This document shows, piece by piece, positions 1 through 64,000 of a DNA stretch of 64,000 nt. The stretch comes from Oopsacas minuta (taxonomy: Eukaryota; Animalia; Porifera). Position 1 is the stretch's first letter, and each line of letters starts with the position of its first letter. The stretch spans positions 434,001 to 498,000 of the forward strand of contig JAKMXF010000365.1 of assembly GCA_024704765.1 (NCBI GenBank). The letters are read 5' to 3'. The notes under the pieces were generated by a model. The model saw only the letters and a list, made by a program, of their open reading frames with translations. It searched no databases and had not been told where the DNA came from. The position numbers and the translations under genes were made by a program.

Positions 1-2728
1 TTCTAGAAATAGACGCTGAAGAATCTTGAGTGAAAGCACGACTGTAGGAGTTTGTAGTTTGTTGTTTGTCTGATACATAGCTGTGACGTGGTGTCGTGTA
101 ACTACGAGGGACACTATAACTACGTGTAAGAGAGCTATCATGAGATTCTGGACTAGAAAATCCTTTGAATGAGTTTGTAAGTGACTCGAGTTGACGCCGT
201 AAACTTCTGCGTTGCTCAATATTATTATGTGGTATATTCATGATATAGGCTAAGGTCTCGTAAGTAAAGCTTGGTTCCAGACACATAAGGGCTCCATGTA
301 CCCCTGAACTCAGTACTTGATCAGCATACTCCATCATGTCAATAGACTGTAGCCATGTGTAGATACGTTCGTTATCCCAACATACTGGTTCTGTATTCAA
401 ACTCTCCAGCCACAGATCTTTATTAAAGTTGAAATGTTTCAATAGTTTTATTCCGCTAATTAGACTCAGCTGATCAATACGTGGCGCTATTTTCAACAAT
501 TCATCTGCTTCTCTCTTTCCTAGAGATCTCAGGACACGTCCATCCACGAGATTAGAGTAGAAAAGTTTGGAATAGTTCGATAGACCTAGTCTAGGTAGCC
601 AAATTTGAGCAACCCAGTAGTGATCCATCTCATGAATAGAGGGGTGTAGATTGTTCTGAGGCCTTCTGCAGTCCTCTATAGCTAATTGTAGCTTCCGTTT
701 ATGTACAGGATTAGCTATGCCCAGCTGTGTCTCATAATCTGCATCACTAAGTTCTAGCAGAGTCTGTCCAGACTGTATAACTTGTAGAGCAGATTGTAAA
801 TACTTAGTCATACCCAGTCTCACATCCATCCAAGCTAACACTGTTATTTGATTCCATCTACTTATGTGAACTTTTCTGGTCTCCTCCAATAGGCCATTCT
901 TCCTCTCTTCAGAGCCAAATATTGATTTAGTTAGAGATGAGTAGGACCTCTGGAGCTTGGGGGAAATGTGGACAACAGCTGGAGGGGGTGGGGGAGCGGG
1001 TGCCTCTCTGTGAGGGGTTGGGGTACTCATGGTAACGTCCAAGAGCTTGTGCTTTCCACTGTTTGAAGGCTGAGGGGGTAGATTTGAGTAGGTGGGGGCT
1101 TGAATATGAGTAGAGGTTCTGTTACCACCATTTGCAGGCTTCTTTCTTCTGTTACGACTGAAAATTCTAGATAGAGAATTGCTAAATATATTTCCATGAT
1201 TATTATGTGTAGTAGTAGCAGGAATGTTATCCCTTTCTTTCCCGTTAGCATTCATACTTCTAGATCTGCCCCGGGTCATTTGGTTCTCCTCTAATGCTTT
1301 CTGTCTGTAGGGGAGAGGAGGGGACATGTGTTCCTCTGATCTGGATGTCTTCAAGTGAGAACTGTTTCTTTTCTCAGACATTCTAAAGCTTGAAAACTGA
1401 CCTTTATATGGTATAACTGCAGGTTTGTAATTCAAGTCTCTGTCTAGAGATTTAGTCAGGCTAGAGTCAGTATAGCTATGGTGCTTCTTCCATGAGGGAG
1501 GTCCTACTGTAGCGTATTGAGGGGAAGCTTCAGGAAAATTACCTGTTTTTACATTAGAATATTGTTTGTTATTATTTTTCTTAGGAATCTCTCCCACTCC
1601 TGTAGCTTTATGCTGAAAGCTCTTATTAGGTTTAGCATACTCACTCGCACTGCTGGTCCCCTCGCTTCCCACAACACTGCTTGGTTGTATGTTACTGAAA
1701 CTGTGTGATTCTACTTGGGAAGAGGCATGTCCTCCGTACGAATGCTGTGATTTATTTCTCCAACTAGATTCTGTGGGAGATCTAGTTTGTCTGACACGTT
1801 CCTGTGTTTTCTTCTGCAATTGCTCTAATTCTGATCTAAGTATTACAGTAGTTTCTTCTTGCTCCTGAGATTTAGTAGCAAGTTCTCCTTTCTCTATCTC
1901 CAGCAATCTCTTATCATTCAGTGATGTATTTAACAGCTCGTCCTTCTCTGCTAATCTCCTGTCATAACTCTTCATTAAGGTAGTTGTCTCCCCCTCCTTC
2001 TCGTCCAGGGCAGAGTACAGCTGTTTGAGAGTACCAACTAGGTCCTGTTTATCATTTTTGAGCTTTTTCTTCTCACTACGGAGAATATTAACTTCCTCTC
2101 TCAATCTGTTAATCTCCAAATCTGACACACCCAAGTTCATCTTCAGATTGTCCTGTTTTAGTCCATCATACCTCTTCCCTGCCTCCCTTATAGATTCTAA
2201 TCTCCTCTCAAATCCAGCTATTTCATCTTTTAACCGGGACTTTGCATCTGTCAGAAGTCTTATTTCTCTGTTCAGATTCTCTCTTTCACTTCCAGAAGAA
2301 TTCGAATCACCCATAGCATTGGCTTCATTTTGTTTGCCAGATTTTGCTTGATGCAATTGCTTCTTTAGATTCTCAGCATGTAGTGAAGTAGAGCTGAGTG
2401 CTGAAGCTAGCTGCTGATTTATTTTAATGTTCTGTGATTCAGTATTCAGTTGTCTGTCTTTCTCCTCTAATAGCAGAGATTTGACATGTATCAGACTGGT
2501 ATGTAAGGATTCTCTCTCTTGTCTCCCTAGGTGAGAGGAACTTGAGCTGGAGAAAGGGACTTCCCAGCGCTCAGGACTCGTGGGGCCAGATTTCCTCTCC
2601 TCGAGGCTGTTCTCTCGTCTGCTCACATGTTCGTGAGTAGAAGTGTCACTCTGTTTGAGGGAGCTTGTAAGCTCTGTTAACAGGTCAATAGCGTCACTGA
2701 GGCACAAACTTTGACTTTGTGATAACAT
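1..2728 (-). CDS. KAZN: Kazrin / liprin-gamma-like protein (coiled coil + three SAM domains); 3' end runs off the window
   Basis: My translation gives one open frame from ATG 2728 to the window edge (>=909 codons). It is absent from the ORF track, probably because no stop lies in the window. Motifs: DLVGTLKQLYSALDEKEGE (kazrin coiled coil); SAM1 HISRWNQITVLAWMDVRLGM...HKRKLQLAIED; SAM2 WVAQIWLPRLGL...LVDGRVL; SAM3 SGVHGALMCLEPSFTYETLAYIMNIP. An extra upstream exon cannot be excluded. Confidence 0.85.
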   Translation of the reverse strand, partial: MLSQSQSLCLSDAIDLLTELTSSLKQSDTSTHEHVSRRENSLEERKSGPTSPERWEVPFSSSSSSHLGRQERESLHTSLIHVKSLLLEEKDRQLNTESQNIKINQQLASALSSTSLHAENLKKQLHQAKSGKQNEANAMGDSNSSGSERENLNREIRLLTDAKSRLKDEIAGFERRLESIREAGKRYDGLKQDNLKMNLGVSDLEINRLREEVNILRSEKKKLKNDKQDLVGTLKQLYSALDEKEGETTTLMKSYDRRLAEKDELLNTSLNDKRLLEIEKGELATKSQEQEETTVILRSELEQLQKKTQERVRQTRSPTESSWRNKSQHSYGGHASSQVESHSFSNIQPSSVVGSEGTSSASEYAKPNKSFQHKATGVGEIPKKNNNKQYSNVKTGNFPEASPQYATVGPPSWKKHHSYTDSSLTKSLDRDLNYKPAVIPYKGQFSSFRMSEKRNSSHLKTSRSEEHMSPPLPYRQKALEENQMTRGRSRSMNANGKERDNIPATTTHNNHGNIFSNSLSRIFSRNRRKKPANGGNRTSTHIQAPTYSNLPPQPSNSGKHKLLDVTMSTPTPHREAPAPPPPPAVVHISPKLQRSYSSLTKSIFGSEERKNGLLEETRKVHISRWNQITVLAWMDVRLGMTKYLQSALQVIQSGQTLLELSDADYETQLGIANPVHKRKLQLAIEDCRRPQNNLHPSIHEMDHYWVAQIWLPRLGLSNYSKLFYSNLVDGRVLRSLGKREADELLKIAPRIDQLSLISGIKLLKHFNFNKDLWLESLNTEPVCWDNERIYTWLQSIDMMEYADQVLSSGVHGALMCLEPSFTYETLAYIMNIPHNNIEQRRSLRRQLESLTNSFKGFSSPESHDSSLTRSYSVPRSYTTPRHSYVSDKQQTTNSYSRAFTQDSSASISR

Positions 2729-3130
2729 ACTAATGTATTTGTAATTAGAATAATTAGATATGAACTGAATCCAGGAAGGTTCAATGATAGAATCTTAAGA
2801 ATAGTGGTTAGGCAATATCGGCTGGAAAACTTTCATACTTTATCAATTCTTACTGGTAATCAGGCTTCTCATGGTATTTGCATTACATAAATATTATTGA
2901 TATATGAGGTGTGAAATGAATTCGTATTGTATAAGTGGGTAAAAATACAAATGGAATAGTCATCTTTTACGATGCATATTGTTGTGTATAGTCTAAAATA
3001 CATTAAGTAAACATATACATAAATTTACAAACACACCAATAAAAACACATAAAAAATCAAATTAAAATTTTGGATAATATTCACTACAAGTCTCATGCAA
3101 AATTAGAAATACCGTGTTTTGTTATATGTG

Positions 3131-6100
3131 TTATGTTAGTTGTTGAACATAGTTCTCGAGATTCTTGTAAGAGCGTAGCAAAATACTGCTCAGTGTTTGA
3201 TCTATCAAGTACTGTGGTAGCCATCCCTGAAAAGTATTAGATAAATATTAAAGGAAATATACAACAGTAAATTACCTACCTTGAGAGATGTGTCTAATAT
3301 CCATATGAATGTACACGCATTAGGTCTGGATAGGATGGGCTGTATAATGTAACCTCCTGGTCCATTCTCTCCCCTATAGGTCCATCAATTACAACAGAAT
3401 TTCAAATACGTTTAATTGATCTAATTCTACCTGATTAATCCTGGTTTAGGTGGACATCCTGGAAAATCAACTGACCGTCCTACAATGTAATAGCTTCCAT
3501 TCTTCCTTGCTCTAATACGAACTTGTACAAAATCTCTACAAACAAATAAAATATTGCTTTTATAGTAGGCTGATATCTTGATCTGCTTCCAAGTGGATTA
3601 ATAATTCTGAATTACAAATTTGCAAGTCATACGCAGCAATAAAAGAGATTGTTAAACAAACCACGTATTGGTAAGTTAATTAACCTATAATCCATCAACT
3701 TATATACTAATTGCATTCTTTAGGAATGTTTATGTAAGTTCCCCGTAGGATTCTCAATATTATGATATGTATTCTGTCAATAGAAAATCTACATTTAGGT
3801 GGAAATCAGAAATGATGTCCTTCACAAGAATCGCTTTACCACTAGTAGGGAACAATAGTATCAAATTCCAACTGAATAGATGTGTAGCTAACAAGAAAAG
3901 ATTGCAAGGCAGATTAAGAGATAACATCTACATATATGTAGTAGCCGGGTCAGGTGGACAGGGGATAGAGAAACTAGGAAAGATAGGAGGAGATGGCGGG
4001 AGTGTATACGCTGTTGCTGAGAGGAGGACCAGCTTAGAGCAATTAGTTAGATTTAAAAATAAGTTCGTAGGAAGTTCAGGAGATCATGCCGATTGGAAAC
4101 GTCTCAGAAGCAAATCAGGAAGGGACCTATACCTCCCTGTACCCCGTGGTACCGTAGTATGGAGGGCTGACGGATCCCAATTGACAGATTTGAATCGTGA
4201 AGGACAGGAGGTGTTGTTAGTAAGGGGAGGGAAGGGAGGAGGACCTGATAATATAAGTTGGACTGGTGGAAGAGGAAATAGGTCGCATTTTAGATTCGAA
4301 CTCAAGTTGATTGCTGACTCAGGTTTAGTTGGCTATCCCAATGCAGGGAAGTCAACACTGCTTAACAAGATATCCAGAGCTACACCCAAAATAGCAGATT
4401 ACCCCTTCACAACATTAAGGCCGCATCTAGGATCCGTCTGGTATCCAGATAACAAGAATGTGACGGTAGCAGATCTACCTGGTCTGATCGAAGGGGCACA
4501 CTTAGACAGAGGGATGGGACATAAATTCTTGAGACACATAGAACGTACCAACTGTTTAGTATTCATGGTAGACATAAACGGATATAAGCATAGCCTGACA
4601 CATCCATTTATCTCACCTCTGAGAGCGATAATAAATTTGGGGGTGGAACTGGACCTTTATCTTCCTGGACTATGTGAGAGAGAATCTATCCTGTTAGTGA
4701 ATAAAATGGACTCTGAAGGAGCTGAGGAGAAATACGATAATTTGCTCAATGATTTGAAATCGTATATGGGAACAGAGCACAGAGTGCAATTTCCAATGTT
4801 TCAGAATATCCTACCTATCTCTGCGAAATATTCGCAAGGATTAGACGAATTCAAGACTGCACTGAAAGAAATAATAGAAACAATAAACATAGAAAAACAA
4901 AGAGAGAGAGAAGAACAGATATCAGCTGATTCAAATGACGATATTAGTTTTGAAATGAAAAAATAAATATTCTATCAAATATTCTATTATTATAAATTAA
5001 TGGTATCAAATAGCTTACCTCTGTTGGACCATGCCTCCAGGAGGTTTAGATGATACTATATAAATCAGATCTGTATCACCATCAATTGGTTTCAAGATCT
5101 ATATGAAGGAATTCCCGAATTAGTAATGTGTCTTATTACTTGCGACAAATCGAATACTGACCTGGATCTCTGATACTTCAGGATTCCATCTTGATTGGTA
5201 AACAACTTCATCATACAGCTTATTGTATATTAACGTAGCGTTTACAGGTAATTCTCCCTAGAATTAATAACTTGTCAAAATACATATGCTATGCTCGTGT
5301 AATAATAAGCAATACAATCAATAACAAAAAGAACCCTTGTCATGCTTAATGATGCTTCGCATCAATTTGAGTGACTCCGTTAGAGAATGTCTCACCTGGC
5401 ACTTGTATATCTTGCCCTTAATTCCTTGCTTGCTGTGACAAACAGTATTATTCTATACGAGAAAATCTGCATCATCTAGTTAGTAGATATTTAGGTACAT
5501 ATTAATACGAATAACTCACAAGTTTATTTTCCATTTTCCAACCATTAGATGAGATTAGGTTGGAAATAATCTGTATGCATTCTTCTGACGTGTTTTTGTA
5601 TAAAACATCTTCCTGAAATAACCAATAATGTATGTTAATACAGCTACCATTGACAATTCATATAATACATTAATATTATTAATATATGCTTATTCATGCA
5701 GGCTAGACAGCTGGTAGCGTATTAATTATTTGCCAGATTAATGTATAATACATCTGTAAAATCGATCAATGAAGTATGCTTCACCGACTTCAAACAAGAC
5801 CTCAATGACTAGCTATAGCTATTCCTAACTAATATGTTGCTGCACTTTTCATGTGCATAAAGTATAGCAAATCTCAAAGATTGTAAAGACAAAAGATATC
5901 AGCCATATATGTCTCAAAGCTCTATAACATTACCAAGTAATGAACAAGCTTACTTGATTAAATGAAAGTACCTCGTTAAGAAGGATAGGTTCTGCTCCTC
6001 TTGTGGGTATAGGTAGATGTACTGGCTCTGGAGAACCTGTATTGAATAATACAGAATAAACATGTAGTCAGTGTTATATACTTAATTAATCCAGAATTAT

Positions 6101-8313
6101 ATTAGAGTTTATTGATGACAAATAAATATCTACATTTAGTGGGTCAAATCGTAGAAATTAATGACAAATAATCAGAAAAGTAGAAATAACGAATCAAAAT
6201 CGAGTAATCAAGCATTCAGTGGTTAATCTTACAAAGAAATATAGAAATGCAATTAATCTATCAATTATATACCCGAATAATTACCTCTTAAACTTTGGTC
6301 TGGAGAATGAAATTCATCTCTGTCAGATATTCTAAATGAATAATGGGGTAATTAATGAATTAATTCAGAAGAGTGATACTTACTGTATTCTAGAACCTTC
6401 GTACATTAAAGGTTGATTGCTATGGTTGTTGAGTAGTGGCTCTCTCTCTGCAGGAACCCCGTCTATTAATCACATGACAAATAACATTAATATTAACAGA
6501 TAACTTAAGTTTCATTATTTTATAAGAGCCTTTACCTACATCTCTTATCGTCTGGTATATTGGTGTCTTTTTGTTTATATACTGATCGTAATATGACAGG
6601 AATCCTTTAGGGAAGGATACACGCGATTCTGCTGGTCGGTACTAGAGTAGAAAGGAGTTAATTCAAATATGAATCCTCACTAGCATCCACGAGAAGCCAG
6701 TTCCCAATACAAACTTCATATATCCTGTTACGTAATGAGACTTACTGCTATCTCGAATAATATGAGGGTGATCCAATGAATGATCAGGGAGATTAACATG
6801 AAGGCATATTCCAACACGACTGGAAAGCCAAACTCTTCCTAAATATGAGAATACTGGAATAAGAATTAAATAAAGCGTAGAGTAAAATGTCTTCAATAAT
6901 GTATATTATTCCTTGCTATTTATCAGAACTAGAAAAATCAATAGGCAAAATAGTTCAAAAATCATGTGGAGACTAGCATATAATTGCTAGAAATGTATAG
7001 AATTTGTAGTTAGATGAGTTCTTATTTATGGCGAGGAATCGAATATTATTTATCGTATCAATATTAGCATGTTGCTATTAACTAACCCTTGCAGATAATA
7101 TTATTTTTACAGCAGTATATACGGTAGTAACTAAAACTGTCAGCTGGAGAAACAATAATAATACATTCGTAACGACACAATACAAATGACATAATAATCT
7201 TGTACGTATACACTCACCCCTATGGCTATCCTAGATGTACTTCTACAAGCAGAATAAGCTACCAACAAGACCAACATCCGCCATAACACTATAAACTAAA
7301 TAATTATACAAACCATAATAGGTAGAGTTCAAATCAAAGGAGATTGATGCAAAATAGTACAACTATTCAATGCAAAGTTGGAATTGGGTTTGTATTGGGT
7401 CGAGCTCAAAGACCAAGGCCCTTTGACAATGCATGAAATGGTCGGCTATGATAAAGTAATTACACCCAATTCGAACTATGAAACGCTAGAATAATACAAA
7501 TTACCATCACATCATAGAGAGATGTTTTAAACCCAGAATTAAGTACATCATGTTCGAAAGCTTCTAGACTAAAATATACATCAATAAACGTGTTCTTCTA
7601 AAAGATAAATAAATAATCATAATAAATAATAGCAAACTCTCTATATATAGTTAGCCTCAGTTTGGCCATTCATTCCATAAACTAATCACCTGGTAATCTA
7701 TACACTTACAGCCACAAAAATGCTACACATTGCTATTCGTCTCACTAGAGACTTAGAGACATGAATATTAGCAGTTGTTTATTCAATAATTGCAGAGTTA
7801 ACGTAGATCATAGTTCGCATTCAATTAGAAACATTCCAGGAAGGATAATTACAAATAAATGAGTTACATGACAGATTATATTCAGAAGGTTTTGTGAATT
7901 GTGTTTTCTTTGTGAGTCTAATAATCATAAATAGACACGATAACTATGAAATGCTTCGTTAATCTGAACCCAAAGGAAATCCGATAAAAAGGTTAAAGAG
8001 GGCAAACAACTTTTCTGTGCACAGATAATCACTATATTCTAATATACTTAGTTGGTAGCTAAAATATAGTAATACAGAAATCTAATAGCAAAATAACATT
8101 ACCATAAGCTATAGCACAGAATGACACACTGTACTAATCTACTACTACCATCTACCCCAAACAATTGTATTGCAAACTTACAGCACTTGATCTTATTAGT
8201 ATAACCACAACATAAAACAGTGCCAGAGCGAAGAATTCTAGAACGATGAGAACTGTGAATGAGCGCCAGTAAGATATTGGTTGATTGTGTGTATTTCTGT
8301 TTCTTTGAGTCAT
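3131..8313 (-). CDS. STARD3: STARD3/MLN64-like sterol transfer protein (MENTAL TM region + START domain), multi-exon
   Basis: Phase-consistent GT-AG exons 5612-5520, 5452-5396, 5257-5162, 5098-5019, 3535-3431, 3373-3280, 3226-3131 encode a START domain ([64 protein letters not shown]). MENTAL-like TM exons: 8313-8182 ([17 protein letters not shown]), 7288-7218, 7143-7087. Exons between 6900 and 8180 are only partly resolved. Confidence 0.85.
3767..4966 (+). CDS. GTPBP10: Obg-family GTPase, GTPBP10/ObgH2-like; intronless and nested in a STARD3 intron
   Basis: 399-aa ORF with a Gly-rich Obg fold and G1 GYPNAGKS, G2 YPFTT, G3 DLPG, G4 NKMD. LKLIAD and [13 protein letters not shown] resemble GTPBP10. 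Confidence 0.9.
   Translation: MYSVNRKSTFRWKSEMMSFTRIALPLVGNNSIKFQLNRCVANKKRLQGRLRDNIYIYVVAGSGGQGIEKLGKIGGDGGSVYAVAERRTSLEQLVRFKNKFVGSSGDHADWKRLRSKSGRDLYLPVPRGTVVWRADGSQLTDLNREGQEVLLVRGGKGGGPDNISWTGGRGNRSHFRFELKLIADSGLVGYPNAGKSTLLNKISRATPKIADYPFTTLRPHLGSVWYPDNKNVTVADLPGLIEGAHLDRGMGHKFLRHIERTNCLVFMVDINGYKHSLTHPFISPLRAIINLGVELDLYLPGLCERESILLVNKMDSEGAEEKYDNLLNDLKSYMGTEHRVQFPMFQNILPISAKYSQGLDEFKTALKEIIETINIEKQREREEQISADSNDDISFEMKK
4962..4967 (+). promoter_or_regulatory. Putative poly(A) signal AATAAA overlapping the GTPBP10 stop codon
   Basis: AATAAA at 4962-4967 contains the TAA stop (4964-4966). Only 52 bp remain before the antisense STARD3 exon at 5019. Confidence 0.35.
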
Positions 8314-9392
8314 TTTACTTGAATTGATCTAGTTCTACTGGTTATTAGCTGGACAAGAGGTAAGGATCTATTTACTGTAGTTAATTATGTTGCATTAGTT
8401 GTAGATAGTGTTATTTTAGTTCTAAACAGCAACATAAGCAATACATTACTTAACTGGTGATAGTTCAAGGGCAGTGAATGCAATTTATATTATCTGTCAC
8501 TAACTTTGTTCGCAGTAAATGAGGTATGACACTAATCATCACTAGTGAAATAGCATTGTAAGGCTATCTTTATATTTATAGGGGAAATTTCGGCAAAACG
8601 ATTGATGTCACATTATTTCACTGCATATGAACAACAAATAGCGAATTACGAATCGTGTATTAGAACAGGTATAAGAAATGTACCCAATTCATCGAACGAT
8701 ATTTGTTGCATCGCCATAAAGAACAAACATTTTAGGGATAATTTTACTTATTCAATTCCTTGATCTTGATGCCAGGGGGGGGGGGGGTAATTAACTTTTA
8801 GGACAATTTTCAAACTTGACCCGTACAATGTCACTTTTATCTGATAAGAAAACGCATATAATTGAATCCCAGAAAATGAACTAACACATTCAAATAATTT
8901 AATAATTTTAGTGACTATCTCACTAATATTAGAGAACATGAAATTCACATCTGTATTTTGCCTCAGGATAATGTATCAGCAGCCAAAATTAGTTTGTAGT
9001 GGAGCTTGGTGAAAAAGTTATATGACGATTTTATCACATGTACCATGGATATACATATTTCTTAAAATCACTCTAAAGTTGTTGTTTTTTCGTTCGAATT
9101 AATTTAGGTAATTCTCCAACGGAAAAATACACAAATTCGATCGAACCAATTTATAACATATGTGAATATTGTGAAAATATTTATTCAAAACAATTTCTGT
9201 CATATTGTATCAATTAAGAGCCACTCAGCCAATAGAACCCTCTCAACACTAAAAAAAGGGAATCGAAATCACTTTATTTTCGCTACGATGTTTTAATGCT
9301 TCCATTCACGCTTAATAGAAAATTAAGAAAATACTCTAATTTTGCTGCTCATTGTAACTTGAGTGTATTGATGGTAACTTCTTGAGGAGAGT

Positions 9393-11144
9393 TCAGGTGG
9401 CTGAACCGACTAGTGACAGGTTCTGATACTCACCTTGAGAAAGCGGAGATTGGTAGGAAGACATCGGACTCTCCTGATGGTTATTAAAGGTAGTCACTTT
9501 ATCTGTATTATTTGTATCTACATTGTATACGATATCTTTTAACGCATTATCAACTATCCCTGATTCTTGACCTGAACCAGGAGACATTATCTGACTAGAC
9601 ACAGGAATGTTTGTGTTATTAGTGAGAGGAAGTGAGTTTGATATATTTGACGTGAGTAGAGGGCTATTAATTGGCATCTGAAGGGATGGATGTGGACGGT
9701 CATATGGTCCAGTAATATTGTTTGGTGACGTCATTGTATTTGGATCCATCATACCGTACATATTGGCTTCTGGTGAGGTTCCTGGTGGTAATATTCCTAG
9801 TGTAGGGTCGTATTGATCAGTCGGAGGCATGTCTATCGCATCTAGCATTTTAGTGAGCTCCAGGTCGTCCCATTGCTCTGCATAATCTGTGTATAAATTA
9901 TCTGGATAGTAGAACTGATCGTTAGTATAGTTGTTAGTAGGTTGTGGCATTGGAGAGAGAGGTGTTTGGAGAGGAGGAGGAGGAACAGAATTTGGCATGT
10001 TATGATAGTTACTAGGTGGAGGTATAAGCTGGTTGTATTGAGACATCATGTGGTAATTATTGGGTATGTATGGAGGTGGAGCGATTAAAGGAGTATTGTA
10101 CACTGAATCAACATGGCCATTCTGCATTTGCATAGGTTGTGGTGTGTGTGGCCATTGCTCGGGAGAAAGAAGAGGCATTTGAAGAGAATTCATTTGCATA
10201 ATTTCAGTTCCATTCTGAATACCATCATCTCCTGACAAATTGTTAGATACATTGTTATCTACAATATTATTTTCTTGTAAATTATTTTGTAATGTTTCTG
10301 GTTGTGTAGCGAGTGGATCTTCTTCGTGATTGGTGAGAACATTCTGTGAAGGATTTTCAGTTTCCTCAGGTATCGGTTTGGTTATACTAGCTTTTGGAGT
10401 TATCTTGAATGGTTCGAACTTCTTGTCCACGTTGACTCCACTCGCTTCCATTAGTGTCTTGTCTATTTTTCGGATAGAAGGTGTAGAGAAGTGTCTGGGA
10501 GCTTTGCTAGACAGTTTATTCGTATGTGTTACTATTCTGTTTCTGCTAGCTACATCAGTCTCAGAGTCTGCTTCGAGATGAGTACTCTTGATACGGACTC
10601 GCTTGCTCGTGAATATATCTCTTTCTCTCAGATCTCCGTTCTTGTAAATGTTTATTGATTCTTCTTGTGTGAGAGAGTTACTTCGAAAAGATCGTTTATT
10701 CCCTCGCATCCACAATTTGAATTGAAGTATCGAATCTTCAGTTAAATCACTTATACTATTTCTTTTAGAATGTCCATCTTCTCTGGGCATAGTTGGCATT
10801 TTTTGTACTTCTACTGGTACCACGATTGGCATGCTAGTCGGGTATTTCTTCATAGTATTCCCACTCGTAGTCTTCTGTGGGGATGATACTTTGAGTTCTG
10901 TCAGTTCACGTGATACGACAGAGCTATGAAGATCATCAGACATTGAAACTGGGTAAGGACAAGTCTCATTAGAACAAAGATACATTGCTTCATTCCCTCC
11001 TATTTGAAATAATTGTAGTCTTGACTTACGCCCTGAATTGAGACATAGCAAGCACCATACTTTGTCTCTTTTACGTGACCGTGTGTGTCGACTCGTGTTA
11101 CCCTCTAACAATCCCGTGCCTCCATTCCCTTGATTGGCTGCCAT
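9393..11144 (-). CDS. Unknown intronless protein with a USPL1-like N-terminal CxxC...CxxxxC domain and a Pro/Asn/Gln-rich low-complexity C-terminus
   Basis: Long ORF; the first real ATG is at 11144 (the track starts at a TTG). WCLLCLNSGRKSRLQLFQIGGNEAMYLCSNETCPYPV resembles, from memory, the USPL1 N-terminal YCPAC...IFLCEDLQCIYPL. No peptidase domain is visible. Confidence 0.7.
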   Translation of the reverse strand: MAANQGNGGTGLLEGNTSRHTRSRKRDKVWCLLCLNSGRKSRLQLFQIGGNEAMYLCSNETCPYPVSMSDDLHSSVVSRELTELKVSSPQKTTSGNTMKKYPTSMPIVVPVEVQKMPTMPREDGHSKRNSISDLTEDSILQFKLWMRGNKRSFRSNSLTQEESINIYKNGDLRERDIFTSKRVRIKSTHLEADSETDVASRNRIVTHTNKLSSKAPRHFSTPSIRKIDKTLMEASGVNVDKKFEPFKITPKASITKPIPEETENPSQNVLTNHEEDPLATQPETLQNNLQENNIVDNNVSNNLSGDDGIQNGTEIMQMNSLQMPLLSPEQWPHTPQPMQMQNGHVDSVYNTPLIAPPPYIPNNYHMMSQYNQLIPPPSNYHNMPNSVPPPPLQTPLSPMPQPTNNYTNDQFYYPDNLYTDYAEQWDDLELTKMLDAIDMPPTDQYDPTLGILPPGTSPEANMYGMMDPNTMTSPNNITGPYDRPHPSLQMPINSPLLTSNISNSLPLTNNTNIPVSSQIMSPGSGQESGIVDNALKDIVYNVDTNNTDKVTTFNNHQESPMSSYQSPLSQGEYQNLSLVGSAT

Positions 11145-11909
11145 CCTATCGCAGCTAATTGAGACTATTGTGGAAATAAGAGTAATGGCTACTATAGATT
11201 GGAGGTAAAATGGGTCAATAAATATGCTGAATAGTTCAATAGGCAAAATTTCTAGTTTATTTCGAAACAATTTCTCACCAATTGACCCAAAATGTAAAAG
11301 GACAGTGACAGATAAGGTCTCAGACTCAAATTACCAAACAAACAATATGTTATTATCAAAACTGGAGACAGACAATCATGTATTACCGAAGTAATTATAC
11401 ACAACCATTGAAACTAGTTTCAAATCTCTTATACTATATGTATTACATTTTTAGATCAAGTTAGGTAACTATGTAGATATTTATAACTACGTATACATAT
11501 TTACCCGCTCCACTATATGGCCTCTTATTTCTCATTTGTTTACTTATTTCATGGCTTCTTTTCTTTGTTATGACCTCATCCGATCTCTCCAAAAGATGTA
11601 TTCTGTGAGTTGATCTATTTGTTGTTCTACTAACAACTAATACCGATATCTAACAACAAACGGTTGTTGCCTGCTTGTTAGAAATCCTTTCACTGTATTA
11701 CTACATACTGTAAGGACGTTTTTGCACTTAAAGCTACTAGACAGGGTATGTGAACTCTACTTAGGGAGATTATAAGTCTAATATTCTTAATTTCCAAATG
11801 GTCTTTTTCCTTTTGAGCTCGAATTATCGGAGGGACTCGTGTTTTAAGGCTTTTGAGGATTCTAATTTAATAAACTCATTTCTATATCAACGTTATGAAA
11901 TTATAAGCA

Positions 11910-12062
11910 CAGCAAACTCCTGTTTAAACCAAGTTGGTTAAAACGAAACTCGTTATAATGAAGTGATTCTTTACCCTATAAATCTTGAAAGTAATTGATT
12001 TTACTCCGCTTCGGTTGTAGCGAAATGAGACGATCGCGAACACTTTATTATGAGTTTTACTG
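11910..12062. mobile_element. Degenerate pogo/Tigger-like MITE
   Basis: Left end CAGCAAACTC... with internal CTCGTTATAATGAAG; right end ...ATGAGTTTTACTG followed by TA. Imperfect terminal inverted repeat. Confidence 0.45.
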
Positions 12063-12448
12063 TATATGTATCTTATATGCAGTTTGTAAAATATAACACA
12101 CATTTTCAGCTACTCTTATGCTTATCTCAATGGTACTGAACGAATTCACAAAATAGTGAATACATAGTTTATATACGTAGCTGTTTAGCAGATGAAGAGG
12201 AGAAATACTTGGATGGTATTACAGTATTGAGTATACAATTCATTTACTCCCATTGATTTTACATATACAGGATTGACTTTGGTAAGGTTAATCCCTAATT
12301 TATCAAATTTCATATCTTAGAAAGATTATAATTATTGAGTATAATGAAATATATAAGAAGGTATTGAAAATATAAAAGTGGGGGTAAGTTAAAAATTCCT
12401 AAATATGTGTATGTGAAAAATATCAAAAGTAAATGTTTACTGAGTATT

Positions 12449-15400
12449 TTAATCTTTTCCCTTTTTCCCAAACCACGTCCTAGGTTTCCACTTCTTCTCG
12501 TGTCCTGATGCGGTCCCTGTCGGTTGAGGGGTCTGTATGTCTAGAGAGGGAGGGTATGAACTGTCAGAAACTGTTGAGTCTGGGAGTGACTCGGGTTGCT
12601 CAAAATCAACAGGAGGAGGAGGTGGTGAGCTTGGAAGATTCGGTGTACTATCTTCTTGTAACGTGTCCAATAATGAGGGGTCGATTTGGCTATGATCCTC
12701 TATAGACTTGTTAATACACTGTACCCACTTATCTTCCTCAATAGGATCAGGTGCCATGAATAGATATTCAGAACCATTAGGCAATACTAATCTCAAAACA
12801 TTTCTCTTCTTTGTGTAGTCCACTGCGATATTACAAATGCCATGCAATACATTAATAGGCGGGATTACAGGAGCTTCTGTGGTAGAATCCTTTTTGTCTT
12901 TGTAGAAAGATAATCTCGGTCCTTTCAGTACAACATAGTAGGATCTCCATGCACGAATGCTTGACTTACGACCTCCTACATCTAACATATTCTTTCGCTG
13001 TAGACTTCCATCTCCATATACAGTTTGTAACAGCTGTTTAGCTCGCTCGAGACCGGTTTCTGGGTCTTGTTCCGGTTTGCTCGGTATATCGAGGGGCTCA
13101 GTGCGGGGTGGTGGTAGTTCTGTCTCTAAGAAAGGAGATACAGTTTCCGATATGAGTGCGGCACCCATTTCCTTTGGTTCTCTTTCTCTCATTCTCTCCT
13201 CTTCTAACCTCTGCAATTCCTTCTTGTTCTCACGTGCTTTTTCGATATCTCTCTTTCTTTCTTGGAGTGATGACCTTTCTCTCTCGATCTGAGCTTCTTT
13301 CTCAGCCTCTAATCGCTTTCTCTTCTCTTCTTGCTCCTTTTCATTTCTAATCTTCTCTTCCTCTAGTCTCTTCTGTTCCTCTTCCTCCTTCTTAGCAACT
13401 CGTCTCTCCCGTTCTGCTCCTGTCTCTCTCATCAGCGATTTTATCTTCTCTTCACTGCTCAGGACCATGTTCTCCAGGTCTTCCTGTTTCTTCAACATTT
13501 CATCCACATTATCACCGATATCTTCCTCTACTAAAGAGCCTGCTTTATTCATCAGCCAGGCGTCCAGCTGTTCAGCCTCCCTCAGGTATACCTGTGTATC
13601 TAACTGCTGCTCCAAATCTCCTTTCATTTTACCCAGCTCTTGCAAGAGACGACTGTGTGCATCCTTAATACTGTTAACTTCATCATTGATCTCTCTACGA
13701 GCAAAGTTTCCTTCCGCAATCAGCTGCTTACCTTGCTCCAAGAAGTTATCAATATTCGCACTTCTCGCTTCCACTTCAGCTCTATGCTCACTCTGCCTCT
13801 GTAATAAAGACTCTGCGCTCGTTACGTCAGTAACCATTCCCTCAGCTCGTATCTCTTCACTCAGGTTAGTCAAAAATGCTATCAAGTCCATGTATTCGTT
13901 AGAGAATTTCTGAAACTTCTCAGATTCTCGCAGTCTATCGCCTCTCACCTTCGCCTTCTTTTTGAGAGAAGACCATGTGTAATCAACCTCATTCTCTTTT
14001 GCTTTTATTTTCCTAGCTTTTCCAGAGAGTTTGCCTTGGAGACGAGCTGCTTCTGCTGATAGAGTAGATATCTTATCTTCTAGCACGACCAGGTCTCTTT
14101 CAATGCCTTCATGTTTCCTAATCATAGTCTGAACAGTATGGACGTCATTACCATAATCCTCTATTGAAACCACACGGTCCTTGTCCAGCATGCTTGCAAT
14201 GGTCTCGTTTGCATCTTGGGTGTAACTGTGTAGTTCTCTAGCATCAGATAGTGTTTGTCTCCTTATTTCTATCATTCCCTGTAACTCACTCCACATCTCC
14301 TCCATTTCGGCGAGGCGAGTGTTTATCACTTCACTGTCTGTGTGTTTATCTGACAGGAGAGATTCTCCATACTTTTTAATGGTATTAACACGTTCATGCA
14401 TTGTTGGGAGACTAAGCGCAAAGTCTGTGAATCTTTTCAGGATCTTGTCACAACGCTCTAGATTTTCTCCCACTTCTTCTGATGCAGTGCATTTTGCTTT
14501 CTCTTCCACAATATCTTCAAACTGTTCAATATCTGTTAACAGTTTGAAGTAGCTAGACTTCTCACCCAGTCTGTGCTCTCTCTTGCTGACCAGAAGTTTT
14601 ACTTCAGTGTAGAGAGCTTCTACTCGTTCCATACGTTCCTTGATATTGTTCTTATCAAAATGGGATTCGCTGATCCTAGCACAATCACTGGATAACTTAG
14701 TGATGGTGGCCTCATGTGCTTCTATATCTAGCGCAGTAGAACGCAACTCTTTGATATAGTTGTCGACAGCTATTTGATCAGCTCCGTAATCCCCACTGGC
14801 TAAGATAGGAATCTTCTCTCCCAGCCAAGTTTCAGACTCGAGTGCTTCTGCGTAGAACCTCTGAGAATTAAGTGAGTCATTGAGAAGTTCACTTCTAGCA
14901 ACTACATTAGCCTTCAATTCTTTCCACTCCCTCTCTAGAAGCTTGCTCTTCTGACTAATATTGTCCTCTGCATAGTGTCCTATCATTATCATGCTTTGTG
15001 CATTATTCAACACACTGGTCACTATGGAGTCATGTGTAGTGACATCTGATTCCAAGTTTTGATGCACTTTAAGTAGACTTTGAACATTACTCAAAGTGTT
15101 ACCCAAATCCTTCAAGTTCGCCTTCTTTCCTTTCTCTCGGATCCAGTTCATTTCATCGTTTATATCTCGTGAGAATAATTGAAACTTTCTAGAATCTTCT
15201 AACTGCAATCGTCTCTGTGCAGCAGGTGTTTCTAACTCTCCATAGCGTTTAACCAAAGCTTGCACCATATCTTCAATTTGAGTTATTTTGAAGTGTTTAG
15301 CTATACGGAACATGTTTACCTGATCTATTAGCCCTTGTATCAAATCCTGGTGTGTATCAATTGAATGCATTAGATGGTCCTGTTTCTTTATCAGGTTACT

Positions 15401-18400
15401 GATACCTTGTAGGTCCTTCCCTAGATCATCAGAGGAGAGAGCTACCGCTGTTTCGTCCATCCATTCTTCAATGTCCACAGCTTTATGCTCAAACTCTTGG
15501 AACTCAATAGATTCCTTCAATTTACGACCTTTTTCTTCTGATCTCTCCTGCAGCTTCTGCCATTTCTCTTCCATGTTACGTATACGCGTCTCAATATCAA
15601 GACTGGCATAATGGTTTTCTTGGGTAAGCTCAACTCCTGTCTGACATATCTCCACATAGCGTACTTTATGGGAAGATAGTTCTGCCTCAAATGTGATATG
15701 TTTCTGGAGCTTAATTTGAAGGTTAACATGGTCTCTGTAATTCTCTTCAGAAGCTGTCTGTGTTTTGTCTTCTATCCAAGCCTGCAGTTCATTAGTGTCT
15801 CTAAGGAATTTCTGTAACTTAAGTGAATCGTCTAATTTCTGTTTCCTTTCCACAGCCAGCTCCTTAATATCTGAATAACGTCCTTCTATGTTGATAACAC
15901 GCTGGAGTATAACCTTGTGTTCATAGTGTTCATCAGCTACAAGCTTAGAACCGAACCTAAGAAGAGATTGAACTTTCTCCTCTTGTGCCCGGACAGATTT
16001 ATCAAAAGCATCATGTTGTCTTATGAGAACTTGCACACGATCTAGAGAGTTACCCAGCTCATCTACGTGCAAGAAAGTTTCTCGACTAGATAGTATTTTT
16101 TCTATTTCCTCAGCCCACTTTATAAATCGCTGTAAGTCTAGACACTGTTTGAATATTTCATTTCTCTTTGACCAGGACTCGAGTAGCTGTGTTCTCTCAA
16201 TCTCTAATTCCTGTAGTTTGATCTTAATACTCTCTGAAGCATAATGACCAGCACTACACAATTCATCTCCGAACTTTATCGTTGTTGTATATCGCTCTTC
16301 TCTAGTTTCTATTTCAGTATTTCTATCTACATGAGTCTCCAGTTGTCTTTCAGCACTTTGTAAGTCTTTAGCAAGATCATCTGCCATAACCATCCTGTAC
16401 ATTTTCTGGTACCATGACAAGAGGTCACGTGCGTTACTTAGGAACTTCTGATACTGTAGTGAGTCTGCTAGTCTCAGTTTACGCTCATCTACCTTCTCAC
16501 AGAACAATTCCCAGTTGCTAATCACTGAATTAAACCTTTCTTCAATATGCGAGGCAGAGGCTTGGTTTGAATCACTCAATCGCTCCGCCTCACTATTCAA
16601 CTGGTCCAATCCTTTTTCTATAGCGCTTAAATCGAGTTCTAGACGTTCATGTTTTCTCTGCAGTGCTTCAACTTCAATCAGATCTTTACCAAGCTCGCTA
16701 GAAATACTCAGCACCTTCTCTGTAATACGTATGTCTATGTCGTCTAGATCTCTAATGAATGTGTGTACTTTGAGGGCTCCTTCCAGTATAAGTTTGCGTT
16801 GTTTCGTATCAACACATAGAAGGTCCCACTGAGATTTGATAGCATCAAATTTTTCTTGTATGACCTCTCCCTTCGAGTGCTTAGCTTTCAGTAGCTCACC
16901 AGCTTTCACTCCAACTACATCAAGTTGTTTCACTTCTACTTCTAGCTCGTTATAAAATATATCAAACTTACGAGACAACTCAGTACAATGCTCTAAATCT
17001 CGTCCTGTCTCTTGTGAGTGAACAAATACTTGTTTCTCTTCAATCCATTCTTTCCATGTATCTATTAGTTTGAAGTATTTTGATAGTTGACAGGTTTCCT
17101 CCAATTCATATCCCCTCTTCTGTGTTAGATCTTGTAACTCCTCCCACAAGTTGATCAGCTCCTCCAGCTGTTTTTCAATCTCGTTACGTGCGAAATGATT
17201 CTCTCCCATCATCACCTCGCCACGGGTACACAGAGACCCGATCAGCTGATCATGAGCATCCAACTCAGCCTCAAACGCCTGTTGTTGCTTCACTTTTGCA
17301 TTTAGATTAACCATACTTGTGACGTCACGTTCTGCTATTACCACTTGGTTCTCGCTGATCCAAGAAATAGCATCTAGAATGTCTCTGAAAAGTATCCTCT
17401 GCTCTTTAGCAGCTTCTAGCTTATTGAGCCTATCCTTGAGATCTGTTAGATTCTTATCTCTCCTTCTAAGTACAGCTGTGTATCTCTGGTTGATCTCTAT
17501 TTTAGAGGTATGGTTGTCATTGGTGAGCTTTTCTACAAAATCTTTGAAAGCTTTAACCATACCCTCCTGCCCTACGGTCTTCTTATGTACAGAATCATGT
17601 TTCTTCAATAAGGAATCAGCTTCATCTACAGTAGATGGGAGATCTTCATTAGCAATATACACCTCTATCCCATTACTGAATTTATCAACACTAGCCGCGT
17701 CCTTTAGGAATTGTTGGAATTGTAGAGATGCTTGTAATTTATCTTCTTTCTTCCGCCAGATATCTTTAAGATTGTTAGCTTCGTTTTGCAGGAGATTTAT
17801 TTGACTGCGTATCTCTGTGGAGGCATAAGAACCCTGTGAAACCAATTTACTACCAGTTTTAGTAATAGTATTAATCTCTTCCATTCTAGAATCGATCTCT
17901 GCATTCTTGAGCTCAGCATGCTTAATTATTAGAGCATTAGCTTCGGCTACAGTATTGATAGGCTCCTCTGTTTGTATTATAGATCGAGCAGACTGAAAGT
18001 ACAATAACATGCGTTTTACTGTGTCAGCGAATTTAAAGAATTCAAACACATTATTTAGATCCTGTTTTCTTTTCAAGCACGCAGCTTTTAGTTCCTCCCA
18101 TGCGTTAGTAAGTTCCTTCATTGAAATTCTTGTCTTCTCCCCTCTCTCACCTGGATACAGGGTTTGTAGCTGTAGTGATCTACTAGAGAGTTCTTGGACT
18201 TGTTTCTCAAGTGCCTTCATTGCCACTTCAAAGTTTTCTAACTTCCTCTGTCTTTGTTCCACCTCCCTCAAGTCTTTCCCTAAATCTGCTTGTGTTGTTT
18301 TCGTAGTTTTATCTTTTATCTGTTGGAGTAGATTATTGACATCGTAAACGAACTTTAATATAGTTTGAGAAGTCTCTAGTTTGTTTAATCTGTTAGCAAC

Positions 18401-21400
18401 AGCATTCTGTAAGAGATTCCACTCAACTTTCAAGTTGTCTTGTGTGTCCTTGATACTCACTGTGTCCGAGTTTCCTTCAAACACCAATTTCCTAGCCAAG
18501 TTATCTACAGAGTTGTATCGCTCCGCGTTTGCATTAAGATTTTGGGCAAATTCATCAAAATTTTTCTTTAACGTTTGTGCATGTTTGAAATCAGTCCCGT
18601 AATCCTTTGAACTAGCAGTAACCATGTTGTCGTTAATCCAAGCTACACACTCGTCTGATTCTCGTGTGAACTGGTGGAGTTTCTGCGCCTCTACTAGTCT
18701 CTCTTTCCTCACGGTCATCAGAGTCTGTAGTCCAGACAACTGTTCATTCAATGCTGCCTGCCTAGTAGTGATGGTATCTGAATTGAAATGTCCTTGTGAG
18801 ATCATACCATACGATGTCTTATCCAACCCCTGAATTACACTTGCATATGCTTCTACATCTTTCTCAAGCTCTTGATGCTTGCGTAGCATCTTCTCAGTTG
18901 TATCTTGATCTTTTCCGTAGTCAGTGTTAGCTGTCATTCCTGCTTTCTCGTTCAACCATGCATCAGCTTCACTAGCCTCTAACAAATATTTCTGTTCTTC
19001 TAACGACTGCTCTAAGCGCTCTCTTCTCAGTGCAGTCAGCTGTTTCAGCTCTACCATTACTTGTTTTAGATCCTCGCAATGTTTATTGATATGGTCAGAA
19101 GATCTATGTCCCTCTTTACACATATTCTCTCCCTCTTTAATTACCTATAACTCATTATAAATACTATTCTATTGACTCCAATTCCGTGAATAAAATTTTA
19201 TTACCACCCTCTAGAAGAATGTTTGTGTTGAAATTTACGCGATATTTGACAATCCTACAAATAGGATCATTAGTAACCCAAATCTTTTGTATTTTCAAAA
19301 TTGACACAAATATTTCGACGAAGAAATCCCCACGAAAGAATAAGCGCTTATTCAGGGAAATACGGTATCTTGTATACCTGCGTTATTCTAAGCTCTGCGG
19401 CTTCCAGTGCTTTCTCGAATTTGTTGTGTTTCTTGATTAGACTGTCAACTGACTGCCATGAGTCTCCTATATCTGAAGAGGCTACCACTTGCATCTGTTC
19501 TCTTATCCATGATTCTTGATCCTCCGCCTGTCTCAGGAAATTCTGAAGCTTTAGAGATTGTTGTAACGCTCTCTTTCTCTCTTCCATCAGATCTTTCAGA
19601 GTGTCAACTGATTTGCTATACTCGGATAACTTGTTTTGAATTTGTGGAGAATTGAAGTAGGACTTTGATATCATATCCTTTCCTTTAGTATTCAGTCTCA
19701 GTAGTGTTTCGCTATGCACTGATAAATCTGATTCTAACTGGTCGTGTTTCTTGATTAGGATCTTTACGCTAGGAAGATCATTCCCAATCTCTGCGCTAGC
19801 TAACTGGCACTCCACTCGTTTCAACCATGATAACTCATCGTCAATAGACCTGAAGAAGATCACCATGAAATTATTTAATGATACTATAGTTGATAACTTA
19901 CCTGAACAGATCCCGTTGTTGCAGTGCCTCCTCCAACTTCTCTGTCTTGTCCAGGGTAGAAGCTTCTAGATCTGACCAGAGTTGAGACAAATTCTTCAAC
20001 ATTTCCTCTATCTGAAGAGATTTGGCGTGCTTAGCAGATAGTAGAATTTCCCCCGATTTCTTTATAGTCTCCATTTTAGCCTTGTTCGCTTGTATTTCAG
20101 CCTGAAACGCTTGGTGTTTCTGTATCTTCCTTTCTATATTACTGGGGTCTTGATAATTCTCATCGGATGCTATCACCATCTTCTTATCTATCCACACGAC
20201 AAGCTCTTCTACCATACGATTGAATTCAAACCATGCTTTAGAGCTTTGAAGACGTTCTTTCCTATCTCCTAATATAATCTGGATATCTTCTCTTTGTGTA
20301 ATCAAACTCTGTCTACGTTTGCTTATTCCCACTGCGTCGTAATGACCAGCCTGTATCAGTTTATCAGCTTGAGTTATAATCTCTTTTAGCTTCTCCTCTT
20401 GTACATTATATATCTTCTCAAAGTACTCGTGTTGCCGTATTAGTGAGTCTACTGAAGCAAGGTCTTGTCCTACATCCTCACTGTTGAGAGAAGCTTCTTG
20501 TGAGTTGAGTATGTTAGTAGCATAGTCAGCACTGCGGTTGAATTTCTGTAGTTCTTTTGCTTCATTCAACTGTGTATTTCTATATGTCCAAGCGATTTCA
20601 ATCTTATCTCTCTCCTGGATTAACAAACTAGACTGAGCTCTTATAGAGTCTGTATCTCCTATTCCAGATGCTTCCACTTCTTTACCAAGAGACAACAGAG
20701 TCTTAAACTTTTCCTGCCTGGCAGTGATATCACTTCTCAACTCTTGATGTTCTTGTATCATATCCTCAGCAGTTCTTACGTCGTTAGGCATCTCCTCTGA
20801 GGCCAGCTTCTCTTTAGTCTCAGCTACCCACTCCAGGAGCTCTCTAGCATCAGAATAGAAACTGTGCATTTTGAAAGCATCTTCAAGTTGTTTCTTCCTT
20901 AAGCTAGCTTTCTTTCTCAGATTTTCTTGCATTGAAGCTAGCTCTGAATGTCTCGCATTTATCTCAATAGATTCCTTAGGATATTCAGTCTGTAGTTGTT
21001 TTCTAGAAGTGTGAATAGAGGCTAGCTTGTCTTCTATCGGGAATATTTCTCTCTCTACATTCTCGTGTTTACGCTGTAATGCCTTTACTGCTGCTAGATC
21101 CTTGCCAATATCATCAGTGGAAAGAGCGGTATCCTTTTCCTGTACCCACAACCGTGTCTCATCACACAAATCATAATAATGTAGAATTCTCAAAGCTAGG
21201 TTCACAAGCTTGCCTCGGCTCTCTTTCAGCTCCTGTAATGATTGCCAACTAGCCGTAATAGACTGTTGCCTGCTTTGTATTTCCGTTGCATGTGGATGGT
21301 TCTCTTTCATGAGTTTATCAGCCTGTGTGGCTATCTGAGTACAACGTGGTCCACTGACAGCTGTATCACTCTCAAACCTCTTGAATCTGCTGGATAACCC

Positions 21401-24400
21401 CTCAACGTATTCTCTGTTAGAGAATGGCTCTGTGATTTCTGTATTTATGAATGCACTTTTCACTTTCATCCATTTCTCAAAGTTATCACAATCTCTATAG
21501 AATCCGAATAACTTGATGTAATTCTCCAGCTGTTTGTGCCTATTAACAGCTGATCTCTCTAGCCCCTCATATTGTCTGGTGATATCCTGTACTCTGGCTA
21601 TAACGCTAGAAGCGTCAATAGCTTTCTGCTTACTGACCATACCAGCCATTCTACTCCCTGCATCTGTAGTACGTCTGGTGTTAGACTGAGGTTTCTCTAT
21701 AATTTTCTTCTTCTTGACAGTGACAGGGACTTGTACTTTGACCTTATGGATAGACTTCTGTTCGGTAATGATAGGTTCTATCTCTTTAACGTAATTAGCT
21801 GGTACATAGCCTTGCTTCTTATCCTCCAATCTCTTAACCAGCCACCAATCTTCATTATGTTTCTTACATAACTCGAATTTCTCACCCTTCCCAAAGCTCA
21901 TACCCTGTCCACTGTAGGCATACATTGTTGCAACTTGAGGAGTATTTATTTGTTTAACCCTCTCTTCTTCTACTTCTCTCTCTTCCATCACTTGCTCTTC
22001 TACTTCTACTTCTTCTTTCGTTACAACTTCCTCCTGTATATCAGCATCAGTAGACTCTACAGGCTGTCTCATCTCAGAGAAGAGAGCAGAAGAACTGTCA
22101 GTAATCTTCTTACCCATACTCTTAAGCTGATCTATCTCACTTCTGTAATCTCTTATCTCCTCCTCAAGTTTATCATGGTTCTCCAGTAGACTGCTAGCTG
22201 TACCCTTGTCACGTCCGAACTCAGTGCTAGTCACGAGTGGCTCTCTCTCCCTTATCCATGATTCTGACTCATTAGCATCTGCGAAGAATTGTTGATACTG
22301 TTCAGCCTCAATCAACAGCTGTTTCCGTGTGGAAGAGAGTTCCTTAACACGTCTCCATTTTTGCTGGAGACTACTGATCCTCTGTCCTATAATACGACTA
22401 GCAAACTTAGCTCTCTCCTTTAGTACATCTCCCTGGTTACATATATTCTGGAAATCTTCTTGATGTCCCTGTAGCTCTAACTCAAGAGCCTGGTGCTTCT
22501 TCTGTAGACTGTGTACACTAGTGAGATCAGTCCCGTAGTTATGACTACCAGCTAGTGGTTCTCTCCGGCGTAGCCACGCATCTTCTTTGTCAGCTTCCGC
22601 ATAAAACTGATGTACCTAACCATGGATAATATGTATTATAATTACCAATGATAAATATACGTAACAATGTTTCAATATTTAGAGATACATAATTAGATGG
22701 AGTCACATAGTGGCTATAACATAGGATGGAGAACTGACAGATACAGGAGATTTCTCCCTGAGCTAGATTCCTGCAAAGAACTTAAGAATGACTGTTCTAT
22801 AAAAACTAGTCCCGAGGCTCAGAGTTCAGCTGATAAACTGGAATTGATGTTACATACAGCTAGTATTAATAGAACACTTGTTGAGGCTTATATGGAGGAT
22901 ATGGCTGTTAGGAGAGATACGCTTAGAGAGGGAGATTTAGCTATAGCTAAGATCGAGGATTATAACAGAGAGAGGAATGAAGATCAAAATCATATTGTTA
23001 CTTCAGTACAGAAACATAGAACCGAGGCTACGAAATACCCACAACCACCTGAACTTAGAGAGAGTAAATTATTGTTACTGAATGACATATCAGTGGAAAG
23101 ATATGGAAAGAAAGGTAGCAAGAAGAAGACAGTGAAAAAAGAGAGTTCTCTTAAAACAAGATCTCCTTCTCCAACCCGTATTTTCTTCACTGAGAGTCCG
23201 GACAAGCCTACAGTCTGTGTCAAGAAAGCAAATAAAGAAGAGAGATGGGAACCTCTGTCCTACAGTGCTATGGGGGATCTTGGATTTAATTTTAGAATAG
23301 CTCCTGGTGAAGGACAGCTTTGGGGAAAAACAACCAAAATGTGGAAACCTAATATTTAAGTTACTAACTATGTTATACTTATCACTTATGAGCAATTTTA
23401 CCCTTTAATACTGTATTCGATTTTAAGTATATCTTCAATACGAGATTACTAACGAAATTCTCCATGATAGGTATTAACTGTATAATTTACCTTGAGATTA
23501 TCTTGCAATCTGTTCAGTCTCTTACTAGACAAGCTCTGTACTTCCTCCAGCATCTTCTTAACTTGTTGCTCTCTGTTTGATATCTGTTTTGCATTAGCAT
23601 GCTTCTGTTCTAAGAATCTAGCCACTGTAGTTGAGATGTTATTTACTCGCTCCACCATAGCATTAATCTCTGTCTCATCTAGTTTGTGTTTGTTCAACAA
23701 CTCTTGTATGCTCTTCAAATGTTTCCCGTAATCCTGTGAACTGAGAGTGGTGAGTAGATGCTTCATATCTTCCCAACACTCATCCATTTCATGGAATACA
23801 TCAGTTAATTCCTGTAATCTCTGTAATTCTTCTTTCTGTCGCTGCAGGCTCTGTAGTAAATCCTTCCAGCTCTTTTCTATCTTACTTTCTTCAGCGTTAA
23901 CTTGTATAATTTTTTCGAAATTGTCCTTAGACAATTCCTTAGCAATGTCTCTAATATCAGAAATACGGCTCTCTCTTACTGTAACTTCAGTCTGTATAGA
24001 CTCGTGTCTCTTTACTGCTGCTTCTACGCTAGCTCTGCTCGTAGCCTCACCCTGTATAGAGACGTCTAGCTCTCTCACTACCTGATGCATCTCTCCTAAC
24101 CAACTTAACCGTAGACCAGCCTTGCGGTGGAATCTATAAAGTAATGTAAATATATGTTTTAAGATGTATTAAAACTACAGCCAACTCTGGAACACGGATA
24201 TTTCGAAATACCCGCTTGTATCGAAGTCTTAAATTGTACAAACATGGTCCCAAACCGTTAAAGTAATAATAATTCCATTGGTTATATCGAACTCCGCTTC
24301 TATTGAAGAAATTATCTCGGTCCCTTGAGCTTCAATAAATCGGGAGTGAACTGTATTAATCTATAGACGTGTAGTTTATTGATTTACCTCTCAGCTAACT

Positions 24401-25627
24401 GCTGTAACTTCTCTTGACGTATGAGTTCTGCTCTGAGGGAGGTTCCTCTTTCATGCTCAGCTGTTTCCAGTCTATCCCATGCCTTATTAATATCTGATAT
24501 CAACAGACCCTCGGGTGGTTTCCAACTCTTCATCATTTGTTCTCTCAGCTGGGATTGAATATTGAAAAATATTTCCTCTAACGAAACTCTATCTCCGTAC
24601 TTTGGTGGCTTCTCATCGTGACGATATCTATTGTAAATATATAAACAATAAATATATACGAACTCAAAGTTCTGAAAAAATAATAAACTTACTTATTGAA
24701 ATTTGATAGTAGCTCTCTCATGCCAGCAAGAGAGTTAGGAAAAGAGTGTTTACTGAGAGACACAATCTTATCCTCAATCCACTTGAGTAGAGCAGTTGCT
24801 ATAGTCACATACTGCTGCTTAGTTTTCTCTAATTCCATAAGGAATGTGAGAATCTTCACCAGCCTCTTGCCACCAGTCTCTCCATCCTTTAGTTTAGTAA
24901 AGTAGTGATACAATGCTACAACATATGTCATGATACTCTTGTCATCAGGTCGCATGACATCAACGTCTTCAGCATCCAGCAGTTGTTTTATACCCAAACG
25001 TCGCTCTGCTACTCTAAATGCATTATTGAGATTATCCTGATGTTTTGATGGGACCAATTTCTCAAACTCTATCAGTTCAGGTCTGTGCTTGTGTATAAGA
25101 GCATTGAATGCTAATCCATCTCTCCAGCTGGTTGTAAAGTTCTGTACATTCACATTAGCGTAACCTTTTGTTTTGATCTGACACCATAACAATAGCGCTT
25201 CTTTCGCGGATTTTCTCTCATTGGACTCAGTCTCTATCACGATGTCTTCGATCTGGAAGCGGAGGATGACTGTCCATATCAGTCCCAATGTAAGAGTAGG
25301 ATTACCGTCTACTATATCCTCTGGTCCAATACCCTCCAAACGCACTTTCTTCAACTGTAAGAACTTGAGCACTCTGGATACATTCTCTACCATATGTAAG
25401 CGTAGTTTTCCGCGATTTATCGTGAAGGTCTCTCCTGATAGTATCTGTAGCACTTTGAGGAGGAGTACTCCATCACATAAGTCTTTGTAGAGATCATTGA
25501 TGTGTAAGCCTACTTTGTCTAGATTAGAGTTTATCCATTTTGTGAATGTCTTCTTCTGAGTATTTTCTCGCTGTTTTTTTAGAACCTCAATGCGGTTCCG
25601 TTCGAAACCGTAAGTGAGGTGTGCCAT
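12449..25627 (-). CDS. SPTBN5: Beta-heavy spectrin (2 CH domains, spectrin repeats, internal SH3, PH), 6 exons, 3899 aa
   Basis: Exons 25627-24693, 24627-24388, 24133-23491, 22615-19902, 19849-19378, 19144-12449 sum to 11700 nt with all phases matching. CH motifs QKKTFTKWIN and SWRDGLAFNALIH; SH3 WWLVKR...GYVPANYV; PH domain near the C-terminus. The size and SH3 indicate the beta-H class. Confidence 0.93.
22697..23359 (+). CDS. Unknown 220-aa protein nested antisense in the spectrin intron 22616-23490
   Basis: ATG-to-TAA ORF filling most of an 875-bp intron, so it is not a shadow of spectrin coding sequence. It has a Lys-rich patch KKGSKKKTVKK and a motif-like C-terminus WEPLSYSA...APGEGQLWGKTTKMWKP. 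Confidence 0.65.
   Translation: MESHSGYNIGWRTDRYRRFLPELDSCKELKNDCSIKTSPEAQSSADKLELMLHTASINRTLVEAYMEDMAVRRDTLREGDLAIAKIEDYNRERNEDQNHIVTSVQKHRTEATKYPQPPELRESKLLLLNDISVERYGKKGSKKKTVKKESSLKTRSPSPTRIFFTESPDKPTVCVKKANKEERWEPLSYSAMGDLGFNFRIAPGEGQLWGKTTKMWKPNI
24178..24353. mobile_element. Degenerate pogo/Tigger-like MITE in the spectrin intron 24134-24387
   Basis: Flanked by TA at both ends. Left CAGCCAACTC..., right ...GGTCCCTTGAGCTTCAATAAATCGGGAGTGAACTG. The right end resembles that of the 27727 element. Confidence 0.55.
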
Positions 25628-26101
25628 CAGGCGTATTCCAAGTAATTCACTAGCTAGTTTTATGGATGAAATATCAAAGTATTTGGGATGTAGAAATTCA
25701 AAATCATGCCAAGCTCACATCACAGTTTCTAGCAAATTTATGACAAACAATGCTAGGTTTATTGTATTTCATGAACGGATAGCGCTGACAGTTTGATACA
25801 GGTAGTGCAGTGCTAGGCTATAGGCTGTTAGCTAATAGCTATCACTGTCCTCCTGGAATAAAATATCAGTAGACGATCTACCGTTACAATATTACACAGT
25901 TAGCCAAAAAGTAAATTCCTCATGAATTCATCAATTTGTGAATGAAGGGAAAATAATTTCAAATAAATTTACTGATTAGCGAGCTATCATATTTTTGGAT
26001 AACAAACTTAATAAATTCTGCAGGAATCGTCACCCAAAAAATATTTGTTTTATTTTCAGGAAATATTTTTGATCATCAAGCAAACTTTTGTAATATATAT
26101 A

Positions 26102-26285
26102 CAGTCGACTCCGGTTAATCGGACCACTTTTGTCCAGAGTAAAGTGGTCCGATTATCCGGAGTGTCCGATTAACCGAAAAATGTTAAATATTAATCCTGG
26201 ATTAGATTAGATTCCGTCCAGGAAAAATGGTCCGATTAACCGAATTGTCCGATTAACCAGTGGTCCGATTAACCGGAGTCGACTG
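26102..26285. mobile_element. Intact 184-bp MITE, Tc1/mariner-pogo type
   Basis: Perfect 27-bp terminal inverted repeat CAGTCGACTCCGGTTAATCGGACCACT / AGTGGTCCGATTAACCGGAGTCGACTG, inserted in a (TA)n tract, with repeated internal TCCGATTAACC units. No coding capacity. Confidence 0.9.
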
Positions 26286-26870
26286 TATATATATAATTCT
26301 GTATGACAATTATTGTATAATAATAAATATGGGAATATTGTATTCAATTAGAAATTTGGAAATAATAATGATAACTTATTCATAGTAATCACACTCGGAA
26401 ATTCTTGCTAGTATATGACCAGGGTCTCATTTATGGAGGCTGGGGGGGAGGCATTTGCCCCCCTTGCCCCAATATGTCTGGATGAAACACTGATTACCAA
26501 TTACTCTTTCACACTTAATGTAGAGCTTTTCGACTAATTATATATTTTGAATGATGGATACATTACTTAGAGATTATCATGCGCAAGAAGTCCTTACATC
26601 CTCAATTTAGTTAATATGGTAATATGCTATTACTACGACAAACTTTCTGAAAAGAATAATGATTTCGGGAAATTTGATCTCTAAATTCTGCAATCCCATT
26701 TCATCACATCATGTATATTCGTATAAGTTTCATATAATTATGCTGGTCTGGTTAATATAAAAGGATACAGTTCAAGAGTCCAGTTCGTTATTATCCAAAA
26801 GATCTTGCAGATTTCCTTTACTCGTGACTGTTATTTCGTTTCATTCCATAATCTGCCAATTTCCTACGCT

Positions 26871-29800
26871 ATGCGTTGGATAATCCTGTTCACAGCGTTG
26901 CTCGTCTGTACAACAATTTGCTGGTCAAGGCATAAGAGTGGTAAACCAACCTCACTGGGAAAGAACAAGAACTACCCTGATAGAGATGCGGTAGATGAGT
27001 GTGGAAGAATCCAAATCCAAATTAAGAGAAATACTGGCCCTTTCAAGCGTTTAATCAAATACTTCACTAATTCTCAGCAGTTTATTGCTACTCCAGATCA
27101 AAGTTATGTCACTAGCAGACTCAAATTGGTTATCGACAGATTACTTCAAGCAATAAACTCTGAAGACGCTATCGATATTATTCAAGGATGGAGTGAAGAT
27201 ATTGACCTAGACGACAGACTATCATTGCGTTATGAAGGTAAATATTTATCGCAGATAATGATATGGTAGTAATTTAATACTATACTTTTTTTAGCTCGTT
27301 CCATAAGATTCAAATATCGCTCAAATAACGTTGCAAACAGACTCAGGGATTTAGCTGGCTATGCTATAGAAGCTGGATGTGATTGGGTCAGGAATGAGGA
27401 AGATGACTACATCACTTGTTGTGTCAGACCAGACGGTATGTTATGACGTCATTTTATGACACCATACACATGAAACTCCTTATTAAATAATTATATTTTG
27501 AATTATTGATTTAGATTGCAGAGTTCCTATTGATTTGACCTTCATGCTGGACACTTCAGGGAGTGTAGGTCGCAGAAACCATGAACAAGCCCTTAAATTT
27601 ATATACGATGTCGTTGGATACTTCAACATAGGTTATAATGCTACTCAGGTAGCATTAATTCCATTTGCTACTTATGTACACTCATACTTCTTCTTTAGCA
27701 GGTAACACTTGTATATTAGATATATGCAGTCGAATCCAGTTATATCGAAAAAATCATAGCGGTACCTTGAGTTTCAATATAACAGGAGTTTACTGTATTT
27801 TGATTATTATTTAAGGTACTATGGATATTTAACTCTTCTATGTAATATTTGAGATTGGTGTCATCTTTTGAAATTTAATAACTGTTATAAACGTCCAGGT
27901 CATTGGGTGATATACACACACACAATTTTTGATTGTATTAACCTCTGAATTTTATTCTTCTAGTTTTACAGACAAGGCTAGTCTACAAGCACGAATTCTA
28001 TCCATCCCATATTCACGTGGTTGGACAAATACGTGGAAAGGACTGTACGTAGCAGAGTATTATGTTTACACTCAAACTTACGGGGTTAGACCGATATTAA
28101 GTGGTGTTCCTAGAGTTGTCATAATCCTTACAGATGGTAAATCAAATGGTAGAGACCCTCTTCCATATGCTGAGAGTTTAAAGGATGCCGATGTTACTGT
28201 GTTTTCTGTTGGAATTGGGAGGTAATCACTTCAATCTATGCATGATCTTCCTGACTACTTTATTCTATTTATTTAGTGGTATCGATGAAGAAGAGCTGAG
28301 ACAATTCGCTTCTGATCCAGTTGATGATCACGTCATTCTGATTGATTCATACCCAGACATAGAAGATTTTGTCAATAGATTGTCTGCTTACACTTGTACA
28401 GGTTTGTATAGCGTCTGTAGATTTATCATAACTCATATATATTTTAATTATTTGTCTAACAGAACCTGGCCCAACAGACCCTGGCAATATCACTGAAGTT
28501 GAAATACCTGAAGATGACTTTCGCTACTTCCAAGCAATGTGTTCATCATATAATCATAGCAATACTACAATTACTATAGAGGAGACAGATGTAAATGGAA
28601 CATGTTCCCTCTACGTTTCTACTGACCCTGATAACAAGAATCCGGGTCCTCTTACAAGCACCATTACTACCTACAGTAACACATCAAATGTTGTTGTAAA
28701 ACATATTACACTACCAAGTGGTATCAATACTACTGTAAGTGTTTTAAACTGTTAATTCATATTTTATTGGCCTTTTACATGTTTCTATCTCTCCTAGCTC
28801 ATTTATATATCATTACAAGGGACAGGGACAACAATGAACGCATGTACTGTAACGATATATGACACTCTGTTTAATCAAACTAGCTATGATTTCGCTATAC
28901 CAGAGGAAGTGTATAATGATCATGTATTAGGTACATTAACTGCAGAGTTCAGATCTGGAGATTTTGAGTGAGTTTTCGTTGCTTAATCTTAAATTAAAAT
29001 CTTGTTAATAGTTTCCGATTTCCTATTGAGAACATTATAATAATTGTTTATACCCTCTAGCTATTACTATTCCATAATACAAGAGAAAGACTACAACTTT
29101 TTCTCAATAGACTCTGAAACCGGTCGCCTCGCTGTATCCGGTACATTTGATTTTGAAGATAGAAACATGTATCAAGCCAGTATACTAGTGGAAGATCCAA
29201 GAATAGGTTGTCTAAAGGGCCGTACTACTGTAAATCTTTTGATAACAGATATCAATGATAATCGTCCAATATTCGCACAAGAACTTTATACTGAAAATAT
29301 ATCAGAAAATGTCCACATAGATTACGAGGTAATTACTGTATCAGCTATTGATAAGGATACTGGTACTAATGCTGAACTGGTATACAGCTTTGAAGATCCC
29401 AATCATAATACTGATTTCGCTATATCCTCTGAGGGCGTGGTGACTGTATCAGAATATCTAGACGGGTACTTAATGCCGTACTATGAATACACCTTCGTTG
29501 CTACTGATGGAGGACAGCCTGTTATGAGCGGAACAGCTACTTTGAGGATTAATATTAATCGAGTTAATTCACAGCCTATATTTATCGAATGTTCTACTGA
29601 TGATTGTGAATTGGAAATTCCCGAGAATTCTCTTGATGGTGATGATTTCCTGAATTTAGATTATTTTCTAACTGCTATGGATCCAGACACTGGAGGACCT
29701 GATGCTGAGTTAACATGGACTGGTGGTAGTGCTCTTTTCGAGATTGATTCTGAGACAGGTGAATTGATACTAACAGGTGATCTAGATAGAGAGACTCAAG

Positions 29801-32800
29801 CTAGCTATTCATTAGAATTCATTGTGTCAGATGGAGGAAATCCTAGTCTATCTGCAGCCGTCACTGTCACAGTGATAGTGACAGATGTCAACGATAACCG
29901 GCCTGAGTTTGAACAAGATATTTACTCAAATGTAATCGCAGAGAACCTAGGCCCTATTGATATTTTCCGAGTAGTCGCAACGGATATGGATGAAGGGTAT
30001 AATGCGGAAATAACGTATTCGCTCGGTGGTAATGCTCAATACTTTTCCATTAATGATGATGGAGTCGTGTCAACAACACAACAATTTGACTTTGAGAACC
30101 TTCCATCTAACCTTATAGACTTTAATATTATAGCAACCGATGGAAATTTTATAGAAGAAGTTCTTGGCCTTTTGACTATCACAGACGTTAACGATAACTC
30201 TCCTAGCATAACCGGTATAAGTACTGTTACTCTACCTGAAAACACTACACTCAATACTGTAGTGTTTAACTTGACTATCACTGATGCAGATTCTGAGGAA
30301 AATGGGGAGGTAACTGTTGTTATAGTTGATGGCAATCAAGCTGGATCATTCCTACTAGAGCATAATGATACGAATGCTATAATAATTCTGGAAAGAAATC
30401 TTGACTTTGAAGTTTCTCGCTCTCATATACTGAGGTTACGTGCTACTGACGGAGGAGATCCAGCTCGTATTACGTCACTAGACCTACATGTTACTGTACT
30501 AGATATTAACGACAATACTCCAATGTGTAGCCCAGAAATTACCAATACACTCCGTGAAGATGTACCAATAAATACACAAGTAGGACAAGTACAAGCTACT
30601 GACGGAGATGGACCTAACTCTCCTAACTCACAAATTTCATACAGTATCACTGCCGTTAACTCACATACTTACACAAACCTAGTAGAGCTATTCTCTATTA
30701 GCTCTGATGGCTTAGTTACAACTAATGGAGCACTAGATATAGAATCATCTCCTCAGTATAATATCACAGTAACTGCGTCTGATAACGGTGATCTTATGCT
30801 CAGCTGTAGAGTCTATATCATATTAACACTAGAAGATGTTAATGAATTTCCTCCTGTTATCAACACTACTGCTTCAACCTTAAATGTTACTGTAAGAGAA
30901 GATGCTCCAGATGGTACACTAATTGCTACTGTTATAGCAACAGATGCTGATTTCACCAGTGGAGGTATTATATATGAGCTAACAAACCCAAATTTTGGCA
31001 TCAATCCTGAAAATGGAGAGATAAGGGTAACTGGGAGCTTAGACTTTGAGACTACACCTTCCTACCAGCTGATAGTAGTAGTTACCGATGGATTCAATGA
31101 AGGAACTGCTGTTATAGCAGTGGAAGTTCTTAATATTAATGACATTACTCCTACAATCAATATAGAAACTCCTCTTCCTGTATCAGAGGGTTTGCTTGTA
31201 GATTCAAATATAACCTGTTTCGATATAATGGATGGAGATGGAGAGGCTAATGGAATATTTTCTGTGTCTTTTAGCGGAGCTGGCTCTTCTCTGCTTAATT
31301 ACAATACCAATACAAGTTGTATAACTCTAGCTGAAGAGTTGGATAGAGAAGGGGATCTAGGAGATAATCTTGTAGTCTCGTTAACAGTTAATGACAATGG
31401 AGAACCTAATCTGCACTCCACTACAGCGTTTGTGCTAGAAATAACAGATATTAATGACAATAATCCTACATTTTCAGGTCCCTTATTGTCATCTTCTGTC
31501 TCTGAGAATTCAGATATAGGGACAGCAGTCTTCTCCGCAGTAGCTACTGATATAGATGCTGGGGATAACGCTAGGATTGTATACCAACTCAACTCAACTC
31601 AATTCTCTATTAATATTAACGGTTTGATATCTGTGAATGATGTGATAGACTTTGAGACTACAGTTACGATTGTCCTGCTTGTAACTGCTAGTGATCTCGG
31701 CGGCCCCTCTCTCAGCGGTACTGTAACTGTTGTCGTAGAAGTAATTGATGCGAATGACAATGTCCCAGTTCTAACAAACCTACCATTTACAGTGAATATC
31801 CCAGAGAATGGAGATGGTGTTGAATATATATTCTCTGTGACGTCATTTGATTTAGATACAGATTTAGAATCTCAGAATCCTGAATACTTTATCATAGAAT
31901 CATCGCCTAACAACACCCCTGATTTTTATTTTGAAGGTTATCATATATTAGCTAATACTTCTGTGTTTGATAGGGAAGCTATTCCATTGTACTCCCTCAC
32001 CATCTCTGTATCAGATGGATCCTTTTCAGCTACAAGTACATTGACCATAAACATTACAGATGTTAACGATAACGCTCCCATGTTTCTAGGAGAATTATCC
32101 TTCCCTATTAAAGAATGTGAACATGATTGTTTCAATGTATTTACGATAGAGACTTTTGATACTGATGAATCTGGTACAATTAATGCAGTTCTCAGTACAG
32201 TGGATATTTTCAATACTAACTCGTTTGTTGCCGAAATTCTCGACACAAACACTATCAATATATCTTGTGTCCCAAATGCGGTAGATTTCGAGACAGCTCC
32301 TACCGAGTCATTCATATTACAAGCTACAGACGGAGGAGATCCTCCTCTATCTATTAACGTAACAATACAAGTTGAAGTATTAGATTGTAATGACAACATG
32401 CCTGTATTCTCTCAATCATATATCGAGATACCTCTCTATGAAGATGTACCAGTAAACTCTGTTATTACTGCATTCGCTGCTACAGATGTAGACACTGGTC
32501 TAGCTGGATTAGTTTCATACAGACAAGTCAACCTAGACAACCTTTTCTTTACTATTAACGCTACTACTGGTGAAGTAACCCTAATAAGATCTCTGGATTT
32601 TGAGTCTAGTAGAAACCACATTTTCTATGTGATAGCGTTTGATAGTGGATCCCCTAGTCTCAGTGCAGAAAGCTATCTACAAGTCAATGTTACTAATGTC
32701 AATGATAATCTCCCAGCCTTTGATTTTGACCCATATGAGCTGTCACTACCAGAGAACGAAGAACTGGGTTTCATATACAGTGATATTATGGCAACTGATG

Positions 32801-35800
32801 ATGATGGAGATACTATTGTATTCTTCATCCAAGGAAATACTCCTTTCACAGTCGAAGATGAACATTCTTCCAATTTAACGCTGACATCTGAACTTGACTT
32901 TGAAGATCAATACTTCCATTCCTTCACTATATTTGCTAAAAATCCTAACAGTACTGCGTCTGTATCAGCTGTAATTAACCTATATGTGTTAGATGTCAAT
33001 GACAATAGTCCTGTCATAACCAATGAAATATTTGAATTCAGCATACCAGAAGACACTGCATCCGGTACATTCGTATTCACGGCAACAGCTAAGGATAGTG
33101 ATTCAGGAGAAAATCGAATGTTCCATTTCTTCTTCCACGAATATATCTCAGAGTTTGAAATCACTCCCGATGGAGTTGTAACAACAAACGCAACATTTGA
33201 TAGAGAAGATATCTATAGTTATATGTTAAGCATTACTGTACAGGATATGGGAGAACCAACCATGAGCTCAACGCAATATTTTATGATTATAATTACAGAC
33301 GTTAATGATAACACTCCTCAATTTGATAGTAACGAGTATAGAGATTATATTTCAGAATCTGCACAACCTGGTACACAGCTACAGGTCATCATTGTATCAG
33401 ATTCCGACTCGGAGGAAAATGCTGAAGTTGACTTGACAGATGACTCTAGTGTGTTTAATGTTACTGAATCAGGTTCTGTAATTCTAGTTAGCCCTTTGGA
33501 TTTTGAATCGAGAAGTGACTATACATTTACAGTGACAGCAACTGATAGAGGTAATCCTTCCTTATCAAATACTGTTAACTATACGGTGATTGTTGAGAAC
33601 GAGAACGACAATCCTCCTGTCTTCTCATCTCCTATTTTCCAACTGAATATTCAAGAATATAATCAGTTAACTAACACCCATGAAAGTCTTGGAGTTATCT
33701 TCATAGCTGAAGCAACGGATGCTGACGATAACATGCTCTATTATTCATACGAAGTATTAAATGGTATAAATGTCTTCTCAATCAACTCTATTTCAGGTGA
33801 ACTATTCGCCTCCTATGAAGTAGATAGAGAGGCTTACGATCAGTTCGTGATAAATATAACTGCTACAGATGGATTATTCAACACATCTGCTCTCCTGTAT
33901 CTTATAGTTACAGATGTCAATGATAATTTCCCTTACTTCATATCTCCTAACATGAATAGATCAGTAAGTGAAGCTACACAACTTGAAGCTATCATAGCGA
34001 GTATAGAAGTTGTCGATAGAGACATTGGATTGAATGGATCGGTTGAATTATCAATTGAACAGACAGATCCAAATACTGAGTCTAGCGTGTTAGCAATATC
34101 ACAAGATGGTCAAATCGTACTTACAAGTGTTCTAGACTTTGAAACAACTAAAGAATATTCGTTTCGTATTACAGCTACTGACATGGGCCCTACCCCTCTT
34201 TCAAACACTACTACATTTACCCTCAGAGTATCAGATGTTAATGATAATACCCCTGTATTTACCATGGCTAATTATTCTGTGACAATAGAAGAGAACACGA
34301 TACCTAATCTTATGTGTGTATCTGCTACAGACGCAGATAGTGGTGTTAATGCCCATTTATCCTTCTTTATCCTGCAAGAACAAAGTGAATTAGAATCTGC
34401 TTTTGCCTTTTCTGGGTGTAACTTGATGGTAGTGGAGAGCTTTGATTTTGAACAGATACAAACATTCACTATTTTACTTGGTGTTCGAGATGCTGGTACT
34501 CCCTCTCTCAACTCCAGTGTGCTAGTCTACGTACAGATTACAGACGTGAATGATAACGAGCCTTTGTTCATCGGAGACTATCCCGATCCTCTCCTGGTTA
34601 GTGAGAACACTGCTATTGACACAGTTATATTATCAGTACAAGCTAGTGATTTAGACTCAGGATTGAATGGAAAGATAACATTCACCTTGTACGAAAATTT
34701 TAATGAAAAGTTCGGTATTACAGTAGATGGAAATCTTACTGTGCTAGAAATACTTGATTTCGAAACGACAGAGAGTTACTCACTGTCAATTATAGGTACG
34801 GATATGGGAGATTTCCCCTTGAGCACCTTTCTCAATTTAACTGTACAGGTAGTTAATGAGAACGATAACAACCCAATGTTTAATCAATCTTACTACGAGT
34901 TCTATATCCCAGAAAATTCCCCTATTGATACACTAATTGGCCAGACCCCTGCTACTGATGGAGATAGCGGATCGTTCGGAGACCTCATTTATTCAATTGT
35001 TAATGACCCCAATATTGCGATCTATTACACAAATACTTCTACTGAGCTCTCTACATTGATACAATTAGATCGTGAAGTTATACCCTCTTACTCTCTACAA
35101 GTACAAGTACAGGATGGAGGAGACCCTCCTCTATTCGATAGTGCTGATGTTACAATAACACTACTTGATGTAAATGACAATACACCTACGTTTGATGATG
35201 ATATTATTATAGTTACTATCCTAGAGAATGTCCCTGTTAACAGTATAGTTGTAGAGCTACATGCTACTGATAACGATCAGCCCGACACTCTCAATTCTCA
35301 AATAACATTCTCAATAAACGATACTACTTTCTATTTGGATCCTGATTATCCATCTGGGACTGTTATAATACGTACATATACTATATTAGACCGTGAGGTA
35401 CAATCTGTGTATTTTATCCAAGTAACAGCTACAGACAGTGGTTCCCCACCTCTTTCTTCTACAGCTAATATCACTGTTATTCTAGGAGATATTGATGACA
35501 ATGCTCCCATGTTTACTGATACTTTCGCCAACATAACACTGCCAGAATCCACAGCTGTTGACACACTAGTAGCTACTTTCTCCGCTTCTGATTCGGATAT
35601 ATCATCAACAATAATTTATACAATTCATCCATTTGATACATTTTATATTAACAGCAGTGGATCTGTCTTTCTAGGTACAAGTTTAGACTTTGAGACAACT
35701 CAGTTTTATAACTTAACTATTAATGCTACAGACGATAGAGCCAATTCTTCAGCTACTCTACTCGTGTTTGTTACTGACGTTAACGAATATGTACCTTATT

Positions 35801-38800
35801 TTCTACAAAATTACACAGCTATGGTATATGAGAATCTGGATCCAGGCGCATTTGTTGTTACAGTAGAAGCTAATGATAGTGATGCAAGTAGCTTGTTAGT
35901 ATACTCAATCTCAGGGGATAGAGCTGATCAATTTCAAATAGACATCTCTGGTGAAGTTACAACAGGAGAAATACTGGATAGAGAGGATCCAAGGGGTCAT
36001 ATAATCTTTCTAACGTTAGAAGTATCAGATTCTGGATCTCCCACTCTGGCAGGATTCGCTTCTCTCACTATAGAAGTTAGAGATGTAAATGACAATATTC
36101 CTGAGCTCATTAATTTTCCATCTAGCCTAACTCTACCTGAAAATACTCCTATCAACAACACCTTGGTTCATATACAGGCAATAGACGCAGATACTGGAGT
36201 TAATGCAGATATTTCATACTCTCTACTTATGGACTTTGATATATTTAACCTCACATCAACAGGGCAGTTACAACTTATAAACTCGCTTGACTTTGAAACT
36301 ACAACCTCATATACCCTCCAGGTAATAGCAACAGATGGAGGTACACCAGCACTAGATACAAATAGTTATATACAGATACCAGTAACTGATGTAAATGATA
36401 ACTCTCCTGCCTTCCAAAACGAGAAATTCCTAGCTGATGTAGTGGAACATAGTAGCATCGGGGATATTATATTCAGAGCTCTAGCTACTGATGCAGATTC
36501 TGGTATATATTCTCAGCTTACCTATAGTCTTAGTACTAATCCCTATCTAACTATCAATACGACTACTGGTGATGTTACTGTTGATGGGGTAATTGATAGA
36601 GAGGTTTTTGACTTGATTAATGTTACAGTAGCTGTGTGTGATGGTGGAATACCTGCACGATGTGTTGATGAGCAGTTAATTGTTCCAGTTATCGATATAA
36701 ATGATCAGAATCCTGAATTTATTCCCAATATGGTTACAATAGAAATATCAGAAGGACATTCTGGGTTAATCCACCAGGTAATGTATATGATTATGTAATT
36801 GATGCTTGTATTTTATAATCTGTTCTACTTCAGGGTATTGCTATTGACAATGATGATCCGGGAACTAATAACTCAGAAATAGTTTCTTATACTATTTCCC
36901 CTGCTTCTTCTGGATTTACTGTTAATGGAGTAGGACAAGTATTCCCTCCAGATCTTGATTTTGAAACAAGGGTAGGCTATCAACTTCAAATTACTGCAAT
37001 AGACGGAGGAGAACCTTCTCTTAACGGATCATACACTCTGATGGTTAGTGTGACTGACATTAATGACAACCCCCCTGTTATAACTATCGAACCAGAAGAA
37101 CTTATTGTCCCTGAGGATCAATCTCCTTCTTTATTGAACGTTAGCATTTCTGCTACTGATAGGGATTCTGGAGTTAATGGAGATGTTACATTTAAACTTA
37201 TCGAGGAAGACACTCCCTTCTCTCTAACTTCTGAGGGAAAGTTATTTCTCGACGGATCACTTGATTATGATACTGGCGTACAATCGTATACTCTAACTGT
37301 ATTAGCCATTGATGGTGGTTATCCTTCTCTTAACAGTACTGCTACGCTAGTGATTATCGTAGGAGAGGTTAATGATAACTATCCTGTATTCAATCAGTCT
37401 CATTACGATGTTAGCATTTTCGAGGAACAAACTCCACCCTATTTCGTCTTTGCAGTTAACGCAACAGACTCAGATTTTGATTCTGAAGTTTCTTACTCCC
37501 TTTCAGATTATTCTTCATTCGGAATTGTTAACAATGGTACAATTTATGGTATTGTACAGATTAATTTCGAATCAGAAACTTCGATAACATTCGCTGTTAT
37601 AGCAACTGATAACGGTATACCTCCTAGATCCACTGAAGTACCTGTAACTGTTACTATTATTGATATAAACGATAATACCCCTCAGTTCGAGATTGAAGAT
37701 GCAAAGATTAATGTTAGCGAATCAGTTTCAACTCCATATGTCCTGCTAAATCTATTAGCTTTTGATGACGACTCCGGTCTCAATGGGGAAGTATTCTTTA
37801 CCATTGATAATGAAACTTCCATCTTCTCGTTGACCCATGAAGACGGCACAGCTGACTTAATTCTATTGGAATCATTAGATTTTGAGGTATTAACATACTA
37901 TTCGCTATTAGTAACAGTACATGATAGAGGAGACCCAGAGCTTAATTCCACTATAACTCTAGGAATTTGCGTGATTAATGAGAACGATAATTCTCCAATT
38001 TTTAATCAGACTGAGTATTCAGGGTCTGTTAGAGAAGATGAGGGAATAAACCATGTGGTTGTAATTGTTAAAGCAAATGATGCTGATTCAGGAATTCTAG
38101 GAATGATAGATTACATTATTTCTGTGAATAATTTCTTCTCAATTAACCAACAAGGTCAGGTCCTGGTTACCAATAGCTTAGATGCTGATACTATTTCTTC
38201 AATTCAGTTAACAGTTACAGCTTGTGATGGAGGCTCTTCTCCTAGATGTGCTAGTGTACCTATTAACATATCTCTTAGTGATGTGAATGACAACGCTCCC
38301 GAAATACATTTTCCTCCTAACGGAGAACTATTCGAAATCCCAGAGAGTGCTACTGTTGGGACAGAAATAGTTTACATATATGTTACAGACCAAGATAGAA
38401 CAACTCCTAATAACCTGCTTACATCCAGTATACTATCTGCATCAAATAATGGATATGGTTTCTTCACAATCGATGACTTAGGGACCTTAAGGTTATCTAA
38501 TCCGGTTGACTTTGAAGCTCTTACGATTCTTACTTTTGATGTAACTATTCTAGTTAGTGATGGTGGATCTCCTTCATTGAATTCTACTGTATCAATCAAA
38601 ATAGAAATTATAGATATTAATGACAATCCTCCAGTGATTACTAACGGACCCATGACCGTGTATTTGGAAGAAAATCAAGTTTCTTATCCCTCTGTAGAAT
38701 ATACTGCAACTGATGCAGATTCAGATTTAAATGCTCGATTCCACTTCTCAATATCTGATACAAGTCTAACATCAATTAACCAAGATACGGGAGTAGTCAC

Positions 38801-41800
38801 ATTCAATGGTCCCTTTGATTTCGAGGTTACAATTCAGTATAATTTCACTATAACAGTAACAGACCAAGGTATCCCTACTCTATCATCCTCAACATTTCTT
38901 ATTATAAATATACTAGATGCTAATGATAACAGGCCTGCATTTAACATGTCTACCTACGAGGTAACAATACCAGAGAGTACTGACGTAGAAGAAAATTTTA
39001 TAACAGTATTAGCAACGGATGCAGACGGTACAGATAATAATAGCATTATTACATACTCGATCATGCCCGAATATGAGAATTATTTCCAGATTGATAATGA
39101 AGGTGGCATAGCGCTTGTTCACAACCTAGATTTTGAAACGCTTATGTCACATACAATTGATTTCCACGTGCTGGCTACTGATAACGGAGACCCTTTACTC
39201 AGCTCTTCTAGTATAGTTATAATTACTGTTACTGATTCTAATGATAACTACCCTCAGATAGTACAACCTGTTAATCCTAGCATTCTAGAAGGAACATCTG
39301 TTAATACCGTACTTACTACAATTCAAGCAACAGATGCTGATTCAGGCATTAATGCAGTTCTTAGTTTCTTCATAACAAATACAGTGCCATTCTCTATTGA
39401 TCAAAACAATGGTAGTATTATAGTTACTGATACGCTAGATAGAGAAATGCAAGACTTTTATTCTATAACAATCCGTGTACAAGATAACGGTACAACATCT
39501 CTATCCAGCGAGGTGATAATTAACGTAACAGTTCTAGACAGAAACGATAATGTCCCAGTATTCATAGACGCGCCTTACGAATTTTTTGTACAAGAGAATG
39601 CCAGCAATTCTACATTAGTAGAGATTATTGATGTTACCGATGATGATATTAATGAGAATGCTTATATAACATGTCAACTGTCAGATAATGACTCTCCGTT
39701 CTATCTGTCAAGTGATTACTTAATAGCTAGAGAGAGGTTATTAACTTATGGAGAGTTGGATAGAGAGATTCAGTCAGTTTATTCACTAACAATTACTTGT
39801 CAAGATATATCATCATCTCCTCTTATATCAACAGCAGATATAATAATCAGAATTACAGACATAAACGATAACATCCCTCAGTTCCCTGATTCGGAGTACA
39901 TATTTCAGATTCGTGAAGATGTTAACCCCGAAACGGTGATTGGTACTATCCAAGCCACTGATCTAGATGAGCCGAATACTCCCAACTCTCAGTTAGTGTT
40001 CTATATAACTGAAGGAAATGAAGATAACTACTTCTCAATAACTACAGACGGTGTACTACTGACTAACAACACAGGGAGGATACCAGTAACTGATTTTACA
40101 CTGACAATAACAGCTACAGACCTGGGATCTCCTCCTCTCAGTAACTCTATACTAGTGTATATCACTATAATCGATGTTAATGATGAAGCTCCTACCTTCA
40201 ATACTACAGACGTAGGAGTTATTCGTATCAGTGAGTATACACCTGTAGGACAAAATATAGTTAACTTCACAGCTATTGATTTAGAAGGTTCTGAGATTAC
40301 ATACAGTCTTATAACAGAGATGGGAAGAGAAGGTGACTTCATAGTGGACTCTATAACAGGAGGAATAATCGTTAGTCAGCCTCTTGACTTTGAACGAGAT
40401 ACTCAATATACTCTTAAACTTATAGCTGTTGATTCTCCTGACGAAGGAGAAGGTGATGCGAGAACTGGAATGGTGAGTATACCCGTGTTCATTATTGATG
40501 AGAACGATAACAGTCCTATATTTAATCCAGATACTTATGAAGCGAATATCACTGAGAATGATGTTGGTCCGTTTGTATTAAGAACAGTATCTGCTACTGA
40601 CTTAGATTCTGAAGGAAATGGAATGGTCACGTACTCACTAGTTCCTCCAGAAGCTCTATCCGGTCTAATATCTATCAACTCTACCACAGGAATAGTATCA
40701 TTAGTGGTTGGAGTATCATTTGATTTTGAAGGCAGTCTCAGTAATGAATTTGTTATACCAGTAAGAGCAGCTGATGGAGGCAATCCATCAAATACAGATT
40801 CAGGTGTGACGTCATTGACAATATACATAATAGATGTAAACGACAACACCCCACAGATCGATCCTTTCTACTCTGCATTAATACTAGAAAACGTTACAGC
40901 TGATACATATGTCACCGTAATACAGGCCACGGATCTAGACACTGATCTTAATGGTGAGATTGTCTATTCAATAGATCCTAGTGTATACGTCCCTTTCCGC
41001 ATTGACAGTGTTACGGGCGAAATTGTATCGACAGAAGTATTAGACCGTGAGGATATTTCCTCATATAGTTTTGTAGTTACAGCCTCTGATAGAGGAATTC
41101 CGGTTAGAAGCAATAGTACAATTGTTAACGTTACTGTAGAGGATATTAACGATAACTGTCCTACTATTGTGAGTGAGGAAAATATACTATCCATATTTGA
41201 GGAAAGTTCTGGAGAAGTTTTGGATAGTATTATACAAGTAGTAGATAGAGACATAGGCTTAAACGGTGAATACAATTACACTCTTCCTGATGCATTCCAT
41301 CGTACTCTATTCAGCATTAATTCAGAAACAGGACAGTTATTTTTGTTACAACAACTTGATAGAGAAACTACAGACCAATACAATCTCACTATACACATCA
41401 CTGATAGAGGAGATATACCTTGTACTGCTACTACATTCATTATCATAGATGTACAGGATACAAATGACAATAGAGCTAGCTTCATTGGAGAGCCCTACAT
41501 CATGAGTATTAGTGAAGGAGTGCCAGTAGACACCCCATTGATCTGTGTGAATGCAAGTGATCCTGATTTGGGAGAAAACGGAGAATTCACGTTTCAGTTA
41601 GTAGGTGATATACCATTTACCATAGATCCCATTACCGGCTGTATAGTTACATCTGGGGAAATTGACCGTGAAACAAACCCAGAGTTCTTTCTCGAAGTGA
41701 GAGCAGTAGCAAACGATAACCAATTCAGTACTTCATCCGTGGAAGTTATTGTTATTGATGGGAATGACAATACTCCAACATTTACAGAGGATCCTTACAT

Positions 41801-44800
41801 TTTCAATGTTGCAGATCCCACAATTGTATCTCCCGTGAGTTATTACTTAACTTAATTACTAGCAATTTGCTTTGACAAACATTTTGTTTTCTTACAAAGT
41901 GAATATCAGTCAATTTGTTTATAATAGTTACTTATGTAGATTGGTACACTGATTGTAATTGATGAAGATGAGGGAGTTAATGGAGAACTCTTCTATGATT
42001 ACAATCTATTACAATCCAATAACACACAACTGATGTATATGTTCAATGTAACAGATAATGGTAATCCAATTCTAAGCTCTACTACTGATGTAATAGTAAG
42101 TTGACTATACTAACTAATTTTCGAATTATTCTAATACGTACTTTCTTCTCTAGATTAAATTTTCCTATTGTGAGTACTTGGCGATCAGTTTAGGAGGCAC
42201 TAACAATGAAATCGATATCTTCATAGACACACTATGTAGTGCTACAGTAGAGCTGATTTCCACATTCACTGTACTAAACTCGTCAATAACTCTTAACTGT
42301 ATCGTAGTTGGTAATCTACCATTCTTTGTACAATGGTCCAAAGATGGAACCACCATACAAGAACCTACATCAATAACTATGCTGGTTATAGAGTCATTGA
42401 GTATAGTTGATGAAGGCCAGTACACTTGTCAAGCTATACTTGCCGATCTGTCTCTATCTATACAATCAGAGCCTTATTCTCTTGTCGTACAAAGTAAGTA
42501 AAACCCAGCAATCATTGACATAATTTACTGCTTATATACTTCTCTAGTTCCTCCTGAAATTACTATTCCACCAAAAGATCTCGCTATCAACAATGGAGAT
42601 ACACTAATCCTATCTTGTTACTCAATCGGAGTACCAGACCCTGATCACTACTGGCGTCTCTCTACCTTAGCGGAACCATTAATTATTGACATAGGTTCAC
42701 AAGACGCTCCAGAATTTAACGTTACCAAAAATCAAATAAGTCTGCCTGCTATTACCAATGAGTATGAAGGTTATTACTCCTGTAATGCTAGTAATGCAGT
42801 AGGGTATGATGAGAAATCAGGACTAATAATTATACACTGTAAGTATACTAATGCTGTATTTAGGCTACTACATGTTATACGTATGTATACTCTTCTATAG
42901 CTGTCACTGATGTTGTTACAATCGGATTTAACAACAACTTCTCTAATCCTGATCCGAATAATGGTGGCTGTAATAATCTTGAAACAAGTATACTTGAGGT
43001 GTGTTTTTATTTAATTAATATAATAATCTTAACAATATTTATACTCATTATTTATGTAGAATATATTAAGTGGAATAACTGGTACTTCAACAACAATAGC
43101 CTCTAGCAGTGGTGACAGTAATCTATGTGATACAAGTGGTGGTACAACAATCACGACAACTACTACAACAACAATGTGTAATCCTAATCCCTGTAACGGA
43201 TATCAGTGTACTTTAGATGATTTTGTTGGCTTCATTTGTGAATGTCCCGCTACTCTACTAGGGGTAACTTGTAATATGGACAATGATGAGTGTTCAGGAT
43301 TAGGTAAATACTCCAAGTCTGATATCAAATTTTAAGATATTCTTTATTCAATTCTCTTCTAGGTATCTGTCAGAATGAAGGTGTATGCATGAACTCATAT
43401 AATGGGTTCAGTTGTGTATGCCAGAGTGGATTTACTGGAGAAACTTGTGAGATACCCATCTCTTGTGAGGTGAATTCTTGTCCAGATAGTGAGATGTGTG
43501 TAGATACTGTGGATGGTTTTGACTGCCTTATCACACAAAATGTAACTGTCAATACTACAAATGAACAATCAGCTAATAATGTTGCTGCAACGGTCAATGA
43601 TGAGCAGGTAAAAAATCGTATTTTCCCTTATGTAAATCCTCCTCTATTCTTGTAACAGCCTTCTATTGGAAAATAATATTATAATAATACAATTAGACTG
43701 AGAATATCGAGATCAACCGTCGTAGACGCCAGACTGTCGCTTTCCCTCAACTTGCATACAGGAATTGTGTGGTTATAGTTTCTAGAGAAACAGGATCTAC
43801 AGTAGTAACACTAATTATTGGATGTCTTCAAAAATTTACATTAACTGAGGCAGACTTATCAGAAGTTTGTCAGTATCTCTATGACTCATATGCTAACTTC
43901 CAATCATGCACTACCCCAATGGGAAATGTGCTGCTTGGACCTAAAACACCACCTTCGTGAGTATCAATTCTAAATTATATTAATAACTCATTTATTTCAA
44001 TCTTCCTACAGATTTGGTGTTACTATATCCGTAATTCTGACTAACCCATCATCAGGAGAGGTTATCCCTGGTACTACAGCTGTAGAATTAATAGTTAATG
44101 GTATCAAAGATGCTAGTAATGATGACAATTTGTCTAACCAGCTGGTAGAACTAGGTTTCCCAGAACCAGACCTCACTCAGATAACAGCAACTTCTCGTAA
44201 GTTAACACATAAATATTAAACTTATTGTAACTTAACAATTTCTATACATGTTTTCTGTAGTTCCTCCTATTCCAATCGAATACACTGGAGTAGTCATAGG
44301 CATTTTGAGTATACTATTCATACTGCTGGTGATAATAATCACATGTATCTGCTTGGTTGTGTGTCTAAAACGGAGGTCTAAAAATGACAAAGTTACTAGT
44401 TACGAGCATTCAGGTGTCACAGACCATATTGAGCCTAAACCTAAGCCTACAGATCTTGAGCTAGGTCCCTCTACAGAGCTACGAGATATCAGCACAGAGC
44501 CTGAGAATGAGTATGGAATTATGGAGCAAGCTGTAGCTATTACTACATTCAATAGTGAGTTTAAAATCTTTATAATAGTTTGCTATTTCTTACTACTTAA
44601 TTATTCCAGATGCAATTGCTGAAGAACCTGAGGTAGAAGTTCAAGCAAAGCCTACTTTGGCATCAAAGTTCTCCTTCCAGAAAAAGACCACACCCTCAGA
44701 AGAAAAGGTATCTCTCGTACCTACAGAACTAACAGAGACTACAGAGGCTATAAATGTGGTAGCAGCGAATATTCCCAGCAAGAAACCTGAAGTAGGAAAG

Positions 44801-46143
44801 TCAGATTCTCTCCCGAGAAAGATTTTAACAGCCACAGCAAGTTTTGGTAAGAAAAAGAATCAGAACAAGATTGAGACAGCTCCGTTGATTGACGGTCAGT
44901 CTGACGAGTTAATAATTGGTGTTTATATCCAATTATTCAGGATACCAATTGCAACATCCTCTATATCATTACGTGTTAATTTCACTATAATATATTGTAT
45001 CTTGAATCAAATTTCCTTCATTTAGATGATACTGAAGATATTGAATCCAACCCAGAGCCTGTTCCAGAAAATTTGCCTGAGAAATTACCAAAAAAATTGC
45101 CTCCCAAAAAGAAGAGTCTAGAACCTCAAAGTCCAACTATTAATGAGCGTGAAATGATTGCTGGAGCCCTAGTTCCTGTAGCAGAGCGTGACACGTAAGT
45201 ATTCTATCCTTATAAGTAGAATTGAATATTGACATTTTGGTGTCGTGTAACCTAATGTCTGTATCCATATTGCTAACATCTATAATCTTTTGATCAAATC
45301 ACAATTGCTTGATATTTTAGGGACTACAAAGAAGATCAGTCTGATGTTTATTCTAATGTTAATGTTAAACCTGATGCTACGATGGCTGAATTATGGGAGA
45401 CAGCTATAAAGGATGGAGAGAAACAGGACAAGGAACTTGTTGCTGGGGTAATTACGATAACATAATTATAGTATAGTTAATACTGTAGTTTTATGATTTT
45501 TTTTCTCAGAAAAAACTGATATCAGTTCAAAGTCAAGAACTCAAAGTTAAACAGCCAATCTCAGAGCCATCTTCCCCTCCTGCTCAACCTCCTACTACTG
45601 ACAATATAGAATCTGTTACTGTAGAACCAGTTCAATCTGCTATTGATCCTATTATTCCTATAGCATCAGATCAACCTACTAATGATATTGTAGCACCGAC
45701 AAAAAGCACTCAAGCTACTAACCAACCTTCTTCCCCTCAAAAGATAGAGGTAATTACATTATACACTATTCCCTACACATTTCCCTTTATTCTGTTATAT
45801 CATTATTTAGCACTCTCTTACTTACCCATGGTACTACAGTGATATCAACCGTGAAGCTGCTGAGATTAAACTGATGCAAATGGGAGAGGAAGGAGGTTTC
45901 CTAGTCCGTGCTGCCTCCTCTGCTAAAGGAGATTATTCTCTATCAGTACTGGTATCCTATCAAGAGCCCCTCATTAAGCATCTCCTAATCAGAGACATCG
46001 GTACTGAGCTAGTGTTACAGGCACAAGGTGCTAAAACTAACTTCCCTCATTTGGCTGCTCTTGTTGCTTACTACTCAATGGAAGAATTCGTGTTTGCAGA
46101 TTTGCAGAAGAGTATTAAGCTCACTCATCCCATTTTGAAGTAG
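26871..46143 (+). CDS. hedgling: Hedgling: signal peptide, Hedgehog N-terminal (Hedge) domain, VWA, about 41 cadherin repeats, 2 Ig, EGF repeats, TM, cytoplasmic SH2
   Basis: Spliced exons 26871-27237 and 27295-27435 (Hedge: GWSED, SLRYEARS, AIEAGCDWV); 27515-27701 and 27964-28221 (VWA MIDAS DTSGS, ILTDG); giant cadherin exons 29061-36777 and 36834-41834 with 41 DxNDN-type linkers counted; Ig at about 42250-42840; EGFs at about 43170-43530; TM at about 44290-44360; SH2 exon 45811-46143 (PWYY...GGFLVR). The junctions I checked were phase-consistent. Confidence 0.9.
27727..27795. mobile_element. Short degenerate pogo-like MITE in the hedgling intron 27702-27963
   Basis: CAGTCGAATCCAGTTATATCGAA at the left pairs imperfectly with TTCAATATAACAGGAGTTTACTG at the right, followed by TA. 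Confidence 0.55.
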
Positions 46144-46752
46144 AAGATACATTTAGTTCGTTGTTACACATTTATGCATGAATTATTATCATAGGCTGGA
46201 CCTGTATCTTGAGAGATTAGGATTTATGCGATTAGTTTGCTTTTATCAAAATGTATATTTGGATTTTTAACTAATCTAGGCTGATTATTGTGTGTATTTG
46301 TTAATTATTCTAACTTTCTCTGTTTTCTTCTATCGTTCTGGGACTTCTGGCTGGAATTACGTAATAACAAATGCTCGGTACTTATAGCATAACTTCACCG
46401 AACATAAACGAATTTATGCAGTCAGTGTATAATTTAATTGAGCACTACTTACAACCTACCTGAACATTGAACACTTTTCTACGTGAATTTTGTAGTTATA
46501 TTGTATGCCACACATTCTTTTCATAACAAAATTCTATTATTATTGCAATTCCAGAATTTTGAGATAATCACAAAATTGTGGATTTACAATAATAGAGTTT
46601 TATATAAAGCAATATATACTTTAGTGCACTTTTAACTCTAAGTAGACTATTCTTATATAATTCTTACACGTATCAATTCTTCAGTTTCATGTTTCAGATG
46701 GAATCACTGGTGAATTGAGTAATACCATTTACATTCCTTTCTAGCTAGCGTA

Positions 46753-49700
46753 ATGAACAGTAGTGATACACCTCCTAGCGCACGCAGAGGTTCTGCTGGA
46801 TCTTCTTCCCTCAACAAATACTCTTGTCAAGATTCCACCAGTATGTCAGCTCTACATCACCGTAGTATACAAGGTAACATAGAGCACGAGAAGAAGAGAG
46901 ATATCCTCATGCAGGGAGGTAAGCTACTGCGGGAGAGACAGACAAGTGAGGATGCTTCTATAAATTCAGCTGTTGCACCAGGATCGTTTGATTCAGTCGC
47001 TCAAACTCCTGAACAGAACTCTCCAAAACTACATGAATACCCTCGTTACTCATCACAACCCTCTGAGAGCAGTCACTTACATAACGGAGTTATTGAGGAA
47101 GCATCTCTGGGAACAAATAAGATCAAGAGACAGTATAAAGAGAGATTGTTAGAGATAGCTGAGCTAGAGAATGACAAGTGTGTATGGTGTTCTTGTTGCA
47201 TACAATATGTGTACTAATTCTATCATTATATTATAGGACTTTACTGCAGTACAAGACGTCATCACTTCAGGATTGTCTTGATGATACTAACCAAGAAATA
47301 AGAGAGTGTAGAGAGCTTAGTAAGAGACAAGCTTCTGAACTATTACTTCTAAACCAGAATATTTCTGTTCTACAATCAGAGAAGGATTCACTACACTGTC
47401 AGGTTAAGTATAGAGATGATTACCTGGAAAAACATAACCTTACTTTACCTTATATTGGAGCGGATGGTGAATTGGTGGAATCAAAGGTAAGAGATTTCGC
47501 ATATCTTCTCAGAGAGAAGGAAGATGAACTTGAAGGTAAGATATATCATTTTACATGCTTGTATTGGTGTATATTGATTCGTTTCGAGCGATACGATTAC
47601 ACTTCGTATATTGTACACTTTACAACCTATGATCTCTCGCTTACTTGAATCCTATGTTTCTTTTTACTTTGCTACTGATGAACATCACTGCGAAACAAAA
47701 TACTTCTTTGATGGAAACTTTTCTTCAGTGACTTTGAATAGTTACCTTTCCTAGGTAAATTCGATAATTCTCTTGAATGATTCCCTTTCAAATGGTATAA
47801 TGAAGATGAATAGCTGAACGCATGACTGCATACATGCGAATTTGTGATATATAAGAGCCGATTTATGTCTATGAATTATTCATTTCGCTATCCTCTCATC
47901 CAACTAAATTAATCCAGTAAAATACTGTACTTTCAAAACTATTTTCAATCTTATAATAAAGCCAGTTAAACTTGAAATCGCCTTTCCCATCTTGGGATAA
48001 ATCGCTACTTATGAATTTAGTAATTAGTCTGTAGTAAAGCTATATATTGAAATTACTAATTATGATGTCATAGAATTAGATTATATAGAAATTCCCGATG
48101 AAATGTATGATGATGCTAGCTCTAGGCCTGGTGGTGGTAAGCAGTGCCATGGCAATGGATTATGTAGAGGATTTCTACTCAGACGATGATACTGAACTGG
48201 GAGATGTCTGTTCTTTGTGTAAGCAAGGGCTTACTGCTCTCGACCCTTTGATCATGTCTAAAATTAAAGGGATAGTGAAAGATCTTCTTGAAATGGGATG
48301 CGATAAAGCTCCTATTCCAAAATGTAGTTGGTTCGCAAAAAAAATAGCGAAATATGCCGCCAAATATGTGAAAAAGTACCTAGAACACGATAAGCTGTGT
48401 AAATTAGTTAAAGTGTGTGAGAGTGATGAAAGCGTTCAAATCACTGCGAATGATTTGGACCTTTCTGATGATGAAACTGCTTGCGTAAAATGCCAGGTAC
48501 TAATGAAAAAAATCAAGGCGGTTATCATGAATGATAAGGCGGTATTGAATTCTATTGTATTGGGTGCAATGGATGAGTGTGATCAGGACGATGAAGTCTC
48601 AGCCGATGAGTGCATGGATATGATGAATAGATACAGTGTATCACTTACCGATGAGGCTATTCGAGATTTTCCTGAGCTAGAGATGTGTTCCGCTATGGAA
48701 AAATGCGAGTACTCCGAGTAGGAATCAGTGAGAAATCCTACCCAGCTCTTGTATTGCTACATATGTTTGCTCGTAATTTTTGGTTGAAAAGCAATAATAA
48801 CTTTGCTAATAGATTCAAACTTAGGATTTATGTAATACTATTATTATTGATTATATTTGTCAGTAAAATTACTCGGTAATTACAGTGGAACACGCTCATA
48901 TCAAAGTTATTCGGATGGTCACAGTTATTTCGTAATATTAATCTATTGTAAAATGGGACTGGTACGTAAGGATACTTCGTTATGCCATGAATTCGCTTTA
49001 TCCATGTTCGTTATCATCAGTGTGTTCAAATGTTCAATGTTATAACGTTTAATTATCCAACGGGATTAACCCGATTTTAACTGAATGTTTTCTCATTAAT
49101 TAAGACAAGCTTGAGTATGTTGGGGGTTTAGTTCTCATGTAACCTGAGGGTCAAACGTTTCATTATATTATTCCTTACATATTATGATACTTCGTGCTAG
49201 CTGTTTTTTGCATGTGTGTACTCAGTGACATAACTAACTGAAATTTTGGGCAGGACAATAGAATAACTAGCAACTAAACTATTATAGTAATTATACATAA
49301 TTCACACGAATTCAACCATCAATTCCTTGTTTTTAAGACATTTGTAGGTTGTGGTCTGCGCTTTGCTGCTCAGTAATGATTTACATTCCGCTGCGCTGCG
49401 GAGGTGGTTTGCTGTAACCAGCGCGACCTTCGCTGCACTGGATCGGATTATTGAGTTATTTATGTAAGGTATGTATTTTAATAAATTATATCAAGAAATG
49501 TGTAACTCCAATTTAATGTAATTATATAATGAATATTCGAGGCAACAAACTAAGAATTTAAAAGCTATTCATTAATGAGGCCATCCAGCTGTTTAAAATT
49601 TCCACAGATAATCGGCTACTCCGACCTTCAACCAATAGTTTAGCGTACGAAAATATTTCCTTGACATTCTAGAAATAGCTATAGATACTATTATAGTTTC

Positions 49701-52218
49701 TAACGACCGCTGCACCCGAGCGGAGCGCTTCCAAACACTGCCAGGTTGCTATATAAAAGTTCCCCCAAACTTCATTACATTGAGTATTAAACACTAAGTT
49801 TTATACTTATTTATGAAATTTCCTCTCCCAGCGGAAATTCAGACCAGAGAATACCAATATTGCTAAAATAATTCTGAATGACGCATATTTCACGCATTTT
49901 TGCAATATTCTTACTTCTTCTGTCGCTTTCATTCTAATCTAATACCAAATCTTTCTTTTCAACCGTTCTCTTCATCCATGTCACTACATCATTACCCTTC
50001 AGTTTAACCATCAGTATATCTTCTCATCTTTCGTAAAATCACGAATATTTTTCACAAAAGTTTCTCAGCTTTTACTTAGATTCATCCATCAGTGAATCTC
50101 TTTGTGCGTCTTTCTCGCTATAAACAGTGTTTATTTGTACTACTATCTCTGGATAATACTTCTTTTTATGCCATTAAAACATATGATCAATTCTGAATAG
50201 AATTAATTCGAATTAACGTACACGCTGCTAGTGCTAAGATCTTTAGAAAATCACTAACCTTCGGATGAATGCACCCAACTTTTTAGAAATTATTTAGAAT
50301 CATCAACGCAGATTATGCTGTGAAATAATTGAATAGTTTCTTTTAATTTTATATAGAATAGAATATTTCTATAGGTTGACGCTTGAATAAGTTGCAAAGT
50401 GGCTTGCGATATATAATAAGAGAAATATTCTTTATTTCTAATATATATCTAAAGGCCCTCTGCTACAAACTCCCATGCAATACATTTTAGTTAACTTTGT
50501 TTTTCCATAAATATTTTTCTAATATTTTCGCTGAAAATCTTTCCATCTATTTTCTTTGAACTCCAGTGTTATTTAACGGTAAAATATCTAAATAATATTA
50601 ACAGTATTATTTATGCTTGGAATTAATCTTAAATACTCTGTCACAACATAGAATAAATTCCTGAAGAATGAAGCTTGGAATCTTGCTAGTTGGTCTGGCA
50701 CTCGTAGGGGGAGCTATGGGTATGAGTTACATAGAAATGGCAGAGATGGATGATTTACTCGGGGACGGTGAAGTTTGCAGTGCTTGTACTGAAGCAGTGA
50801 AGGACTTAGGCGAGGCTTTAGATAGTAAGCTAGAATTAGCAAGCGATGATTTATTGGATATGGCTTGCAAGAAGGTATGGTTCCTCTCACACAAGACTTG
50901 CAAGAAGTACGGTAGGGAAATCACGAAACCAATCGATGCGATTATCTTGAGTTATATGAAGGGAGATAAGCTATGTAAGCTGTTGAAGGCTTGTACAGAA
51001 TCATCTCGTTTTACTGTTGATGACTTTGACCTATCAGATGAGAGGACTGCATGTGTCAAATGTCAGTTGCTTGCGAATAAAGGCAAGGCAGAAGTTATGC
51101 GAAATAAAGAGCTCCTGAAAGAAATTGTATTGGCTATAATGGAGGATTGTGGAGAAGATTGCACTGATATGATGAACGAATTCGGAGTAGACTTCGTTGA
51201 TGCTGTAATTGGAGCATTTCCTGAATACGGTGCATGTTCCGCAATAGGAAAATGCCTCGAGTAGGAATGGATAAGAATTCCTATGTTGCTCATATGTTGA
51301 TTACTAGAGTATCTGCTCACTATCTTGTATAACTTTATCAACGTCTACTGGCATGTGCTCTGATTGTTGATTACTATAATGTCAGTTTGTATGTCACAAG
51401 TAATATTGATTAGAATAGTTATCCCATACTTCATAAGTAATTTAAAGTAAATATAACTTTCCAAAGTAGAGGAAGTGCGAGTGATTATTAGGTTAATGGG
51501 AATAAATTGAAAAATGCTCAGAATTTGCCAACCTTCCCAGAAATAGCTAAAATTAAATAAATTATCGCTATTAGTTTAACAATCAGTAAGGTATGATAAG
51601 TTAAGACACAAACTCGGGTAATCGGCGGGTTTCGATCGCTCTGAGGATTCCCTTTCAGAATACTTTACAGAAATGGCAAATAGAGTGCGTTTAAGAGTCG
51701 TGTTCAGTATTCGTGTTGTGTACTGTTTGTGTATTGACCAATTCTCAATTCATAGAATTGCCTAAAAGTTACTTCAATTACCAATTTGCAAAATGCAAAC
51801 AAATAAAGTTGCAATTATCTTATTATATTTGTCTCTCTTTGCAGAAATGAAGAGAGAGAAACAAAACTTGGGGAATAAGCTACAAGAACATGAAGAAAAA
51901 CACATAGTTGAGAGGGATAGCATTAGAGATACCGTCCGTACACTTAACGACCTAAGACTGAGAATAAATCAGTTAGAGAGCGAAACATTGGCAAGTAAAA
52001 ACACAATCTCTAGTAAGGAGCTTATAATCTCTAAAAAGATACAGCTAATCTCAGAACTAGAAGAATCTGAGTCTAAACTGAGAGAAGAGAGGAGAGATCT
52101 TTTCGCTAAGAATCGTGAACTTGTCTACGAGAACGATGAACTCACACAGACAATTGATATCCTTCAGGCACGGATTAAGCGTCTGAATCAATCACAGATG
52201 CGATCAGAAGCAACCTAA
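46753..52218 (+). CDS. LRRFIP: LRRFIP (leucine-rich repeat flightless-interacting protein)-like coiled-coil protein, 3 exons, 365 aa
   Basis: Exons 46753-47177, 47237-47535 and 51845-52218 total 1098 nt with matching phases. AELENDKTLLQYK and RDDYLEKHNLTL resemble the LRRFIP motifs AQLDNEK..MYQV and REEMLEKHGIIL. The last exon resembles the LRRFIP C-terminal coil. Joining across the 4.3-kb intron is inferred. Confidence 0.7.
48098..48721 (+). CDS. Secreted saposin-like protein with two SapB domains (copy 1)
   Basis: Intronless 207-aa ORF: hydrophobic signal peptide, acidic pro-segment, and two six-Cys SapB patterns (CxxC...C...C...CxxxxxC). Confidence 0.85.
   Translation: MKCMMMLALGLVVVSSAMAMDYVEDFYSDDDTELGDVCSLCKQGLTALDPLIMSKIKGIVKDLLEMGCDKAPIPKCSWFAKKIAKYAAKYVKKYLEHDKLCKLVKVCESDESVQITANDLDLSDDETACVKCQVLMKKIKAVIMNDKAVLNSIVLGAMDECDQDDEVSADECMDMMNRYSVSLTDEAIRDFPELEMCSAMEKCEYSE
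48883..49032. mobile_element. Degenerate pogo/Tigger-like MITE
   Basis: TA then CAGTGGAACACGCTCATATCAAAG at the left; TTCGTTATCATCAGTGTGTTCAAATG at the right. Imperfect inverted repeat. Confidence 0.5.
50668..51264 (+). CDS. Secreted saposin-like protein with two SapB domains (copy 2, paralogue)
   Basis: Intronless 198-aa ORF with the same layout. It shares DKLCKL, DLSD..TACVKCQ and FPE...CSA..KC with copy 1, and the sequence around the stop (GAGTAGGAAT) is also shared. Confidence 0.85.
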   Translation: MKLGILLVGLALVGGAMGMSYIEMAEMDDLLGDGEVCSACTEAVKDLGEALDSKLELASDDLLDMACKKVWFLSHKTCKKYGREITKPIDAIILSYMKGDKLCKLLKACTESSRFTVDDFDLSDERTACVKCQLLANKGKAEVMRNKELLKEIVLAIMEDCGEDCTDMMNEFGVDFVDAVIGAFPEYGACSAIGKCLE

Positions 52219-52810
52219 CCTCCTTTATATATTTCTTAATTGTTTTTACCTCAATGTTTACCCTACAACCTCGTAATGCCCTCTCTCCTACCTTTGAATG
52301 GATAGAACTGCAATACAGCGTTTAATTCACTAACTAGCGCTTTAATAATTAATATTATCATTTTCTATTGTGCTTGTTAATGTATAGTGGAATTGATTGT
52401 TTGTTAAAAATAATAATACGTACATAATAATTGAAATTATACTAAATACATGCCAGTAAGGTACCTCCAATATTACTTGAGTTTTGACAAAAATGGTCTC
52501 TCACACGAAACAATCCGACAGACCATTCTTTCTGAAGCATATGGATATTTAATCACAACAAATAAACAATAATTTACACGAATCACAAACTAGAAATGCT
52601 GAACTTCTCCTGAAATCATATGAGCTAAGTGATCAGTTAAAGTATAGCTTGAATGTGTTTGTAATCAATGTGTAACATATATGTATTCAGATTTGTAAAG
52701 TATACAAGCTTAGCAGTTATTTTGTATATAAATATCCTAGTACATAAAGTTACATAGAAATTATTGAAATTATCTAACTACGTATTTAGCAAAAGTATCT
52801 ACCATCATAA

Positions 52811-55202
52811 ATGGGTAAATTTGAAATGCTCCTTGACAGAGCTACCAACTCTAACAACCTGGATCCAGACCTTACAGCTATCATGGAGATGTGTGACACA
52901 GTCAGACAGGGGGACATAACCCCCAAGAGAGGGATGGTAGCTGTCAAGAGGAAACTAATGGATAAACACGTCCTAGTCAGCTACTACACTCTGTACGTGC
53001 TAGAAGCTCTGATGAAGAATTGTGGTCCAGACATGCATAAGGAAATTCTAGTCAAAGAAATACTTGGTCGTATGCAAGACATGGTCAAAGACCCAGCTAG
53101 TTTCAGCGAGAAGAGTAAAGACAAAAGTCTAGAGCTGATACAAACATGGAACGTAGCATTCCGTCAGGACAATTCCTATCTCATCCTAACATCTGTCTAC
53201 AATCAGCTAGCTATGGCAGGAGTTCGCTTCCCTGAGATTAACACTTCAGATGCAGTGTTCATAACAGAGAGACCTCCTGAATGGAAAGCTGATAGAGACT
53301 CTAAGGATTGTACTCTATGTCACACTGAATTCTCATTAGTCACTAGAAGACATCACTGTAGAAATTGTGGAGAATGTTTCTGTTCAAAATGCTGTTCTAA
53401 TGTAGCTACATTACCTAAATTCGGGATAGAGAGAGAAGTACGTGTATGTGAATCTTGTTTCATAAATCTTTCTCAAACCTCTTCTGTACGCTTGGACCCT
53501 ACAAATCCCCCTCCTAACGGATCAGACCTCCCAGAAGAGTACCTGAAGAGTGATCTCTTTCGTGAGAACCAAACTCCTGCCGCATTAGACCCCAAGAGAG
53601 AGGCTGAACTGAAAGAGCAAGAAGAATTAGACTTAGTTATAGCTATGTCACTAAATGAACAGGAAAATAAACCTCAGAAGAGAGTCACATTTGCTCCTCC
53701 CACCCCCGAGCCTAGCGCCCCTGTATCTAATCTCTCTCCATACTCTCAGCTGCTCAGCAACCGATCTCTACCCACCCCACCTCCAGACACAGCCCCTTTT
53801 GTATCCTACCCCTCTACATCAGCTGATACAGCAGAGGATGAACTTGCTAAGTACTATAATCGTGAGTATTGGGAGGAAAGGAAGGAGCAACAACATTCGT
53901 CACCCCAGCCTACTCGTAAACAACCCTCTCCTCTATACGCACAGATACAATTCCCAGCCAAACAACAACATAAACAGGAACAAGATGAGTACGAGGGAGA
54001 TCTAGTCCTAGCTGATAGTCTAAAGAAGAACTTGGATCTCTTCACTAACCTACTCACTGACACACAAACACAAGGTCGTAGTCCAGCAACTGATTCATCA
54101 GTACAATCACTATATGGTACTCTTAATGCTATGCATCCTGAGCTACTCCGTGTTATGGAGGAGGTAGAGAAGAAGAAAGAGGGTTATGAGGGATTAGAAC
54201 AGAAAGCTAGCATGGTTAAAGAAGCACGTGCTTGTCTCAATAAATCAAGACGTGAGTATCTAGATGCAGTTAGACAGCAGGAAGAACAGCAACGTCTACT
54301 AGCTACTATGTTATTAGAGCAGAATATAGCCCTTATACGTAAGCATCAGTCTGAACAGGTTGATATGGGAGTAAGACTAGCTGAAGAGAGGGAGAGAGAG
54401 TTAAAGGAGGAGGAAGATAGGAAGACAGAGGAGCAGAGAAGAAGGAGACAACAGGTGAATGAGTATCAGAGATTACAAGAGCAACAAGTTGTAGCTCAGC
54501 ATCTTGCTCAGATTATACCTGGGAAGTTTGAAGGAGCTCCTATAATAGGAGGTTACTCTACTCCACCCATGGGTACATACCCTCCAGCTATCCCACCTCA
54601 CATGTTACAAGACTTACCTCCTCCTGGATCATTTTATCCTCCACCCGCCAATATTGTATCAGGTCCTTCTTCTCTCCCCTCCTCTCTCAATCAAACTGCA
54701 CCTCCTTCTCTCCCTCTTGCACCGCAGGTAACCCCCCAAAAGCCCAACGACCCCTTCTCTCCCCTACACTCCAGCCAGGTGTTACAAGATTCTGCACTCA
54801 ATTTCAATCCACAATACGGTTAGTATATAAAATTTAATTTACTATATTAGTTTTACATTTCTATTGCTCAAATTAGCTGCTATACAGACAGCACTACAAG
54901 GACCCTCTTCTCTACCTAATCTAGTATCTAACCCTCCTCCAGCAACAGTACAGCTCTCTAACTTAACTCTACAAGCTCTCACAGCTAACCAGCATCCTAA
55001 CCCTCTAGCCCATATGATTAACGCCCCTCAACCGGTCCAACAAGCACCTCAGTTACAGATACCCATTCAATCGTATCCACCCCCAGCCCCTCAAGTTAAC
55101 CAGATCAATTTGATCCGTCCTACTTACACTCCACAGATAGCTACTTACCAGCAGTCTGCTAGCCCCACCCCTAAGGAACAGTCTCTCATTGACTTTGACT
55201 GA
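52811..55202 (+). CDS. HGS: HGS/Hrs (ESCRT-0 subunit), 2 exons
   Basis: VHS domain, FYVE (RRHHCRNCG), UIM (EQEELDLVIAMSLNE), coiled coil, Pro/Gln-rich tail and C-terminal clathrin box LIDFD. Intron 54819-54876 is phase 1. Confidence 0.93.
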
Positions 55203-55392
55203 TGCCCATTAGTATGTCATATGCATGACTAACTATTAACTTATTATTGGGTGCATGTAGAGTAAATGTTTTTGATAATTTCAGTCTCTCTTCAGCTGTT
55301 TATTTTCTATTTTGTTAAATACTATTTGTGTTGATAAGTAAGCAAAATTCCCATTTAAATATTATAATGAAATATTATTATTTTCAATTGAG

Positions 55393-57011
55393 ATGGATCT
55401 TGAGTGTGAACAAGAAGCATTCTTTATCAAGCCACGAGTTGCTAAGCAGTATGGTATTACTGAAGAGGTGTGGTTGGGCCTCTTCAATACAGAAGGACAA
55501 ATAGTTAACCCAGATCATTTCTACAGACTTGTATTCGAAGCTGGAATAGATCCGAGTATAAGAAAGAGTGTATGGAAGTTTCTGTACGGAGTATATCCGC
55601 TACAATCAACTTACAGAGAGAGATTGGTCATAGATGCTGAGAACAGATTCTATTACGACTCTATTAAAGCTCATTGGCAGCGAATCTGTATTCTAGTAGG
55701 CAGCTCTAAGCATAGGTAGATATGAGAATTATGTGTAATTAGTTGCTATTATATATATGTATATATTTAACAGGTATTTCCGGATGACACCAGAATACAT
55801 GGAGGATGACAATATTCCACTTCACCTGCGACCAGACCGTACACCTAACATATCACCACCCTCTCTACCTCACCAGCTTAAGTCTGCACTCCTACGAGCT
55901 AGTTCTGTTGGTAATGACGTCTCATTATTACACCTGACTCTCACTCCCAAATACGCAGAGATGGGAGCTGAAGCTGAGAGTATTCCTGTATTGGAGGGAC
56001 TCTGTCCTGTAACAGAATTAGAGAATTCTCTCTCACTACAAGCCTCTATATTTGCTAGTAAGATTAATCTAGTAGAAGCTGAGTATGCTAAAGTTATGAG
56101 ATCAATTGATAAAGATGTTCCAAGAACTGACAGAGATTTAGATTTCTTTACTGGTAAAAAGAATGAGAATCTAATAAAAGTGAGATATTCTTGATGATAT
56201 TATTTCGAATTTTGCTTAATACTGTTATTGCAGGTACGCAACATTCTAGCTAGTTATGCATCAGTTGACAGAGAGCTGGGCTATGTACAGGGAATGAATG
56301 ATGTGTTATCAAGATTCCTTGTGGTAGCAGAGGATGAGACGGAAGCTTTTTGGTTATTCTTTAGCTTTATGAAGAAAGGGAGGAACGATTTCTTAGAACA
56401 GTCATTTTATGATAAGGTATAATTATACAGATGTCTATACCTATGTTTGTAAATCATTCTCTCTTCTTCTCAAGGTAGAGCTCGTAAAAGAGCTTTTAGC
56501 AGAACTGGACACAGAATTAGACACATACTTTAAAGAATCAGATATGCACGATTTTATGTTTGTACAGAGATGGCTTATTATGTGTTTCAAGCGGGAGTTC
56601 TCCTTTGAAGATGGCCTCTACCTGTTTGACGTAATCGCTTGTCATTTCTTAGAGCTAAATACTGATGAAGGAAGGAGATATCAGAGACACGCACAACGAA
56701 CAGAGTTCAAAACTGAGGGATGTGGCTTAAATTCTATTAATTCTTTCCACTGCGAGTTCAACTATTTACTAACTTTTGAAATGTTTGTGTGCTGTGCTGT
56801 GCTAATTACTTACAAAGCTCAGATCCTTAAACTGGAAGATATTGCACAGTTCTTCACATTCATATCAAGCATTTCTGGTAAAATGAATGTATGTGAAGTT
56901 ATTAACAAAGCACAGCATTTACTCTATATATACTGCAAGTGGAGAGTGAGGAACTCGTTCCAAGAGATTACTAGCGATTGGCCATCTCAAAATGATAACA
57001 TCGATCTATAG
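55393..57011 (+). CDS. TBC-domain RabGAP (TBC1D15/16/17/25-like group), 4 exons
   Basis: Exons 55393-55715, 55774-56179, 56234-56416, 56475-57011. Motifs GIDPSIRKSVWKFL, arginine finger IDKDVPRTDR, glutamine finger GYVQGMND, and RWLIMCFKREF. Confidence 0.88.
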
Positions 57012-57323
57012 AATGAATTCTTTAAACAGGTTTTATTACTCGTTTTGCTGGTACTGTATTTTGACTTATCTCTCGTTAATATATGTATATACGTATGTAC
57101 ATTGTTAGCAATTCGTTGTTTTTCGCTCCCGATATCAGCCTTTTATATCTCTAAACTTCGATCGGTATATCTGATAAAGCAACCCAATTTCAAGAATATT
57201 TATATATTTATCCGTATCAAATATCGCTACATTATAGCTATATATACACAAAACAGAATTATGATAGCACACATGCAAACTAAATTCTCATAAATTATAT
57301 TAGAGAGGGAGGGAATAGAAGAT

Positions 57324-59141
57324 TTAGCTATTTAATTCAGAATTCTCCCTTGACCTTGGGGAGCTAAATATTGTAGGGTCATAGGACATAGGTGTTTCCA
57401 TACTACCTGATGTGTTCTTGTCACATTCTCTTATAGCAAAACCACCTGAAACAAATGCTGGTAGCTCTATATTTCCCTCTAAACTTTTATTTCTATCCAT
57501 TGAGTTGAATTGTACGTAGTTACAATCAACTGACTCATAAATCCCTGAACAATTCGCATGAGCTATGGTAGATCTTGGGGTATCTATATCGGATTGAGAA
57601 TAGATGTTTCTTCTGTTAGATTTTGTTTCCATTGTAGCTGTTCGCATACTCCTGCAAGCTATTACAAAGCATTGTACAATGATAACTATCCCTGCTACTG
57701 CTATCGTTATGAATGCTAGAGTTATTATGCTTATAATAGCAGTAGAGGTTGTCTGAATGCCGAACAAGTCAACTACATCGGTAACTACACACTTTGTAAC
57801 ATTCCTTTCATCCAATCGGTAACTAGGCTGACACTCACAAACATAGCTACCTACAGTGTTAATACATAATTGTTGGCATCCTCCATTATTCGAATTACAC
57901 TCATTAATATCAGTGCAATTAGTGGAATTCATTGAGAATCCTGTCTCGCATTGACACATGTATGAACCTAGTGTATTACTGCATTTCTGATGGCAATCAT
58001 TCTTATCGTATAAACACTCATCTATGTCTACACAGGTCTGTGAGTCCCAGTCTAGTACCAATCCATACCCTTCCCCACATCCACAGATGAAGCTATCGGG
58101 TGTGTCAATACATTCGTTGGTACAGTTGTTACTCTTATTGAAACATTCATAGGATAGTTTTTGAGTACATTCTGTATACAGACTGGAGTTTTGTATCGGT
58201 ATCATTGATCCGCTATCATCACAAGTTCCTATTACATCAATACCAAAGCTATCTACTATGTTAACCCATTGTAGCTCGCATGAACAGTTTATCGTGTTAT
58301 CAGAAATATCTATATACTCCAAATTGAATAGTCCATTGAATAACTTGCTATCAAGAGATGCTATCTCGTTACTGTTAAGTTCTAAAGCAGTGAGCTTTGA
58401 TAGACCACGGAATGAATCCCTATTCAACAGTTGTGTGGAGTTACTATTAAGAAGGTTGTATCTCAAAGAGAGGAAGGTTAGATCAGCGAGGTCTTGAAAT
58501 GCTCCTGGCATAATATACTCGATACAGCCTGTATACCAAATAAAGGTATCTAACTTATATAACCCACCAACTAGACTCTCATCAACACGTTTAATATTAC
58601 CGCCATAGCAAATAGAGGAATAGCCTGTGAAGTAGACCTTCTCTAGATTACTGAGTCCTTGTAGAATCGGATTATATACGAACTTAACGTTAAGGAATCT
58701 TAATAGTATAACATTCGGGAAATGTTGGAAGAAATCGCTCTCTTCTAATGTGTTTTCTATACTGAGTCGGAATACCTCGATATTCAGTATACTATTGTGA
58801 ATGCTATTAGTTATTAGCCGTACATGATGGTCATTTGATGTAGGGGGAGAATAATATCCTCGTATAGAGAGTCTCTGTATGTTATCAGGTAACATGGTGA
58901 GGTTAAGCGTATATTGAACGGTTAACTGTATGACTATCAAATAGAGAGTCACGAAATTACCAGTTGCACAATCACGAAGAGTTGTTTGTAACACGCTATC
59001 ATTCGGAGATATTAACAGACATTGTAAATCTATAGACGTGGGAGGCTCATAGCAATCAATGACATCATTCACATTACAGCTATCTGAGCTAACTGTTGAT
59101 ATTTTCACTGTGAAGATAAAAATCAAAATTATCAACTTCAT
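57324..59141 (-). CDS. Single-pass receptor-like protein: signal peptide, LRRs, LRRCT, Ca-binding EGFs, TM, Tyr-containing tail
   Basis: Intronless 605-aa ORF with LRRs (LTFLSLRYNLL, LTALELNSNEI), LRRCT (NCSCELQW), cbEGF consensus (DIDEC...CSNTLGSYMC; DINEC...CINTVGSYVC) and a hydrophobic TM segment. Confidence 0.88.
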   Translation of the reverse strand: MKLIILIFIFTVKISTVSSDSCNVNDVIDCYEPPTSIDLQCLLISPNDSVLQTTLRDCATGNFVTLYLIVIQLTVQYTLNLTMLPDNIQRLSIRGYYSPPTSNDHHVRLITNSIHNSILNIEVFRLSIENTLEESDFFQHFPNVILLRFLNVKFVYNPILQGLSNLEKVYFTGYSSICYGGNIKRVDESLVGGLYKLDTFIWYTGCIEYIMPGAFQDLADLTFLSLRYNLLNSNSTQLLNRDSFRGLSKLTALELNSNEIASLDSKLFNGLFNLEYIDISDNTINCSCELQWVNIVDSFGIDVIGTCDDSGSMIPIQNSSLYTECTQKLSYECFNKSNNCTNECIDTPDSFICGCGEGYGLVLDWDSQTCVDIDECLYDKNDCHQKCSNTLGSYMCQCETGFSMNSTNCTDINECNSNNGGCQQLCINTVGSYVCECQPSYRLDERNVTKCVVTDVVDLFGIQTTSTAIISIITLAFITIAVAGIVIIVQCFVIACRSMRTATMETKSNRRNIYSQSDIDTPRSTIAHANCSGIYESVDCNYVQFNSMDRNKSLEGNIELPAFVSGGFAIRECDKNTSGSMETPMSYDPTIFSSPRSRENSELNS

Positions 59142-59470
59142 TTCCTCTCTACATAAATTGTGGATACTATATTAGTAACAGAGTTGCTTTGCATATGGAT
59201 ACTAATTATGAAATATAATATCAGAGATAAAATACTCTCAAACAAGTGCTTTGTTGCTTATTATTCTTCTTCTTCTGTGTTGATTGTATAGCAAATTTAA
59301 TAAATTTTTACCAATATCAGATGTTACTATAGGCATAGATTTAGTATTTTTGAGTTAGGAAATTATTGACATGTGTTGTCTCTCTCAACATGTAACACTA
59401 TTCTTAAAGTTATGACTCTGTACTAATTCATATATTTATATTGGTATACAAATAAAAATGTAATTACATG

Positions 59471-60514
59471 TTATTTTGTGCCCTGTGGTAAGAGCAATGA
59501 CTTCGTGATTGCACTGTAGTGTTGATAGGTTCTAAGTCTATGATAAATATTCTCGCATGTAAAAGAACAAAAATACTGCATTGTGAAGAATAAATAGAAT
59601 ATTGCGAGAATTATCACCGGAAATACAAGTAATTTTTCTAATCCTGAAAGTAGTACTGGGAATCCATTTATTTCTGTCAGATTGAAATGATCAATCAATA
59701 ACCTATCCTCATTCTTGGCTCCGAATTGTACGAAATACAAATAAACATTTCGAATCCAATTGATAGAAAATGCTAGGATTAAGAAGCTGCTGCAAGCAAT
59801 GAATACTGCTTTAAACAGTCTGAATCTTCTTCGCATTCTTTTGATTGCTAGCACACGTCCTTCACTACCAAACTCTAGAGCTAGGTCTTGTTGCTTCCAA
59901 CCAATAACTTTGTCTAACATTCTTCCATTTATGATAAACATAACTATTTCTCCAATGAATAGGAGAATAATCAACAGTGTAGAGAATACTATTAAGTAAA
60001 ATATTGCGGGTAGAAAAATAGTGAATGCAAGTTTTAAAATGAATTTGATGAGTGAGTTTCTATCCTGTCTAGAATCTGGTTTATAAGTATACACACGTAT
60101 TAGATATGAAGTGAGGATATTCAAGAGACAGAAAGTCAAATATGTAGATGTTATGCTATAGTAGAATAGAAATAAAGTGTATTTTGCATTGGAGAATGAA
60201 CTCGCGAAAGCGAAAATTGGTGCGGTTATCTCGAAAAAACATATCAGTATTAGAGTTATATGTTTTACTAATCGTGATTTCAGATCTTTAAGAATAGCTT
60301 CTGTTTCGAAGTCTCTGACGTCCGTCAATGCTCTCCTATATCTCCTCTTAATTATCATCAATTCATGCAAAAGGTACATAATCCAAAACCCAGATACGAA
60401 TATACTTATTCCTACCACTATTCCATATGAAATATCCAATACTGAATTGATTGTTTTCAAGTTAGAAATCCATGTAAAATTCTGAGAGGAATTCATGTGA
60501 AAGTAGATAACCAA
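59471..60514 (-). CDS. Orphan multi-pass (about 7 TM) membrane protein, paralogue A
   Basis: 347-aa intronless ORF with about seven hydrophobic segments separated by basic loops (IIKRRYRR, KRMRRRFR). I recognise no GPCR class motif. Confidence 0.75.
   Translation of the reverse strand: MVIYFHMNSSQNFTWISNLKTINSVLDISYGIVVGISIFVSGFWIMYLLHELMIIKRRYRRALTDVRDFETEAILKDLKSRLVKHITLILICFFEITAPIFAFASSFSNAKYTLFLFYYSITSTYLTFCLLNILTSYLIRVYTYKPDSRQDRNSLIKFILKLAFTIFLPAIFYLIVFSTLLIILLFIGEIVMFIINGRMLDKVIGWKQQDLALEFGSEGRVLAIKRMRRRFRLFKAVFIACSSFLILAFSINWIRNVYLYFVQFGAKNEDRLLIDHFNLTEINGFPVLLSGLEKLLVFPVIILAIFYLFFTMQYFCSFTCENIYHRLRTYQHYSAITKSLLLPQGTK
59773..60183. repeat. 411-bp block nearly identical to 61559-61969
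   Basis: Line-by-line comparison shows one mismatch (ATAATCAAC vs ATAATTAAC) at an offset of 1786 bp. Confidence 0.92.
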
Positions 60515-61262
60515 ATATGATTTTAAATATCTTTATTATTCGATTTGTTTCTTTTATAGCTTTTTTTCGAAATATGATAACAATTCATTATTAATATCTT
60601 AGCTGTGAACTTTTGTCATATGATGATTTGTAAAATTCCAAATTTCGAAGTACTTTTAATACTTTTCAACAAAATTAACCGATCTGTGTTATGGACTTTA
60701 AGATATTAATCATTTTAATGTGTTACACATTATGACTAGATTATGTCTAATTATTGTTAAATAAATATGAATAATAATAATATAATCAAATACGTTAATT
60801 CTTATTGCAATTGTAATAATCCTTTGGAATTTGTCCAAAATACGACGACAGTTTTAATTAGGTAAGAATTATACATTCTTAATATCTTATTTACTAGTGC
60901 TCTTCGCTTGATAATTATTCAATGATATGAATTGCTAAACTGTTTTCCCTTCTACCATAAAATGGTAATGTTGTAGGAAAGAATCAGATTAGTCATATTT
61001 TCAATTATTGTTTCATGGAAGATTGGAAGTTATCCTGAATTTTTCCTTATTTGTATCATAATGCTTCCAGGTAGAATTATGATAGGAGGTTATTTGATTA
61101 ATTGTAATATGTTTTACATTATTTGTTTCTATTGCAAATCATAATGAACTTTTAATGTGGGTGATTTTAAAATACATACATTATATTTTTATTATTAATA
61201 AAAATTAATCGTCCTTTATTTTAACGTTAATTAATAAATTTCTGTAAGGTAGATCCATCTTC

Positions 61263-62291
61263 TTACTCAGGTTGGAGCAAGGGCTTTGTGTTGGGGTTTT
61301 GAGAATTTCTTATCAAACAACGACAAAGTCTGTAATAAATATTCTCGCATGTAGAAGCACAAAAATATTGCATTGTAAAGAATAGATAGAAGAGAGCGAG
61401 TATCGTTATGGGAATTTTGACAAGATTATTAATTACGTGAATTATTACGAATGGAATTAAATATATTCGAAAAGGATAAACAAATATCATATTTTCTTGC
61501 CAATTTGGGTTTGTTGTCGAATACTCCAAATAGTACTGTAAGACCCCAGTAGGGAATCCTAGGATTAAGAAGCTGCTGCAAGCAATGAATACTGCTTTAA
61601 ACAGTCTGAATCTTCTTCGCATTCTTTTGATTGCTAGCACACGTCCTTCACTACCAAACTCTAGAGCTAGGTCTTGTTGCTTCCAACCAATAACTTTGTC
61701 TAACATTCTTCCATTTATGATAAACATAACTATTTCTCCAATGAATAGGAGAATAATTAACAGTGTAGAGAATACTATTAAGTAAAATATTGCGGGTAGA
61801 AAAATAGTGAATGCAAGTTTTAAAATGAATTTGATGAGTGAGTTTCTATCCTGTCTAGAATCTGGTTTATAAGTATACACACGTATTAGATATGAAGTGA
61901 GGATATTCAAGAGACAGAAAGTCAAATATGTAGATGTTATGCTATAGTAGAATAGAAATAAAGTGTATTCTATCGGAGGTAGGACGCTAACAAATGCGAG
62001 AATAGCTGCTGTTACCTCGAAAAAACATATCAGTATAAGAATTACATGTTTTACTAATCGTGATTTCAGATCTTTAAGAATAGCTTCTGTTTCGAAGTCT
62101 CTGACGTCCGCCAATGCTCTCCTATATCTCCTCTTAATTATCATCAATTCATACAAAAGGTACATAATCCAAAACCCAGATACGAATATACTTATTCCTA
62201 CCACTATCCCACCATACATATTAATTATTTCGCTGAACGTTTCTATGCGAGGTAACCATTTCATTATTATAGAATTGTCAAAGGAATTCAT
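61263..62291 (-). CDS. Orphan multi-pass (about 7 TM) membrane protein, paralogue B
   Basis: 342-aa intronless ORF, tandem paralogue of 59471-60514. Confidence 0.75.
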   Translation of the reverse strand: MNSFDNSIIMKWLPRIETFSEIINMYGGIVVGISIFVSGFWIMYLLYELMIIKRRYRRALADVRDFETEAILKDLKSRLVKHVILILICFFEVTAAILAFVSVLPPIEYTLFLFYYSITSTYLTFCLLNILTSYLIRVYTYKPDSRQDRNSLIKFILKLAFTIFLPAIFYLIVFSTLLIILLFIGEIVMFIINGRMLDKVIGWKQQDLALEFGSEGRVLAIKRMRRRFRLFKAVFIACSSFLILGFPTGVLQYYLEYSTTNPNWQENMIFVYPFRIYLIPFVIIHVINNLVKIPITILALFYLFFTMQYFCASTCENIYYRLCRCLIRNSQNPNTKPLLQPE

Positions 62292-62719
62292 GTTAGATGC
62301 TTTGAAAAATCTATAATTTATTTATCTTATATTGTCTGCTCAATATTTTCTTTTATAGCCTACAATAGCTAGGGTAATAGTTTAGGAAAAAGGAGTTTCA
62401 GACCTAACACTAAATTGATACTTAGAAGATTGAAAGATATTATAATGAAAGAATTCACTATCAAGAACTTTCTTCTTTCAGTATATCAGACATCTGATTT
62501 GTTATATTAATTATAGTACAGAATTGATGAATCATAATTATCTTACAAATATTTTCGATATTACAAATTTGGATTTTGTTGCATATTTTGCTAATAATAC
62601 AATTATTTCAATCAAAATTATAAAAATCCTTCTCAAGTTCCAGGATATATATTAGTGATAATTAGATATTGCGTGTGCATACACATTTCTATTTCTCAGT
62701 GATTTTTAACGAACAGCTG

Positions 62720-63005
62720 AGAGGAAATTCAGCATACTCGATTACCCCAGTATAGTTGTTGAAAGCATGTTTCTACCGCAGTTTTGAAATTTGTTTACTA
62801 TATTCATAAAAACAATAATTTTCATATGAGAATCTTGTAAATGCGAAATTCGGTTTCAGCGTACTTAGTTACCCTTGGGTAGCCGTTTAGAACCTGTACA
62901 TATATTCTTTGGCTAATTTTCTTACTTTTTATTCATAAAAGCAACAATAAATTTACATATGATTAACCTAAAAGTGTGAAAATCGGATTCAGCATGTTCG
63001 ATATA
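62720..63005. repeat. Degenerate tandem repeat with a period of about 130 bp
   Basis: TTCAGC-centred motifs near 62728, 62856 and 62988, and TATTCATAAAA..CAATAA..T.CATATGA near 62800 and 62930. Confidence 0.45.
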
Positions 63006-63212
63006 TTTGGTGAAGTTTTATTGAATTCTATTTGCTTCCTTGATAATCACGATAAATACATAGTTATGCGGCGATTTCAATATTGCATACCGTAAATGCT
63101 TTCGTTGACAACGGACAACAAACAAACAAACACACAACAATCGAGATTTAATAATATAGATTAATAAATACAAACAAATAAATTTAGATTCACTTTATGA
63201 TTCAAATATCAA

Positions 63213-64000
63213 TTATTCAAACTGTACTCCTACAAGTATAACACATATAGGACATCTATATCCATTGTCTGCCATGAGATTAGCCCTAATACAATAGTAA
63301 CAAAAGCAGTGGTTACATGCAGCTCTCTGTGGGTGTGTGGGTTTAAATCCACAAGCTGGACACACATTAGGATCTTTGTAATCTGTAGCTGATCTACCAC
63401 TTAATCTCTTATTAATAGATAGCTTAGATATAAACGCTGGTGAAATAATTGGGAGTGCAAAGACGATTAATTCTGAGAAAGTATTCCATAATAGCTCTCT
63501 ATTGAATGTATCGTATAGGATCTGTTGAGCAGACGTTGGATGGTTAATAAAACTGAATTTGTAACCTAAGATAGAATCCATTAGAGAAGGTATTCTGCCT
63601 TTTAGTAGAAACAAAATAAAATTTGATAACTTAGCAGTGTACAGGATTGCTGTTAAAACTCGCTGAAAGTTATATAAGCTTCTATTAGATAGACTGAATG
63701 TTTCCCGTATACTTCCTATGATATCATGCTCCCTCTCCTCTACCCACCCCATTCCTGTAACTAGAAGAGTATAGAACCATCTGGTCCTAAGAGAAAGAGG
63801 GAGTGAATCTCTCCCACACAACACTAGGTTGAGGTATTGTTGGCCGAATGTACTGCCATTGTTAGGAGAAAGGAGAGAAAATTTTAGAAGTAGAAATTGT
63901 AGGATAGCGTGTAGTTCAGGTCTCACTCTAGAATGTAGACCAGGAATGAATGAATGGAATATGCCATTCACTTGCTCTTTGAAAATTATTAGTAGTTGTG
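63213..64000 (-). CDS. PEX2: Peroxin-2 (Pex2/Pex12 domain + RING finger); 5' end runs off the window
   Basis: The frame stays open upstream of the track start (QLLIIFKEQVNGIFHSF). Motifs GSTFGQ, FNRELLWNTFSELIVFALP and C3HC4 RING CPAC...CNHCFCYYC...CPIC. Confidence 0.88.
   Translation of the reverse strand, partial: QLLIIFKEQVNGIFHSFIPGLHSRVRPELHAILQFLLLKFSLLSPNNGSTFGQQYLNLVLCGRDSLPLSLRTRWFYTLLVTGMGWVEEREHDIIGSIRETFSLSNRSLYNFQRVLTAILYTAKLSNFILFLLKGRIPSLMDSILGYKFSFINHPTSAQQILYDTFNRELLWNTFSELIVFALPIISPAFISKLSINKRLSGRSATDYKDPNVCPACGFKPTHPQRAACNHCFCYYCIRANLMADNGYRCPICVILVGVQFE

Follow-up and report, generated by a model that had tools for sequence, protein, structure and literature searches.

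The origin of the Hedgehog domain is argued between a hedgling-like adhesion protein and a bacterial peptidase gene acquired later. Within this fold family, the BacHh M15A DD-peptidases and SHH, IHH and DHH carry all three residues of the zinc triad, the catalytic Glu with its two flanking histidines, and all six calcium ligands. The Hedgehog N-domain of Drosophila (solved, 2ibg) has lost zinc ligands, with D147 replaced by T and H182 by Y, and yet is functional. Hedglings place the domain elsewhere, in the Hh-VWA cassette at the head of a large protein, an architecture described in PMC4054682 and also in PMC2362128, where the Nematostella Hedge domain is reported in two exons. Hedgling Hedge domains without a complete zinc/peptidase motif or calcium residues have been described by Roelink 2018 and by Jägers & Roelink 2021 (PMC6027127, PMC8052667), in a sequence set containing one sponge, Amphimedon. 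The hedglets of molluscs, echinoderms and amphioxus (Jägers & Roelink 2021) are likewise predicted to be non-catalytic and have Lys at D147. They differ from hedglings in that the domain lies ~270–310 residues into the protein, and they belong to another lineage, so that the resemblance is convergent.

The window analysed here, a stretch of 64,000 nucleotides from Oopsacas minuta, contains a hedgling gene. A large gene on the plus strand opens with an ATG at 26871 and encodes a signal peptide, a Hedge domain, a VWA domain, dozens of cadherin repeats, and Ig and EGF modules (Table 1). As expected of a hedgling, the signal peptide stands directly before the HhN-like domain and the run of cadherin repeats is accompanied by the Ig/EGF modules. 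The hedglings of Amphimedon (ABX90059) and of cnidarians (Nematostella ABX84114 / Nv 200640, corals and Hydra) have the same architecture and no Hog domain. In a Hedgehog ligand the Hedge domain is followed by an autoprocessing Hog domain; here VWA adjoins Hedge instead, and there was no Pfam Hint match in the gene pieces scanned. Exon 3 starts at 27515, and the spliced junction 27435/27515 runs from Hedge straight into VWA, whose exons retain the MIDAS residues DxSxS, T and D. Past 43655, no Pfam match was obtained for the 3′ exons.

Table 1. Features of the hedgling gene and residues of its Hedge domain, with positions in the window and the corresponding residues of SHH.
Feature	Position	Strand	Basis or remark
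Start codon and hydrophobic signal peptide (residues 1-19)	26871-26927	+	cleavage site placed by eye only
Hedge domain, exon-1 part	26928-27237	+	residues 20-122 and first base of codon 123; end seen in spliced contig
P75-D76-Q77	27093-27101	+	aligned with human SHH E89, E90, D95; intervening N91-A94 loop absent
Q105-G-W-S108-E109-D110	27183-27200	+	aligned with SHH E126-G-W-D129-E130-D131
L113	27207-27209	+	aligned with SHH H134 (mouse H135, transition-state histidine)
R120 (CGT)	27228-27230	+	at SHH zinc ligand H140; profile alignment
Intron 1	27238-27294	+	57 nt, GT..AG, phase 1; skipped in X4 contigs
Hedge domain, exon-2 part	27295-27435	+	residues 123-169; exon-2 profile vs ShhN 8e-9
R127 (AGA)	27306-27308	+	at SHH zinc ligand D147; profile alignment
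E157	27396-27398	+	at SHH catalytic E176, kept; alignment
Y161-I162-T163	27408-27416	+	aligned with SHH H180-I181-H182
T163 (ACT)	27414-27416	+	at SHH zinc ligand H182; profile alignment
Intron 2	27436-27514	+	79 nt, GT..AG, phase 1; Hedge domain end; skipped in X4 contigs
First two VWA exons	27515-27701 and 27964-28221	+	intron between; Pfam VWA 6e-11 and 5e-15
Cadherin-repeat body, two giant exons	29061-41855	+	Pfam Cadherin 2e-75 and 3e-54 on exon samples
Ig-like and EGF-like ORFs	42178-42501 and 43389-43655	+	Ig_3 4.5e-09; EGF-like 1e-4

The gene model was compared with public reads from four runs on one sample. Three of these assembled into unspliced genomic contigs and the fourth, X4, into spliced contigs. 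Sample and study are the same for X4 as for the DNA runs, and the record of X4 is silent on whether it is RNA; we read it as cDNA because its contigs are spliced. The first X4 contig starts at 26825, and across the X4 contigs both Hedge introns are removed exactly, together with five further downstream introns, all GT..AG (seven joints). The two junctions that the first-pass annotation had assumed in splicing the Hedge domain are thus seen as predicted. Junction 1 gives the product ...SLRYE-A-RSIRF... and junction 2 gives ...YITCCVRPD-D-CRVPIDLTFMLDTSGS... (..D-D-CRVPIDL..). A junction-spanning pattern of 26 nt had no match in metagenome contigs. The intron-1 site, after HYE/G, is conserved in other sponge loci: all 16 exon-1 gene calls break there, just past the ...L-H-Y-E-G junction, and therefore the intron position is shared.

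Exon 1 alone yielded no Pfam match (E up to 1) and, by phmmer, no Hedgehog match in the PDB. With exon 2 alone, 24 PDB matches were returned, all of them Hedgehog N-domains and all marginal (E 0.05–0.36). Against Pfam HH_signal (PF01085), with exons scanned singly, exon 2 scored 15.4 bits, compared with a gathering cut-off of 22.1. A large protein search with exon 1 recovered 16 products, including 15 short gene calls that end just past the conserved intron and a weak local match, P0010 (1943 aa); a word search supplied one additional short exon-1 gene call. A profile of 17 hedgling exon-1 pieces matched ShhN 1vhh in the PDB at 8e-13, and a profile of seven exon-2 pieces matched solved ShhN chains at 8e-9; 2ibg was matched by both. 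Since both profiles match solved ShhN, the Hedge domain is a genuine, though very strongly diverged, homologue of HhN, and it is from these profile alignments that the correspondence with SHH residues was taken. Singly, 12 of the 17 exon-1 pieces match HH_signal; the five that miss it are the window, the three relatives nearest to it and one further piece. The core residues of the Hedgehog/M15A family are kept, namely W107, L119-x-Y-E122, R124, the A-G-x-D-W-V motif and V166, and the motifs L-x-Y-E-G/A-R and A-G-x-D-W-V are common to the window, BacHh and SHH/IHH/DHH.

The metal and catalytic sites that are complete in BacHh and the vertebrate ligands are all incomplete in the window. At the three zinc positions the first-pass annotation had read Arg, Arg and Thr, and the codons (CGT, AGA and ACT) are as it gave them, with four runs in agreement. 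In place of the M15A triad His...Asp...His stand R120, R127 and T163. The annotation was also right that E176 is kept, as E157. Beyond what it noted, H134 and H180, the histidines on either side of the catalytic water, are lost as well, being replaced by L113 and Y161, such that the catalytic Glu is present without its flanking His pair. Its description of a non-peptidase module holds, there being neither a zinc-ligand triad nor the peptidase machinery. Among the SHH pocket positions (H134, H140, D147, E176, H180 and H182) only the one occupied by E157 could ligate metal. Moreover, the mature domain has a single His, H21, which adjoins the signal-peptide cut and is not conserved in the clade.

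The calcium site is similarly depleted. Four of the six ligands are replaced (E89 by P75, D95 by Q77, E126 by Q105 and D129 by S108) and two positions remain acidic (E90 as D76 and D131 as D110), short of the six ligands of Hh and BacHh, although the alignment of the E89–D95 stretch rests on a four-residue gap. This agrees with the earlier claim that most calcium ligands are lost, including the changes of E126 to Gln and D129 to Ser. Two details of that claim are amended. The DEE loop is not missing, for DEE is replaced by T74-P75-D76 and what is absent is the four residues after it (human N91–A94). The ligands given as human E90 and E91 carry mouse numbers (PMC8052667), the human residues being E89 and E90; the mouse calcium ligands are E90, E91, D96, E127, D130 and D132 (PMC8052667).

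Because the triad, the flanking histidines and the calcium ligands are missing, we read the Hedge domain as a non-catalytic module; its expression, its correct splicing and the purifying selection on it lead us to read its role as one of binding or structure. We estimate a probability of roughly 80% that it is a metal-independent, non-catalytic module, kept for binding or structure at the outermost end of the giant cadherin. Most probably, judging by its residues, it does not bind zinc or calcium as Hedgehog does, although E157, D76 and D110, together with the 16 Asp of the mature domain, might still provide a calcium site that is weak or of another build. The metal-dependent adhesion site lies in the neighbouring VWA domain, whose MIDAS is intact, and not in Hedge. 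We infer from sequence that no metal is bound and that the arginines occupy the former metal pocket, as we would infer any ligand held there.

Relatives of the window were examined by fetching the DNA around exon-1 gene calls, locating exon 2 by tblastn and checking the splice sites at each locus; exon 2 was not located in L005, L006, L008, L010 and L012 (short contigs or long introns). The window groups with L001, L002 and L003/L004, from three or four related organisms, at 58–70% identity. This clade has support of 100/100 on a stem of ~2.2 changes per site. The window, L001, L002, L003 and L004 all have R120 and R127, and position 120 is Arg in these four related loci compared with His in 13 other hedgling exon-1 products. 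The position of H182 reads T/V/I/I/T in the clade and that of E176 reads E/Q/Q/Q/E, with Glu in the window and L002 and Gln in L001, L003 and L004. R155, C151 and C164 are invariant in the clade only.

Comparison with other hedglings places these changes in order. The demosponge-type loci (L007, L009 and L011) and the published Amphimedon sequence have His at 140, Arg at 147 (Gln in L009) and Arg at 182; published anthozoan hedglings have His, Arg and His; the Salpingoeca hedgling has His at 140 and Arg at 147; and the window clade has Arg, Arg and one of Thr, Val or Ile. The Arg at D147 is visible in the published sequences of Amphimedon, Nematostella, corals and Salpingoeca, and it is an old hedgling character, common to choanoflagellate, demosponge and cnidarian hedglings. 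Like the window, the Amphimedon and cnidarian hedglings also have H180 replaced by Tyr, lack the N91–A94 loop and have fewer calcium ligands. Unlike the window, they keep H140 (SLHYE), and at 182 the anthozoans keep His and Amphimedon has Arg. The window clade is set apart from them by R120, by T/V/I at 182, by R155, C151 and C164, by its long branch and by an exon 1 that Pfam HH_signal misses. On alignment and tree, the step particular to it is that its last histidine has gone, H140 having become Arg through a one-base change of CAC to CGY on the long stem. A single origin of this change is indicated by the support for the clade on that stem. The likely sequence of events is thus that D147 became Arg first, and that the window clade later lost its last histidine.

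The loss of the zinc site in Drosophila Hh, which the first-pass annotation had cited as a precedent, is confirmed by the published sequence. However, in Drosophila Hh H140 is still present and the calcium site is complete, and the protein is a morphogen that is linked to Hog and processed, whereas the Hedge domain of the window has lost all three zinc ligands and four calcium ligands and forms the end of a cadherin.

Shh mutated at its zinc site is unstable (PMC8052667), and therefore a zinc-less Hedge fold probably needs compensation. In sponge hedglings a basic side chain may have taken the place of the cation. Candidates for compensation are salt bridges from R120, R127 and R155 to E122, E157 or D112, and possibly the clade-specific pair C151–C164.

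The same arginines could instead mean that the former zinc cleft has become an Arg/Tyr-lined pocket for an anionic ligand, for example a sulfated glycan, a phosphate or the acidic loop of a partner. Anion binding was the second suggestion of the first-pass annotation, considered here as a new function gained and not only as a loss. Throughout the clade R120, R127, R155 and Y161 do not vary, and Arg at position 127 is encoded from two codon families (AGA in the window and CGG in L007); this invariance, together with Arg across codon families, fits a functional role. In sponge hedglings two of the three former ligand positions are occupied by Arg, and which two differs between two sponge groups, with 147 and 182 in the demosponge type and 140 and 147 in the window clade, in each case around the same point. 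Moreover, the oyster Hedglet has independently acquired R at H140 and K at D147. However, the arginines may only form the stabilising salt bridges with E122, E157 or D112 named above, the SHH fold depends on zinc, its zinc-site mutants being unstable, and L009 has Gln at 147. We regard an anion pocket as a tentative reading, with the odds against it. A fuller version is somewhat more doubtful still, namely that the conserved R120/R127/R155/Y161 pocket binds an anionic ligand metal-free, that the second Arg moved from 182 to 140, and that hedgling Hedge domains are ancestral metal-independent receptors or adhesion tips. Were it true, these domains would be such receptors or tips and not failed peptidases.

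A metal might also be held by a rebuilt site, for example through E157, D112, D110 and C165. E157, D110 and D112 are indeed present in an Asp-rich domain, and C165 lies two residues past T163 on the same strand. However, these substitutes are not maintained among the relatives: E157 is Gln and C165 is Ser in L001, L003 and L004, and H21, the only histidine available, varies as noted above. The invariant R120, R127 and R155 (the last placed beside the pocket from the strand register), at or beside the former ligand positions, would also repel a cation. Conserved arginines next to non-conserved substitute ligands are thus the best available argument against a hidden metal site, and we consider such a site improbable.

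It is less probable again that the domain is a decaying, functionless remnant carried by the cadherin gene. The window holds the most divergent hedgling Hedge domain found, its clade has a very long stem branch, and the exon-1 pieces of the clade, along with one other of the 17, fail to match the HH_signal family that the remaining 12 do match, as might be expected of decay. However, dN/dS is ~0.2 within the clade (0.19–0.22 between L001 and L003/L004), and for the window compared with its relatives dN is 0.20–0.30 and dS is saturated. Despite the saturated synonymous sites, 80 of 150 mature positions (53%) are invariant in the clade. None of the five loci shows damage to the frame, to either splice site or to the signal peptide, and the X4 contigs show transcription and splicing of the gene. 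Taken together, these substitution patterns indicate that the Hedge domain is under purifying selection.

That the substitutions are artefacts of assembly or of the gene model can be set aside almost entirely, since three DNA runs and the spliced X4 agree at the three critical codons, which are identical to the window in all four, spliced contigs show the junctions, both arginines recur in four independent assemblies of relatives, and neither the reads nor the relatives' assemblies gave evidence in its favour. The only read variants are R20Q (26928-9) and F71L (27083), in two runs.

That hedglings have incomplete metal sites was already published, and therefore the overall picture is unchanged. 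No mention of hedgling together with hexactinellids was found in the literature searched. What is new is a divergent sponge clade whose Hedge domain has lost the last zinc histidine too and is more extreme than the hedglings described before. A Hedge domain without any zinc ligand that is nevertheless under purifying selection suggests that the fold can be maintained without metal and without catalysis. This fits, without proving, the published view that hedglings never acted as peptidases. Moreover, the window provides a natural zinc-free Hedge domain that could be used for studies of stability and binding. As a separate observation on the surrounding DNA, an upstream spectrin/CH gene is common to L001, L003 and L004.

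The positions of both introns of the Hedge domain are identical in the window, in the related loci of its clade (L001-L004) and in the demosponge-type hedgling loci L007 and L009, these being the sponge loci whose splice sites were checked. Moreover, all 16 of the 16 exon-1 gene calls end just beyond intron 1, the donor of which is GC in L003 and L004. Therefore, the hedgling Hedge domain lies in two exons. This agrees with the two-exon Hedge domain reported for Nematostella hedgling by Bürglin 2008 (PMC2362128) and contradicts the "single large exon" described in PMC8052667. Upstream of the hedgling gene, and head to head with it, the window carries a calponin-homology/spectrin-repeat gene; the related loci L001, L003 and L004 have the same arrangement, and synteny of the two genes is therefore conserved across these four loci.

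Positions of the features discussed (SHH, human Sonic hedgehog)
Feature	Locus	Position	Remark
Intron 1	window	27238-27294	phase 1, after ..YE/G
Intron 2	window	27436-27514	phase 1, after ..PD/
Calponin-homology/spectrin-repeat gene	window	24689-25627	minus strand
Calponin-homology/spectrin-repeat gene	L001	930-1880	
Calponin-homology/spectrin-repeat gene	L003	705-1655	
Calponin-homology/spectrin-repeat gene	L004	841-1791	
C44	window	27000-27002	Ser in SHH
C171	window	about 27517-27519	Cys two residues into exon 3
C151	window	27378-27380	aligned with SHH F170
C164	window	27417-27419	aligned with SHH C183
R155	window	27390-27392	aligned with SHH Y174

Two pairs of cysteines point to possible disulfides. 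In the alignment C44 is invariant in 17/17 hedgling exon-1 pieces, whereas SHH carries Ser, and in both the window and Amphimedon the ..PD with which the Hedge domain ends is followed by a Cys; together these residues may form a pan-hedgling disulfide between the Hedge domain and the VWA linker. C151, C164 and R155 are invariant within the window's clade and are not present in demosponge-type hedglings. C151 and C164 may constitute a clade-specific disulfide that would stabilise the zinc-less Hedge fold. The metal-less Hedge domain adjoins a VWA domain in which the MIDAS residues are all kept, namely DTSGS, the T of GWTNT and the D of LTDG (window 27535-27560 and 27964-28221), and the metal-dependent adhesion site of the Hedge-VWA cassette appears intact.

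Outside the hedglings, the Hedglet of the oyster Crassostrea reads ..SLRSEGRMIK.., in which Arg stands in for SHH H140 and Lys for D147, and Lys occupies D147 in further Hedglets too (supplement of PMC8052667). The oyster protein is an independent instance of zinc ligands being replaced by basic residues.

Lastly, comparison with public read runs revealed two substitutions in two of the four (X2 and X3, one sample): AG>CA at 26928-26929 (R20Q), R20 adjoining the presumed cleavage site of the signal peptide, and T>A at 27083 (F71L). Both look like allelic variants within the sequenced material. A 31-nt stretch inside intron 3 (27773-27803) recurs on unrelated contigs in 4/4 runs, both of its flanks showing loose ends, and is probably a short dispersed repeat.
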